A stretch of DNA of 64,000 nucleotides. Origin: a virus (taxonomy: Duplodnaviria > Heunggongvirae > Uroviricota > Caudoviricetes). Below the pieces are notes generated by a model. That model saw only the letters and a list, made by a program, of their open reading frames with translations. It did no database searches and was not told where the DNA came from. Shown here one piece after another: positions 1-64,000 of this stretch. The position numbers were made by a program, and so were the translations under genes. Every line of letters begins with the position of its first letter. Within the stretch, counting starts at the first letter, position 1. The DNA lies in IMG/VR virus record IMGVR_UViG_3300031994_002305, positions 1 to 64,000 of that record. One strand, written 5' to 3'.

Positions 1-1
1 T

Positions 2-490
2 AATCAAGGACACATAGGTGGACAAGGCTCAAATGGTGTAGCTGGTGTTCAAGGTCCTGTAGGTAAACAAGCTGTTCCAACTACAGGCTATCGTGGTAAC
101 CAAGGTCATATAGGTGGACAAGGCTCAAATGGTGTAACTGGTGTTCAAGGTCCAGTAGGTAAACAAGGTGGAATTGGAGATACAGGCTATCGTGGTAATC
201 AAGGACACATAGGTGGACAAGGCTCAAATGGTGTAGCTGGTGTTCAAGGTCCTGTAGGTAAACAAGCTGTTCCAACTACAGGCTATCGTGGTAACCAAGG
301 TCATATAGGTGGACAAGGCTCAGCTGGTGTAGCTGGTGTTCAAGGTCCAGTAGGTAAACAAGGTGGAATTGGAGATACAGGCTATCGTGGTAATCAAGGA
401 CACATAGGTGGACAAGGCTCAAATGGTGTAGCTGGTGTTCAAGGTCCTGCCGGTTTACAAGGTGGAAAGGGAAATACAGGTATTCGTGGT
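2..490 (+). repeat. Coding tandem repeat: alternating 96 bp and 99 bp units (195 bp higher-order period)
   Basis: Units 2-97 and 197-292 are 32 codons; units 98-196 and 293-391 are 33 codons; a diverged unit follows at 392-490. Confidence 0.92.
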
Positions 491-1330
491 AACCAAGGTC
501 ACATGGGTGCACAAGGTGATGGTGGTGCTGCTGGTGCAATGGGTGTTATTGGTGCACAAGGCGGTACAGGAACAAATGGTCAATGGGGTTGGAAAGGTGT
601 GCAAGGCTCAAAAGGTGTTATTGGTACACAAGGTAATCCAGGCCCAGGTGCTACAAATGTTTTATATAATAACACTTCTCAAACAACAACTGAGTCTTGT
701 GTCATAACATTTAGTACACAAAATGATCGTACTGTAATTCAGCCTTCAAGAAACAATTATGGATATATAGGTGCAAAAGATAAAATGTTTTATAAAATAT
801 ATACATCTACGATTAGTGATGATAACTATGACATATCAATTGGTACTTTACAATCCATAGTAAATGATTATGAGAATGGAGCTTTAGGTGGTTCATTAAC
901 ATTAACAAGAAATTCAACTGCATCATATAGAATTGTTGGTACTTCATTAAACGCAAGTGGATCTTCAAGTACGTTATATTTTAATACTGCATATTTCCAA
1001 GGTTCTGAATTGTATTCAGGTTCAGATATAAGACTTAAAGATAATATTAATGGAATTTCTGATGAATTTATTAAAAAGTTATTTGAATTAGATGATGTAA
1101 CTTATGAATTCATTTGGAAAGAATCAGGAATTAAATCTAATGGTTTTATTGCACAATATGCTGCAGAATATATGCCTGAAGTTGTTGGTTATGATAATGA
1201 AACAAATCAATATTCTGTTAATTATAACGCTGCATTATCTAAAGTAATTGGTGCAATCTTTAAGAAAGTTAAAGAACAACAAAAAGAAATAGATAATTTA
1301 AAAGAACAATTGAATAAGTTATCAAAATAA
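2..1330 (+). CDS. Collagen-like tail fibre protein, 3' part (5'-truncated by the window), with C-terminal peptidase S74 intramolecular chaperone
   Basis: Frame 2 is open from base 2 through the tracked ORF 503..1330. It has continuous Gly-X-Y repeats (NQGHIGGQGSNGVAGVQGPVGKQ...), then the SDIRLKDNI autocleavage motif, GFIAQ and a C-terminal coiled coil. Confidence 0.9.
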   Translation, partial: NQGHIGGQGSNGVAGVQGPVGKQAVPTTGYRGNQGHIGGQGSNGVTGVQGPVGKQGGIGDTGYRGNQGHIGGQGSNGVAGVQGPVGKQAVPTTGYRGNQGHIGGQGSAGVAGVQGPVGKQGGIGDTGYRGNQGHIGGQGSNGVAGVQGPAGLQGGKGNTGIRGNQGHMGAQGDGGAAGAMGVIGAQGGTGTNGQWGWKGVQGSKGVIGTQGNPGPGATNVLYNNTSQTTTESCVITFSTQNDRTVIQPSRNNYGYIGAKDKMFYKIYTSTISDDNYDISIGTLQSIVNDYENGALGGSLTLTRNSTASYRIVGTSLNASGSSSTLYFNTAYFQGSELYSGSDIRLKDNINGISDEFIKKLFELDDVTYEFIWKESGIKSNGFIAQYAAEYMPEVVGYDNETNQYSVNYNAALSKVIGAIFKKVKEQQKEIDNLKEQLNKLSK

Positions 1331-1351
1331 TATTTAAATTACATCTTTATG

Positions 1352-1390
1352 AAGGTTATAGGTTTTGAAATATAAATCTATAACCTTTTT
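1352..1390 (+). terminator. Intrinsic terminator after the tail fibre gene
   Basis: AAGGTTATAG...CTATAACCTT stem followed by a T-run. Confidence 0.75.
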
Positions 1391-1455
1391 GATTTTATTA
1401 TATGTTAATTTCTATTTTATTATAAAAGATATTAATTAAAGTTAAATAATAAAAA

Positions 1456-2709
1456 ATGTTAAGTACAAGTATTGGATATTCATATAATGATATAACTATT
1501 ATTCCTTCAGTTATATCAGATATTAGTTCACGTTCAGAATGTAACCCGTTTATTGGAAATACGAAAAATTGGTTACCAATATTTACAGCACCTATGGCAA
1601 GCGTTGTTTCTGAAAATAATATTGATACATTTTTGGAAAATGGAATTACACCAATAATACCAAGAAATATCGATTTAGAAATTCGTAAAAAAGAGATGAA
1701 TAATCAATCGTGGGTTGCTTTATCATTATTGGAATTTGAAGATTTATTTATAAATAATTATTTAGATAGAATTGGTGATTTTAGAACACATTATTTTATA
1801 TGTGTAGATATTGCAAATGGACATATGAAGTCATTATATGATAAATGTGTTAAAGCAAAAAATTTAGCAAAAGATAATAGTTATATGTTAACTATAATGA
1901 CTGGTAATATTGCAAATGCTAAAACTTATAGATGGATTTGTGATAATTGTTATATAAAAAATGAACATGGCCAATATGAATGTTGTATTGATTTTATAAG
2001 AGTAGGTATTGGAGGCGGGCACGGCTGTATCACTACAAGTAACACAAGTATCCACTATCCACAAGCTAGTCTTATTGATGAATGCCGAATGATAAAAGAT
2101 TCATATTGTAAAAGATATGCAAGAAAATTTCCAGCAATTGTAGCTGATGGCGGTATTCGTAATTATGATCATGTTATTAAAGCTCTTGCTCTTGGTGCAG
2201 ATTATGTAATGATTGGTAGTGTATTTGCACAATGTATCGAATCTGCGGGTGAAAAAACTAATAAAAATATTAATCAAAAAGTATCATTAAAAATACCAAC
2301 AGATAAGTATGAAAATTTTGAAATAGATTCAAAAGGAAATTGGTGGGCTTATTATACTGATGAAGCAATTAAACATTTAAGTGAACCGTGGAAAGAAGAA
2401 GCAGATAAATATGAGGAAAAATTAAAAGAATTAAAAGAAAAGAAATATATAGGACCTATTGATGTTAAGTTCTTTGGTATGGCTTCTGCAGATGGTCAAA
2501 AATCAATAGATGGAAAAAAGAAAAAAACAGCAGAAGGTATAACAAAGTATCTTCCTGTTAAATATACATTAGCTGGTTGGACTGAAAATATGATAAGTTA
2601 TTTACGTTCTGCTATGTCATATACAAATTGTAAAACAATATATGATTTTATTGGAAAACCAGAATTAATCATTAATAGTATATCTGAAATACAAGCAGTA
2701 AATAAATAA
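1456..2709 (+). CDS. IMP dehydrogenase/GMP reductase family enzyme (GMPR-like, no CBS domain)
   Basis: Motifs PIFTAPM, CVDIANGH, GNIA, RVGIGGGHGCITT (catalytic Cys), VADGGIR, KALALGADYVMIG, KFFGMAS, AEG and LRSAMSY. Confidence 0.88.
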   Translation: MLSTSIGYSYNDITIIPSVISDISSRSECNPFIGNTKNWLPIFTAPMASVVSENNIDTFLENGITPIIPRNIDLEIRKKEMNNQSWVALSLLEFEDLFINNYLDRIGDFRTHYFICVDIANGHMKSLYDKCVKAKNLAKDNSYMLTIMTGNIANAKTYRWICDNCYIKNEHGQYECCIDFIRVGIGGGHGCITTSNTSIHYPQASLIDECRMIKDSYCKRYARKFPAIVADGGIRNYDHVIKALALGADYVMIGSVFAQCIESAGEKTNKNINQKVSLKIPTDKYENFEIDSKGNWWAYYTDEAIKHLSEPWKEEADKYEEKLKELKEKKYIGPIDVKFFGMASADGQKSIDGKKKKTAEGITKYLPVKYTLAGWTENMISYLRSAMSYTNCKTIYDFIGKPELIINSISEIQAVNK

Positions 2710-2724
2710 AGCATTAGTAGATTA

Positions 2725-4008
2725 ATGAAAAAATTTACAAATAATTCATCATATAAAATAATACGAATAACTGATGATGAAAAAATTAAATTAACATTTG
2801 ATACTTGGTATCCTTGGGAAAAAAGAAATTTTGATATTATTAATATACCTAATGATAATAGTATTATTGATATAATATTAAATAATAATGAAATAGATGC
2901 TATCGTTGTTCAATTTGATGATATTCCAGAATTACCTATATTAAATTCATTGCCCGAATATTTTAAACGTCGTATATTTTATTATGATAAGAAAAATAAT
3001 TATGGAATAGATGTAGCGCTAAAAATTAATCATAATATTTTATCAAAATTCGATATACCAACATATTCATTAATTACACCTTTATATAATACAAAATTAG
3101 AATATTTTGAAAAATGTTATAATTCATTACGAAGTCAAACAATTAATGATTGGGAATGGGTTTTAGTAGATGATTCTCCAGAACCATTAAATGATATTAA
3201 AACATTTATAAAAAATCAAAATGATATTAGAATTAAATATTATAGAATATGCCCAACAAAAGGAAATATAGGTTTATCTAAATGGAGAGGAAATTGTATG
3301 TCAACAGGTAAGTGGTTAATAGAATTAGATCATGATGATATTTTATTACCATGGTGTTTAGAAACAATTTCAGAAGCAATTAAACTTTATCCAAATAATA
3401 AGTTTATATATTCAGATAATACTACAATCGATAAAAACGATAATGTTACATTATGTAATTATGGAAAAGATTATGAATGGGGTTTAGGCTATGGTCATTC
3501 ATATATATCCAAAACACCTAATGGAGATATTAGGACTGATTGGTCAGGACCAGTTAATTGTGCAACAATAAGACATATTGTAGGTGTACCTAATCATTTT
3601 AGATGTTGGGAACGTAATTTTTATTTTGAAATTGGTGGACATAATCAATGTATGAGAATTGCTGATGATTATGAATTATTAGTTAGATCATTCTTAAAAA
3701 CAAAATTTACTCATATAACAGCATGTTGTTATGCTCAACGTTTTGATGGTAATAATTCTCAATATAAAGAAAGTAAAGATTCAGATAACCAAGGTAATAT
3801 ACATGATATTCAACGTCGTGTTAGATTAACAACAATTTATTATGATGAACTAATTCATAATAGATTAGAAGAATTGGGATTAGATGATTCACATTGGGTT
3901 AAAGGTGATCCGCATGAAACAATATCAATATATGAAAAACTTCATTTACCAGAAATATGTGAAGATCAATATTTACCTGAATGGTCTAAAGATACAGATT
4001 TACATTAA
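2725..4008 (+). CDS. Glycosyltransferase family 2 protein with N-terminal extension
   Basis: Motifs SLITPLYN, SLRSQT, EWVLVDD, LDHDD (DxD) and ADDYEL. Confidence 0.85.
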   Translation: MKKFTNNSSYKIIRITDDEKIKLTFDTWYPWEKRNFDIINIPNDNSIIDIILNNNEIDAIVVQFDDIPELPILNSLPEYFKRRIFYYDKKNNYGIDVALKINHNILSKFDIPTYSLITPLYNTKLEYFEKCYNSLRSQTINDWEWVLVDDSPEPLNDIKTFIKNQNDIRIKYYRICPTKGNIGLSKWRGNCMSTGKWLIELDHDDILLPWCLETISEAIKLYPNNKFIYSDNTTIDKNDNVTLCNYGKDYEWGLGYGHSYISKTPNGDIRTDWSGPVNCATIRHIVGVPNHFRCWERNFYFEIGGHNQCMRIADDYELLVRSFLKTKFTHITACCYAQRFDGNNSQYKESKDSDNQGNIHDIQRRVRLTTIYYDELIHNRLEELGLDDSHWVKGDPHETISIYEKLHLPEICEDQYLPEWSKDTDLH

Positions 4009-4023
4009 TCTGTATCTTTTTTT
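3988..4023 (+). terminator. Intrinsic terminator
   Basis: AAAGATACAGATT/AATCTGTATCTTT stem plus T-run. Confidence 0.8.
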
Positions 4024-4046
4024 AATTAAAATTATTCTATATAATA

Positions 4047-4077
4047 TTTGAATTTTCTTATTTTATTACTATATTAT
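4047..4077 (+). promoter_or_regulatory. Early promoter, TTTG-N19-TATATTAT class
   Basis: One of nine fixed-spacing copies; heads a small-gene array. Confidence 0.65.
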
Positions 4078-4134
4078 TTATGTATGGCAGTTAACATAAA
4101 AACTTCATTAATATTGTAATAAAAATCAAATAAT

Positions 4135-6033
4135 ATGAATAATAGAAAAAGACCACAGTACATCGAAAAACAGTTGAATGAGATTAATGATATTTTTCGT
4201 TCAATTAAGTTAAAAGATGAAGACAGATATAATAATGATTTGTTTACTTGGTTTACAAATTATTTGCTTCATAATAATTGGTATCGTGGTTATAATATGT
4301 ATGTTGATATGACTGATACTAATGGAGAATTTTTAGGTCGTGGGTTGGCTGGTCCTGATTATAAAAATAAAGATTATTATATTCAAATTTGGTAATTTGG
4401 AGAAATTAACATTATATTCAAATTTGGTAAACATGTTTAATAAAGGAAAGATTGTATTTGATCCAACTGTAGAACGTATTTATAATCAGTATATTGAGAA
4501 AACTATGTGTTCTGGTATGGTTGATGTTAAAGAGTTTTTTCAAAAGGTATTTGAAAATGGTTATCATGAAGGATATAATGATGGTCAAGCAGATGCTGTA
4601 AATCATGGTAATATGACAGTGAAAAAATGTAGATATTAAATATTAATAAACATGTTAGCTAAAAAGGTTAAAGTATCTAAAACATCTACAAAAGATCCTG
4701 AAATTATTGAAGCTTGGTTGAAAGCTGGTAAAAACCTTACAACAACTGTAATGGATGGTAAAATAAGGTTATGGTTAAAATGGGGAGTTGTTTGGATGGA
4801 AGATAGATGTTCAGTTGCAGATCCTCTTTATGATGGCCGTTGTAAACAACAGAATATTATGGAGATTGTATTTGATGAGTTCATGGAGAAATGGGTATAT
4901 GAACATAAATTTGAGTTTTCGCTAGTAGAAGATTAAATTAATATGACATTAGATAATTTTATACAATACTTAATTGAGTTAAGAGACAAACATAATGCTG
5001 GTTCTTATACAGTAATGAATAATGAATTAGTTTATGATGTTATTTGTGGAGAAATAGATAATGTATGTGGAGAACCTATACTTATGGATTCTAATCATGT
5101 TTTAGTTGATCATATAAGTAAAACATTACAAATTAATTTTGTTGATAATAATAAATGTATTTAATATGAGAAATAGAGCATATCGTAGAAATGTAGAATC
5201 ACTCCATTTGGCAAAACGTAAAAGAATTATAAATATTATTAAAGAGTGGGGATTAACTGATGAGCAGATTAAAGTTGGTCAGGATCATGCAGTTAATTGG
5301 ATGTCTAATGAATGGTGGGCAGATTCTTATAAAAAGAAATGTAATCGTAAACGCCGTCATGAATTTAAAAGAAATATAATAAAAGAAAAATATGAATAAA
5401 GAAAATTTTTACTTCGATGCTGAATATGCACATAAGATGACTGATGAAATTGCCAATGGCAAATTACAAGAAGATTTAGATAAAGTATATAAATATATTA
5501 ATTCAGCAATGAGTAAAGGTGAATATAGATGTGTAATTGACTTTGGAAATAGAACAATTTCTGACTTTCTAATTAATAAACTTAAAGCAAGTAAGTTTAA
5601 AATTGATGTATGGCATGGTGACCAAAGAGATCCAGCAAATGATTTAATTATAACTTGGTAAATTATGTGGAAACATCCTAAAGAATTAAATAAGATTGGA
5701 GATTTTTCAAAACCAATTATTTATTGGACTTGGAATAATAAGTGTAATATATTCAAAGATCTAATAGTTTTCTATGGAGGTAAACCCGAAAATGTTGGAA
5801 CTCTTGAACAACATATAGATAATTGGCTGTGGAAAGTTAAGAAATATAATATTAAGTGGTGGCAATTTGTAGAAGAATTATCTCCTTGTGGTTTAATTGG
5901 ATTCAATGGTAATAAACCTTATGGATGTGAAGAACACGAAATAACAAGAGAACTTTGGGATGCTATTGGTAATAATGATTTAGAATTACAATATAAATTA
6001 ATTTTGGAAATTACTGGGGATGAAAAGGAGTGA
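4135..6033 (+). other. Array of about 7 small hypothetical early genes
   Basis: Tightly packed + strand ORFs of 73-122 aa with no recognisable motifs. Confidence 0.7.
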
Positions 6034-6096
6034 AGCATTTATTGAGAGAGTTAAAGAAACTATTATAAATAAATATACTGAATATTCGCATTAAAA

Positions 6097-6654
6097 ATGA
6101 AAACAAATAAAGAACTTGAAAATAAAGGTAAATTCATGTCATTTATATTAAGACATGGAAAAGAAGAATATGACGCTGGTTTAATTGATGAAAATGGCTG
6201 GATGTCTGTTGATGATTTAGCATCATTAAAAGGTTTATCAAAAGAACTTATTGATGAAATTGTCAATACAAACAATAAGTCAAGATATGAATATAATGAA
6301 GATAAAACAAAGATACGAGCAAGACAAGGGCATTCAATACCCGTAAATGTAGAAATGAGAAAAGCACAAATAACACGCGAAAATCCGTATCTTTATCATG
6401 GTACTTCAGATAGATTTATTGAAAGCATTAAAGTAAATGGATTACTCCCCCAATCACGCCAATATGTTCATTTATCTGGAGATAAGAAAACTGCTATTAA
6501 TGTAGGATTACGTCATGGTGGAAAAACTGTAATTATAATTATAGATGCATTCCAAATGATACAAGATGGAATTGATATTTATATTTCAAACAATGGCGTT
6601 TATAATACAAAAAAGGTAGATATAAAATATTTTAAAAATTTTATTTATGATTGA
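6097..6654 (+). CDS. kptA: RNA 2'-phosphotransferase, Tpt1/KptA family
   Basis: Motifs ILRH, KSRY, IRARQGHS, LYHGT, RQYVHLS and VGLRHG. Confidence 0.93.
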   Translation: MKTNKELENKGKFMSFILRHGKEEYDAGLIDENGWMSVDDLASLKGLSKELIDEIVNTNNKSRYEYNEDKTKIRARQGHSIPVNVEMRKAQITRENPYLYHGTSDRFIESIKVNGLLPQSRQYVHLSGDKKTAINVGLRHGGKTVIIIIDAFQMIQDGIDIYISNNGVYNTKKVDIKYFKNFIYD

Positions 6655-7963
6655 ATTAATAGGAAAATATACATCTGCAAAAATATTTGCTGAAACAATA
6701 GAAGAAGGGGTATATGGACAAGTATATGATATAATTAATTGTCCTGCATTTGCTAATCAAAAAGTTGTGTGCATGCCTGATGTACATGTAGGTGCTTCTG
6801 GTCCATGTGGATTAGTTGCATCTATTGGTGATTATATATGTCCTGAACATATTGGTGTTGATATTGGATGTTCAGTATCAATGATGATATTAGATAAGAA
6901 AGTTCCTACAGATAAGTATGCTGAATTAGAACGTAGAATTAAGAATAAAGTTCCATTTGGATTTAATTTGAATGGACATGTTGTTATTGATGAAAAGGAA
7001 TTTAGAAAATTCTTAATGAATGGTTTTAATAAGTATCGTAACTATTGGCCAGAGATGCTTATGGATCTTCCTAATGAAGTTACTGAAAAGTGGATATCTA
7101 ACCAGTTGAAGAGATTGAATATGGATGAAGGTGTATTCTATAAGTCTCTTGGCACAGTTGGCGGAGGCAATCATTTTATCGAATATGATGAACAGGAAGA
7201 TGGTAATTTAGCAGGTATAACACTCCATTTTGGTTCTCGTAATTTTGGTGTTAAGGTTTGTAAATATTGGATGCAGAAAACTACTCAACCAATGTCAAAA
7301 GATGAGATGAAAGAAACCATGGAAAACTTTAAGAAGAACTATAAAGCTACTCATACTAATATGAAAGAATTCCAGACTGCTAAGGATGAATTCATTAAGA
7401 AAATTAAAGAGAAGCATATTAATGGTTATCTTTCTGGAGAATTAATGAAGGGTTACTTAATGGATATGTGTTTTGCACAACTTTATGCACAGTTTAATCA
7501 TATGACTGTACAGAAGACTATTAAGGAATTATTACAGAAATATGGAATTAAGGAAGTAAGAACAATTACATCTACTCATAATTTTGTAGATCTTCATGAT
7601 CATACATTGAGAAAATCAGCAATTCGTTCTTATGAGGGTGAAGAGATGTTGGTTCCATTTAATATGAGAGATGGAGTAGCAATTTGTGAAGGTCTTTCAA
7701 ATCCTGAATGGCTTAATGCTTGCGCTCATGGAGCTGGCCGTAAAATGTCACGTTCTAAGGCAAAGCAGAATGTTACTATGAAGGAGTTTGAAGAATCCAT
7801 GAAAAATGTTTATTCAACTACAGTATGTAAGGGAACTATTGATGAATCACCTATGGCTTATAAGGATACTAATGAGATTCGTGAGTTGATTAAGGAAACT
7901 TGTAAGATTAAGTTCATGATGATTCCTAAGATTAATATTAAAGCAGCAGATGGTGGAGATTGA
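6647..7963 (+). CDS. rtcB: RtcB family 3'-phosphate RNA ligase
   Basis: Motifs MPDVHVG, IGVDIGC, LGTVGGGNHFIE, HFGSR, HN, AHGAGRKMSR and DESPMAYK. Confidence 0.95.
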   Translation: MIELIGKYTSAKIFAETIEEGVYGQVYDIINCPAFANQKVVCMPDVHVGASGPCGLVASIGDYICPEHIGVDIGCSVSMMILDKKVPTDKYAELERRIKNKVPFGFNLNGHVVIDEKEFRKFLMNGFNKYRNYWPEMLMDLPNEVTEKWISNQLKRLNMDEGVFYKSLGTVGGGNHFIEYDEQEDGNLAGITLHFGSRNFGVKVCKYWMQKTTQPMSKDEMKETMENFKKNYKATHTNMKEFQTAKDEFIKKIKEKHINGYLSGELMKGYLMDMCFAQLYAQFNHMTVQKTIKELLQKYGIKEVRTITSTHNFVDLHDHTLRKSAIRSYEGEEMLVPFNMRDGVAICEGLSNPEWLNACAHGAGRKMSRSKAKQNVTMKEFEESMKNVYSTTVCKGTIDESPMAYKDTNEIRELIKETCKIKFMMIPKINIKAADGGD

Positions 7964-7978
7964 TCTCCACCATCTTTT
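7948..7978 (+). terminator. Intrinsic terminator overlapping the rtcB stop codon
   Basis: Perfect AGATGGTGGAGAT/ATCTCCACCATCT inverted repeat plus Ts. Confidence 0.85.
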
Positions 7979-8312
7979 AATAATCATTTAATATTATGAG
8001 TAGATTTATAAAGTGTAAAGAATGCCATTTTAATTTATCGCATGATAGCAATAAAATAGCTTGTAATGCAGGTTATGATGTTATTGTTTCAATAGCTGAA
8101 GAAAATGCTGGCTGTAATTATGGGGCATATACTGAAGAGATATTCCCAGATATAGAAGATTAATGGAAAGATATGACAATTAATGTTGATACTGGTAAAA
8201 TTGATAAAGAGTGCGAATTAAATCGTAGTTATGGCTGCAGTGGTTGCATACATTATTATGATGAAAGCAATACTGTATGCAAACGTGGTTGTATACATTA
8301 TTTAAGAAAATT

Positions 8313-9134
8313 ATGACACAAGAAGAAAAAGCAAGAGCCTATGATGAGGCAATTAAAAAAGCAAAGTCTAAAATTAAAAATGATAAAGATCATATTCTTT
8401 ATGAGAACGATATTTTAGACATTTTTTTCGAACTCAAAGAGAGCGAGGATGAGAAAGTTATAAGAGATATAAAAGTTGTTTTGGAACGCTCTGCAACAAA
8501 GTTTTTCAAGGAAGAAGGTAAAATGCCAGTTTGGTATGATAGAGCTATGGCTTGGCTTGAAAAGCAAGGTGAAAATACTTATAATAAAGAATTGTCAGAA
8601 TTGTTACACAAAGTAATTTGTAGATTTATTAATGACCCAGATATTCCATATTCTGATAGAGAGAAAGTTTCAATGGAAGTATTTCCTTACGTTGAACGGC
8701 TTGAAAAACAATGTGAGCAGAAGCCTGCTGATAAGGTTGAGTCAAAGTTTAAGGTAGGTGATTGGGTAGTATCTCCGAATGGAGTTTGTTGGCATATAGA
8801 CAAGATAGAAGATGGAAGATATTATGTTTCTTGTGAAACAGGAGAGTGTGCAGACTGGCCTATAAGTAGCGAAGATTTATACCATCAATGGACTATCCTA
8901 GATGCAAAGGATGGTGATGTACTTTTTTCAAGAAATTCATTCATATATGGTAAACAATGTCCTTATGGGGGACTTAATTGGTATACGGGTAAATTTATTA
9001 AAGCATCTAATTTTATATTCAAAGATGGTCCCGTTCATCCAGCAACAAAAGAACAACGTAATATCTTGTTCAAAAAAATGAAAGAAGCCGGTTATGAATG
9101 GAATGCTGAGAAGAAAAAGTTAAAGAAGATTTAG
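8313..9134 (+). CDS. Hypothetical protein of a family recalled from Bacteroidales/Prevotella phages
   Basis: Blocks MTQEEKARAYDEA, WLEKQGE, KFKVGDWVV and HPATKEQR...AGYEW. Start moved to ATG 8313 because the upstream part overlaps a small Cys-rich ORF. Confidence 0.6.
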   Translation: MTQEEKARAYDEAIKKAKSKIKNDKDHILYENDILDIFFELKESEDEKVIRDIKVVLERSATKFFKEEGKMPVWYDRAMAWLEKQGENTYNKELSELLHKVICRFINDPDIPYSDREKVSMEVFPYVERLEKQCEQKPADKVESKFKVGDWVVSPNGVCWHIDKIEDGRYYVSCETGECADWPISSEDLYHQWTILDAKDGDVLFSRNSFIYGKQCPYGGLNWYTGKFIKASNFIFKDGPVHPATKEQRNILFKKMKEAGYEWNAEKKKLKKI

Positions 9135-9911
9135 CATAAGTCTGTAGAGTGAAGTGAGGAAGATAAAAATACAAATAATATGGATAGTATAGATTTTGAA
9201 TTAATAAAACAATTAATAAAAGAAAAATATCCTGATAAAAAAGAGTATGCAGAAAATTTAAAATTACTTTATAAAAGATATATGAATTCTTTTTATACGC
9301 CATGCGCATCTAAATATTTTTACTTTTATGAAAACATTAATTAAGTTATGAATATAATAGAAAAAAATATATTAAAATTTGATAATGATTGGAAGCCAGC
9401 TACTTATAATCCTAATAAAGAAGGTTTCTATATGACTATTCGTTGTGGGCTTGGTGGTATCTACACAATGCTTAATGAATGGAAAGATAATAGTTGGCAA
9501 ACTAAAGTTACAGATGACTCAACTACTATTGCTTATTCAAAAGAACAGATTACGGAAGAACAAGTTAAAGAATGGTGTAATAATATAATAAATAAATATA
9601 AGAATAATGAATAAACTTTTAAAATGGTGGAAACGTAAACATTTTAATTTACGTCAAGCATGCATAGACAAATACTCAAAAGAGTATGGAGAAGATGCTG
9701 GAAAAGAATTTGGTGAAATGTATGATACGCTTAATTGTGGTGGAACCATTGGTGGATTCTTAGAAACAGCAACATTCATACAAATGGTTGAAGATGTTAA
9801 GAAAGAAAGTGGACTATGGTAGATGAATTATATTTATTGATTAATATAATTTTATTAATCTTATGTGTATATTTTGGATTTAAAGTAATTGATGCAGAAA
9901 ATTAAATATAA

Positions 9912-9942
9912 TTTGAAAAAATAATATTATTGTCTATATTAT
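9912..9942 (+). promoter_or_regulatory. Early promoter, TTTG-N19-TATATTAT class
   Basis: Fixed-spacing motif upstream of ORF 9961. Confidence 0.65.
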
Positions 9943-10388
9943 ATATGTAATTAAGATAATATGAATGCAATAACATTTCATTGGAATACACCTGATATTG
10001 TACCTAAAGAAAAATATGAACCAATTTTATGTGTAACTAGAAATAATAAGTTATGCATATTTAGTTATGATCCATATAAAGAAATATGGAAAGAAAGGTG
10101 TCATTGGTTAAGATATAGAAGTTTTGAAAGCGTCGTTAAACATTATGGAATTAAATATTGGGCATATCAAAGAGCAGTAATTTATGATAAGGAAATTATT
10201 TAAACGATGGAAAGAAGTTAAAGCACTTATTAATGCTGATGAATATTTTTTAGTTGTTGCTAATCAAAAAAATAATATTGAACCTTGGAGAGGTCCAATT
10301 GAATATGATTATATAAAAAATACAGATAGAGAAGTATTTTATAAATTTGTAAAAGATTATATAATTAAACAATTACATAAATAAATAT

Positions 10389-10835
10389 ATGAATAAAGTA
10401 TCAATTAATGGTAAGACATATACTGCTCCTGATGGAGTCAGTATTTCAGTATCTAATAATAAAGTTTATTTTAATGGTGAACTTGCCGAAGATTTTAATA
10501 ATTGGAAAGAAAAAAATATTGAAATTAAAGTTGAAGGCAATTGTAATAAAATAATTGCTGACGATGGTAATATTACAGTAAATGGAAATGTAGAAGAGGA
10601 TGTTTATGCTGATGCGGGTAATATCAATATTAAAGGTGATGTAAAAGGAAATGTAGATGCTAATTGCGGTAATATTTCTGCTAATCATATTAACGGTAAT
10701 GTTCGTACTGATTGCGGTAATATTAAGGGAGCTGCTCACACAGTAATTAATAATGGCTGGTTTAATTCTGTAACTCAACGAACAACTGTTAAAAAGAATT
10801 GGTTAAAAAATTTAATTGATGATATATTTGACTAA
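10389..10835 (+). CDS. Beta-solenoid repeat protein (bactofilin/DUF4097-like)
   Basis: Repeats of the GNI-x-x-x-G-x-V-x-G-x-V type. Confidence 0.55.
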   Translation: MNKVSINGKTYTAPDGVSISVSNNKVYFNGELAEDFNNWKEKNIEIKVEGNCNKIIADDGNITVNGNVEEDVYADAGNINIKGDVKGNVDANCGNISANHINGNVRTDCGNIKGAAHTVINNGWFNSVTQRTTVKKNWLKNLIDDIFD

Positions 10836-11106
10836 TGAAATTAAAAAAGATAATAGATTTATGTATTATTGAAGCTTCACAAAAATGTTTCGATACACTT
10901 TTTGAAAAACCATTTAAACAAAATTATAGACACTGTAAGTCTCGTAAAATAAAACAAGCACGTCGTTTTATAATTCGTAATCATTTACAATGGGCTCATG
11001 AAAAAGAAATAAGATTGATTGTAGATGATTATCATTATTGGATGGCTAGAAATTCTCATAAACTTTTACACCCTAATACACCGGATAATTTTTATTTGGA
11101 ATAATT

Positions 11107-11472
11107 ATGAATAAAGATATATTAAAAGAAAGAATACAAGTCAATTATAGAAAAGAATTCAAGAATGCAGTATTTACAAAAACAAAAGGTAAATGTTGTG
11201 TTCCTGGTTGTAATTGTGATGCTGTAGATGCCCACCATATTTTAGATAGACATTTGTGGGATGACGGTGGCTATATTCTTTCTAATGGTGCTGCATTATG
11301 TGAAAAACATCATTTAGATGCAGAAAATGGAATTATAACACCAAGACAATGTATTGAATATATGAATATATCTCCATCTGCAATTAAAAAACCAGATAAA
11401 ATTAAAGACCTGTCTTTTGGAGAATATTATGAATTATTAATGAGTGATAAGATTAATAAGTGGGGAGAATAA
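11107..11472 (+). CDS. HNH endonuclease-like protein
   Basis: CxxxxC...DAHH...SNGAALCEKHH. Confidence 0.8.
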   Translation: MNKDILKERIQVNYRKEFKNAVFTKTKGKCCVPGCNCDAVDAHHILDRHLWDDGGYILSNGAALCEKHHLDAENGIITPRQCIEYMNISPSAIKKPDKIKDLSFGEYYELLMSDKINKWGE

Positions 11473-11735
11473 TGGAAAATAAAATTAAAATACCAAAGAA
11501 CATAAAAGAGGTTTTTGAGTTTTTTGATAAAGAACTTACTGATGCCGATAAAGAAGAGCTTAAACAATATCCAGCTATAAGTTTTCATAATAACTTAGGA
11601 AGATGGATTAGAAATAACTTTGGCTTATGGGAACAATCAGAATTAAAAGCTTGGTTGATTGATAAAAATTTTACACATCCTGATGATATGTCAAATTATA
11701 TTATTGAAGAATATCAAAAACATTTAAAGAATTAA
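11472..11735 (+). CDS. DUF6794-like protein
   Basis: FHNNLGRWIRNNFGLW...HPDDMS signature. Confidence 0.6.
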   Translation: MENKIKIPKNIKEVFEFFDKELTDADKEELKQYPAISFHNNLGRWIRNNFGLWEQSELKAWLIDKNFTHPDDMSNYIIEEYQKHLKN

Positions 11736-12148
11736 TGATAATTAAAAAAATTTTGACTACAGAAGAAAAAAATAGAATTAGATATATGTGGCGAAATTGT
11801 CCATGTACATTTGATGAAATATTTAGAGATATAAATCAATTTAGAGATGAACCAGTTTCTGAAGAAGAAATAGAAAATGTAATATTTTCATTATGACAAA
11901 AGAACAAGAAATATTATTTGAAAAGAAAGTTTGGAATTGGCAGATTACTGAAAATACAACAGAATATGAAATAGCTAAAAGTTTTTTTGAATTAGGACTT
12001 AATATGGCTATTGATGAAGCACTAAACATTATTCAAAGTAAAAAATGTAAAATGTATGTTCATAATCTTCCTGCCGATGATTCAAATCCTTTAAGCTGTA
12101 TTTGTGAAGCTATAAAAGAAATTAAAAATTTAAGAAATTAATATAATA

Positions 12149-12179
12149 TTTGAATTTTATAATTTAATATCTATTTTAT
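12149..12179 (+). promoter_or_regulatory. Early promoter, TTTG-N19-TATTTTAT
   Basis: Fixed-spacing motif upstream of the RNA ligase gene. Confidence 0.65.
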
Positions 12180-12198
12180 ATATAAATTATAAATAAAC

Positions 12199-12942
12199 AT
12201 GAAATATCCAAGAACATATCATTTACCATATTCACCTGGTGCTACTAAGGATGATAAGAAACTTGGTAGAAAGACAGGATTTTTGAAGTGGTTTGATTAT
12301 TATAAAGGACAGGAAATTGTCATAACTGAGAAGCTTGATGGGGAAAATACATGTTTTACTCGTCAAGATGTTTATGCTCGTTCTCATGGCGCTCCAACAC
12401 GTTCTCCTTGGTCAAAAAATTTATGGGATCCTTCAGATGGATTATATTGGAAAGTGCAATCTAAAATAGGACCTTATGAGTCAATGTTCGGTGAAAATCT
12501 TTATGGAGAACATTCAATTCACTATGATGAGCTTCCATGTTATTGGTTTATGTTTGCTTGTTATTGGGAAGATTGTGATTATTGGTGTAGTTGGGATGAT
12601 GTTAAGATGTCTGCCGATATATTGAATGTTCCAACTGTTCCTGAATTATGGAGAGGTAAAATTACATCTGAAGAACAATTAAAAGAACTTGTTGATAAAT
12701 ATGTTAATGAACCTTCTTTATTTGGGCGTCAAAGAGAAGGTGTAGTTGTAAGAGTTACTAAAGCATTTCGAGGAGATGACTTTCCCCATTATGTATGTAA
12801 ATGGGTACGTCCTAATCATGTTCAGACGGATGAACATTGGACAAAGAATTGGAAAAAAGCTGAATTATTACATAAATTTGATAGTCCAGGTTATATAAGA
12901 TCAAACATTATGTATGATGATTCTGAATTATTTAATAAATAA
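12199..12942 (+). CDS. ATP-dependent RNA ligase (Rnl2-like nucleotidyltransferase)
   Basis: KYPRTYHLP, motif I TEKLDGEN, motif III FGE, motif IV REGVVVR, motif V KWVR. Confidence 0.85.
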   Translation: MKYPRTYHLPYSPGATKDDKKLGRKTGFLKWFDYYKGQEIVITEKLDGENTCFTRQDVYARSHGAPTRSPWSKNLWDPSDGLYWKVQSKIGPYESMFGENLYGEHSIHYDELPCYWFMFACYWEDCDYWCSWDDVKMSADILNVPTVPELWRGKITSEEQLKELVDKYVNEPSLFGRQREGVVVRVTKAFRGDDFPHYVCKWVRPNHVQTDEHWTKNWKKAELLHKFDSPGYIRSNIMYDDSELFNK

Positions 12943-15900
12943 TGAATATGAAGTATATTTGGATATCTTTTTTAATTTTATGTTTTATAGGTATTGTTTA
13001 TTGGCTTAGTAGTGGTAAATATTATACTGACCAGTCTAAGCCTAAAAAGAGTTTCAAAATTAAATTCCCTTCTAAAGATGCAGTATTTGGAATTTTGGGC
13101 GCAATATTTATTGGATTACTATTTGCCGCAATGATGATTGTTCCACTTAAAATGCATCAGAATGAATTAAATGAAAAACGAGTTTGGCTCAATGAAGAAC
13201 ATACTGCATGTCATTATCAAGATACTATCATTATAAATGGTCAAAAATATATACATGTTTATGACCATAATAATTCTGGATTTTATGGAGATCCTTATTT
13301 ATTACCAGTTAATTAAATATATATGAAATATACAAATGCAAAAGATGCTCTTAATTGGATGCTAAATAATCCTCTTAAGAAACTTTATGATCAATATGGT
13401 AATTATTATCTTTGGGGTCCATATTCAAATGTAATTGAACATCATTATGAAGTAGATATTGAAAATTGGATTTGGGATATGGATCACATAAATGTTGGTG
13501 ATTTTTTAAAATATAATTTAAGTGGCGATAATTATTTAGAAACTGAATAATATGACACATGCAGAGAAAGAAAAATGTATTAAACTTGCTGCTTACTGGT
13601 TGACATCAAATCTTCCAGAAGATGATAAAGAATTTTGGATTGATGATTTTTTAAATTATTTAGATATACATTTATGAATAAAATTAAATCTAAGGAAGAA
13701 TTAGATAAAAAGGTTAAAGAACTACAAGAATATTTTGATGTTTCACATGATAGTAATCTTGCTGAAATTCAAAAGATTTTTAAAGATAAATTTAATCAAG
13801 ATATTTTGAAGGTTGGAGATCATGCTATTTTTTATTTGAAGTCTCTTTTTAATATGGCTCCTGAAACTAAAAAGAAGTTTAAAAATGATCCAATTCAACC
13901 AATTACAATTACATATATTCGTCAAGATGTAATATTCTTTACTTGGGATAAACATCCTGAGTATAATGAAGAATATACTATGTATAGTGCTGATTGGTCA
14001 AAATGGTTATATCCAGTAAAAATTAAATTAAGTGAACTTTTTAAGAATAAAGAATATCTTAAAAATAAAGACTATAATGAATGGTATGTACAAACTCATA
14101 TAATGAAATTTAATTCTAAATTTACAAAGATTATAGATGATATAATTTATGAAAACTAATTTAAGTAAACAAACAAAATATTTCAAACAAGTTTTTAATA
14201 AAAATTCATTACAGTTTGAATTAAAAGAAATACCATTAGGTAAAGATACATGGTGGTATGTTCAAGTTGATGCATCAATCAGATATGCATTTTTAAAATA
14301 TAATTTACAGCTTCCTAAATATGTTGTAGTTGAAGATGTAACTCATTATATAACTTTTAAGATATATCGAGAAAACATTAAAAACTTCAAAGAATTACAA
14401 GAATATAATAAAAAATTAAATTATGTTCTTGATGAACTTAAATTTCAGGCAGAATGTAATTCAAGCGATGAATATGATGATCCTGATTATTGGGTAAAAT
14501 ATGAATTTAAATTATTATAAGTATGATAGTATATGGTATTAAAGTTGAAAGAATATCTAGACCAGATTTATTTCCAGATTATTTTAAAGGTAGAAATGGT
14601 GATACAGAAATGACATCTATAATATCATATGCCAAATTATTTCAACAAAAAAGTAGTGCTGAAAATAAAAAATATATACTTCAACAATATTATAAAGATT
14701 GTCCAGATCTTAAGTTTAGTGTCGTTGATATAGAAATTAAAGAATTATAAAATATTCAAGAACATATCATTTACCAATATCAAATGAAAACTAAGTTAAG
14801 TAAATAAAATATGGAGAAACAAGTAGAATTTATAGTATTAAATGGAAATGCTCGTAAACATTTTGTATCAATAGAAGATTTTAATAAATGGGCCAAAAAT
14901 AAAATGCCATATAGTGGTTCAGAATGGGAATTACAAGAAGTTATAACAACAACTAAATTACATAAGATTCCTTGTGAAAGAAATAGAGTATTTGACAAAA
15001 ATGTTATAAAAAGAATAATTGATGCATTCTTAGAAAAAGCTACTGTCAACAATGTTAAGACTTCTTTTTATGAATGGAAAATGACTGACCCAAAATATAA
15101 TCGTTTAACAATGGGACAGGCTAAGGTATATTACATGGCAGAGAAATTAGGTTATCCTTGGGAAAAACTTGATGATTTGTATAACAATAAAGATGGTATT
15201 ATGAATCATCGATGGGATGGGGAAGTACATGGATATGATACATTTGAAGATCGTGAATTTTATACTAATTGGTTGGCTCCATTTTTTATTATAAAAGATG
15301 TATTTCCAAATTATAATATAGATGAGAAAGATATTACCATTTATAATTATAACTATGGAAGTTCAAAACGATCTATTAAAAAAGGAAAGAAATATGAAAC
15401 TTATAAAGACCCAACCACATTAGCAGGAAAATATCCTGCAATGATGAAATATTATATGGATAAGTGGCATGGTAGTATGGATATATTCGATACAATATAT
15501 TTCAAACTTACACCAGAAGAGTATATTGAAGAATATAAGAAACGTATTAGAGAATTTCCTATTGATAAGGTAACTGTTGAATATAATGTTGGTGATTATA
15601 AGCCATGTCATAATTATAAAATCGATTTTCCACACGAATTTGATCCAAATGGTCCCAACTATTGGCATACGTTAAATGTATTTGCTCGCATACCAGGAAT
15701 TATGTTTAGAGATAATGATATTTATATTACAAACGACAAATATGTAGGAAGACATGTACATCATTATGTTTCTCAACAATGCGATGTTGATGAAAAACTT
15801 TATGAGTATTGTATTAAAAATTTGAAATAATATGAGTAAGAAATGTGCTTTAAGAGATTTTGACAATTGGTGTTCAAATCAAGATTGTTATTGTAATGAA

Positions 15901-18175
15901 GATGATTCAGATTGTCCTGATTGTACTAATGTAGATTTTTGCGGAAATTTTATTAAATAAATAATATGAAAATTGAACATGTAAGTCAATTAATAGACTT
16001 AGATAAGATAGTAGGTTTCGCTACGTCATCATTGAATAATGGTCCAAAATCATTACGACAAATAGAAAACATTGGTAACCGTAATTATAATGATAAATCA
16101 CATTATGTATTATGGGTTACTAATGTGTTTTTTGATGAATATAAAAATCAAATTCGTAATCGTAAACCACTTCCTTGTTATGTTGTTAATGGTCATTATT
16201 GGACGGGGAAGTCTGATTATAATAAACAAAAAGAATATTATGATTTAGTTGGTCAAGAATTAAATATATTAGATGGTTGGCTTTGGGATAGAAGCTATAA
16301 ATATGACTGTGTATGTCAACTTGAATCATTATTGACTACAGGCATTAATTATGGAATTTGCTCTCATGATTTAGGATATAATAATTATTCATATTCATTA
16401 AGTAATTCTTGGTTAGCAAAATTTGATAATTTTCAATTGTTTACTACCAAAGAAGAAGCAAATAATCACATTAAACAATATATTAAAGATAATGATAAAA
16501 GACTTTTAGAATCTAAACTTGCAGAAATTAATAAGCAAATAGATGAACTTAATGATAAAAAACAATTAATACTTGATCAATTAAAAAATAAATAATATTT
16601 AACTATATTATATTATGAAAGTAACTAAAGAAAATATAAAAGACATTAAATATATAGCTAACTATTTAAATATAGACACCGGTAAAAGTGTATTAGAAAG
16701 TCTATTAATTAATTTATTAGAATTAAATACTGAATTAGCTAATCATGGTGAACTTCATAGACAATTATATATTGACTATATTGATGAGCACACAGGATAT
16801 TCTCCTGAACGAACAGATCCATGTCCAGATTATTATGGATATTTTTCATTAAGATTTGAAAAAAATCAATATGAAACAGTTGGTGATATATTAAGTCTTA
16901 ATGATTTAGATACTGTTTTATGTGCTTTAATAAACTTTGAGGAAAGCAGATTATCATAATTGAAGAAAATAAATGTTTTAATTAGATGGAATTATATCAA
17001 TTAATGCAAAAATTTTCAGATAAGAATATTGATGATGTCGATATTAAAGACTTATCTGATTTACAATATATATTAGAAAATTTACCTAATGATGTAGATT
17101 ATGTAATTAAAGGTAATAAAGATGAATGTATTGATTCATATGTATATGATAGAATTGATAATTTCTTAAAAGCACCTGATGAAGATTATGATAAAATCGA
17201 AGGTAAGTGTTTCTTCTGTGAACATACAAAAACAGTTATAAAAGTATTACATATTATGAAAGGAAACGAACTTAAAGATTTTGATAAAGTTGAGTTCGTT
17301 TATGAAGAATATGAACAATACAGAGATGGTTCATGGCATGGTAAAGATTATAATTATTTGCAAGAGAATGCAAAGGGTAATCATGCAAAAAGTATGAAAG
17401 AATACTTCAGTAAGTATAAAAAGTATGCGGAGATATCTCCTAATGCAGATATAAATTTATGTGGTGAACATATGTATCAACTTGGTAAAGATGGAAATAT
17501 TTATGTTGATCATTCTTGTGGGGGAGATTTTTATATTTACAAACCATGTAAAGAATCAAAATTTATAGCTGCACAAGAAGAAGCATTTGATAATGATGGA
17601 GATTATATAGTTAAATAATATATGGGAAGAATAATAACTGAAGGCGAAGCTTTACAAAGAGCGCGCGAATACGGATTAGAATATGAAGTTGCGCAATGTA
17701 TTCATGAACAATTTATGGATCCATGGGATGCATTATATGAATGGGATTTACTAAAAGAATTAGATTATGATAATTCACATGATGATTCTGGTGCTGAGCA
17801 ATTTGTTGAAAATGAATTTACACAATACTATTAAATAAAAATATTATGGCCAATTATAAAGATAATCAAAATAAGAATTTTCAAGTAAGAAATTCATCAC
17901 TTAGATTAAGAATGCATGTTTTTGAACCGGATGAATCAGTTAATCAAGAAGATTGGTATAAAGATTTATCTACGTTTGATAATATGAAGTTAATTAATAT
18001 CTGGTCTTGTATAAATGTTGGAGACATTGTTGAAGATGATACAGGCACAAGATTTAGAATAATTTCACGTCATTGGAAATGGGATAAAGATGAAAATAAT
18101 AATTCATATCCTGTTTTGGAATTTACTTCTGAAAGATATATGCGTCATGGTAAACAAAATCCTTATATGATATGA
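12942..18175 (+). other. Array of hypothetical early genes (including membrane protein 12942..13316 and a 339 aa ORF at 14811..15830)
   Basis: Contiguous + strand ORFs with no recognisable catalytic motifs. Confidence 0.65.
14747..14776 (+). repeat. Relic copy of the first 30 nt of the RNA ligase gene
   Basis: ATAAAATATTCAAGAACATATCATTTACCA versus 12199-12228 ATGAAATATCCAAGAACATATCATTTACCA (28/30 identical). Confidence 0.8.
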
Positions 18176-18585
18176 GTGAAGTAAAACAAGTTATAGTATT
18201 TCGACACGACTTATTAAAGTCATTACGAAAAGGTAAAATAGCCGCCCAAGTTGCTCATGCAAGTTTGGGTGCTTTATTGAAATTATCTCAAAGATATTTT
18301 GATAAAAATATTGATCATTATAGAATTAATTTTACGTTTCCTAAAGATTCTTTATTAGATAAATGGTTAAATGGAACATTTACAAAAATTTGTCTTTATG
18401 TTGAAGATGAAAAAGAATTATTAGATTTACATAAAAAAATTGAAACAGCGGGTATACCTTGTGCTTTAATTACAGATGCTGGTAATACAGAATTTCATGG
18501 AGTACCAACAGTTACTTGTTTAGGTATAGGGCCATGGTGGTCAGAATATCTTGATAAATTTACTGGAAATTTAAAATTGTTTTAA
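18172..18585 (+). CDS. pth2: Peptidyl-tRNA hydrolase, Pth2 family
   Basis: Motifs KQVIVFRHDL, GKIAAQVAHAS, KICL, ITDAGNTEF, TCLGIGP and TGNLKL. Confidence 0.92.
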   Translation: MSEVKQVIVFRHDLLKSLRKGKIAAQVAHASLGALLKLSQRYFDKNIDHYRINFTFPKDSLLDKWLNGTFTKICLYVEDEKELLDLHKKIETAGIPCALITDAGNTEFHGVPTVTCLGIGPWWSEYLDKFTGNLKLF

Positions 18586-18586
18586 T

Positions 18587-21500
18587 ATGAATAAAAAAGA
18601 ACAAGTAAAAGATCTTTATAATAGATTCATAAATTATACAAAAACAGCAGAACAACACGAATTTACTACATTAATATTAATGGAAGCAAAAATTTCTGCT
18701 GGATATAAAGATTTAATGAAAAATTGGGATGAAAATCACGCTGATATTTTTATTCACAGTATTGGTAATATATTAAAAAGATTAGGAGCTTAATTTATGG
18801 ATGATAAAAGATTTTTAACAGATACTGATAAGACAGGAAGATTTATTGTAAAATCAAAAATTACTGGAAAGAAATATTATGTAGAACCAATTGGTAATAC
18901 TCATGCAGCCGATTGGGGAGATTTAGATCCAGCAACAAAGAAAATGACAGGTAATTATGGAGAACGTTATGAAGGTTGTGTACCTGAAAAAGAATCATTG
19001 ATTACTCCAGAAAATGGATTTGAAAAAATTGAATTACTAGATGCAGGTGTATCTCCATTATCTGTTATAGATGCAAGAGATAAAGAATATCAAAAACAAA
19101 TGGGACTATGAAAATATTAAAAGGAAACATAGTTAAATGTGATAAATGTAAATCTTTTTTACAATATAATGATAATGATATTGAAAATGTTCAAATGTAT
19201 TATAGTATAAATACTTATGATGATGAAACATATACCGCAAAAGTTATTACTTGTCCTGTTTGTAAAGAAAGAATAGAAGTATATTGATATGAATATTAAA
19301 AAAGGTAAATTATCTACCAAGTTAATTGATTTATATGGTAAAGATAACTATCAATCACATATTGAAGTAGGAAGAGAATATTGGTATTATTTTGCTAAAA
19401 ATACTCAAGCATATAAATTAACTAATAAATATTGGAATAAAATTAAGATTACATATATAAGAAGTGGATGCTTATTTTATATTTTATCTGATGTTCCTGA
19501 ATTTAAAGAAGAATTTTGTCCTATTAATTGTTTTATGACTTCTACTTTTGTATTTGCTGAATTAGACCCAATAAAAGATTTAGGAGATAAATTAGAAGAT
19601 ATTGAAGCTGCTAAATTATCATATTGTTTTGATGATGAACATACAGTTATAAAAAATTGGCCTAATGAAAGAGAAGTAGAAGTTGATGAGAATGACCTTT
19701 TTAATATGTTTGCTAAATCAGAAGATACAAATAAAATAGCAAAATATATTTATATTAAATCATTAGAAGAAAAATGAAACCGTATATTAAACCACAAACA
19801 GAAGTTATTGAAATTTCTAATTGTAAAATGTTATGTTCAAGTGATTATGAATCACGAGATTATTTGAGATGTGATTCTCGTTGTAAAATTTATCATATAT
19901 GTCAAGATAGAAGATATGGAACAACTTGTTATGATAAAGAAATTAGATAAATTATGAAAATAAATAGTAATTGGTCACAAAAAGATTGGGATGATGCTTT
20001 AAAGAAAGTTTGGAAATTATCTCGAGATTTTGAAGAAATTCTCAATTTTGGACTTGAACATGGTTTTATAACATCATCGGATATTATTCATGCTTCAGAT
20101 ATATATAAAGATCCTAATAAAGAATACGATAATGATGAACTCCAAGAAATTATAAAAAGAAGCAATATTTATGATTTAATGAAGATGATTCAAGAAGAAT
20201 ATTCTTTAGATGAAATAATTGGAGAATTACCAACAAATGAAATTTTAGATAATATAAGTGAAGATGAAAGATTAGATTCACTAGAACATTCTTGGTCACT
20301 TAATAATCATGATGATGAAGTTCGCAATATTTATTATAGAGAATGTATTGATGAATGGATTGATGAAATGAAACAAAGAGATAAAGATTATTTAGATAAT
20401 TTATGTGATGCTAATGGAGATGAATTACATCAATTTATTTGTGACTTAGTTGGTTGCGGATATTATGATAAAGAAGGATTAATGAAAGGATTGGAAAAAT
20501 TAAAAGATAAATTAAATAAAAATTCGTATGGAATAAAATATGAAACATAATTTTTTTATAATTACATTTTTAATATTTCTATTTGTTAGTTGTAATCATA
20601 ATTCAGTTAACTTTTCAAAAATTTTAGGAGAAGATTCAACGTTAATTGGTAAATATAAAACAGAATATATAATTCATTATAATAGTAATTGGAATCCAAC
20701 ATATACAATATATAGTGATAAAGAAATTTATACATGTTCATTTCAGGGTACTAACTTTTTATTAGAAAAAGATAATACTGAAGAAATTTTATCAACAACT
20801 GCACCGATTCAAATTATTAAAACAGAAATAGTAAAATGAAAGAAGAACAAATTGTAGAAAGAATACAAAATCTTCAGGCAGATATTAAGTATTCATTTAA
20901 GCAAACATCTGAAGTAATTGACATTATTTATCGTCAAGGTGTAAATGATGAAAAAAATTTTGGTGTTAAACAACCTGATATAGTTGTTAAACAACAAAAA
21001 GATTCTGATGTTGTTGTAATGTCATCTAAAGATTTAAATAATGCATTTGGTACAAAGCCAAATGATAAAAAATTTGGGTCAAAACGTGCATTACCAGAAG
21101 ATGAACAATTAAAAATTGAACAACGTATACAAAAAGTAAAACGTGATATATATCTTGAATTATTACAAGAAATTGAAAAGAAAAACGATTTAATGGATGT
21201 ATATATTTATGTGAAAGAAAAATGTAAAGAATATGGAGAACCAGGAGTTAGAAACAAACTTAATAACAGAGAACGCAAAAGAGAAAATCCATGGATGTGA
21301 TCTGAAAACATGTTATCAACTTTATGGTGTTGAATGTGATAAAGGCTGGTACCCATTAGTTAAGAAAGCTATAGCAGCTGTTGCAAGATATAATGGTATA
21401 AATAAATGTGATCCTGATTTTGGTCCAGTAGAATTTTCTCAAATAAAAGAAAAATATGGATTACTTTGTCTATATTTAAATTATTATCCATCAGATGAAC

Positions 21501-24033
21501 TATGTAAAGAAATAAGAGCAATAGAAAAAGAATCTCAATATATTTGTGAACATTGTGGTTCTACTGAAAATGTTCATACGAGAGAAATTCATAGTTGGAT
21601 ATTTACATATTGTGATAAATGTGCAGAAGCTGAAGAAAAAAGATTTAAAGAATTATATGGGAAACTTATTTCCAGACAAAAAGAAACAAAGAAAAGAAAG
21701 AACAAAGGAACAACCTGATTATTTAAAAACAGGATTATGTTGGTATGATGATGACACAAAGTTCAAAGAATGTGGAAGACCATGGTCATATTTATGTGAC
21801 GGTAATATTCATAAATGTGCTCATTTGAAACAAAAATGGTTTGCGTCATTATCAGATAAAAACAAACAATATATTTTAGAAAATCCTAATTGTTATTGGC
21901 ACGTTGAAAATCAAAAACATAATAAGAAATAATTATGTCTATTAATAAATATCCTGTTCATTGGGAACCTATGCATACAACTTCTGATTGGATGGCAGAT
22001 TTTACTGAAAGTTTTAAGAAAATGAAAGAACGTGAAGGATACGATAGAGTTTGGAAATTAATTAAAAAGAAAAATAATTGGTAATATGAAGTGTTATTTT
22101 ATTGATTGGACAACAAATTGGGCAGATGAAATGGATATCTATTCTGCTGAGGTATTAACGGAATCAGAACTTAATGATTTTATAAAGTGGTTAAAGAAAC
22201 ATAAAAAAGACCTTGAAGACGGTATTGAATATGGTATCGGCACTAATGAAGATATTGAATTATCATATGCCGATATTAAAGAAACAATTAATTGTGCAAG
22301 AGAAATAACTGAAATTGAATATATTTCATTTAAAGCAATGTTTGAATCTTCAGTATTCGGTGATCTTTGCATTGAATCCATTATGGAAAGAGTTGAAGAT
22401 GAATATGATGACGATGACGATGATTAACTATGAAAACAAGACTATTAAAGCAAATTCGTAAAGAATCGTGGAATAAATATGAAATAAGAAACTGGAGTGA
22501 TTGTAGTGGATGTGAAGAAAAACCTTGGCATATATGTACAAGCCACAATACTGGATTAGCTTATCATGAATATGCCACCAGAGAAGAAGCAATTATTGAA
22601 GCAAAAAAACTTTGGCATGAAGTTGCTGAAAAATATCTTTGGAATCATAGAGCAGAAAGAAAACGAAATAAATATCCTTGGTAATTATGAAACATTGGCT
22701 TAACAAGTTAAAACCTGGCGATAAATTTTGGAGTAGCTCAGGATATGAAGTAGCACAATATGAAATTATTGGAAATGCTAACAATTTAAATTTTAGAATG
22801 CCAAGATTCACTTGTAAGTGTTTAACAGGTTCATATAAAAATTTAGATATTGAATTTTTTGTTAATCAATATGTATACGATACATATGAAGAAAGTTATA
22901 ATGAAGTAATTAATGATTTACAAGAAACTATAAGAAAAAGAGAAATAGAATTACATAATATTGAAGATTCATTAAAATTTCTTCACAATACATTAAATTC
23001 TACAATTGAGAAATATGAAAACTATAAATATGGACAGGAAGGCATTTAAAAAATTAGAAACTAATCCAAATTTAATAAATTTTGTTAATAGAATATTAAG
23101 TTATAATTCAATTTTCGATAATGAAACGACACGTAGTATGTTTTTTGTTTCACTAATAAGTTCAGATTGTTTAATAGATAAACATACATGTGAAGAAACA
23201 ATTGAAATTGCTGATTTTATATTAAAGAATATTAATTTATTTGTATTGGATGAAAATATTACAAAATCAGTTATAAAATATTGTAAAGATGCTAAAAAGA
23301 TAGCAAACAGAGATTTAAAAAAATTTACTGAATAATATGAAAACGGGAGCAGAATTAATTAGTGACGAACGTAAACGTCAAATAGAAGTTGAAGGGTGGT
23401 CACAAGAGCACGATAATCAACATGATATAATGGAATTTGTACAAGCTGCTAAAGCATATCTAATGATTGATAAAAATTTTATGACTCGAGTTGGAATATG
23501 GCCTTGGACAGAAGAATTCTTTAAACCAAAAGATGCAATCCGAGATTTAACACGAGCTGGTGCATTAATTGCCGCAGCAATTGATAGAATTAATCAATCT
23601 TTATAAAAATTAATATGGAAAATACATCATATTCAAATAATGGTGCTCCTATTTGGAGTGAATCAATAACACAAGTACCACAATTTAGTGAACCAACAAA
23701 AACTATGGATCAACAAATATATTTTCCATATACAATAAATGAATAATGAAGATTTAATTATAAAAGATGGTGAAGAGGATTGGACTGATTATCCTTATTT
23801 AGGTATTGGAAAAAAACCTTTTAAACACGCTAAGCCATCAGAAAATGATATTGAAAAAATAATTGGTGGATAATATGGGAATTGTATCAGATCATTATAA
23901 AGAAGAAAAATCTAAAGAAGATACTGGAATATTTACTAATCATTTAGTTTATGACGATGATGATCCTTATGTATCGCATACATTTGACCATTGGTTACGA
24001 GATTTAAATGATTATAAAAATGTAAAGATGTAA
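18587..24033 (+). other. Array of hypothetical genes and micro-ORFs, several Cys-rich or Zn-ribbon
   Basis: Includes 21233..21718 (QIKEKYG...CEHCG...CDKC Zn finger) and 23337..23606 (ERKRQIEVEGW, a common phage family). Confidence 0.6.
19774..19950 (+). CDS. 58 aa peptide with MKPYIKPQTEVI leader and Cys-rich C-terminus (not in the ORF track)
   Basis: ATG overlaps the upstream TGA. Translation: MKPYIKPQTEVIEISNCKMLCSSDYESRDYLRCDSRCKIYHICQDRRYGTTCYDKEIR. Confidence 0.65.
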   Translation: MKPYIKPQTEVIEISNCKMLCSSDYESRDYLRCDSRCKIYHICQDRRYGTTCYDKEIR

Positions 24034-24078
24034 TTATTCAATTGGATGATTTAGATAAATTATATATTATATTTATAT

Positions 24079-24951
24079 ATGATTAATATATGCATATGCC
24101 AGTTAATTAAAGATGAACAGAGATATATAGAAGAATGGATTAATTATTACTTAAACTTAGGTATTAATAAATTCATTCTTTTTGAAGATTGGAATAGTTC
24201 ATCCCATAAAGAAGTATTAGAAAAATTTGGAGATAAAGTTATTATTCATAAATTACTTGATATAGTTAATGAAGAAGAACGTCAGCAATTAAAAAAAGGA
24301 TATTTACGTCAAATAATTGCATGGGAAATATTCTATAGACTTTATAAAGATCAATTTGATTGTTGTCTTTTTATTGATCCTGATGAATTTATTATTTATG
24401 ATACAAAAGAAAACTTTTACAAAGAAATAGAAGAATATGCTTCTAAAGAATTATATCCAGATATTAAATATGTAAAATATAGATGGCAGATAATGACATC
24501 AAATGGTCATATTAAAGATCCACATCCAAATGAAAAATATTCTATATTGAATACATACACAATACCATTTATAGAAGATGAAACTGAATATATAAATAGA
24601 TGTATTTATCAAAAAGATCATGGATTAATGATAGAAGACTATAATTTAAATTGTAAGAATTTAATCTATCTTTATAAAATGAATAGCTGTTTTGATAATT
24701 TTTATGATATTCCTCATAATGTTGGGTTAATCTATAATTTTGTTTTTTCTGAATATAGAATCAATCATTATGTATTGAAATCATTTGAAGAATATAAAGA
24801 TAAACTATTTAATAAAGGTGAACAAATAGAAGCAATATTTTCTAGAAAAATAGATTTCTTTTTTAAAATTAATAAAGATCTTATAAAGTATAAAAATGAA
24901 TTATTAAAAGAATGTAACTATTTAACATATAAATATAATGATAATTTTTAA
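24079..24951 (+). CDS. Glycosyltransferase, GT-A fold (GT92/GT2_4-like)
   Basis: Motifs IKDEQRYIEEWINYYLNLG, FIDPDEFI and INHYVLKSFEEY. Confidence 0.75.
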   Translation: MINICICQLIKDEQRYIEEWINYYLNLGINKFILFEDWNSSSHKEVLEKFGDKVIIHKLLDIVNEEERQQLKKGYLRQIIAWEIFYRLYKDQFDCCLFIDPDEFIIYDTKENFYKEIEEYASKELYPDIKYVKYRWQIMTSNGHIKDPHPNEKYSILNTYTIPFIEDETEYINRCIYQKDHGLMIEDYNLNCKNLIYLYKMNSCFDNFYDIPHNVGLIYNFVFSEYRINHYVLKSFEEYKDKLFNKGEQIEAIFSRKIDFFFKINKDLIKYKNELLKECNYLTYKYNDNF

Positions 24952-24963
24952 AGAATTAAATAT

Positions 24964-25458
24964 ATGGACATAGGAAGTGGAAACGGTTACCCAAATGCAG
25001 CTTTATCAAATTTTGCTCCACACCCATTTATTATTGATGGTGTAGAATGTGCATCAATGGAAGGATTTTTACAAAGCCTTAAATTTGAATCTATTGATAT
25101 GCAAAGATATGTTTGCACATTAGTTGGTAAAGCAGCAAAGAAAAAGGGTCATAAAAAGAATTGGCAGCAAAAACAAGAATTATATTGGAATGGACTAGTA
25201 TATAAAAGAGACTCCGATGAATATCAAAACCTTCTTAACAGAGCCTATAATAGACTTTTTAAAAATAGCGGATTCTACAAAGCTCTGCAAGCTACAAATG
25301 GAGCGACTTTGGAACATTCTATTGGAAAAAACAAGAGTTCCGAAACAGTACTTACAAGACAGGAGTTCTGCTCTAGACTTACTCATTTACGAGACAAAGG
25401 AGAACTTCCAGAATACGATACAAAAGAACAACCAAAACAGTTGGAACTTGGAATATGA
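24964..25458 (+). CDS. T4 gp30.3-like NADAR protein
   Basis: YPNAALSNFAPHPFIIDGVECASMEGFLQSLK, LYWNG, ALQAT and LEHSIG match the recalled gp30.3 family. Confidence 0.8.
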   Translation: MDIGSGNGYPNAALSNFAPHPFIIDGVECASMEGFLQSLKFESIDMQRYVCTLVGKAAKKKGHKKNWQQKQELYWNGLVYKRDSDEYQNLLNRAYNRLFKNSGFYKALQATNGATLEHSIGKNKSSETVLTRQEFCSRLTHLRDKGELPEYDTKEQPKQLELGI

Positions 25459-25495
25459 AGCAACTTATTTAAATTATAAAATGAATTCATTATGA
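25217..25495 (+). CDS. Putative overprinted +1-frame gene (T4 30.3'-like arrangement)
   Basis: 92 aa ORF inside the 3' half of the 30.3-like gene, with local loss of third-position AT bias. Its TGA overlaps the next gene's ATG (ATGA at 25492-25495). Confidence 0.55.
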   Translation: MNIKTFLTEPIIDFLKIADSTKLCKLQMERLWNILLEKTRVPKQYLQDRSSALDLLIYETKENFQNTIQKNNQNSWNLEYEATYLNYKMNSL

Positions 25496-25998
25496 GAATA
25501 ACAGATAAATATGTCTTTTTTTATAAAGACTGGTTAAGTAATTATCAAAAGACTAATTTTTATTTACCATCTAAAGAATGTCCTATATTTACATTTAGAA
25601 CAACTGAACAAGCATTTATGTATTTTAAAGCATTATGTTTCAAAGATTTTAAAACTGCTGAAGAAATATATAATTGTGGAGAAAATCCAGATAAATGTAG
25701 ACAATTAGGTCGTAAAGTAATGTGGTATAATGATGAAGTTTGGTCAACAGTTAGATATAAATTATTTTATGAATTAAATTATCAAAAATATTATCAAGAT
25801 GAAAAACTTAAAGCTAAATTATTAGATCCACAATTTGACGGTAAGATATTTGTAGAAGCTAGTCCTATTGATAAAATTTGGGGAGTTGGTCTTGATGAAA
25901 ACAATCCTTTGATTGATGACAAATCAAATTGGAAAGGTAAAAATTATTTAGGTCAAATTTTAACAAATGTAAGAGAAGAATTATTAAGATATGAATAA
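25492..25998 (+). CDS. NADAR (YbiA-like) N-glycosidase
   Basis: Motifs WLSNY, TTEQAFMYFKA, QLGRKV, FVEASPIDKIWGVG and GKNYLGQILTNVRE. Confidence 0.92.
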   Translation: MRITDKYVFFYKDWLSNYQKTNFYLPSKECPIFTFRTTEQAFMYFKALCFKDFKTAEEIYNCGENPDKCRQLGRKVMWYNDEVWSTVRYKLFYELNYQKYYQDEKLKAKLLDPQFDGKIFVEASPIDKIWGVGLDENNPLIDDKSNWKGKNYLGQILTNVREELLRYE

Positions 25999-26710
25999 TA
26001 TTGATTATAACTTAGGTATATTAAAACGATTAATTGCTGGTACAATAAACAATAAACCTTATGTAATGCTTAATGATGTAGAGTATATCATAAAAAATAG
26101 TGGTATATTTGAAGAAGAAAATAAATTTACAAAACCAATTGAAAAATCTATAATGGATTTACTAGATAGACGTCATTCTAAATGGCCTGATTATTATGAT
26201 AAATGCGATGCACAAGATTATCATGAATGGTTTATTAAAGGCACTAATATTAAACTTGGTTTCGATTATATAGATGGTGAAACAAATGAACATTGTTGGT
26301 ATTGTATAGTTTGTGATGGATATGATCAAATGGATCCTTATGATAGTGAAGAAGAATTTATAAAACATTTAGAATGGATGATAATGAATGAAAATTTAAT
26401 TTGGAGATATTATGAGTAAAAAAGTATATTGTATTGAAGAATGGTGGCATGAGCCAAATCGTTTAGGATATCCTAAAGAAAGTTTTATAGATGGAAGTTT
26501 TTGGGGATGCATGGAAACTCCATGGAAAATAGGATGCTATGATTTTATACAAGAATTTGATGATGAAGAACAATTTAAAGAAGAATTAATTAAAATCATT
26601 AATAGGGGTGGTATAATTGGTAAAATATTTATTGAAGAACGTGATATAAATGATTCACCAAAATATATACATAAAATTAAAATTTAACATTACATTATCT
26701 ATATAATCAT

Positions 26711-26739
26711 TAGGGAGGTATTTAATACTTCCCTATTTT
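26711..26739 (+). terminator. Intrinsic terminator
   Basis: TAGGGAGGTA/TACTTCCCTA stem plus TTTT. Confidence 0.75.
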
Positions 26740-26772
26740 GTTCTATATATAATTTAATATATATGACTTATT

Positions 26773-28665
26773 ATGACAATTAATAGAGATACGATTGAAC
26801 AGTATGTTAAAGAATGGGTAAATGAAAAAATTGGAGAAGAATTTGAATTTAGGACATATCAACTTGAAACTATAATTAATATAATTGAAAATATAATTAA
26901 TCATCAGCATCGTAATTATATTATTGAAGCACCTACAGGTTCAGGTAAATCATTAATAAGTATTATATCTGCTGGTGTTTTAGCTGATTATTTTGATTTA
27001 ACGTCATATATACTTGTATCTGATTTGTTTCTTTGGGAACAATATGAAAACTTTTTAAAGAAATATAAATATACAGGTATTGCTTCTTTAAAAGGACAGA
27101 CGGGAAATTATGTTTGTCAACTCAATAAAGAAGATATGAAAAATGCAGATTGTAAAATGGCAGGTCTTTCGTGGGCTGCTATGTTTAATCCTGCGACAAT
27201 TCAAAAATATGGATATGACTGTGCGTATACTTGCGAATATGTAAAAGCTCGTAAAAAAGCAATTAAAGCTAAAGTTTGTATTATGACTTATCAATTATTC
27301 TTATTTGTAATGAATAATCCTGACTTTAATCAAGATACACATGGTATTCCTATATTTAAACCACATGATGTACTGTTTTGTGATGAGTGTCATAATGTAC
27401 CTGGCATAGTCCAACAACAATATTCGCCTACAATTAAAGAAACAGATTTTGATAAATTGGAATTACTATTTAATGGGAATATTGGTTTGGAAGGTGATTT
27501 ATTTAAAGAAGCAGAAACACCAACAGATGTAAAAAGAAAATTATCAAGATTTAAATCTGTTCATGAATTAAGAAATGAATTGGATTCATTTTGGAAATTA
27601 TGGATTAATACTGAAAGTCGTAAAGATGAAGATTATGAATTAATGAACAAGTATGAAAAAATACTTGATGCATTTTCAGATACATGTACAGAAATAAAAA
27701 ATCAAATATCTGTCAAGAAAACATCAAATAGTTATATATCAAAAGATGATATTACATTATTTAAAACAGCTTCTTGGTATGAAAATTATATGTGTCATTG
27801 GCATGATTTTAATGATGCTATTCGCAATACTGGAGTAGAATATTTATTAAAAGAAGTAACAGTATCAAATGAAGATAAACATATTTCAGTAGCATTTAAG
27901 TGTACTAAAGAAGATTATTTAGTATATAATTATCTTTTAAGTACAGCTCCTTATAAAGTATTCTTATCAGCAACTGTTGGTGGTAAAGCTGCGTATGATG
28001 AAAATATGGGATTTAGATTTGATTTGGATTTAGAAAAAGATGAAAAATTAAATGAATCAAAAATGGAAACTATTCCATCAACTTTTGATTTTTCAAAATC
28101 ACCAATTCATTTTCTTAATAAGTTTAAAATGTCTTTTAAAGAAAAAGATATATCATTTAGACATTTAAAAACTGTTATATATTCTATTTGTGATACTAAG
28201 TTCAGTGGACAGAAAGGTTTAATACAAACAGGATCATATGCATTTGCTAAACAATTATATGATGATGCCCCTTATAATATAAAACAAAGAATGTTAGTAT
28301 ATAATGGTTCACATGAAAAGAACACAGTAATTCAGATTCATCAAATGTCATCAGATACAATATTAGTTGGTCCTACATTAAATGAAGGTGTAGACTTACC
28401 AGGCGATGATTGTAGATTTATAATAATATTGAAAGTTCCATATCCAAGTTTGGCGAATAAAATTGTTAAAGAAAAGATAAAATTATTTCCATTATGGTAT
28501 GAATCATCTACATCAAATCAGATTATACAAGGAATAGGCCGTGGTGTTCGTTATAATGGAGATTGGTGTGTGTCTTATATTCTTGATGCATGTTTTTGGA
28601 ATTTATATTTATCTACAAAAGATCAATATCCAGAAGAATTTAAAAATAGACTTAATATTATATAA
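26773..28665 (+). CDS. DinG/Rad3-family SF2 helicase
   Basis: Q-motif FRTYQ, EAPTGSGKS, Cys cluster, DECH, LSAT, EGVDLPGD, KVPYP and QGIGRGVR. Confidence 0.9.
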   Translation: MTINRDTIEQYVKEWVNEKIGEEFEFRTYQLETIINIIENIINHQHRNYIIEAPTGSGKSLISIISAGVLADYFDLTSYILVSDLFLWEQYENFLKKYKYTGIASLKGQTGNYVCQLNKEDMKNADCKMAGLSWAAMFNPATIQKYGYDCAYTCEYVKARKKAIKAKVCIMTYQLFLFVMNNPDFNQDTHGIPIFKPHDVLFCDECHNVPGIVQQQYSPTIKETDFDKLELLFNGNIGLEGDLFKEAETPTDVKRKLSRFKSVHELRNELDSFWKLWINTESRKDEDYELMNKYEKILDAFSDTCTEIKNQISVKKTSNSYISKDDITLFKTASWYENYMCHWHDFNDAIRNTGVEYLLKEVTVSNEDKHISVAFKCTKEDYLVYNYLLSTAPYKVFLSATVGGKAAYDENMGFRFDLDLEKDEKLNESKMETIPSTFDFSKSPIHFLNKFKMSFKEKDISFRHLKTVIYSICDTKFSGQKGLIQTGSYAFAKQLYDDAPYNIKQRMLVYNGSHEKNTVIQIHQMSSDTILVGPTLNEGVDLPGDDCRFIIILKVPYPSLANKIVKEKIKLFPLWYESSTSNQIIQGIGRGVRYNGDWCVSYILDACFWNLYLSTKDQYPEEFKNRLNII

Positions 28666-29846
28666 AAATGAATTTACTTGTATTAAAAATTGTTTTAATA
28701 TTCTTAACAATAAGAATTGTATTTTTGATTATAAAAAATTTAGTAATAATATTTTGGGATAAAGCAACTAAAGATTGTGCTGCTGAAATATTGAAAGATC
28801 CTGAGGATTATATACGAGAAGATCATATATGTAAATTTATGGTTGATATGATATGGCTTTATTTGTTTATTAAAGCACTTATAGGTGTTTATGCAGGACA
28901 AATTACAATTAATTAAATATGAATAAGACAATTAATTTCTTTTTAGAACAGGATGTTTTTGATCCACAGGAATTAAATAATTATGAAGGATTAAAAAGGG
29001 ATGAAAGCGGATATATGAAATATAGAATATGTCATACATATAAAGATACTTTACAAGCTTTAATAGATGATATTGACAATATATTTACGACATCTTTAAT
29101 TAATCTTAGTTTTGATTTAATAGGTCAAGGATATGACATATATCTTATAACAAAAAATAAACGAATTAAATGTTGTCCAGGTATGGATAATGATACAAAT
29201 AAAGATATTCGTATAGGACATAACATTAGAAAACTATTAATTGGTGGAGCTTTAGATCATACTTTAGATTTTGATCGTCCAGTAAAATTTAGAATTACAT
29301 TTGAAGATAAAGAAGATTCTTCAATAATGAAATTTTTAGTTGAATGGAAACAATTATTTGAAAATTCAAAAATTGAAGAAGATGAAAAATTAATTGAAGA
29401 TATAATTAAAGATGACGAATATATTGATTATGTAGATACAAAAGAATATGGATTATGTAAATTATACTCTTCAGGGTTCAAAAAGAATGGTAAAGTTGAT
29501 TTAGCGTTTCTTGATGGAAATAATAAAGCTCATATATTTAAAGATGGTAAATTTGTATGAAAGTGGAAAATATAGTATATGTTATTGGAAGAGGTAATTA
29601 ATTTATATAATAAAGATTAGTTATGAATAAAAAGAAAGAATTTTCAATAATTGGTAAAGTAATAGAAAAAACAATAGGATTTGATCTGGGGTGTGGTGTT
29701 AAACCTATGTCAGACGAAGAATCATGGGAATGGCATAAAAAACATGCTAGAATTAATGAAGATGGAACTATGACCATAAGTGCAGATGAAATAGGTGATG
29801 GTTCATATGAAAAGAAATATAAAAAACCATATAAAAGAAATTAATT

Positions 29847-30304
29847 ATGAACTGGTTTAAACAATGGCGATGTAAACATGAATATGAATTCGTTCGTAAT
29901 ATATATGGAGACGAAATAAATTGGTGTGGTGGATATCGTTCTGAATGGAGATGCAAAAAATGTGGCAAATCTGAATATAGAAGATATCTTCAAATAAATA
30001 CAATTGTTGATAAACTTGATAAACTTTATGATAAATATTATCAAGATATATATATGAAAAATGGTGTGATGATCATAAAGATATCTTGAATAGATTATTA
30101 TCTGAAATGATGCATAATGCTGAAAATGGTGAATGCTACATAGATTTTCTTTTAGCTTGTAAAGAATCAACTAATGATAAAAATTATTACGAAAAATGGT
30201 TTGAACAAAACAAACTTAAAACTGAAATAACATTGCAACAAGAAGAAAAATGTTTAGAAGTTAATGTATATAAGTTTCATGTTCGTTGGAAATATAAATA
30301 TTAA
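29847..30304 (+). pseudogene. Hypothetical gene split by a frameshift at an (AT)5 tract
   Basis: Removing one AT from 30046-30055 fuses ORFs 29847..30089 and 30086..30304 into one 151 aa frame (QDIYEKWCDDHKDILNRLLSEM...). Confidence 0.6.
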
Positions 30305-30764
30305 TAAATATGAGTAAAACAGTTTATAATACAGTATATGGTACGCGAATATATCCAATTGAGTATTTGTGTAATAATGAATTAACAGAATCAGATCTTA
30401 ATAACTTATTAGATAACAATAAAAAAGGACTATTACTTTCATTAGTTATTGGGATGTTTAAAACTATTAAAAGTACTAAACGAAACTTTCAAATAGTTAA
30501 GTTAATTAAATCTGATAAAAATTGGATGTATAAAACTAAATGGTCACAAGAACAAAGAGACAAATATGAAAACTTAGTTATAAATGCTTATAAAAACATA
30601 TATCAATATAAAGATTTGCAAGCTATATCATTAGCCCAATGGTTTATGACAATGTATGGTTTATCAGTTGAAGGCAATAATATAAATTTAGAAAAATAAT
30701 GTTAATTTTTGTTAATACAAACTATTGGTAAATATATCGTTCTAGAACTATCTAGAATGACATC

Positions 30765-30831
30765 TAAAGCTCATAATATTAGAAATAAATAAATTTATAA
30801 TTTAAAAATTTTTCTAATATTATGAGCTTTA
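30765..30831. repeat. 21 bp perfect inverted repeat with a 25 nt AT-only spacer
   Basis: TAAAGCTCATAATATTAGAAA (30765-30785) and TTTCTAATATTATGAGCTTTA (30811-30831). Confidence 0.9.
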
Positions 30832-30948
30832 AATGATGATTATTTATTTATTGAATTATTTTTTAATTTTATTCTATTTTTATATATTATCCACAAATAA
30901 TGAACATCTTATGGGTGTTATATACATAAATAAATTATATATAAAAAC

Positions 30949-31584
30949 GTGGAAATATTTATAGGAATAGATCCATCATTGAATAGTACTGGATTATGTT
31001 TACAGTTCTATGAAGATGGAAAATTTGTAAAAGATATGTATTATATTGTGAAGCCTAATAAATTAACTAAACGTGAAAAGACTGCACAAGAAACATTACT
31101 TAATTTTGATTATGCTTTATATGATAAAATTGATTTAGATATATATAAAGATAATAATTTATTTTCAGAATATTGGAAAACAGTTAATATGATAAGATTA
31201 GTTAAAATGATTAAACATTGTATTAATGATAATATTCAAGGAAGACAAAATGTTAAATTATATATTGTACAAGAAGGAATTAGTTATGGATCATCAATAA
31301 GAACAAAATCAGTATTTGATTTAGCAGGTTTAAATTATATGATACGTAATGAATTTATTGAAAAGGAAAATATATTATTCTTTATTACACCACCAACACA
31401 TATTAAGAAATTTGCAACAGGTATTGGAAACTGTAAAAAAGAAATGATTATTGAATTATTTAAAGCAACACATAAAGAATTAGCTGAAATATTACCAAAA
31501 GTTGATGATATTGCTGATGCATATTATATGAGTCAATATGCAAGACATTTATATTTAGAAGACAACAAAGAGGATAACGATTAA
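30949..31584 (+). CDS. RuvC-like Holliday junction resolvase
   Basis: Motifs IGIDPSLNSTG, VQEG, PTHIKKFATGIGNCKKE and DDIADA. Confidence 0.85.
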   Translation: MEIFIGIDPSLNSTGLCLQFYEDGKFVKDMYYIVKPNKLTKREKTAQETLLNFDYALYDKIDLDIYKDNNLFSEYWKTVNMIRLVKMIKHCINDNIQGRQNVKLYIVQEGISYGSSIRTKSVFDLAGLNYMIRNEFIEKENILFFITPPTHIKKFATGIGNCKKEMIIELFKATHKELAEILPKVDDIADAYYMSQYARHLYLEDNKEDND

Positions 31585-31595
31585 GTTATCCTCTT
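31568..31595. terminator. Bidirectional terminator between convergent genes
   Basis: AAGAGGATAAC/GTTATCCTCTT stem. Confidence 0.75.
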
Positions 31596-31613
31596 CTATT
31601 TTATATATTCAAA

Positions 31614-32918
31614 TTATTTTTGATTTTCTAACATCTTCAAATCTTTTGCAACTTTATTCAAAAGCGCAAGTCTAACAGGGTCATTCTTATATTGTTCTGC
31701 AAGCATTGCAATTTTCTTCTTACGAATTGTATATTGAGCTTCTTTATTTGCTTCAAGTTGTTCTTTAATTTCTTGTGCTTGTGGATCTAATTTCTTCATA
31801 TCTTCATTAATACGTTCTTCATACATTCCCTTAAGATCTACACCAGCAACCTTAATAACATTATTAAGAGCTTCAACCATGTAATCATAGTTATTAGTAG
31901 AAGAACCAGCATTAATTGAATTAAATACCGTCAAATTAACATTGTTCTTACCTTCAACAATAGCGCAAGTTGCATTCATAGATGTTAATAACTTACAGTT
32001 ATCAACAAGCATAATTGAATCCATATTTTCAAATACATCTGCAATAGCATTAGATACTTTCATTAATTGAAGTTTTTCAGCCATTGGAAGAACCTTTGAA
32101 AGATTATCACAATATTCTCTAAATTTAATATGATCTTCGAACTTTTCGTTAATACTATTATTAGTAAATGTTAATACTGCTTTTGTTTCATTAGTTTCAG
32201 CATCTACACTTTCATTAATTTCAAATTTATAATCACCACGAGAACCTCTATAAGAATAATATAAATTTTCACCATTACGTCCAAAGCTTTCTAATAACTT
32301 GTTAATTCTACCAAATGTTTTATCTGGACATTCATTTACTAATTCTACCTTTTCTTCGTTAATTTTAAATATCTTACCATAAACTGCAAAATATTTATCC
32401 TTTGTTTCATCATTTTCAAATACGTAAGAAATTGGGTTAACTACATTATAAGTTACTGCTTGAGCTTCTGTAACTTGAGTCTTATAAACTTCCTTGCATA
32501 TTGCTCTGAATTCTGGGATAAATTGAATACCCTTTAAAGAACCTGCTTTAATATAGCTTACAACATCAGCTTCATTCATCTCAAGAAGCTTCTCAACTTG
32601 TTGTACACCAATTGTCTTATTAAGATAATTATAAGGTGAATTGTTAGCAGATATGCTTTCACATGCTGATGCAAGTTTCCATGATATGTTATTTTCTTTT
32701 ATAAAACTGTTTACAGATTCTAAAATATTGGTTAAACCTGAATCAAAGCCATACTTACTAGCTTCTGCTATAAAACTGTTTACTAATCCGCAAGATACAG
32801 GATTTGAATAACAATATCCTTTATATCTGCTAAGCATTTCCTTACCTGCCTCAGTAATAGCTTCATTCTTACTTATAAGTTCGGCAAAGTTAAGGTTTGT
32901 CAATAATTTTGTGCTCAT
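31614..32918 (-). CDS. Putative head/core protein with many (I/L/V)xE protease-like sites
   Basis: ITEA, ILES, LLEM, VTEA, LLES, INES, INEK, IVEG and INED; late-strand context; coiled-coil C-terminus. Confidence 0.45.
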   Translation of the reverse strand: MSTKLLTNLNFAELISKNEAITEAGKEMLSRYKGYCYSNPVSCGLVNSFIAEASKYGFDSGLTNILESVNSFIKENNISWKLASACESISANNSPYNYLNKTIGVQQVEKLLEMNEADVVSYIKAGSLKGIQFIPEFRAICKEVYKTQVTEAQAVTYNVVNPISYVFENDETKDKYFAVYGKIFKINEEKVELVNECPDKTFGRINKLLESFGRNGENLYYSYRGSRGDYKFEINESVDAETNETKAVLTFTNNSINEKFEDHIKFREYCDNLSKVLPMAEKLQLMKVSNAIADVFENMDSIMLVDNCKLLTSMNATCAIVEGKNNVNLTVFNSINAGSSTNNYDYMVEALNNVIKVAGVDLKGMYEERINEDMKKLDPQAQEIKEQLEANKEAQYTIRKKKIAMLAEQYKNDPVRLALLNKVAKDLKMLENQK

Positions 32919-33057
32919 ACTTATATATATTTGTTATATTTTTATACAATTTCACAATGTATCAAAAGATACTTCGTTATATTTTATTAGATCAAATAAA
33001 TATTATCTTTCTACAAATAATATTTTATATAAAAATAAAATTTTTTATATTATTTAA

Positions 33058-33342
33058 TTACATTTTCCATCCCATTGTAACTCCTATTGAGCCTAAAACT
33101 AATTTAGATGTTAATAATGACCCAAATGTACCTTTAGGATCAACTCCTAACGCTTTACATAAAGCTCCGCCAAGTTTAGGACCAACTGTAGTACCTAAAA
33201 TAACTCCACCTATTGCACCTAAAATACCTTCTTCAATTGGTGTATTATTTTCTTTTGCTTCATTAAGTTTTTGTATTATTTCGTCATAAGCTAATGTTTC
33301 ATTAATTTGTTCACCATTAGCAAGTTCTTCCATTGATTTCAT
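33058..33342 (-). CDS. Small glycine-zipper hydrophobic protein with acidic propeptide
   Basis: ...INE...LNE...PIEE then GILGAIGGVILGTTVGPKLGGALCKALG. Confidence 0.6.
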   Translation of the reverse strand: MKSMEELANGEQINETLAYDEIIQKLNEAKENNTPIEEGILGAIGGVILGTTVGPKLGGALCKALGVDPKGTFGSLLTSKLVLGSIGVTMGWKM

Positions 33343-33343
33343 T

Positions 33344-33562
33344 TTAATCTTTCAATAAATTTAATAACTTTGTATCTACATCTTTAAATTTATCTTTATG
33401 ATCATTATATACTCCAGTAATTGCCCAGCCAACTGTCTTAGGTAATACTTCTTCCAATGTTTTACCTGACATTAACATTAATAAAGCTACAGGAGGAGTC
33501 ATTCTATCAAAATTTGGTTCTGGATAATGATCTTCTTTAATTAATTCATTTAAATGTTTCAT
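33344..33562 (-). CDS. Putative internal head protein (capsid-targeting N-terminus)
   Basis: N-terminus MKHLNELIKE. Confidence 0.55.
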   Translation of the reverse strand: MKHLNELIKEDHYPEPNFDRMTPPVALLMLMSGKTLEEVLPKTVGWAITGVYNDHKDKFKDVDTKLLNLLKD

Positions 33563-33563
33563 A

Positions 33564-33899
33564 TTAATATATCATCATATAAATTGTTTCAAGTTCTCCA
33601 CTAATACCCTGAATAATTTCAATTAAATCTTCATCTTTGGAATTATTATCATATAAGTCATTTAATAAATTTTCAGAAGCATCCCACATTTTTCTAATTT
33701 CTTTTGTGTCTGATTTAAATTCATTAGAACTAATTTCACCTGACTTCCATTTGAAATATAAATCAAATTGTTTTAATTCTTCATACTTATTAGATTTCCA
33801 AGTATTAATCATTTTTTCTTTAAACTTATCTTGTGCTTTAAAATATTCATTAGCACTATTATACTGTTCTTCTTTTATAAAATCTATTATATGTTTCAT
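33564..33899 (-). CDS. Putative internal head protein (capsid-targeting N-terminus)
   Basis: N-terminus MKHIIDFIKE. Confidence 0.55.
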   Translation of the reverse strand: MKHIIDFIKEEQYNSANEYFKAQDKFKEKMINTWKSNKYEELKQFDLYFKWKSGEISSNEFKSDTKEIRKMWDASENLLNDLYDNNSKDEDLIEIIQGISGELETIYMMIY

Positions 33900-33933
33900 A
33901 ACTTAACAAATAAATTGTTGTATATTTAATAAT

Positions 33934-33962
33934 AAAAAAGACCATATAACAAATATATGGTC
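33934..33962 (-). terminator. Intrinsic terminator after the AAA ATPase gene
   Basis: On the - strand: GACCATATA-TTTGT-TATATGGTC-TTTTTT. Confidence 0.8.
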
Positions 33963-33984
33963 ATTTATAATTAATATTTTAAAA

Positions 33985-35619
33985 TTAATATTTTCCTTTT
34001 CTTGTTCTAATTTTTTGAGCTTGTAATTTCATTTGCTCTTTAATCATTGATTTTGCATCATTATCATCAAAATCAGGATCACCGGCAGCAGTTTCAAAAA
34101 TTTTTGCACAAATTGTAAATGTACGAATTGATACTTCCATTTCTGCATCTTTATCAGATAATTCTACCAAATAATCATATGCTTTAATTTTTGATTTTGA
34201 TGTTAAATGTTCAGGATCAATATCAGGCATTAACTTTTTAATACGATCTAAAACATCTTCTTTAGTAAACTTGATATCTTGAATAAATGAACGTCCCCTA
34301 AGTGCTGAATCCAAACTACCAGCTTGATAATTGGTTATTACGATTATACCACCATTATAATAAAATTTCTTTGGTAGTGGAGTACCTTCATCATCTAATA
34401 GTTTTCCAGAAACTCCATAATTAACTAAACGTCCTTCATCATCTGATGTACTATCAAGAGCAGCTTTTAAAATGTTAATACAATCTTCAGGAGCACCTGG
34501 ACCTACAAGTCCATCTGCATCATCAATCAAAACAATATCGTTTTTATTTTTATATTCATATAATGTCATATAAAGAACACGTGGTGTGCATTTACCTTTT
34601 ATAGTACAAAGATTATGACCTTCGTTATATCCACCAGCTTTTAATTGTTTTTTTACATTATAAGTTTTACCAACACCAGGAGCACCACAAAGAATTACAG
34701 ATGGATTAATTCCTTTCATAACCATCTTAACATACTTTTGCATTTTCTTGAATACCATATCTGGATCTTCATGTTCTTCTTCAAATTGTTTCTGTAATTC
34801 TATAGTTTTTGCATCAATTTCACTTGTTATAGAAATATTATGTTTTAATGCTAATTTTAATTCACCTAAAGTTTGAACACCACCTTTAATAGCAGAATCT
34901 ATATCTTTAATATCTTGAATAACCTGTCTCCATGTAGCTTTTGCTTCTGGGGAATCATTCTTATGTATTTGTGCTTGTTTTAAATCATCATACTTTTTAC
35001 GTTTTAACTTTTTTATTTCTTCATCAACTTCATTAATCGTTTGTTGATTATTAAATATAGATTCAGTAAGTGATAGTTTCCATGTATCCCAAATTACATT
35101 ATCAGATAAGTTTTCAAAAACTTTATATTGTAAAGCACCAACATAATATTTAGATTCTTTAACATCATATTTGCCTCTACCAATTTTTATTGCTTCCTTT
35201 TGAGATAAACTATAATCTTGTTTTTGTACAACAGTCCAAATAATTGGTAAAAAATATACAATAGAACTACCCATCGTATAAATTGTTAAATCTGATTTAG
35301 CTTTACCATTCCATAAGATATCCATATCTTTAAAGAAATCTATTGAATATACTTCAATATTTTTTCCTGAAGTTGAAAAATTAATTTGGAACATTGATGA
35401 TTTATCTGGATTCTTTTTTGAAACTACCATATATTGTTTTGAATAATATTCTGATGTTCCTTGTTTAGTATGTGCAAATCCAACTAAAGGTACTAATCCA
35501 TCAATATGTTTTTTTAACGTATCATCAATTAATTCTAAAGCTTTATCAATTTTTTTAGAATTAAATGCTTCAGTTATAAACTGTTTACGAGTTTCTAAGA
35601 AATTTAAAAATGTATTCAT
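33985..35619 (-). CDS. AAA+ ATPase with long N-terminal region
   Basis: Walker A GAPGVGKT, Walker B VLIDDAD, sensor-1 IVITN, Arg finger ALRGR, sensor-2 SIR. Confidence 0.85.
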   Translation of the reverse strand: MNTFLNFLETRKQFITEAFNSKKIDKALELIDDTLKKHIDGLVPLVGFAHTKQGTSEYYSKQYMVVSKKNPDKSSMFQINFSTSGKNIEVYSIDFFKDMDILWNGKAKSDLTIYTMGSSIVYFLPIIWTVVQKQDYSLSQKEAIKIGRGKYDVKESKYYVGALQYKVFENLSDNVIWDTWKLSLTESIFNNQQTINEVDEEIKKLKRKKYDDLKQAQIHKNDSPEAKATWRQVIQDIKDIDSAIKGGVQTLGELKLALKHNISITSEIDAKTIELQKQFEEEHEDPDMVFKKMQKYVKMVMKGINPSVILCGAPGVGKTYNVKKQLKAGGYNEGHNLCTIKGKCTPRVLYMTLYEYKNKNDIVLIDDADGLVGPGAPEDCINILKAALDSTSDDEGRLVNYGVSGKLLDDEGTPLPKKFYYNGGIIVITNYQAGSLDSALRGRSFIQDIKFTKEDVLDRIKKLMPDIDPEHLTSKSKIKAYDYLVELSDKDAEMEVSIRTFTICAKIFETAAGDPDFDDNDAKSMIKEQMKLQAQKIRTRKGKY

Positions 35620-35622
35620 AAA

Positions 35623-37308
35623 TTATATAAAATATACTTGAATGTCTGGAATCATTATGTAACTTAATGAGTCATTTATATTATCGTTTTTATTAATATA
35701 ATATTTAAATCCTCCATGAAGAACTGGTATTTCCATTTTTGAATTTAATGAAATGTTACCAAATCCATCAATGCCAGGATATACTGTTTTTTCATATATA
35801 CAACGAGTTTCTGCATATGTGTATCTATTATTTATATTCTTTAATTCATATTTAATATAGAATCCATCTTTATATGCAGTTTCACCATATTCTGATATAA
35901 TATCTAAATCAATAGCTTTAATACAATCAACGTTATTTACTATCAATGATATCAATTCAGATTTTGCAATAAACAATACATCATTACTTAAATTTAAAAA
36001 GTATTCTCCTAATATATTACGTATTGATTGTATTGCCGTATCTTTATTATATACGTTATCTACTTTAACATAACATATAAATGCGAATTTACGAATAATT
36101 GGATCTTGGAATCTTAATGTTAAGCCAGCAAATGTTTTATTTGAATTTTCAAGAGTATTTTCGATCATTTCTTTTTGTTCATTTGTTAATAACATATCTG
36201 AAACATTCATTGAATAATAATCTTCAATATCTTTAATTTTTGATTTAATGTTAGTTAAACATGTAGCATTTATAAACATACTATTTGATTCACCCCAACA
36301 TGACGTATAACCAATAAATGAAAAACGTTTGAAAAATAATTTGAAATTATCTTCAGATACTAACACAGATGAACGTGAATTTGTTCCAACCATATTTCTA
36401 ATAAATTGTATTGTATCTGAATCATTACCACCAGATGTGCAGTTAACTAATGATAATGTGACATAATCATTTAAATTAACTGCATTATTTAATGAGTCAT
36501 TACCATATTCATTAAATGTAAAATCATAACTATCTGAAGATAAAATATTTCCTAAAGTTCCATTATGAATTAAGTAGTCTATTGTAATTGTATCACCTTC
36601 ATTTAATCTTTTTCCATTTACGTTATTTCCAAAAATAATATCGAACGAATTTTCAAATCCATTATTTAATATATATTCATGACCATCCTCAGTCATATCA
36701 TATAAATTGCCTACTTCATTCCAAATTTCTCCATTTACTTTAACTTCCATATATTCTTTATCAAATAATTCAGATGTTGCAACATGAATAGTTTCTAAAT
36801 TATATCCTTTTGCTACAGCAGTTGATCGTTTGAACGATCCTTGAACAATTTTAAATTCATGTGACATCAAAGGTTTAGATAAATCAATTATGTAATAATT
36901 AGTAGGCAATATAATTGAATAAGTAATACCAGTTTCTCTATTAACTACTTGAGTTTTATTTTGGATATATATTTTTGATGATTTTGATGTTAATCCATTA
37001 TTCATTTGCACTTTTCCGATTAATGTTCCGCATGCAGCAGCTCCATAATAAGCTTCATAACCAGATATTTTTGCTAATGAATAAACTGATTTTTTACGTG
37101 TTGCCGTAAAAATATTTTGTTCAGTTAAAGCATCTTCAATATAGAACATTATATTTTGCATAATGCCCTTAATACCATCAAATATTACACCAAATATTTG
37201 AGTATGTGTATATTCTAAACCTAAATTATTAAATGTTTTAGCAAGATATCTTCTTACTGTATCATCAAATTTTTCAAAACTTAATTCGGTTTTCTTAAAT
37301 AAATTCAT
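35623..37308 (-). CDS. Baseplate wedge protein (T4 gp6-like)
   Basis: NIFTATRKKSVYSLAKISGY, IIFGNNVNGKRL, GGNDSDTIQFIR and VSEDNF; adjacent to a gp25-like gene. Confidence 0.8.
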   Translation of the reverse strand: MNLFKKTELSFEKFDDTVRRYLAKTFNNLGLEYTHTQIFGVIFDGIKGIMQNIMFYIEDALTEQNIFTATRKKSVYSLAKISGYEAYYGAAACGTLIGKVQMNNGLTSKSSKIYIQNKTQVVNRETGITYSIILPTNYYIIDLSKPLMSHEFKIVQGSFKRSTAVAKGYNLETIHVATSELFDKEYMEVKVNGEIWNEVGNLYDMTEDGHEYILNNGFENSFDIIFGNNVNGKRLNEGDTITIDYLIHNGTLGNILSSDSYDFTFNEYGNDSLNNAVNLNDYVTLSLVNCTSGGNDSDTIQFIRNMVGTNSRSSVLVSEDNFKLFFKRFSFIGYTSCWGESNSMFINATCLTNIKSKIKDIEDYYSMNVSDMLLTNEQKEMIENTLENSNKTFAGLTLRFQDPIIRKFAFICYVKVDNVYNKDTAIQSIRNILGEYFLNLSNDVLFIAKSELISLIVNNVDCIKAIDLDIISEYGETAYKDGFYIKYELKNINNRYTYAETRCIYEKTVYPGIDGFGNISLNSKMEIPVLHGGFKYYINKNDNINDSLSYIMIPDIQVYFI

Positions 37309-37310
37309 AA

Positions 37311-37655
37311 TTATCTAAATTCATATTGTCTTTGTATATTATTTCCTGAATCATCTGAAACAGAAATATTAACATCATATATCATTCTGTAATCACCTTT
37401 AATTGTATTTACAAATATTGATACATGTAAATTTTTTAAAAAATATGTATCTTTTATTTTATCTTCAATATACTTTTTTACTGAATTAGGAGAAGGTGAT
37501 AATTGCCATAAAAATTGTTCAAAATCAGTTCCAAATAATGGATCACCAATTAATTCAGTATTTGTTGTGTTTAATAAAATATCTAATTCTTGTACACCAG
37601 CATCTAAATCATTTTTTATGAATACTCTATGATCTAATGATAAATCTAATATCAT
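37311..37655 (-). CDS. Baseplate wedge protein (gp25-like)
   Basis: QELDILLNTTNTELIGDPLFGTD motif; ATG start at 37655. Confidence 0.75.
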   Translation of the reverse strand: MILDLSLDHRVFIKNDLDAGVQELDILLNTTNTELIGDPLFGTDFEQFLWQLSPSPNSVKKYIEDKIKDTYFLKNLHVSIFVNTIKGDYRMIYDVNISVSDDSGNNIQRQYEFR

Positions 37656-37666
37656 AATATAAAATA

Positions 37667-39787
37667 TTAATTTATTGACCAATTACCAGAAGATATATAT
37701 GTACCTTCTCCATCTGTTATATTATATATTCCTTCAACGTTATCAAGATAATTTGAATTAATTTCAAATATAACAAAAATATCATTTCGTCCAATTTCAA
37801 TATATTCATTGTTGTCAATAATTATCTTGAATACATCTACTTTTGACATATATTCTGATAAGTTAATACCTATTTTTTGATTTAATGCTGGACGTAATGT
37901 TATATTTTGTAAATCTTTAACTTTATAAAAAATTGGCTTAAATATAATTTTTTGATTATTGTTTTTATTTATTATTGGTATTTCATTGCTTTCTTTATGA
38001 ACAATACATTTTATAGAATTAATAAAATTAATATTTGTATCATTATTTAAATCAATTACTTTCATAATATCTTTATTATTAGTTTCTTTATTTAATATTG
38101 AAAGAGTAGTTAATCTATAGACCTTAGGATCATTAATTAAATATTTAAACCATTCTTTTGTAATAATAACTAAGTTACTTTTTATTTCTATGCCTAACAC
38201 ATGATCATAAAATGTAGTTCTTATTAACAATTGTTCTGGCTTATGCTCCCATTTTTCAAATATATTATTTAATTTGAAAGCAAAGTCGTCAATATCATTA
38301 AAATTAACTCTAACATTAGTTTCATAAATAATATGCTTAAAATATTGGTCTGAAGCAATTTCAATCTTAAAGCCTAAGAATTGTGTTGTGGTACCAAATT
38401 CTTCTTCATATTCTTTAACTATTGTTTCTTTCATAATTTGTTTCCAAACATTTAACAATTCAGTTTTATCTTCATAGTTAACATTGGTAACTTCTTTAAC
38501 AGTTTGTATAATATCGTCACTAATTGTGTCTACTGCATCAATTTCTTCTATTTCTTTTAAAACATCTTCATTAATAAATAAGTTATAATACTTATCATCA
38601 ACATTATTATAATATTTATATGCTTCTTTAATAGGTGATGTTGTTTCATCGTCTTTATATAATGAATAAAAATATGATTTATTAGGATAATTAAAAAATG
38701 ATACTAATGAAATAATGCCTTCAGAAAAACCTAATCTTGACATCAAACTAAATTTAAATTCATTATGTATTGAAGAATAACCTTGATTTAAATTAGAATC
38801 TAAAATGTATAAATTTGTTTGTTCATCAATTTCAGAATAAGGATATAAAACTATATTTAATGTATTTGTCAAGTAGTTGTCATTAATTGACATATTACTT
38901 TTTAAATATAACTTTACAAATATTTTTTCATCATTACTTAAATCATTATCATAATTAAATTTTGAATCAGCTGCATATTCTTCAATTATTCTATAAGGTT
39001 GTATAAATAAATTAAATGGTACAATTTGTGCATCACTATATTCATTATCTTCATAATGCTCAATATCAGAAGAATTACTCATAATAGAATTAATAAATTT
39101 TTCATTACGAGTAGATGCAACAATATTAAAATCTTCTTTATAGAAAATATTATAATTTCCTAATTCATCAACTTTAAATAAATCTTGCATATTTGGAAAA
39201 TAAAATTCTATAAATTCCGAATAGCATTCATTATTAATTTTTATTTCTGTCTCAGAATTTGTTATTAAATTATTTATAGGCTTACACAAATAATGAATAT
39301 GAATATTATTTACATAATTTGATATATCTAAAATTGCAGTTAAATTACGTTTTGTGATTGGGTGATATAAACGAATTTTATCACATTTTATTTGTGCAGA
39401 AACTAATGTATTATGTTTAATTTGAAATAATTCATAAACATCTTTACCATATTTGCCATCTATAAATAATGATTCATTATTTGGCAAATTAAAATTATCA
39501 TTAAATTTAACATAATTATTACTAAATGAATTAATTTTTGCATCAGTTACTGGAAATGAAATAACATCACTAAAACTATTTGTTGATTTTAATTCATTTA
39601 TATATTCATTAAAATATTTTTTCTCTATAAGATATATATCATTATCATGAACTAAATTATTCATTATATTATAATTTCTTAACATAACAAATTCAGCCAT
39701 GTACTGATTGTCAATCAAATCAGTATTTACATCATAATATTCTATTAAATATTTATATTCGTTAATATTTAAGATACTTCTTTTCAC
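37667..39787 (-). CDS. Large hypothetical protein, likely virion-associated
   Basis: 706 aa ORF co-oriented directly upstream of the baseplate genes. Confidence 0.55.
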   Translation of the reverse strand: MKRSILNINEYKYLIEYYDVNTDLIDNQYMAEFVMLRNYNIMNNLVHDNDIYLIEKKYFNEYINELKSTNSFSDVISFPVTDAKINSFSNNYVKFNDNFNLPNNESLFIDGKYGKDVYELFQIKHNTLVSAQIKCDKIRLYHPITKRNLTAILDISNYVNNIHIHYLCKPINNLITNSETEIKINNECYSEFIEFYFPNMQDLFKVDELGNYNIFYKEDFNIVASTRNEKFINSIMSNSSDIEHYEDNEYSDAQIVPFNLFIQPYRIIEEYAADSKFNYDNDLSNDEKIFVKLYLKSNMSINDNYLTNTLNIVLYPYSEIDEQTNLYILDSNLNQGYSSIHNEFKFSLMSRLGFSEGIISLVSFFNYPNKSYFYSLYKDDETTSPIKEAYKYYNNVDDKYYNLFINEDVLKEIEEIDAVDTISDDIIQTVKEVTNVNYEDKTELLNVWKQIMKETIVKEYEEEFGTTTQFLGFKIEIASDQYFKHIIYETNVRVNFNDIDDFAFKLNNIFEKWEHKPEQLLIRTTFYDHVLGIEIKSNLVIITKEWFKYLINDPKVYRLTTLSILNKETNNKDIMKVIDLNNDTNINFINSIKCIVHKESNEIPIINKNNNQKIIFKPIFYKVKDLQNITLRPALNQKIGINLSEYMSKVDVFKIIIDNNEYIEIGRNDIFVIFEINSNYLDNVEGIYNITDGEGTYISSGNWSIN

Positions 39788-39838
39788 AAATTAATCAAAT
39801 AACTATTTATTAAAAATATATATTTAGTTTGATTTTTT

Positions 39839-39869
39839 ATTGAATTTCTAGAAATTTAAACTATATTTT
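39839..39869 (+). promoter_or_regulatory. Early promoter, ATTG-N19-TATATTTT
   Basis: Fixed-spacing motif at the divergence point. Confidence 0.6.
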
Positions 39870-40709
39870 AAATACAAATAATAAATAAAAAACATAAATA
39901 TGAAAACTTGGAAGATAGTTAAAAAGATTTATGATGGAAATACTAAAATCATTAAATACGATAAGAATTGTATTTGTGACTTTATAGAAAATGAACCACA
40001 ACTTAATGAAGTGATATATTTAACATATCGCAGGAAATTTATATTCTTTTGGGAACGTATGGGGCAACTTTCAGAAGAAGGTTTAATCAATCTTTGTAAA
40101 CGTGTTTCAGAATCTCCCATACATATGACAATTGAAGATATTTTTATTTTGAAAAACTTTTAATCAGTTAAATATGGATAAGAATAGTATTTACGTTAAG
40201 AACTCAGTTGAGAATCTTCGTGAGTATGCAAAGCTGCATGGACTGAAACTTGTGTTTCGTAACACTCCTACTAATGCTGGTGATTTCTGTTTTTTCATTT
40301 ATAAACCAGTATATATGGGCTATCATACAAAATATTTGATTGGATTTGATGGATCTTGGAATGTCGATTCAAAAGATAGTATTAGTTTTGATAGATGTTG
40401 GGATGCCGCTCATAAGTTTATTTCAAATTATAAAGCCTAATGAGACCACGTATAAGTACATTTGGAAAAATAACTCGTAAAGAATTAGAGCAATATCTTA
40501 ACGAGAATCAAGTATATGGATTTACTGCTAAAGTAAATGAAGATACAATTACATATAGTTATACTATGATGTTTAGAGATAATAAAAAAGATCCCGAAAT
40601 ACTATATGTTAAAGTATCTAAAGCTTCAAAACTTGTAATTAATGCTTATACAAATAGAGGAAAGAAATTTAATAATGTTGATGAATTAAAAAAGTATACG
40701 AAAAAATAA

Positions 40710-41021
40710 TTAAATGAATGGGTTATCTTTAAGAGCTTCCAATATTTTTTCACATTGCATACATTCGTTCTTAAAGTTAATAACTTCTTCAACAGTAAGA
40801 TCAAACCATTCATTTTTTATATTTGATGGTGCATGTTTAGCATGCATCATCTTTTCAATTTTTAATGGATTATCTGTTTCATAAAAACTATGCAACCAAA
40901 TTTCAAAAGGATTACCAGTTTGGAGTTCTCTTATTCTTTTATGAATATCTTTATTCTTTGTCATTCCTATTTTAAATTTTTCACCGTCACATAATAAATA
41001 AACAAATCCATGATTTAACAT
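40710..41021 (-). CDS. GIY-YIG (T5orf172/MUG113-like) domain protein
   Basis: Motifs GFVYLL, FKIGMT, RIRELQTGNP, IEKMMH and NEWF. Confidence 0.85.
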   Translation of the reverse strand: MLNHGFVYLLCDGEKFKIGMTKNKDIHKRIRELQTGNPFEIWLHSFYETDNPLKIEKMMHAKHAPSNIKNEWFDLTVEEVINFKNECMQCEKILEALKDNPFI

Positions 41022-41048
41022 TTTTAAACAAAAATAAATTTAAATAAT

Positions 41049-41079
41049 ATTGAAAATATATTAAAAAGTACTATATTTT
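41049..41079 (+). promoter_or_regulatory. Early promoter, ATTG-N19-TATATTTT
   Basis: Fixed-spacing motif upstream of ORF 41114. Confidence 0.6.
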
Positions 41080-41113
41080 ATAAGTAATAATATTTAAATC
41101 AAACGAAATATAT

Positions 41114-43593
41114 ATGAACAATGTAATGAAAATTTCTGAGTTAATTGAAAAATTGGAAGAAATTAAAAAAAATAAAGGTGATCTACCAATTGGCACAGAT
41201 GCAAATGTAGATATTGCATATTTGGAATCAGTAAATGTTAACACTCATTATTTTTATGATATTGGAGAACATTTTATTCCTAAAGATGAAAAAATTAAAG
41301 AACAAGAGTTTGTTATGTTAAAATTTGAATTCTAATTGTATTAAATATGAATAATATTACAAAACTTGCATTTAAATTCAGAGATTGGTTTAATAGTGAT
41401 AAATTTCCTGAAGATTTGGAAACTGCAGATGTAGAAGATTGTGTACTAGCATGGGCAGATTATTCTGAGACAGATCTTGGAGATAATTTTGATGCAGTAT
41501 GCGAACGTATTGTTGAATTGGGAATATGTTAATATGAAAAAATTTTGCTATTTTTTAATTGGATTTATGTTTGCTTTGTTTTTCACAACCTTTATGGATT
41601 TTGAATTTTCAGAAGCATTACGTAATTATAATTTTGTATATTTAGCAAAATATATTGGTCCTGCTTTATTTGGCGGATTACTTTACATGATTATTACTAT
41701 ATTTGGCGAACGTTTAGATAAAATTGAAAAAGATATTAATGAATTAAATAAAAAGTAATTATGAAGAATATTGCTAACGATTACGAAAAGTACGAAACAT
41801 CAAACAATTATCAGAAGACTAAGAAGCATAATAAGAACAAGTGGAAGTAATTATGAATAAGTCTCTTTATTACATTGAATGTACTTGTATTAAGGATTGT
41901 TCATATCCTAATATTGATTTTCATATTGGGGATGTTTTCTATTACAATAAGAAAGCAGCTTCAAATGAAATGTATTTATTTTATTCTTATAAGAATAAAA
42001 GATATCCAACAGAACAAGAAAAAGACTATATTGGTGTAACATTTGGTAAATATACTTCTCATATTCCATTTACAAGACAAAAAAGATTTGCAAAGAAGTG
42101 GGAAATTAAGAGATATCCTGATTGGGAAGCTAGAATAATTAATGAGAAAGGTGAGTTTAATGCTGTTGTAAAGGAAATTAAAGTAACATACGAAGAGGAG
42201 GAAGTATAATGGAAGAATACCCAACGATAATTACTGAATGTTATAAATTACCACCATTTGGTAATTTTACAATAGGATCATCATATGTATTACATGAGGA
42301 ACGTATGAATGATATTGCATGGTTTTGGTGTTATGATGATAAATATGAAAGACACCAATTTCACGAAAAAGGCTATATTAAATATTTTAAATAATGAAAG
42401 AATTAACAGATATTGTAAAAGATTTTGAATTAACCTCAGGAGCGTTTTTAAAACATTATTGTGTTTTAGGTATTAAATGTTTCTATGATATTATCGAAGG
42501 AACATGGGATAATAAACCTTATAAAGATTTTATCTTATATGTATCTACTCCTAATTCAAAAGATATGTATAATGCCAATGTTGCAAGAGAAACAATTATT
42601 GATGAATTAACAGATACTAATAATTGTTATATGGGCATATATGCAAACTATGATGCAAACTATGATATGATGAAGGATCGTACTGTTATTATTCTTCGTA
42701 AATATAATGATGATAAAGAATTGTATTAATTATGAAAGATTTTAGTAAAGAACCAATTCGTATTGCCCACGTCATTCTTTGGCGTAAAGGTTGGTATCAA
42801 CATAGTGGTAATATATATGATTATGATTCTACTATGAAAGATATTCGTGAAATGCTGAAATATGATGGTTATGAACCACAGTTTATGACTAACAAAGATG
42901 TAATGCATATTATAATCAGAGCATACGATGAATATTTTCTGTGGGCATTAAACAATAATGTATCTGGTTTTTATGATCCTTTAATGAGTGTTATTACTGG
43001 AACATATCATAATTGTTATCCAAATAATCCATTTATGTTTAATATGGTACTTGAAATTCTTGCGAAGTTTGCTTGGGTTGAAACAAAATATTTGAAGTTA
43101 CCTACGCCACATTATAATAAAAATACATATAAGATAGGTTGTTATAAACCAGGTATGACATATACTTGGATGAATAAATATGCTAAAGAAACATTTGAAC
43201 AACATGAAGTGGTATAATGAATCAAATTTTGAATTAAGAACTGGTACTGTATATGTAGTACATTATTCTGAAAAATCTCGTAAGGATGTTATTACACAAG
43301 ATAAATTAGATAAAGAAAAACGTGATACTACATTTAAGTATGACCCTACTAAATCATTTGTAAAGGAAGGACGATGGTGGAGTCCAAATATGTCTACACC
43401 ATTTGTGTGGGCGTTTCATTTCAATAGAATTAATTGGAAAAATGCAAAGGCCTGGATTTATGAAGAAGATTTGTTACAAGAATATTATGCAAATAATGAG
43501 AAGCCCGTAGAACCAGCGGATATTGTAGAAAAATTAAATTTATCTGATGAAAACTTAAATTTATCTGAAATTCAAGTGAATAAATTAAGATAA
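41114..43593 (+). other. Array of small hypothetical early genes
   Basis: Packed + strand ORFs of 29-161 aa. Confidence 0.65.
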
Positions 43594-43695
43594 TGTAAAT
43601 ATTATTAAAAAACAATAAAATAACAAACGATTGGTAGTATTGGAAAGTTATCTACCCGTACATCAATCAATAATAAAATATAAAGTATAATTATT

Positions 43696-44166
43696 ATGAT
43701 TGGAACAATAAGTTTTAAAAAGTTTTCAGGTGAGAGACTTGAAAGTGTTACAGATTATATCAAGAATTATCTCAAGGAACATAATGAGCCTATTGACATA
43801 ATTGTTGGTACAGACTCTCAAAACAAGGCAAGAACAACAACATATTCAACAGTTATTGTTCTTTATACACCAGGTCATGGTGGCCACTGTATATTTAAGC
43901 GTTGGAATACTCCAAAGGAAAAAGTTCGTCAAACACGTCTTCTTAAAGAAGTTGAGGAATCTCTTAACGTTGCTAAAGAACTAGTAGACAATGGATGCCC
44001 AAAGCCAAAGTATATTGATATTGATATTAATCCAAATCCAAAATATAAGTCTAACGAAGTTTTCGCTGCTGCTAAAGGATGGGTTGAGGGTGAAGGTTAT
44101 GAAGTACGTTTCAAGACTATTGCACCACTTGCAACATCTGCAGCCGATTGGCTTGTTAAATGCTAA
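43696..44166 (+). CDS. RNase H-like YkuK (DUF458) family protein
   Basis: IIVGTDSQ, GHGG, RLLKEVEES, IDIDIN and AAD. Confidence 0.8.
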   Translation: MIGTISFKKFSGERLESVTDYIKNYLKEHNEPIDIIVGTDSQNKARTTTYSTVIVLYTPGHGGHCIFKRWNTPKEKVRQTRLLKEVEESLNVAKELVDNGCPKPKYIDIDINPNPKYKSNEVFAAAKGWVEGEGYEVRFKTIAPLATSAADWLVKC

Positions 44167-44192
44167 AGAGGGTTCTTTAAAGAACCCTCTTT
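44165..44192. terminator. Bidirectional terminator (28 bp perfect palindrome)
   Basis: AAAGAGGGTTCTTTAAAGAACCCTCTTT between convergent genes. Confidence 0.8.
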
Positions 44193-44366
44193 CTATATTT
44201 TATATCTTTTAAATCTTTTCTTTCTTTTTGATTTTACAAATCCTGTATTAGGAATATCACCAGATCCAGGTTGTGTTTCTGTTGGAAAATTAATATTTCC
44301 CATACCTAATGTTGTTGCTGGTGTTGTAAAAATTTCTTCCTTTATAAATTGTTTTAAATCTTTCAT
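44193..44366 (-). CDS. 57 aa putative internal head protein (not in the ORF track)
   Basis: MKDLKQFIKEEIFTTPATTLGMGNINFPTETQPGSGDIPNTGFVKSKRKKRFKRYKI: capsid-targeting-like start and basic tail. Confidence 0.65.
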   Translation of the reverse strand: MKDLKQFIKEEIFTTPATTLGMGNINFPTETQPGSGDIPNTGFVKSKRKKRFKRYKI

Positions 44367-44369
44367 AAA

Positions 44370-44723
44370 TTATTCATCAATATCATCGCCAAAATATGAC
44401 ATAAATGCAGCAATATATTCTTTACCATCTAATTTAAATGATATCTCCCAATCGTTTGAAGTTTCTTGAGATGTTACTTTAATGTTTTTATCCCAATTAT
44501 CATTTAAGAATTTTGCTATTTCTTTACATGCTTTATCTGGATCTGAATCATTAAAATTATCAAACCATCCATTATCTAATAATCCTTGACAATCTTTTGG
44601 TTCAACTTTTCCATCTTTTCCATCAGGCATTTCCCCAAGACATGCCCATTTGGCAAAATCACCTACAGTTGCTTGATCAACATGTTTTTTACCTTCTAAT
44701 ATAAATTCTTTAATATTTTTCAT
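44370..44723 (-). CDS. Putative internal head protein (capsid-targeting N-terminus)
   Basis: N-terminus MKNIKEFILE. Confidence 0.6.
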   Translation of the reverse strand: MKNIKEFILEGKKHVDQATVGDFAKWACLGEMPDGKDGKVEPKDCQGLLDNGWFDNFNDSDPDKACKEIAKFLNDNWDKNIKVTSQETSNDWEISFKLDGKEYIAAFMSYFGDDIDE

Positions 44724-44748
44724 TATTTATCTTTAATTATTAATATTT

Positions 44749-46368
44749 TTATTCTTCTTCTTGTTTTTTCTTTTCAGCTTCTTCTTTGAATGAATAAGCC
44801 AAATCATCTTCAAGAATATGTTTTTTAGCAGGATTAATCTGATAAGCTAATTTAGACATAATATCTCTATTAATTAATACCTTTTGTTTTTTATCACGAT
44901 TATCAACTAATGCAAATTCTGCATTAAGAAGCTTACGTGAACCTACTTGTATACAAGGAATTAATACTGTTGTACGAGGTTCTGTTACTTGTCCAACAAT
45001 AGCTTTAGATTCACCTTCTTTTTCAAATACATATTTCTTACCTTCTATTGTTGCTTCAATTTTATCTCCGAGATCACTAATTGAATCACATCCTATAGTA
45101 GAAGCTTTTGCACCATTTCCTGTATCAAATTTAGCTTCAAATTCAATCGAATCCTTTTCATTATCTGTAAATGTAAATTTAACATTTTCAAGATATCCTA
45201 TTGCTTTAGGAGCCAATACTAATTCATTAACATCATTTATTTCATCAAGTAATATTTTCATAAAGTTTGTTTTTATTACTGAAGAAATACCATCTGTACC
45301 TGGAGATGCATTATATTCAAGAACTACATTATCACCAATTTCTGGATTTGATCCTTTTACAAGTGGCATAATATCTACAGCACACCATGGCATACCTGAA
45401 ATTTTTGCAACCTTAAGTGCTATTTCTTCCTGCTCTGGAGTTAATTCAACTGATTCTGCTGTTGCTCCTAATGATACATTTGAACGGAAATCACCTCCAA
45501 GTTTTTTACGTTTCATTTGAGCAAGAATCTTTTGTTTAGTTCTCATAGTCAATACATGAACACGAATATCACCACCATCAGCTTCTTCTTTCTTTTGTAC
45601 TAATAATTCACGTTCTTCATCTACAGCAAATACCATCTGAAGCATTGAAAGAATAGTTTTACCTGTTTGCATTGTAACACCAGTTCCGCCATGCCCATCA
45701 AGAATCTTTACAACATATTCACGTTTTTTATCTTTTTCTTCATCTTCGCCAAGGTCAGGATAAATTTCTTTAAGTTTCTTTTGCAATGATTCTTCACCCT
45801 TTTCAATATCATTTTTAGATATTAATACAAAACGTGGTTGTGGAATTTCATAACGTTCCATTAAAACAGAAGATTGGTATTTGTTTGATGCTTTCTTGGC
45901 TGATTGAATAGGGTTTAATACAAAGAATCCCCAATCTTGGAGTTCTTTAATTAATTCCATGCATTCCTCAGAATCTTGAGCACCAAGACGAGTTATGACA
46001 ATTGTATCAATATTTGATTGTTCATCAACAGTATATTTGTTTTTATTATCATGCCATTCAATTTTGTCATCAGTAGCTTTATAATCTACTTCTTCAGCAA
46101 CGAATGGAAATATTTCTACATCTTTTCCTTCAATAGCTTGTTCAAGATTTTTTAATGTCTTATTTGTCTTTGAGTCTCTATCATTAGTAAAGAAAAGAAT
46201 ATTCTTAAAAAAGTATTCGTCTTTTTTAGGTTTTTTAGCTACTTCATTTTTTTCAACAATAACTTTTTGTGCTTCTTGTTCTTTAATGATTTTTTCTTTA
46301 CGTTTCTTTTCAGCTGCTTCTAAAACTGAAGCAATTACTAAAGGATCATTATAATTAATTTCTTTCAT
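44749..46368 (-). CDS. rimK: RimK-family ATP-grasp ligase fused to a C-terminal RimB-like (retropepsin-fold) protease
   Basis: ATP-grasp motifs NKY, VVKILDGHGGTGV, DIRVHV, FRSNVSLG, AVD and LEYNASPG. C-terminal motifs IGYLENV, AKFDTG and VLINRD. Confidence 0.85.
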   Translation of the reverse strand: MKEINYNDPLVIASVLEAAEKKRKEKIIKEQEAQKVIVEKNEVAKKPKKDEYFFKNILFFTNDRDSKTNKTLKNLEQAIEGKDVEIFPFVAEEVDYKATDDKIEWHDNKNKYTVDEQSNIDTIVITRLGAQDSEECMELIKELQDWGFFVLNPIQSAKKASNKYQSSVLMERYEIPQPRFVLISKNDIEKGEESLQKKLKEIYPDLGEDEEKDKKREYVVKILDGHGGTGVTMQTGKTILSMLQMVFAVDEERELLVQKKEEADGGDIRVHVLTMRTKQKILAQMKRKKLGGDFRSNVSLGATAESVELTPEQEEIALKVAKISGMPWCAVDIMPLVKGSNPEIGDNVVLEYNASPGTDGISSVIKTNFMKILLDEINDVNELVLAPKAIGYLENVKFTFTDNEKDSIEFEAKFDTGNGAKASTIGCDSISDLGDKIEATIEGKKYVFEKEGESKAIVGQVTEPRTTVLIPCIQVGSRKLLNAEFALVDNRDKKQKVLINRDIMSKLAYQINPAKKHILEDDLAYSFKEEAEKKKQEEE

Positions 46369-46479
46369 AATAATTTCTATATTTAATATATATTAAAAAT
46401 AACTAAAATAATGTAAATTTAATAATTGATATTAATGTTCTATTTTTAATTATAAGAGTAAAAATATGTGTAAATATGA

Positions 46480-47025
46480 ATGAAATTAATAATTATAGAA
46501 GGACCAGATAATTGTGGTAAGAATACATTAATAAATAAAATTTCAGAAAATTTTCTAACTGTAACAAATATCCATTACACTAAGCCTGAAAACAAATACA
46601 TCCAAAATACTGTATTTAGAGGATATGCTTATGCAATAGTAAATAAAGTTTATGATACTGATGCAGTTATTTTGAATAGAAGTCATTATGGAGAATTTGT
46701 TTATGGATGTCTTTATAGAGGAATTTCTGATAAAGATGCATTAGATATCATAAGCGAAATAGATGATATATACATAAAAAACAATATTGATGTTTATTAT
46801 ATTCAATTATTATCAACATCTGATAAATTACTTTTAAAGAATGATGATAATAAATCATTATCAAAAGGAAATATTGAATCAATTGCTGCTGAGCAAAGAA
46901 GATTTAGAACTGTATTTGATGAATCAAAATTAAATAGAACATTAATATTAGTTAATGATGGTGAAAAATTTAAATCACCAGACGATATATATAATGAAGC
47001 AATAAATTTTATAAATAAAAAATAA
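46480..47025 (+). CDS. Thymidylate-kinase-like dNMP kinase (candidate hm-dCMP kinase)
   Basis: IIIEGPDNCGKNT P-loop and ILNRSHYGEFVYG; directly upstream of the gp42 homologue. Confidence 0.8.
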   Translation: MKLIIIEGPDNCGKNTLINKISENFLTVTNIHYTKPENKYIQNTVFRGYAYAIVNKVYDTDAVILNRSHYGEFVYGCLYRGISDKDALDIISEIDDIYIKNNIDVYYIQLLSTSDKLLLKNDDNKSLSKGNIESIAAEQRRFRTVFDESKLNRTLILVNDGEKFKSPDDIYNEAINFINKK

Positions 47026-47026
47026 T

Positions 47027-47740
47027 ATGCAGAATACAAACGATATATTAAATCAATTTAAAGAAAAATACAAGAATAAAGATTTTCGTATAATTGGTAA
47101 TGCAGTACAACAATCAAAAACAATTGAATTACAAAATGTTCAATTTGAAGTAGATAAGCCTTGGATTGTTCGTGAACCTAATTATGAATATTTTGAAAAG
47201 GAATTAAAATGGTATGAATCTCAAAGTTTGAATGTTAATGATATTCCTGGTGGTGCTCCAGCAATGTGGAAAGCTTGTGCAACTCCTGATGGTTATATTA
47301 ATTCAAATTATGGATGGATGATTTGGTCTATTGATAATAGTGAACAATATAAGCATTGTTTGAATAAGTTAATTGAAGATCCACATACACGTGAAGCTTG
47401 TATGATTTATAATCGTCCAAGTATGCAAGAAGATTATAAGAAAAATGGAATGCATGATTTTTGCTGTACTTATGCAGTTCAATGTTTCTTAAATGAAGAT
47501 GAAGGTGGAAGATATCATTTGAAATATATTGTATATCAAAGAAGTCAAGACGCAGTATTTGGATTCGATAATGATATACTTTGGCATATGTATGTACAAA
47601 ATCAATTAGCTAATGATTTATTTGGAAAAATTATACCAACTATAGGTATTGCAACTCCAATAATTTGTGATCCTATTATAAATAACGTTGGTAGTCTTCA
47701 CGTATATGAGCGCCATTTTAAATATTTAGAAAACAAATAA
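47027..47740 (+). CDS. dCMP hydroxymethylase (T4 gp42-like)
   Basis: ELKWY, DIPG, INSNYGWMIWS, IYNRPSMQ, DFCCT, RSQDAVFGFDND and NVGSLHVYERHF closely follow recalled T4 gp42. It has Asp at the dCMP-specificity position, where thymidylate synthase has Asn. Confidence 0.92.
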   Translation: MQNTNDILNQFKEKYKNKDFRIIGNAVQQSKTIELQNVQFEVDKPWIVREPNYEYFEKELKWYESQSLNVNDIPGGAPAMWKACATPDGYINSNYGWMIWSIDNSEQYKHCLNKLIEDPHTREACMIYNRPSMQEDYKKNGMHDFCCTYAVQCFLNEDEGGRYHLKYIVYQRSQDAVFGFDNDILWHMYVQNQLANDLFGKIIPTIGIATPIICDPIINNVGSLHVYERHFKYLENK

Positions 47741-47742
47741 AT

Positions 47743-48516
47743 ATGAATAAAGTACATATTATAATGCCAATGGCCGGTGAAGGCAGTCGTTTTAAAGAAG
47801 AAGGATATGAAGTACCTAAACCATTAATTACATTAGGTGACAAACAATTATATCAGCATGCATTAAGTAGTCTTTCTGGGTTAAAGAATAAAAATGAAGA
47901 ATTTGAATTTAAATTTACATTTATTGTAAGAGAAGAATTTAAAGATATCGTTATTCCTGATTTATTAAAGAATTATCCTAAAGCAACTATTTTAACTGTT
48001 GATCATACAACTAAAGGAGCATTAGAAACAGTAATGCTTGCTGAAGATTATATTTTGGATGATGATTATGTTATTACAATTGATTGTGATTTAGAATTTC
48101 AATCTGAAGGTTTTATCGAAGATTTAAAAAACGCTATATTGAATAATGATCCACTTTTATTATCATTTTATTCACGTGATCCAAAATATAGTTATGTGCA
48201 ATGTGATCAGGATGGACATGGAGTAAATATAAGAGAAAAACAAGTAATATCAACTCATGCTTTGGGCGGATGTTATTGTTTAGGTTCTGGTGAACTATTT
48301 AAAAAATGTGCAAAAATGTACATATATGATTTCTATCACGGAAAAATAAGTTCTCCAGAAATTTATATGTCATTAATTTATAACTATATTATAAAAGAAT
48401 TACGAGATACTATTGAAGTATATGATATGAATTTTCATAAAGATCATTATTGGTCTTATGGAACACCTAATGATTTAATTAATTACGAATACGATAGGAA
48501 TATATGGGACAAATAA
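47743..48516 (+). CDS. Sugar-phosphate nucleotidyltransferase
   Basis: Motifs IIMPMAGEGSRF, PKPLI, TKGALET, IDCD, REK and YGTP. Confidence 0.88.
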   Translation: MNKVHIIMPMAGEGSRFKEEGYEVPKPLITLGDKQLYQHALSSLSGLKNKNEEFEFKFTFIVREEFKDIVIPDLLKNYPKATILTVDHTTKGALETVMLAEDYILDDDYVITIDCDLEFQSEGFIEDLKNAILNNDPLLLSFYSRDPKYSYVQCDQDGHGVNIREKQVISTHALGGCYCLGSGELFKKCAKMYIYDFYHGKISSPEIYMSLIYNYIIKELRDTIEVYDMNFHKDHYWSYGTPNDLINYEYDRNIWDK

Positions 48517-49067
48517 AAGCAATTATTACAGATTTTGATGGCACATTAGTTAATACATTAATGGCTAATTTATGCGCATATAAAGAAGCATTTAAATCTG
48601 TTGGTATTGAATTAAATAATGAACTTTATAAAGAGTGCTATGGTTTACGTTTTGATGACTTATGTAAACGTGTAGGCTTAAAAGATAAAGAACTATGTAA
48701 TAAAGTTAAAGAATTAAAGAAAAAAGTTTATCCTTCATATTTTGAATATTGTGTTCTTAATGATAAACTTTTAAATTATATAAGATATTGCAAGAGTATT
48801 GGATTAAAGACTTGCATAGCATCAACTGCAGCAAAAACAAATCTTTATAATGTACTTAATTATTTTGGAATTACTGGAGATTTTGATATAATTATTTCAG
48901 GAGAAGATGTATCACACGGTAAACCTAATCCTGAAGTTTATAATAAAGCATTAACATTATTAGATTGTGAATCTGATGAAGCATTAGTATTTGAGGATTC
49001 TCAAGTTGGATGTGAAGCAGCTGAAGCAGCTAATATTAGTTATATAAAAATTAGAAATTTTGCATAA
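48504..49067 (+). CDS. HAD-superfamily phosphatase
   Basis: Motifs DFDGTL, IAST, GKPNPEVY and FEDS. Confidence 0.9.
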   Translation: MGQIKAIITDFDGTLVNTLMANLCAYKEAFKSVGIELNNELYKECYGLRFDDLCKRVGLKDKELCNKVKELKKKVYPSYFEYCVLNDKLLNYIRYCKSIGLKTCIASTAAKTNLYNVLNYFGITGDFDIIISGEDVSHGKPNPEVYNKALTLLDCESDEALVFEDSQVGCEAAEAANISYIKIRNFA

Positions 49068-49303
49068 TGTTTCCTAATTGTAAAGGTTGTAAATTTTCAA
49101 TGTGTGGTGATTATGATCCATGTTCTGATTGGTGTGATGAATGTGTATATGAATGGGAATGCGAACATCCACAAACACCAAAAGAAAAAGAATATGAATT
49201 TAAAGTACCACAAGAAAAACAAAAAACAGAATATATGACAACTGAAAATACAGTTGATTGTCTATTTAAGTTAATAAATTATAAATATAAAAGTAAAATA
49301 TGA
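49067..49303 (+). CDS. Small Cys-rich hypothetical protein
   Basis: CKGC...C...C...CDEC...C. Confidence 0.5.
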   Translation: MFPNCKGCKFSMCGDYDPCSDWCDECVYEWECEHPQTPKEKEYEFKVPQEKQKTEYMTTENTVDCLFKLINYKYKSKI

Positions 49304-50331
49304 ATATATTAATAACTGGAGCAGCTGGATTTATTGGGTCACAGTTAGCATATAAGTTTTTAAAGGAAGGTCATCATATTATATTGATTGATAATATGTC
49401 TTATGGACATGAAGATAATTTGATATTTGATGATGAAGAAGATGGAGATTTGAATTTATATCTTCATAAAGTAGATATTCGTGACCGTAATTATTTAGAA
49501 GCAATATTCAAAACAGAGAAAATTGATTATGTTTATAATATTGCTGGAATAGCACCATTACCTGATTGTCAATCAGATCCTTGTGAAGCAATTGATGTTA
49601 ATGTTAATGGTTTTGTTAATATTCTTGAGCTTTCTCGCATATATGGTGTAAAATGTGTCATACAAGCATCAACAAATGCGATGTATGAAAACGAAACTAA
49701 ATTCCCAACATCAGAGAATTTTGAAAATCTTCCAACATTAATATATCCAAATACAAAATATTGTGCTGAACGATTTGCACAATCATATTGCGATACTTAT
49801 GGAATGAACGTATGTTGTGTTCGATTCGCAAATGTATATGGACCTCATGTTGATTGTCTTCGTAAACAACCACCATTTGTTGGTTATTTAATTCGTGAGC
49901 TTTATTATGATAGAGTTCCAGTTTTTCATTCAAATGGTAAGCAAGCTCGAGATTATATCTATATTGATGATTTAACAGAATTACTCGAAAAGGTACAAAG
50001 TTGTAAAGGTTTTGATACTGTAAACTGTTCTTCAAATCAATCATATTCAGTTAGAACTATTTATAAAATTGCACGTGGCATAATGAATAAAGATATTGAT
50101 GCAGAATATGTCGATTCATCAAATTATTGGAAGAAATATCCACAATTATATGAAGGCGCATATTCAATTAAACCTGAAGTACTTGACCATGAAGTAAATA
50201 AATATTCATTATGTAATAATATACATGCTAAAATTAAATATGAGTGGGAACCTAAAGTTAGTATAGGGGATGGTATGCGAAATATGATAGAATACACTGT
50301 TAAATTATTTGATAAATTAGAAGGGAAGTAA
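49300..50331 (+). CDS. NAD-dependent NDP-sugar epimerase/dehydratase (extended SDR)
   Basis: Motifs ITGAAGFIG, AST, YPNTK (YxxxK), RFANVYGP and RDYIYIDD. Confidence 0.92.
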   Translation: MNILITGAAGFIGSQLAYKFLKEGHHIILIDNMSYGHEDNLIFDDEEDGDLNLYLHKVDIRDRNYLEAIFKTEKIDYVYNIAGIAPLPDCQSDPCEAIDVNVNGFVNILELSRIYGVKCVIQASTNAMYENETKFPTSENFENLPTLIYPNTKYCAERFAQSYCDTYGMNVCCVRFANVYGPHVDCLRKQPPFVGYLIRELYYDRVPVFHSNGKQARDYIYIDDLTELLEKVQSCKGFDTVNCSSNQSYSVRTIYKIARGIMNKDIDAEYVDSSNYWKKYPQLYEGAYSIKPEVLDHEVNKYSLCNNIHAKIKYEWEPKVSIGDGMRNMIEYTVKLFDKLEGK

Positions 50332-50348
50332 AATTCCCTTTTATTTTT
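50321..50348 (+). terminator. Intrinsic terminator
   Basis: AAGGGAA/TTCCCTT stem plus T-run. Confidence 0.7.
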
Positions 50349-50357
50349 CTTTTTGTT

Positions 50358-50388
50358 TTTGAATAATATTTATATTTTACTATATTTT
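50358..50388 (+). promoter_or_regulatory. Early promoter, TTTG-N19-TATATTTT
   Basis: Fixed-spacing motif. Confidence 0.65.
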
Positions 50389-50410
50389 TAATGTAAAAAA
50401 TCAAACAAAT

Positions 50411-50584
50411 ATGAAAGTATCTGGAAAAAAATTAATTCTTACGAATTGCTGTGTTTGGGAGGATGAGTATTATGGTTCACGTAATCGTAATGCTCGTGGA
50501 AAACGTTTTCATCATGATGGTGCAGATATTCGTAATGCCAATCGTAAGGTTCGTCGCGATAAAAGTTGGAAAGAAGAAATATAA
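50411..50584 (+). CDS. 57 aa basic early protein (not in the ORF track)
   Basis: MKVSGKKLILTNCCVWEDEYYGSRNRNARGKRFHHDGADIRNANRKVRRDKSWKEEI, directly after the promoter and an A-rich leader. Confidence 0.65.
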   Translation: MKVSGKKLILTNCCVWEDEYYGSRNRNARGKRFHHDGADIRNANRKVRRDKSWKEEI

Positions 50585-50612
50585 AAATTCTAATGAAATT
50601 ATTTATATAATA

Positions 50613-50643
50613 TTTGAATTTTTAAATAAAAGAACTATATTAT
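50613..50643 (+). promoter_or_regulatory. Early promoter, TTTG-N19-TATATTAT
   Basis: Fixed-spacing motif. Confidence 0.65.
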
Positions 50644-50669
50644 ATTTGTAATCAAACAAATTATAAAAT

Positions 50670-50957
50670 ATGACAGTTTATCAAATTACAATTCAAAGTT
50701 TTTTCAATTCGAACAATACCGATTATGCAATGCCAGTCGATAGATATACTGATGTAATTCTGTTTAGAAAAAGTGCAGATGCTGACGAAAAGTTTAACGA
50801 ACTAATTGATGAATATGTAAATAGATACTGGGAGAAGAACGGACATCAGTCAAATGAATTCCTTCATTTTGGTGCCAATAGTTGTACGGTGATTTATCAC
50901 GATAAATCAAAAACAAATAGAACATATATTTCATTAGATCCTAAAGAACTTAATTAA
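50670..50957 (+). CDS. Hypothetical early protein
   Basis: 95 aa ORF after the promoter. Confidence 0.65.
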   Translation: MTVYQITIQSFFNSNNTDYAMPVDRYTDVILFRKSADADEKFNELIDEYVNRYWEKNGHQSNEFLHFGANSCTVIYHDKSKTNRTYISLDPKELN

Positions 50958-51029
50958 AATATGAATAATAAGAATAAGCCACCACCTGTTTAAATATCAT
51001 ATTTTGAATTTAACATTACATATAAATAA

Positions 51030-51520
51030 AAAAACCAATAGAAGACGTAGTAACATCTCAGCCGCGTGGTTTTATCCAATAATGGTTTTTGACAAGGCGC
51101 AAACAAGTCCACGACTATGGTAAGAGACCGACCGATTTAAGTTAAATAGAAGGGTTAATTAATATAAATGGGAGAGCGACGCGGAAACTGCTCAGAACGT
51201 CCGCACAAAAATATGGGGGATTCTGAATAATGAAGATTAGAGATTCTACCTTTTAATTTTAAATGAAACATATATAATTAATGGTTCTAAAAGATAATAC
51301 CAGACAAATATGTTCTGCTTCATTCCGTTTCGATTAATACTCGAATAAAGAAGATAAATTATATTTGAAACTCATCTCAGATTTAAACGTATCTGACACG
51401 CTGACGGACAGTGGAAGAAACATGAGAAAATATAATTGTGAATATATAATCTGCATGGTGATATGGTAGTCAAGTTATTTGAAGAACCAATCAAATATTG
51501 AGGAACTCAGGTTCCTCTTT
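51030..51520 (+). ncRNA. Candidate large structured non-coding RNA (unclassified)
   Basis: ORF-free, GC-enriched stretch with many nested helices and three loop-mediated pairings, ending in a terminator. G-U pairs favour the + strand. Confidence 0.6.
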
Positions 51521-51525
51521 ATTTG
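51500..51525 (+). terminator. Intrinsic terminator closing the ncRNA candidate
   Basis: GAGGAAC-TCAG-GTTCCTC-TTTATTT. Confidence 0.8.
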
Positions 51526-51589
51526 TTTCTAGAAATTTTATAAATAAAACAATAAAATTTCTATATTAATATAAATAAAATTCTTATTA

Positions 51590-51733
51590 ATGAAAAAAAT
51601 AAAATATTTTCTTGGAGAAATAATGTATTGGTTATTTATACCTTTATCTTTGTTTTTTCTTGTTATAATTGAAATATTTAATATTTTATACAATTTTTTT
51701 TATAATTTGATTAAGTTTAGAAAAATATCATAA
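51590..51733 (+). CDS. 47 aa single-pass membrane peptide (not in the ORF track)
   Basis: MKKIKYFLGEIMYWLFIPLSLFFLVIIEIFNILYNFFYNLIKFRKIS. Confidence 0.45.
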   Translation: MKKIKYFLGEIMYWLFIPLSLFFLVIIEIFNILYNFFYNLIKFRKIS

Positions 51734-51741
51734 TATAGTAT

Positions 51742-52602
51742 ATGACTATTGATATAAAAGGACATTCTGGATGTAATATTGATATTATTGAAGAAGACGG
51801 TCATTTATATGTTAAAAAATCTACTAAAGATCCAAAATATAAAACAAGATTAACTTTACAAGGTAATAAGCAAAGTAATGATATGTGTTTGTGTGGGTCT
51901 ATTACAAATCCACATATATATCGTACTGAAGTAAATGATGATGAATGTTTTATTTTGATGGATTATATTTATGCCAAGAATTTTATAGATTATTTTGAAC
52001 ATGCTTCTGCTTCTGACATAGATCATTTCATTAATACATTTGTTATATATATAAAAACAGAATTAGGTAAATGTACTAAAGAAAAAGTTAAAAAAGAAAT
52101 TTTTGTTAATAAATTTAATTCTGTTGTTGAAAACTGTAAAAAGAATGAATTGACTAGAGATAACAATAGAGTTAAAATGATTTTAAATGATTGCAAAAAA
52201 GTATTTGATAATATGCCTGAAGAGATAATAATGCCTGTAGGTGTATGTCATGGTGATTTGACATTTTCAAATATTTTATTTACATCAAATAGTTTTTACT
52301 TTATAGATTATTTAGATTCATTTATTGAAACACCAATTCAAGATATTGTTAAATTAAGACAAGATACAAAATATTTTTGGTCTACTATGATGTATACTAA
52401 AAAATATGATATTGTACGTCTTAATATGATATTTAAATATATTGATAATAGATTAGTTGAAGAGTTTGGAGATATAGAAGATTATTTCAATAATTATGAT
52501 AGACTTCAACTAATGAATATTCTTAGAATTCTTCCTTATGTTAAAGAAGAGAAAGTTCGTGATTTTGTTTTAAATATATTACAATCATTGCCTAAATATT
52601 AA
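51742..52602 (+). CDS. APH/choline-kinase-like phosphotransferase (candidate sugar kinase)
   Basis: Motifs GHSG, VKK, MDYI, CHGDLTFSNIL, FID and DIVKLRQD. Confidence 0.82.
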   Translation: MTIDIKGHSGCNIDIIEEDGHLYVKKSTKDPKYKTRLTLQGNKQSNDMCLCGSITNPHIYRTEVNDDECFILMDYIYAKNFIDYFEHASASDIDHFINTFVIYIKTELGKCTKEKVKKEIFVNKFNSVVENCKKNELTRDNNRVKMILNDCKKVFDNMPEEIIMPVGVCHGDLTFSNILFTSNSFYFIDYLDSFIETPIQDIVKLRQDTKYFWSTMMYTKKYDIVRLNMIFKYIDNRLVEEFGDIEDYFNNYDRLQLMNILRILPYVKEEKVRDFVLNILQSLPKY

Positions 52603-52636
52603 ATTTCATTAGGAATGTAATTACTAATTATAAATT

Positions 52637-53341
52637 ATGAAAGAGAAATATTCGTTAATAGTTCCAATGATTAATACATCAAAAAAATATGAAAATTCTG
52701 TTCCTATTGAATTTCAATATGATAATATAACAGGATTAATGAATTGTATTAAAAGCATTGAAGGACTTAATGTTAATTTATTTAAAGATATTTATTTTGC
52801 AATATTAAAGAAGCATGAAGATAAATATCATATAATGGATAAAATATCTACTTTAATAGAACATAGCAAATTAAAAAATATTAAATGCTATTTTAGAATA
52901 TTTGAATATCCAACCAGCTCACAAGCAGAAACGATATATCAAATGATTACTAATTTTAAAATTGAAGGTCCTATATTTATTAAAGATGCAGATAATATGT
53001 GTATTTGTAATAATGAAATATTAGGCAACACAGTATTAGTTTATCCATTAGAAAATACACCAATTGTTGATCCTCAACATAAATCATATGTTGCAGTAGA
53101 TGATCAAAATTTTGTTACTAACATAATTGAAAAAAAGGTTATTAGTAATTTATTTAACTGCGGAGGATATAGTTTTAATTTAGCACAAGATTATATTGAT
53201 GCATATGAAGCTGTACAAGAATTTGAAGATATAGCAAGTCATATGTATATATCACATATTATATATTGGCTTATATTAAATAAAAATTTAAAATTTAGAC
53301 CTATTGAAGCAATAGGATATGAAGATTTTGAAATAAAGTAA
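52637..53341 (+). CDS. Second, degenerate nucleotidyltransferase-fold protein
   Basis: TSSQAETI, IKDADN, KSYV, IIEKKVIS and CGGYSF are present, but the N-terminal AGxGxR is replaced by PMINTSKKY. Confidence 0.7.
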   Translation: MKEKYSLIVPMINTSKKYENSVPIEFQYDNITGLMNCIKSIEGLNVNLFKDIYFAILKKHEDKYHIMDKISTLIEHSKLKNIKCYFRIFEYPTSSQAETIYQMITNFKIEGPIFIKDADNMCICNNEILGNTVLVYPLENTPIVDPQHKSYVAVDDQNFVTNIIEKKVISNLFNCGGYSFNLAQDYIDAYEAVQEFEDIASHMYISHIIYWLILNKNLKFRPIEAIGYEDFEIK

Positions 53342-53350
53342 AATAATAAA

Positions 53351-54253
53351 ATGTTTAAGAAAACAGCAATTTATATACCGACATATAATAATAGATATAG
53401 TGAAATGTTAAATTATGCAAATACATTAATTAAGACATGTCCTGTATTTATTATATTTTCCAACAATGATGAGAAACTAGAATCTTATAACATGTATGAA
53501 TGGGATCCAAAGATTCAAAAATTGTATTGTGATGCAAAAACTATCGGAGAGAAAAGACAGTTTGTTCTAGATTATCTTTATGAAAAAGGATTCAAATATG
53601 TAGTTCAAATAGAAGATGATATAAGAACATTTGCTTCCGAAATTAATGATAGTACAAAAAGAACAACTTCCGATTCTTACGCAAAAGCAAAGATTAGTAT
53701 TGAGGAAATGTTAAAAAAGATGTTAAAAGCTGCGCAAGAACACAATGCTGCCTTTGTATCACCATCATTTCCGTTCAGTTTAGGATTCTCAAAACCTAGA
53801 GCTATAGCAATCAATAAGTCATTGAACTTCGGTCAGTTTAATATGGTCGATGTAGAAAAATTGAAGAAGTATAATATTAATTATGATGTAAGAGAAAATG
53901 TTCATGATGACATTGATTTGGTTTTGCAATTGCTTCAAACTGGTTTAAATTGTGTTACATTAAAAGACACTGCATTTGAAGTAATTGGTTCCTCATCATT
54001 ATTAGAAAACTCAACAATTTGTAATGGAAATAAACAAGATTTAATGAGAATTAATCTATATTTAAAATATAGAGATGGTATTTCGTTACGAATTGGTAAA
54101 CATGGAGAATTACGAATGACTTGTAAACTTGATAAATATTGGAATACGAAAGAAATTCCAATTAAAGATGATAAGTATCATAAAGAATTATTTGAACTTT
54201 GTAAGAAATACGATATTGAAGGAATAAAGAATTTAATAGTAAATAAAAAATAG
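53351..54253 (+). CDS. GT-A DNA glycosyltransferase (T2/T6 beta-glucosyl-HMC-alpha-glucosyltransferase/TAGT-like)
   Basis: IYIPTYNNR, TIGEKRQ, VQIEDD and HDDIDLVLQLLQTG parallel the recalled IPSYQR, GIAGTRK, MIDDD and CEDMYAFLNLINQG. Confidence 0.7.
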   Translation: MFKKTAIYIPTYNNRYSEMLNYANTLIKTCPVFIIFSNNDEKLESYNMYEWDPKIQKLYCDAKTIGEKRQFVLDYLYEKGFKYVVQIEDDIRTFASEINDSTKRTTSDSYAKAKISIEEMLKKMLKAAQEHNAAFVSPSFPFSLGFSKPRAIAINKSLNFGQFNMVDVEKLKKYNINYDVRENVHDDIDLVLQLLQTGLNCVTLKDTAFEVIGSSSLLENSTICNGNKQDLMRINLYLKYRDGISLRIGKHGELRMTCKLDKYWNTKEIPIKDDKYHKELFELCKKYDIEGIKNLIVNKK

Positions 54254-54255
54254 TT

Positions 54256-55557
54256 ATGAACGAAAGAAAAAACATTTTAATTGGTAAGATTGGTAAATCT
54301 GTAAAGATGAAGAATATACATATTGAGACTGGTGGCGGAGCTGACTTGGTATTATATTCAACAATGGCTAGAATGTGTCCAGAATATCATTTTTATTTTA
54401 TTGGACCAAATGAATTACATAAGTGTACTGAAGAGGAATATTTAAAGTTATTCCCAAATAAAAATGTGCATTCAGCTTGGGATAAAGATAAGGTGAAAGG
54501 TTCTAATTATCAAGAAATTGTAAATTATTTCACAAATAATAATGTTAATCCAGATTTTGCATTAGTATTTGTTGGAATGTGTGGTAATATTAATATTAAA
54601 GGATTTTTGAAAAAGAAAGATGGAACTGACTATAGTCCATTAATGTGTTTTCAAAATTATACAGCTCCTATTATTTATACATTAAATAAATTGGGTTGTC
54701 CTGTTTATACATTAGCTGAAGATGCAAGATATATAACTGTTAATGCAAAAGATTTCTTTAATCGTGAAAGAATGATATTTTCACAAATTAATGGGGAATT
54801 TGAAGCTTTACCACATATTAAATCTGAAACAGATTTTGATTTAATTAAAACAACTCATACAGCAAAATATTCGCATCTTGAGAAAATTTTCTTAATGGGT
54901 CTTGATGAAAATTGGAAAGAAAATATTAATATTGAAGCTAAATTCAATACTGATGTAGCACCATTTATTGTATTATCAAATGGATGTGGAACAGGAAAGA
55001 TTAATAGTCCTGGCACATATAGTTCACGTCTTCCTGTTTATAAGAAGTACATTATAGATAACTTTAAAGATACTCCTTATGCAAATACAAAGATTTATGG
55101 ATTATGGGATAAGGAGATATATGCGGAATATCCACAAATTGAAGATAAATTAATGTTAGATTTAGGTAAAGAAGTTTCTGAAGCTAAATATACATTAGTT
55201 TATTCTCAGGCTCCTGGATTTGTAACTTGTAAGCCATGGGAAATGATTACAATTGGATTACTTCCATTTATACACCCAGATTATGATTGTTATCATTTAT
55301 TAGGTTTACCTGAATATTTATATCTTAAGGATGAACAAGATCTTTTAAATAAAGTTAATGAATTAGAAGCGAATCCACAAAAATATAAAGATTTAATGGA
55401 AGAATGTTTTAATATGATTAAACCTGAATATTTAAATGGTTGGCTAATCGTGAATGGTATATTTGGAAATGTTGCTAAAGACTTAGGATATAAATATGAA
55501 TTTAAAGATGGAGTTAAATCAATATTTAATAGGTTCAGTAAAGAATTCATTCAATAA
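54256..55557 (+). CDS. Candidate GT-B hmC-DNA glycosyltransferase (Bgt/arabinosyltransferase-like)
   Basis: N-terminal ILIGKIGKS...GGG, EDARY, and C-terminal GT-B signature FVTCKPWEMITIGLLPFIHPDYD; last gene of the hmC cluster. Confidence 0.6.
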   Translation: MNERKNILIGKIGKSVKMKNIHIETGGGADLVLYSTMARMCPEYHFYFIGPNELHKCTEEEYLKLFPNKNVHSAWDKDKVKGSNYQEIVNYFTNNNVNPDFALVFVGMCGNINIKGFLKKKDGTDYSPLMCFQNYTAPIIYTLNKLGCPVYTLAEDARYITVNAKDFFNRERMIFSQINGEFEALPHIKSETDFDLIKTTHTAKYSHLEKIFLMGLDENWKENINIEAKFNTDVAPFIVLSNGCGTGKINSPGTYSSRLPVYKKYIIDNFKDTPYANTKIYGLWDKEIYAEYPQIEDKLMLDLGKEVSEAKYTLVYSQAPGFVTCKPWEMITIGLLPFIHPDYDCYHLLGLPEYLYLKDEQDLLNKVNELEANPQKYKDLMEECFNMIKPEYLNGWLIVNGIFGNVAKDLGYKYEFKDGVKSIFNRFSKEFIQ

Positions 55558-55570
55558 ATTATACATAAAT

Positions 55571-55596
55571 AAAGGTAGTACATGTGTACTACCTTT
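55571..55596. terminator. Bidirectional terminator
   Basis: AAAGGTAGTACA/TGTACTACCTTT between convergent genes. Confidence 0.8.
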
Positions 55597-56119
55597 TATG
55601 TTTTTCTTCAAATCTAATCTTATTAAGTAAAAATTGATCTTGAGTTTTATATATATAAATTCTATCTATTTCTTTATTATCAAATAACTTTTTAATTTTT
55701 TTATTGTAATTTTCTGGAAATATTATATAATGAAACATGTCAACAGAATATCTAACTCGTCCAACCCATCTTTTTGTTTTAAGTAAACTCATTTTTAATC
55801 TTGTTAAAAAATTTAAATCAGATCTTTTACTATAATATTCAATAAAATAATCAAAACAATCTTTCCAATATTTTATATATCCTTTCTTGCAAACTATTAC
55901 CCAGCCATAAAATTTTTTATCTGCTAATGTACAAGCTTTAGTAAATTCTATTAATTTATATAAAAGAGTTCCTTCCGTATTTTGATCTTTCTTAAACTTT
56001 TCATAATTACCATAAATTTCAACTGTCAAATTATCTTCTAAATTTAAAAGTTTAAATATGTCTTCCGTACTAAAAGGCATTGAACTTGCTATTTTTTCAA
56101 ATTGATCAAAACTAATCAT
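55589..56119 (-). CDS. Hypothetical protein
   Basis: 176 aa, last gene of the - strand island. Confidence 0.6.
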   Translation of the reverse strand: MISFDQFEKIASSMPFSTEDIFKLLNLEDNLTVEIYGNYEKFKKDQNTEGTLLYKLIEFTKACTLADKKFYGWVIVCKKGYIKYWKDCFDYFIEYYSKRSDLNFLTRLKMSLLKTKRWVGRVRYSVDMFHYIIFPENYNKKIKKLFDNKEIDRIYIYKTQDQFLLNKIRFEEKHKR

Positions 56120-56125
56120 AATTTC

Positions 56126-56491
56126 TTACAATACTTTTTTTAATTTATTTATGATGTTTTGCATTTTTATAATGGCATCATTAATAGATTCATTTTTAAA
56201 TATTACCTCATCTCCTTCATTTTCAAGTTTTACATGTTTAGAAAGGTCTTTCATGGCAATTCTTAAATCACAACTCTTAGATTTAACTGATTTGTTATAA
56301 AATATAACATTAATAGTTCCAAGTCTACCTCCATCTATTTCCAAATTTGTGTCTTCTTCTGACTTAATTGATTTTATAATTTTTTTATAAAGGTTGACCC
56401 ATTCTAATTTACCATTATCAAATATTGATATATTAAAATTAAAATCATTTTCATATGATTCTGAGATTAAATAATCTTTTAATTGTTTCAT
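56126..56491 (-). CDS. Putative internal head protein (capsid-targeting N-terminus)
   Basis: N-terminus MKQLKDYLISE. Confidence 0.55.
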   Translation of the reverse strand: MKQLKDYLISESYENDFNFNISIFDNGKLEWVNLYKKIIKSIKSEEDTNLEIDGGRLGTINVIFYNKSVKSKSCDLRIAMKDLSKHVKLENEGDEVIFKNESINDAIIKMQNIINKLKKVL

Positions 56492-56814
56492 ATATTAATA
56501 TATTTGTTTTTTTCTTTTTTACCTATAACAGTTTCTATAATTTGTTTTAAAGAATAATAATAGTCTTTATTATTAACAGGATTAACTTCATTATCAATAA
56601 AATTTATAAATTGTTTTAAATGTTTTTCAATTTGTGTTCCTTTTATTATATTCTTTAAATTATCAATATTTACCTTTTCTCCTTCTTGTTTACATTTGAT
56701 GACTATCTCAACGAATTCTTGATATTGTTGTTCATTTCTATCAAACCATTTATCAAGAAGCCACCAAATATTATCATCTAATTCTTCAAAAATATAATCT
56801 TTTAGAGATCTCAT
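56488..56814 (-). CDS. Putative internal head protein (capsid-targeting N-terminus)
   Basis: N-terminus MRSLKDYIFE. Confidence 0.55.
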   Translation of the reverse strand: MRSLKDYIFEELDDNIWWLLDKWFDRNEQQYQEFVEIVIKCKQEGEKVNIDNLKNIIKGTQIEKHLKQFINFIDNEVNPVNNKDYYYSLKQIIETVIGKKEKNKYINI

Positions 56815-56849
56815 TAGTTTTCTTAAATATTGTTTTATTCAATAACATA

Positions 56850-57452
56850 TTATATCTTATATGTTAAAATTTCTTTATTGTCTTTAAACGAATTAAATCC
56901 AAGTTTAATTAACGTAGCTTTCATTTTAGGATGAGTTGGCTTAGCGCTTATTCCCTGATAATTACCTTCTTTATTAATAAGTTTAATAAAATCATTTAAT
57001 ATGGCTTTATTTAAAGGTGCAGAATCAGATACAACCAATGATGATTCAATATCAATAAGATGTATAAAATTATCAATATATTTTACTTCTTTATCATACA
57101 TACATATACCTACAAAATATACATTGTCACCTTCCTGATACCAATAAGGATAACATTCTGGTTTTAATTCTTTATCGTCATCTTTAAGATATTGATTAGG
57201 ATTTTTTAACATTTGACTAGTAACAACAAATCCCACTTGCTTATCATTAATAATATTTTTAAAAGTTGCATCTGTTGTTATATCTTCATACAAAAATGAT
57301 TTTTTTGGTTTATTTAATTGTTTTACATCTATTTGTATAGGCTGTACTTTGTTATCTTTAACTAATATTTGCTGTGTTCGATAAACTTGTTTAAGCCATT
57401 TTTGTACATCTGGTTTTAATGCTTCTGTTATAAATGTTAATATGTCTTTCAT
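56850..57452 (-). CDS. Putative internal head protein, possibly with a GNAT-like C-terminal fold
   Basis: N-terminus MKDILTFITE. The C-terminal ...ATLIKLGF only weakly resembles GNAT motif B. Confidence 0.5.
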   Translation of the reverse strand: MKDILTFITEALKPDVQKWLKQVYRTQQILVKDNKVQPIQIDVKQLNKPKKSFLYEDITTDATFKNIINDKQVGFVVTSQMLKNPNQYLKDDDKELKPECYPYWYQEGDNVYFVGICMYDKEVKYIDNFIHLIDIESSLVVSDSAPLNKAILNDFIKLINKEGNYQGISAKPTHPKMKATLIKLGFNSFKDNKEILTYKI

Positions 57453-57513
57453 TATAATATATCATATATATAAAAATAAACTTTAATATTATAAAAACAT
57501 TTATTTATTAAAA

Positions 57514-57544
57514 TTTGAATTATATATAAAAAATACTATATTAT
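57514..57544 (+). promoter_or_regulatory. Early promoter, TTTG-N19-TATATTAT
   Basis: Fixed-spacing motif at the divergence point. Confidence 0.65.
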
Positions 57545-60090
57545 ATATGTAACAAACAAATAATAAATATGACAAGAACGTATTGTACAAACGATTACAA
57601 CAAACTTTCTGAGAATTTTTTCAATAGCCTTTCTAAAGGTGGTAATTATACAATTGATGAAGCTATTAAGGAACTTGGTATTTTTGTTCAAGGTTATAAA
57701 AAAGATGAGAAACACCATAACTATTGGGTAAATTTCAAACCGTTTGATAATCCAAAAGATACTCCTCAGCGTTGGGCAAATTCAATTCATTTTGCTTCAA
57801 TTGAAAAACCAGAGGAATCTCTTTATGTAAAGGGAATGAAAACTCAGCAAAATCAATTTATTGCGCTTGAGAACGCAATTTTACGTTTCATTTCAAATCT
57901 TCCTGAAAAAGAGCAGAATAAGATTATTAAGAAAATCAATACTCGTAAAGCTAAAATGGGTTTTTAATATGGAAAAAATTTATACATATAGTAAAGTTTA
58001 TGATTGCTATAGTTCAGAAATGGCTGCAGTTCATATTCCATTTGTAATTAAAATATCAAAACATGAATGGGGAAAGAAAAACATGTCTGAACCAATGTAT
58101 AAACATATAGAAAATATTATTGAACATACAATTATAAATAATGTATATCAATTTTCATTGGATGAAATTTATTATAATAAATTTAGATTACAATATAATA
58201 TTTATGTAGATATTAATTATGAATTATCAGAACTTGATATGAACCATTATGTAGTAGATATCTACACTAATGGAGAAATTACTGATGATGCAAATTATTT
58301 TAAAAACATCGAATCATATTTTAAAAATAGAATTGATTAAATTTAATATATTTAAGTTATGAAATTTACTATTGGAATTAAGCCAACTATTCTTAAGGGT
58401 AATGGAACAACAAGAGATGCTAAGGAGAAATTTAGATCTTCTTATAGAGGAATGTGTCTATGTTGTTCAAGTAGATTTGGAACTGCTTATGTAGACGGCA
58501 TACGACATGGTGAGGAGAAATATGTATTTGGTTATAATATTGAGGTATTTAAACGTGGTAAACATCGTCACAATAAGCATTTTGTGGTTTATCGTTATAT
58601 GTTTCCAATTGAGATGTTTAATCTTTTAAATGTAGAGATTAAACAGGGTTCAAGAACATTTAAGATCGTACCTAAAAATAAGTAAATATGTATCATTTCG
58701 TTAAATTTAATAAGACTTGGTATCTTAAGCCAGAATCTACTCAGGATATTATTGACCATTTTAAGAAGATTTGTGGTCGTGAGTTCAAAGAAGGATTTGA
58801 AGACTACATTAACAATGTAATTGTAAGGAAAAATCCTATAACTGGCGAACCATATCTTTATAGTATGAATCATTCAAGTTCTACATGGCGTAATGCTGTT
58901 GAACTTTGTGAAATGAAACTTAAAGGTCAGAATTGGCTTAAAGGTGCAACTTCTCTTGAAGATAAAACTTTTAAGGATAGACTTGAAATGTTTGCTAAAG
59001 GTAAGGCAATCTATTTTACCGATGGTCTTCCTTATTATTGTTGTAACGTGCATCCAACTTATGAGGAAGAAAAATGGAGTGAAAAACTTGAATATCCTTA
59101 TGAATTTCAATATGATGAGGTAAGATTTCTTCAGTGGGAAGGTGGCCGACATTGGTATGCTAAAATCGGTAGTATTGATATTGTAGATAAGTATGGGAGA
59201 CAGAAATGGAGTGATAAATCTTATGCTCAGATGATTGCTAAAACTTGGTGTAAGTGTGGAGGTGATTGGTCAAAACATATTGAATAATTATGAAACAAGA
59301 AAATAAAGATTTGTGTAAAACTTGTGAGCGTTATTGGACCGACTTCCCATTACCATTAGACCACTATGAACCTCATTGTGAAATAATCGATAAAAAATAT
59401 ATCAATAGTGTGGAAAAATTTGCTGAATTAGTTCCTTATCCTTGCTTAAAATGTCCTTTTAATAGTTATTTACCAAAGAAAAATTAATTTTGAATAATTA
59501 TGAAACATGGTACAATTTGTAAAATAGGACATACGTTATTTGACTATAGAGGTCGTACAAAACAGAAATACCCTCGTGGTGGACATTGTGTTACAACAAA
59601 TGGCTATAGTGGTAAACTTTGTTGGACTTGCTCAAGCCCAGATGGAAATGTAATGTCATATACAACTACAGAATTTGAAATTGCTACTCCAGAAGAAATA
59701 AAGATTTTTAATGAAGCAATTACTAAAGCATATAATGAAATGGAAAACTATTAAATTATGAGTAATAAAGTATTTAAAATTGGAGATTTTGTAAAGTTAA
59801 ATTGTTTTGATGGAAGTTCCATAATCATTAAAATTACTTCTATTGAAAATGAAATGGTTTATGGAATATCTAATGAAGGAACAAACCATTGGGGTAATAT
59901 TAAGGATATTGAATCAATCTGAATAAATTATGATAGCTAAAATTATATGTTTAATAATATTTATGTTATTATCTGTTTGGATATTATCAGTTAATACAAA
60001 AACATCACCGACAAAAGCAAATATTCTTTGTGGTTTAGGATTATGGATTCTTGGATTATATATAGGTTTAATAATTGCAACATTTTATAA

Positions 60091-60456
60091 ATGAATTACC
60101 GTATTGAAGTTATTCAAACATCTAAATATTGTTATATTAATGCAATATCTGATACAAATGAAAGAATTGGAAAAGTTTGCATTGATTTAGATAGTGAAGA
60201 TTCAAATAGATATAAGAATCATAATAATAAAGCTGCAAAAATTATATTAATACAAACAAGTCAAAGTGTATGTGGTCAGGGTATTGCGACAAATTTATTA
60301 AATAAAACAATTGAAGTACTAAATGGTTATAATTTATATTTAAATGTTATTCCATTAAGAAATGATAAGACCAAAAATGATTTGATTAAATTCTATAGTA
60401 AATTTGGTTTTAAGAAATATAATAATGATATTATAACAACAATGATTAGAGTATGA
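60091..60456 (+). CDS. GNAT-family acetyltransferase
   Basis: GQGIATNLL (motif A) and LIKFYSKFGF. Confidence 0.8.
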   Translation: MNYRIEVIQTSKYCYINAISDTNERIGKVCIDLDSEDSNRYKNHNNKAAKIILIQTSQSVCGQGIATNLLNKTIEVLNGYNLYLNVIPLRNDKTKNDLIKFYSKFGFKKYNNDIITTMIRV

Positions 60457-61901
60457 ATTTAATTATGAAATTTGGAGAATTTCTCCATAAACATTTTGAA
60501 GATTTTACAAAACCTTTTGTATTAACATTAGCATTTTTTGGAATTACATTTGCAATTATTGGTCATTACGGAACAATGGGATTTAATTGGAAATGGTTTT
60601 GTTTCTTTGAATTACCTTTATATTTATTTTGTATTTGGGCATTATACAGTGCATATAAATTATATAAAAAAGCTAAAAAATTTAACAAATGATTAAAATA
60701 TTGCCAATTAAGAAAGATCATAATTGTTTTCCAAAAGATAAATATTTTCTTGAAGTAACACTTGGATATGGGGAACATGCTGATGATACATATTCATATT
60801 CAACATTAGAGATTAATGATAACCAAGCATTAAATAGGAAGTATGATGATGAGGGATTTCCTATTGATGATGATGGATTTGTTGATTGGAGTCACTATAT
60901 TAGTATTAAAGAAGCAGAAGATCTTGTTAAATTTTTTAATAAGGTTTTTAAGAAAATGAATAAATATGATGAAGATCATATTACAATTAATGATTGGGAT
61001 AAAAATTGGTTTACTAATATTTATCATATGACAGATAAAGAAGCAGATAAACTTATTAAAATACTTGAAGAATATTCTTGTTATTTATTTAATCCTACTA
61101 TAGATCATAATTGGTATGCAATTGTTAATGTAAAGATTATTTATTATGATATTGATGGTAATAAACATGATTGTGAAGTATATTAATTTATGTTAAATAT
61201 GAAACTTGGAGAATTAAAAACTGGAGATATTTTCTATATTATACATTGGGAAGGTGGTTATATTGGGCATATTAATACATGTATTGTAAAAGATTTCCTT
61301 CCTATTAAACTTGGTAGAATTATTCATTATACTATTACAGATGAAACAGATGATACAGTTCATGGTGTAACACTTGAATTTAATGAATATGAAAATGAAA
61401 TAGCTCAAGCATATTATGTAACACAAATGTGTTCAAATAAAGAACTATTAATTAATTTACTTAAAAACGATAAAGAAAAATTTATTGAGCGTCAAAATAT
61501 AATATTAAGAAAAATAAATGATTAAGCAGGAACGATTACAATTAGAAGATTCAAAACCACATGAATTTCTCAATAATGTTATTGAGAAATATGGATTTGT
61601 TGGAATTGGCCCTTATGGAGAAAAACGTTCTCGTTCAATATGTAGAGAAATATGCACTGATGATAAATATTTGCATCCAGTAGATGATTTTATTCATGAA
61701 GTTTTGATATTTGATGTTGTGGTTGCATTTTATTATGAACGTCGAACTTCTTGGAATTTTATTGAAGCTACTTATGGTGTTATTCCTGATGGTTTAAAGC
61801 TTGCAAAGAAAAGATTAAGATCAGCACTTAAAGATACAGATCATCCAGTTTATGGATCTAAAAAGAAAAAAATAAATTTATAAATAAGGGAGATTTAAAT
61901 A

Positions 61902-62252
61902 ATGAATAATGAATGTGTAATACATAAGAATCGTGCAAATTGGGGTACTGTTTGGCATCTTATTACTTCTGATGGAATGGGTCATTTAGAAGCATATATT
62001 GAAGATGAAGATCCAAATACAATGTTTTTCTGTGGTCTTTCAGTAATGCCAGAAGTTAGAAATAAAGGAATTGGAAAATCATTACTTCATATTGGAGAAT
62101 TACTTGGTAAGCAATATAAAGTAGAACGATTAAGATTAAATGTAGAAAAACCTGATAATGGACTTAATTCATATTATGAGAATTTAGGATATGAATATTG
62201 GGATGAAGATGAAGAATATATATATTTAGTAAAATATAATAAAAATGAATAA
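61902..62252 (+). CDS. GNAT-family acetyltransferase
   Basis: LSVMPEVRNKGIGKSLL and YYENLGY. Confidence 0.85.
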   Translation: MNNECVIHKNRANWGTVWHLITSDGMGHLEAYIEDEDPNTMFFCGLSVMPEVRNKGIGKSLLHIGELLGKQYKVERLRLNVEKPDNGLNSYYENLGYEYWDEDEEYIYLVKYNKNE

Positions 62253-63968
62253 AGAAAAAGAAATCTTAGAGAATCTTAGAAAATTAATTTCTAAGAAACG
62301 TAATGAATATATTGAAGTAATGCAACAGCATGAAACTGATTCACCTTATTATAATTATTGCAGAGGCAAGAAAGATATGTTGGAAGATATTTTAGGTTTA
62401 GTTAATCAATTCTAATTAATATGGAAGATAATAAGAAAAAGAAAGATAATGAAGGATTTGGATTATATTTGAATCATGAAGGACTTAATGTTGGTATTGG
62501 GTTAGGTAGCGGTATTTTCTTAGATAGTGATGGTTTACATTATGGTGGATTGAAACTTTAATTATGAAAAAAGATTTTTTAGTTATTTTAGGAATAATAT
62601 TTATGCTTTCATTACCATTTATTGGGTGTAAAATGGATGAAAAAACTAAAATAAATGCGTGTCCATGGGAATTAACACCACAAGAATATTACGATAATGC
62701 AATACAACACAATGTGATTACAGATAGTGCTGGACATACATTAATATTTAATGAATTAGGTATTCGTGGTTCTAAAAATTATGCGTTTTCAATCGAACAT
62801 TCACCTGAATGTAAAAAATGTTGTGAAATTTATGATTAAAGAATATATTAATCTTGATAATTGTTCGGAGTTTGAACAATTTATGCTTTATATTATGTGT
62901 TATTTAAAAGAAGATGATCTTCGTAAAGAGATGAACGAAGATAAAATCTCTTTTATGCCACTTGGTGAAATGGATCATTATTGTAGATTTGGAATTGACT
63001 GGAGTAAATCAAAATTCCAAGATCTTATTAATTTAGAAGATAATGATCCACGTTGGAAAATTGAAAACAAATTTCAAGAAGTAGCAATTAAAGCAAAGGA
63101 ATTATATAACGCAATAGAAAAAAATAGATAATGGAAGAAGATTTGCATTCGAAAAGTTACGAAGATCGTATTAAAGATATTAAAGATAATCTTTATGTTG
63201 GCGGTGGTGCAGCTCAAGCATCATTTTTATTAGCAGCATTAATGAGTCCATATAATAAAGAATTTGGACAGTCTGATATAGATGTTGCAGATGTATTAAA
63301 TACAATATCACAGCAAATACGGTCATTACGAAGAACTGTAAAAGATGGAGGTATTATACCTATTAAGACATTCGAAAGCCTTGGTGTTTTTCAACAGCAT
63401 AATGCATATGCATGTCTTGATAAAGATTTGAAATTCTGTGTTAGACATTATGGAGAAGACGATTGGAAAGATATTCTTTACGTATTTCCATATATGAATT
63501 GTACAACAGCATATGATATAACTTTTAAATACGATAATATACATTCAAGCAATATATAATATGAAAGCTAAAGATTTTAGAAATGTATTATACTTTATGT
63601 GCAATAAATGGAGTAAAGGTGAAAGTAATTTGATATTCAATGGCACAGATTTTGATCCTGATAAATGGCAATATTCATTAGGCTGGCATATTTGGAATAA
63701 ATGGATTGAATATTGTGAAAATCATCATGGCTCACTTGATTGTATTACTGCATTTATTCTTGAAGGATTGGATGATGAAAGTTTACAAAATTTAATTGAT
63801 AGATCACAAGAATATTATAATAAATGATTTATATTAAAGAAACAGACAAGTTAAAATGCTCTAAATGTGGATCTGAACATATATATATTAAATCAGGTAT
63901 GATGTCTGATTTATATATATGTTTAGATTGTGGACATGAATCAAGAGATATAAAAAATTTATATAATA

Positions 63969-63999
63969 TTTGAAAATTTATAATAATGTTCTATATTAT
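63969..63999 (+). promoter_or_regulatory. Early promoter, TTTG-N19-TATATTAT
   Basis: Fixed-spacing motif at the window end. Confidence 0.6.
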
Positions 64000-64000
64000 A

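Follow-up and report, generated by a model that had tools for sequence, protein, structure and literature searches.

Leader-peptide transcription attenuators, such as trpL, hisL, pheL and pyrL, together with the erm and cat leaders, consist of one or more small reading frames containing special codons, with RNA structures and an intrinsic terminator downstream. In the leader of the Salmonella mgtCBR operon, the polyproline ORF mgtP is read out through EF-P; leaders of this kind are long and structured and contain, upstream, a short ORF in which three Pro codons follow one another, and pausing there alters the fate of the downstream RNA. EF-P has been related to the coupling of transcription and translation (PMC5021804). 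The arrest peptides of the RAPP and RAG-P type (ApdA, ApdP, ApcA and SecM) form the C-terminal region of exported proteins, 50-170 residues long, and regulate Sec/YidC genes; a pulling force releases the arrest (PMC10951233, PMC7897499). Phages are also known to carry ORFs of a few codons, i.e. the lambda bar minigenes, which have two codons. These exert their effect in translation itself and not through the product; toxic minigenes of 3-8 codons with AGA act by tRNA sequestration, through peptidyl-tRNA drop-off (PMC2490762). ROOL and GOLLD are large ornate RNAs whose structures have been examined by cryo-EM (bioRxiv 10.1101/2024.12.08.627333); they span several hundred nt, have many tertiary contacts, and are associated with phages and the rumen.

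In this work we analyzed a stretch of 64,000 nt from a giant tailed phage of the rumen (the window), in which an ornate RNA had been predicted at 51030-51520. The region encodes a conserved, elaborately folded, pseudoknotted RNA element of ~0.5 kb, located on the + strand, with its own terminator and several loop-mediated long-range pairings. It belongs to an undescribed phage RNA family, carried by rumen and gut megaphages and by phages with Bacteroidota-type promoters.

Results

Extent and distribution of the RNA

No other stretch of the window that lacks ORFs of at least 50 aa is as large as the segment 50958-51537 (580 nt), and the GC content of this segment (0.32-0.34; 0.385 for 51030-51260) is higher than that of all the intergenic DNA (0.23); both features had been anticipated. 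Reading the gap with the alternative codes TAG=Q and TGA=W uncovered no hidden longer ORF. The region is ORF-free as far as frames of 50 aa or more are concerned, but two conserved mini-ORFs lie inside the flagged stretch and a third just ahead of it.

Homologues of the RNA were found in about 50 rumen and gut phage contigs, corresponding to 35 distinct sequences. Their comparison reveals a mosaic, in which the first ~110 nt (module M1) are universal and the pseudoknot module (M2) and the large 3' domain differ from one relative to the next, being kept, missing or exchanged. In the window the order is a polyproline mini-gene, M1, the pseudoknot, a Shine-Dalgarno-like site, a third mini-gene, a 3' domain of ~215 nt and the terminator. 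Only the + strand accommodates the U.G pairs, the terminator and the ORFs. Comparison with shuffled controls, proposed earlier as a check, gave a folding energy z of -2.27 on the + strand and of -3.10 on the - strand, which is weak evidence taken alone.

At least four gene neighbourhoods with no relation to one another contain this RNA. A megaphage mostly has one copy of it, and tandem arrays of 2-6 near-identical units are present in some phages. The location inside a DNA-modification cluster is correct as a position, but given this recurrence it means no more than that. No neighbour protein that could be a partner is common to the different contexts; the neighbours are without a Pfam or PHROG family, except for a helicase in one context and single hits to DUF4842 and to a zinc ribbon in two proteins of locus L162.

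Database searches

Neither the window RNA nor a Bacteroidota-type M1 array gave a blastn match among GenBank phages. The sequence AAGTCCACNACTATGGCANGAG was sought in 185,579 prokaryote species genomes and was absent, hence the RNA has not been copied, at the level of sequence, from a host RNA, and it is not a frequent prophage element either. When IMG/VR was scanned for exact occurrences of two blocks of 17-19 nt, the hits beyond the two known relatives were chance matches only.

The expectation that the RNA would match no known family was borne out in the Rfam check, which included ROOL, GOLLD, HEARO, tmRNA, RNase P, group I and II introns and riboswitches. Rfam 15 at gathering thresholds gave no match in the whole window; at E values up to 10, the region 50900-51750 and five homologous loci gave chance matches only, many of those in the homologous loci falling over terminator regions. 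The RF00010 and RF00177 models found nothing in the genome, and ARAGORN detected no tRNA and no tmRNA in the window.

Several identities were considered and discarded. The RNA resembles tmRNA in having a pseudoknot directly before a short reading frame within a structured RNA; in contrast to tmRNA it has no tRNA-like domain, as judged with ARAGORN, and, where tmRNA has a single tag frame that lacks a start codon, it bears three frames that start with AUG, with a Shine-Dalgarno-like site before one of them. Mimicry of an rRNA domain was dismissed because Smith-Waterman scores of M1, M2 and M3/M4 against E. coli 16S, 23S and 5S rRNA are within shuffle expectation (z -1.4 to 1.0), and a look-alike of 23S helix 89, CAAGAG...AUCGAC, is accounted for by the codons of mini-ORF 1. 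Resemblances to RNase P, the purine riboswitch, SRP-Alu and group I introns, suggested by the motifs AAGUCC, GGUAAGAG, GACUAUGG, GAGAUA-UGGU and GCUGACGGACA, have no covariance-model support, and no split host gene flanks the RNA.

Architecture of the universal 5' module

M1 (51030-51138, + strand) is composed, from its 5' end, of AAAAACCAAU, the hairpin P1, the helix P2 enclosing GGUUUU-P3-UUUU, the sequence CAAAC, the hairpin P4 with an AUG, and mini-ORF 1, which in the family is a gene of 7-8 codons. The covariance model R1 recognized the M1 of the window with 75.5 bits (E 1e-17) as the sole copy in the 376-kb genome. The M1 model gave 38 matches in 34 loci, with both sides changed in 13 of 17 pairs; with covariation over this number of matches, and modules that can be dissected singly, this unlisted RNA family is unusually well supported.

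P1 (51042-51057, + strand) is formed by AGACG 51042-46 and CAUCU 51053-57 around the conserved loop UAGUAA (51047-52). Counted from the loop, the second pair is C.A in the window and U.G in most relatives, and these U.G pairs are compatible with the + strand only. P2 (51061-67/51092-98, within 51061-51098 on the same strand) has an internal 2x2 mismatch and contains P3 (CCA 51076-78/UGG 51083-85) flanked by two U-rich strands. P1 and P2 covary, with 88% of the cells paired versus 24-41% in slid controls; six of the seven pairs are changed on both sides in P1 and likewise six of seven in P2. The P2 stem variants comprise GTGGA/TCCAC, CTGAA/TTCAG, CTGAG/CTCAG, GACTGA/TCAGTC, GATTGA/TCAATC, GGCTC/GAGCC and GGCAGA/TCTGCC.

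All the pairings of the original prediction exist in the sequence at the positions given for them, and four of its five groups are backed by covariation, but the two pairings placed in the 5' region are not. TCTC 51056-59, assigned to GAGA 51124-27, is part of the covarying P1, and the GAGA corresponds to codons 3-4 of mini-ORF 1; the CGTGG region (51065-69), assigned to CCACG 51109-13, is helix P2. Neither of these two pairings can form in two of the four sequence classes.

A putative hairpin, P4 (51107-51121, + strand; G-U-CCA/UGG-(C/U)), carries the start codon of mini-ORF 1 in its 3' arm. Its lack of covariation follows from an invariant stem. The loop varies in length and sequence among M1 copies (CGACUA, UAUAUGAA or GAAAUUA), and GUCC...GGC is retained even where the AUG is shifted by one codon; P4 is inferred from this pattern.

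The pseudoknot, the 3' domain and the terminator

The optional module M2 (51174-51256, + strand) holds the predicted H-type pseudoknot (51174-51204), with S1 formed by GAGC 51174-77 and GCUC 51190-93, and S2 by GCGGA 51181-85 and UCCGC 51200-04. It is supported by compensatory changes: 98% of the cells are paired, against 25-73% in slid controls, and four of the nine pairs are changed on both sides when the window is compared with six relatives. This pseudoknot was found in seven loci and is missing from others.

The 3' domain (51282-51497, + strand) is also optional; it has long-range pairings and is multiply pseudoknotted. A long-range helix (51282-88/51483-89) closes a core that consists of UACCA 51298-302/UGGUA 51464-68, replaced by UACCG/CGGUA in L052 and L161, and of 51308-15/51440-47. 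The core carries a three-way insert with the helices 51318-21/51350-53, 51329-33/51341-45, 51357-66/51428-37, 51371-75/51422-26 and 51377-82/51391-96; short-form relatives have a 3-nt link in place of this insert of ~150 nt. In addition, a loop-loop pairing joins 51324-28 to 51404-08, and the 3' hairpin (51476-82/51491-97) crosses the long-range helix.

The MAFFT alignment A8 understates the long-range helix, the loop-loop pairing and the TCAGAT hairpin, given that the copies of the window are one column off; these three pairings were therefore scored sequence by sequence. In homologues TCAGAT/ATCTGA becomes TCGGGT/ACCCGA, the loop-loop pairing TCCGT/ACGGA becomes TCGGT/ACCGA, and the long-range TGGTTCT/AGAACCA appears as TGGATTC/GAATCCA, TGGGTTC/GAACCCA and other forms. 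In CTCAT/ATGAG both sides are changed in four of five pairs. The pairing groups that had been proposed for this domain are supported by covariation.

The terminator predicted at the 3' end was found at 51500-51527 (+ strand), with the hairpin GAGGAAC-UCAG-GUUCCUC at 51500-51517 followed by UUUAUUUGUUU. Its stem covaries among homologues, where it reads AGGUACC/GGUACCU, GGCAGCC/GGCUGCC, GAGGACUC/GAGUCCUC or GAGGAAUC../..GAUUCCUC, each form being self-complementary; the hairpin, the U-run and the compensatory changes are those of a Rho-independent terminator. A search by eye for a conserved anti-terminator of 51500-51517, or for a competition between mini-ORF 2 and the closing helix, gave only partial complementarity that is not conserved.

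Evidence for codon-level selection on three mini-ORFs

Mini-ORF 0 (50961-50993, + strand; ATG AAT AAT AAG AAT AAG CCA CCA CCT GTT TAA, MNNKNKPPPV*) starts 4 nt past the stop codon of a 95-aa ORF (50670-50957). Its Pro triplet CCA CCA CCT (50979-50987) would, if translated, constitute an EF-P-dependent motif. Among 19 homologous mini-ORFs of the ..NKPPP.. type in relatives, the third positions of the Pro codons vary freely and PPP is retained in 16, the other three having PTP, HPSV or HPPV. The slot upstream of M1 is occupied by a ..KPPP.. mini-ORF or, in other lineages, by a ..RDRP one.

Mini-ORF 1 (51117-51140, + strand, inside M1; ATG GTA AGA GAC CGA CCG ATT TAA, MVRDRPI*) is intact in all 35 distinct M1 sequences and follows the pattern M-[A/V]-R-[D/A]-[R/S]-P plus 0-3 residues. 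Variation at R, P and S is synonymous only: Pro is encoded by all four codons, Ser by TCA, TCC, TCG, AGT or AGC, and Arg by AGA, CGA or CGT. The use of both TCN and AGY for Ser goes beyond what RNA pairing can explain. R and P are invariant in the 35 copies of mini-ORF 1 and in 24 upstream ORFs of the RDRP type, with codons that vary synonymously.

Mini-ORF 2 (51230-51256, + strand; ATG AAG ATT AGA GAT TCT ACC TTT TAA, MKIRDSTF*) is preceded by the Shine-Dalgarno-like GGGGG(A) at 51215-20 on the same strand, which is GGAGG in relatives. In codons 1-7 of seven sequences four kinds of change were observed (ATT/ATC, AGA/CGA, TCT/TCG and ACC/ACT), all of them synonymous. Mini-ORFs with these motifs number just three in the whole 376-kb genome, all of them inside 300 nt of this locus; shuffled genomes contain 0-1. 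No Shine-Dalgarno site precedes mini-ORFs 0 and 1, as expected for a Bacteroidota host, which makes the GGAGG before mini-ORF 2 odd.

These substitution patterns indicate that the three mini-ORFs, of 7-10 codons, are under selection at the amino-acid level, and that the RNA is not purely non-coding. The ornate ncRNA of ~490 nt that had been proposed is real, conserved and pseudoknotted, but it is neither indivisible, being a mosaic, nor purely non-coding. For searches of ncRNAs this is a caution: ORF-free, GC-rich, structured stretches of phage DNA can hide strictly selected genes of 6-10 codons, for which ncRNA candidates should be checked.

Metatranscriptome contigs

An exact contig of 786 nt over 50670-51455 and further exact pieces were present in two metatranscriptome runs of one sheep-gut sample, and pieces from relatives in bovine runs of a second study. 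These matches hint weakly at expression, considering that RNA-library contigs may include DNA; the contig depth over the RNA is only modestly above that of its flanks, and contig depth is not a valid measure of expression. In contigs of run X4, adapter-like letters are joined at ~51133-51136 and at 51281, and such contigs cannot show RNA ends.

Discussion

The conserved mini-genes carry proline motifs that resemble those causing stalling, which suggests that the RNA most likely acts by engaging ribosomes. We propose tentatively, with doubt slightly outweighing belief, that it is a ribosome-engaging, translation-sensing RNA, in which stalling and its consequence are predicted from the frames and from known arrest systems. 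Ribosomes would load onto the mini-genes and pause at the addition of proline after R-x-x or inside P-P-P, in the way that RAP-P and RAG-P peptides and polyproline slow peptide-bond formation. A paused ribosome would occupy ~30 nt beside the folded modules, and the occurrence and duration of the pause would be set by Pro-tRNA, by EF-P or by how much translation the infected cell can sustain in general. Occupancy might then govern which structures form, whether transcription or processing continues, and the stability of the RNA; since ribosome occupancy would govern the fate of the RNA, the unit would be a sensor or switch of the translation state and not a passive ncRNA. The output could be the control of read-through in cis, or the release or protection of the 3' domain.

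Several features are consistent with this reading. The KPPP and RDRP alternatives of the upstream slot have in common a proline that is hard to incorporate; the AUG of mini-ORF 1 is within the putative P4 hairpin; and in L135, the only case, the 5' arm of the terminator overlaps the final codons of mini-ORF 1. The phage itself is rich in translation genes: 65 tRNAs, which include two tRNA-Pro, four tRNA-Arg and one with a CUA anticodon, its own tmRNA (103338-103744 of the genome) and an RF-1-domain protein. With this locus, the case grows that giant phages of gut and rumen have dense toolkits (tRNAs, tmRNA, suppressor tRNA) that target host translation.

As in the RAPP and RAG-P peptides, the Arg lies three residues ahead of the incoming Pro, R-A-P|P or R-A-G|P in those proteins versus R-A-S|P or R-D-R|P here. 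Mini-ORF 1 shares with them the Arg at -2 and the incoming Pro, and does not have Ala at -1 together with Pro or Gly at 0: A (17) or D (18) occupies position -1, and S (18) or R (17) position 0, where P and G do not occur. The known peptides act in cis on the translating ribosome, and by analogy the same may hold for the mini-ORFs; in contrast with them, the mini-ORFs are complete at 6-9 codons, cytosolic, phage-borne, fused to an RNA fold and repeated, and their arrest is putative. Three observations argue against stalling, namely that peptides of 6-8 residues are far shorter than the proven RAPP and SecM arrest peptides, that S or R, not P or G, precedes Pro, and that mini-ORF 2 has Thr where the other mini-ORFs have Pro. 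Should the R-x-x-P and PPP mini-genes cause stalling, the RAPP/SecM-like arrest logic would have in them its shortest natural representatives, and the first fused to a dedicated RNA fold.

With polyproline leaders the locus shares a short upstream ORF, three consecutive Pro codons and a long structured leader; unlike them, it belongs to a phage and not to a cellular operon, the polyproline frame is paired with a mini-ORF of a second, non-polyproline type, and no EF-P gene was found in the phage. Like the leader-peptide attenuators, it combines special-codon mini-ORFs with RNA structures and an intrinsic terminator, the overlap in L135 included. Small hairpins across the stop codon of the PPP mini-ORF were noticed by eye in several lineages. 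The locus differs from attenuators in that three distinct ORFs follow one another, each preceded by covarying folds, and in its pseudoknotted domain of 215 nt. The arrangement of attenuators, with a regulated gene directly downstream on the same strand, does not hold here, and many lineages have nothing downstream to regulate: the next gene is convergent in at least nine of them, and the M1 array of L111 and L083 ends in a terminator followed by a promoter. In the window the downstream kinase gene has a promoter-like site of its own (51678-51706). A cis-regulatory output is consequently doubtful.

A regulatory role in cis can also be envisaged as a riboswitch-type aptamer, in which the 3' domain (51282-51497) and the terminator would sense a nucleotide or hypermodification metabolite and gate read-through into the kinase and glycosyltransferase genes. 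The closing helix, the multi-way junction and the loop-loop contact, with the terminator directly after them, have the appearance of such a device, as do the conserved unpaired stretches GACA, UGCAUGG.GAUA and CAAGUUAUUUGA. The kinase operon comes next on the same strand in four or more loci of the long form (the window, L044, L047 and L060 among them), loci with a convergent gene next have the short form, and GAAGAAC, which reaches from ahead of the closing helix 3' strand into it, could compete for the 3' arm of the terminator. This pairing is nevertheless not conserved in L047, the same core precedes a helicase gene (L052, L161) and convergent genes, the kinase has its own promoter-like site, no Rfam riboswitch matches, and M1 and the mini-ORFs would be left without explanation, so that we regard an aptamer as improbable. 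A purely non-coding RNA of the ROOL/GOLLD kind, with incidental small frames, fits the size, the several tertiary pairings, the phage origin in rumen samples and the lack of a known family, and in short-form relatives the palindrome UGCAUGCA could mediate self-association. Against it, all three frames show evidence of codon-level selection, neither the ROOL nor the GOLLD model matches, and the modules occur separately in a mosaic with mini-ORFs that are predicted to be translated; we consider it highly improbable.

A role in trans, as a decoy or sponge, would suit the autonomy of the unit, with its own terminator and mostly single copies in unrelated neighbourhoods. An abundant early RNA would trap ribosomes or a limiting component of translation, with the folds recruiting or holding the ribosome; the targets could be peptidyl-tRNA(Pro/Arg), by drop-off as in the lambda bar minigenes, EF-P, or release and rescue factors, and host translation would be re-tuned toward the phage, which carries its own tRNAs and tmRNA. 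The tandem arrays are sponge-like, U-rich strands lie immediately 5' of mini-ORF 1, and the tRNA-Pro and tRNA-Arg genes, the tmRNA and the RF-1-domain protein of the phage fit such a scheme. The precedent of toxic minigenes that act by tRNA sequestration (PMC2490762) extends to phage-borne ORFs of few codons, some with AGA near the start; the bar minigenes have no conserved peptide, whereas here a selected peptide lies within a conserved RNA structure. A single RNA species could have an effect only at very high abundance, AGA is not rare in genomes of 27% GC, and the ornate 3' domain and the pseudoknot are not explained; on the whole this role seems unlikely. If instead the micro-peptides MARDRP(I), MARASP(K), MKIRDST(N) and MNNKNKPPPV were functional intracellular products, e.g. 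effectors that bind ribosomes or enzymes, the folds would be mere expression or stability elements of a poly-mini-cistronic mRNA. Selection at the amino-acid level is clear, and repeated near-identical peptide genes would increase the yield. Yet the unrelated KPPP and RDRP types swap in one slot, which points to a shared translation property and not to a specific target; the positions that follow Pro and precede Arg are freely variable, hexapeptides do not last long when free in cells, and the folds are conserved beyond the need of simple expression signals, making effector peptides rather improbable.

Returning to ribosome engagement, it is possible, if still on the unlikely side, that M1 represents a genetic unit of a new kind, in which an RNA fold is joined to an arrest-type micro-gene and which would catch a ribosome and park it at a defined spot. 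It would be a free-standing device, independent of its neighbours, used singly or in arrays with add-on domains, that reads or manipulates host translation (proline incorporation, EF-P, rescue factors). With 110 nt of RNA and a heptapeptide, the unit is of a size that suits toeprinting and cryo-EM, by which the silencing of the peptidyl-transferase centre by very short nascent chains could be studied.

An attenuator would require nothing nearly as ornate as the 3' domain, an observation that goes against a switch, and the arrays of 2-6 units suit a dosage effect or a trans-acting role better than a switch.

The RNA is a mosaic of modules of no known family

Comparison of the homologues indicates that the element is a modular RNA of phages, in which a universal core combines a covarying fold with a conserved heptapeptide gene carrying an arrest-like motif. 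Around this core, the present phage has a polyproline mini-gene, a third mini-gene led by a pseudoknot, and an ornate 3' domain. The feature is real, undescribed, and more interesting than first proposed. The IMG/VR phage record (376 kb, 27% GC, 98% complete according to CheckV) has the window as its first 64 kb. As the original prediction stated, the region (50958-51537) is the longest stretch of the window without an ORF of at least 50 aa (greedy ORF call), it is GC-richer (0.32-0.34) than all intergenic DNA (0.23), and a terminator is present after the RNA (51500-51517); reading TAG as Q or TGA as W opened no longer frame in it. The next-largest such stretches, 21719-22085, 62416-62765 and 4009-4339 (367, 350 and 331 nt), have a GC of 0.21-0.28.

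The claim that the RNA matches no known family was borne out by Rfam, which returned no match for the whole window at gathering thresholds, and only chance matches at E up to 10 for the RNA region and five homologous loci. ARAGORN detected neither a tRNA nor a tmRNA in the window, and a search for rRNA mimicry by the element, made against E. coli rRNAs, found none. The expectation that it folds better than shuffled controls holds mildly for the + strand (z = -2.27), without an advantage over the - strand (z = -3.10); energy alone therefore proves little.

Alignment of the homologues revealed a mosaic of four modules instead of the single RNA of ~490 nt that had been proposed. The core module M1 (51030-51138) is in every homologue, and M2 (51174-51256), which includes the pseudoknot and a mini-ORF, is in seven loci, being absent or replaced elsewhere. 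The 3' domain (51282-51497) has a short form with the core strands linked by 3 nt, and a long form, that of the window, with an inserted three-way element of ~150 nt. In the short-form loci L088, L097, L158 and L165 one core strand, UGCAUGCA, is a perfect 8-nt palindrome that could mediate RNA-RNA dimerisation; the long form has CUGCAUGG. Bacteroidota-type contigs (TAnnTTTG-type promoters) lack a 3' domain; M1 occurs on them as two copies in tandem, accompanied by one to three truncated units, which are extra MARASP or MARDRP gene copies. Loci L054, L069, L083, L111, L121, L150 and L164 show two M1 units and one to three of these bare mini-genes, and arrays on TAnnTTTG-type metagenome contigs reach six mini-ORFs within ~600 nt. 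In L054, L069 and L121 a conserved ORF of ~112 aa (MVTLRVYDS..) of no known family comes immediately after the array; members of this ORF family are present at another place in the locus in L111 and L164.

Covariation supports the core fold and the long-range pairings

A covariance model of M1, built from ten M1 sequences and a hand-drawn structure, recovered 38 copies at E <=1e-5. On their alignment, which was fitted to the model, pairing was found in 88% of the cells versus 24-41% with slid partners, and 13 of 17 pairs changed on both sides; the stem variants are nonetheless plain in the raw sequences. The P1 loop UAGUAA is conserved, and the second P1 pair alternates between U.G and C.A. 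That the RNA lies on the + strand follows from the frames together with the terminator and the U.G pairs.

Most of the predicted pairings are supported by compensatory changes. In the H-type pseudoknot, comparison of the window with six relatives shows changes on both sides of four of nine pairs; in CTCAT/ATGAG four pairs are compensated, TCAGAT/ATCTGA is found as TCGGGT/ACCCGA, and the loop-loop pairing TCCGT/ACGGA as TCGGT/ACCGA. The long-range pairing TGGTTCT/AGAACCA also occurs as TGGATTC/GAATCCA, TGGGTTC/GAACCCA, AATTTCC/GGAAATT and others, at a constant distance from the core. In two distant members UACCA/UGGUA of the 3' domain becomes UACCG/CGGUA. The pairings TCTC/GAGA and CGTGG/CCACG are unsupported; both conflict with the P1/P2 structure and are impossible in two of four sequence classes.

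Three mini-genes in the RNA locus

The region had been considered ORF-free and non-coding; three conserved mini-ORFs under peptide-level selection were found. The variable pentamer located 3' of the invariant AUGGCAAGAG in M1 corresponds to two codons. ORF1 (51117-51140, +; MVRDRPI) begins at the AUG of M1 in all 35 distinct M1 sequences and follows the pattern M-[A/V]-R-[D/A]-[R/S]-P, with 0-3 further residues before the stop. Across these sequences Arg is encoded by AGA, CGA or CGT, Pro by all four codons, and Ser by TCA, TCC, TCG, AGT or AGC. RNA pairing cannot account for a switch between two serine codon families; such switching is the mark of selection on the peptide. The 20 invariant nt 3' of the pseudoknot turned out to be a second reading frame, ORF2 (51230-51256, +; MKIRDSTF), with GGAGG/GGGGG upstream; within codons 1-7 it shows four kinds of change, each of them synonymous. 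ORF0 (50961-50993, +; MNNKNKPPPV) has counterparts in every locus, where an extra mini-ORF of the ..NKPPP.. or ..RDRP type, with synonymous variation, precedes the GGUUUU anchor of M1 by ~120 nt. The 376-kb genome contains no mini-ORF with such motifs besides these three, and shuffled genomes contain 0-1.

The RNA as a proposed ribosome-engaging element

Two unrelated peptide types (PPP and RDRP) occupy the same slot, and the property common to both is a hard-to-add proline. PPP is the classic EF-P-dependent stall, and the R-A-S-P and R-D-R-P motifs parallel the RAP-P/RAG-P motifs of ApdA/ApdP and SecM. Since interchangeable peptides share a difficult proline and have these parallels, our interpretation is that M1 joins an RNA fold to a micro-gene of the arrest type, and that the locus as a whole is a putative ribosome-engaging RNA. 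What the sequences show is the folding, the reading frames and selection acting on both; translation of the mini-ORFs, ribosome pausing on them and any effect of a pause are inferred. The phage genome (G000:C1) has 65 tRNAs according to ARAGORN, including two tRNA-Pro, four tRNA-Arg and an amber-reading tRNA (anticodon CUA, 347128-347199), together with a tmRNA (103338-103744, tag ANDELVDDAWLNSWEYRMAA) and, like these outside the window, an RF-1-domain ORF (308909-309154; 209-aa open frame), a set that suggests TAG recoding and heavy translation control. A search of this genome for an EF-P gene found none.

It is doubtful that the locus is a cis switch. Three observations favour one: a terminator arm overlaps the end of ORF1 in L135, the ORF1 AUG is within the putative hairpin P4, and the kinase operon lies downstream on the same strand in at least four long-form loci. 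Three speak against it: many lineages have convergent genes downstream, in L111 and L083 the array is followed by a terminator and then a promoter, and a promoter-like site precedes the kinase. The units are autonomous and repeated, as might be expected of a decoy acting in trans, a function that we consider rather unlikely, and it is quite improbable that the free peptides are the functional products.

Genomic context and distribution

The RNA element is flanked by a 95-aa ORF (50670-50957) on its 5' side and an APH-like kinase gene (51742-52602) on its 3' side, in a cluster encoding a thymidylate-synthase-like enzyme, a nucleotidyltransferase, a HAD phosphatase, an SDR epimerase and a TET-associated glycosyltransferase. 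Between the terminator and the kinase gene, a small hydrophobic ORF (51590-51733, +; start probably ATG 51624; MYWLFIPLSLFFLVIIEIFNILYNFFYNLIKFRKIS) probably encodes a genuine membrane micro-protein, given that a similar frame (..FFLIIVELFDIIYNFFYNIIKFRKLK) is at the same position in L047. An AT-rich element of ~75 nt, found just upstream of small ORFs at 50597-50673 (+) and in the related loci L003 (5083-5144, 5910-5989) and L004 (5086-5150), is repeated within and between related megaphages with 79-88% identity, and may be a common promoter or leader for small-ORF genes.

Two IMG/VR megaphages likewise have an ORF-free stretch at this position. Relatives of the kinase number more than 1500 in ENA and Logan assemblies from animal-gut samples, and their contigs provided further RNA copies. 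A pattern taken from the best-conserved block matched 119 stretches in a metagenome scan, of which about 50 are true homologues (35 distinct sequences); the element was not found in GenBank phages or in 185,579 prokaryote species genomes. M1 is present once in the 376-kb genome, and two further megaphage records contain one full copy each. The element occurs in at least four unrelated gene neighbourhoods that have no protein family in common, and the neighbours showed no Pfam/PHROG families except a helicase and two single domain matches. In the ENA and Logan contigs L037-L039 the epimerase abuts the kinase, with no small ORF, mini-ORF or RNA in between; the block as a whole thus behaves like a cassette that can be inserted. 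Elsewhere, genes seen in the epimerase-kinase slot are Endonuclease_NS, DUF4422 and a 637-aa member of the Cthe_2159 family.

Presence in RNA libraries

The stretch is contained in sheep and cattle gut runs. Two RNA libraries from one sheep sample include an exact 786-nt contig (50670-51455) and exact pieces (50676-51168 and 51281-51412), and two bovine size-fractionated RNA libraries from another study contain pieces from relatives. These are contigs, and the libraries may include DNA, so they hint only weakly at transcription of the region, which may extend to the 95-aa ORF upstream. Contigs of one RNA library (run X4) carry the adapter-like letters CGGAAGAGCGTCGT joined at 51133-51136, at the Pro codon of ORF1, and ACGTGTGCTCTTCCGATCT joined at 51281, the first base before the closing helix of the 3' domain; discrete ends, if confirmed by raw reads, would fit A-site cleavage on a Pro-paused ribosome at the former and a processing site at the latter. 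In the bovine size-fractionated runs X12 and X19, relatives' contigs have a depth of ~105-110 over the region of a 57-aa ORF (window 50410-50576), and a 125-nt contig over part of the 3' domain (window 51320-51365) has a depth of ~670, versus 2-6 for the adjoining pieces.
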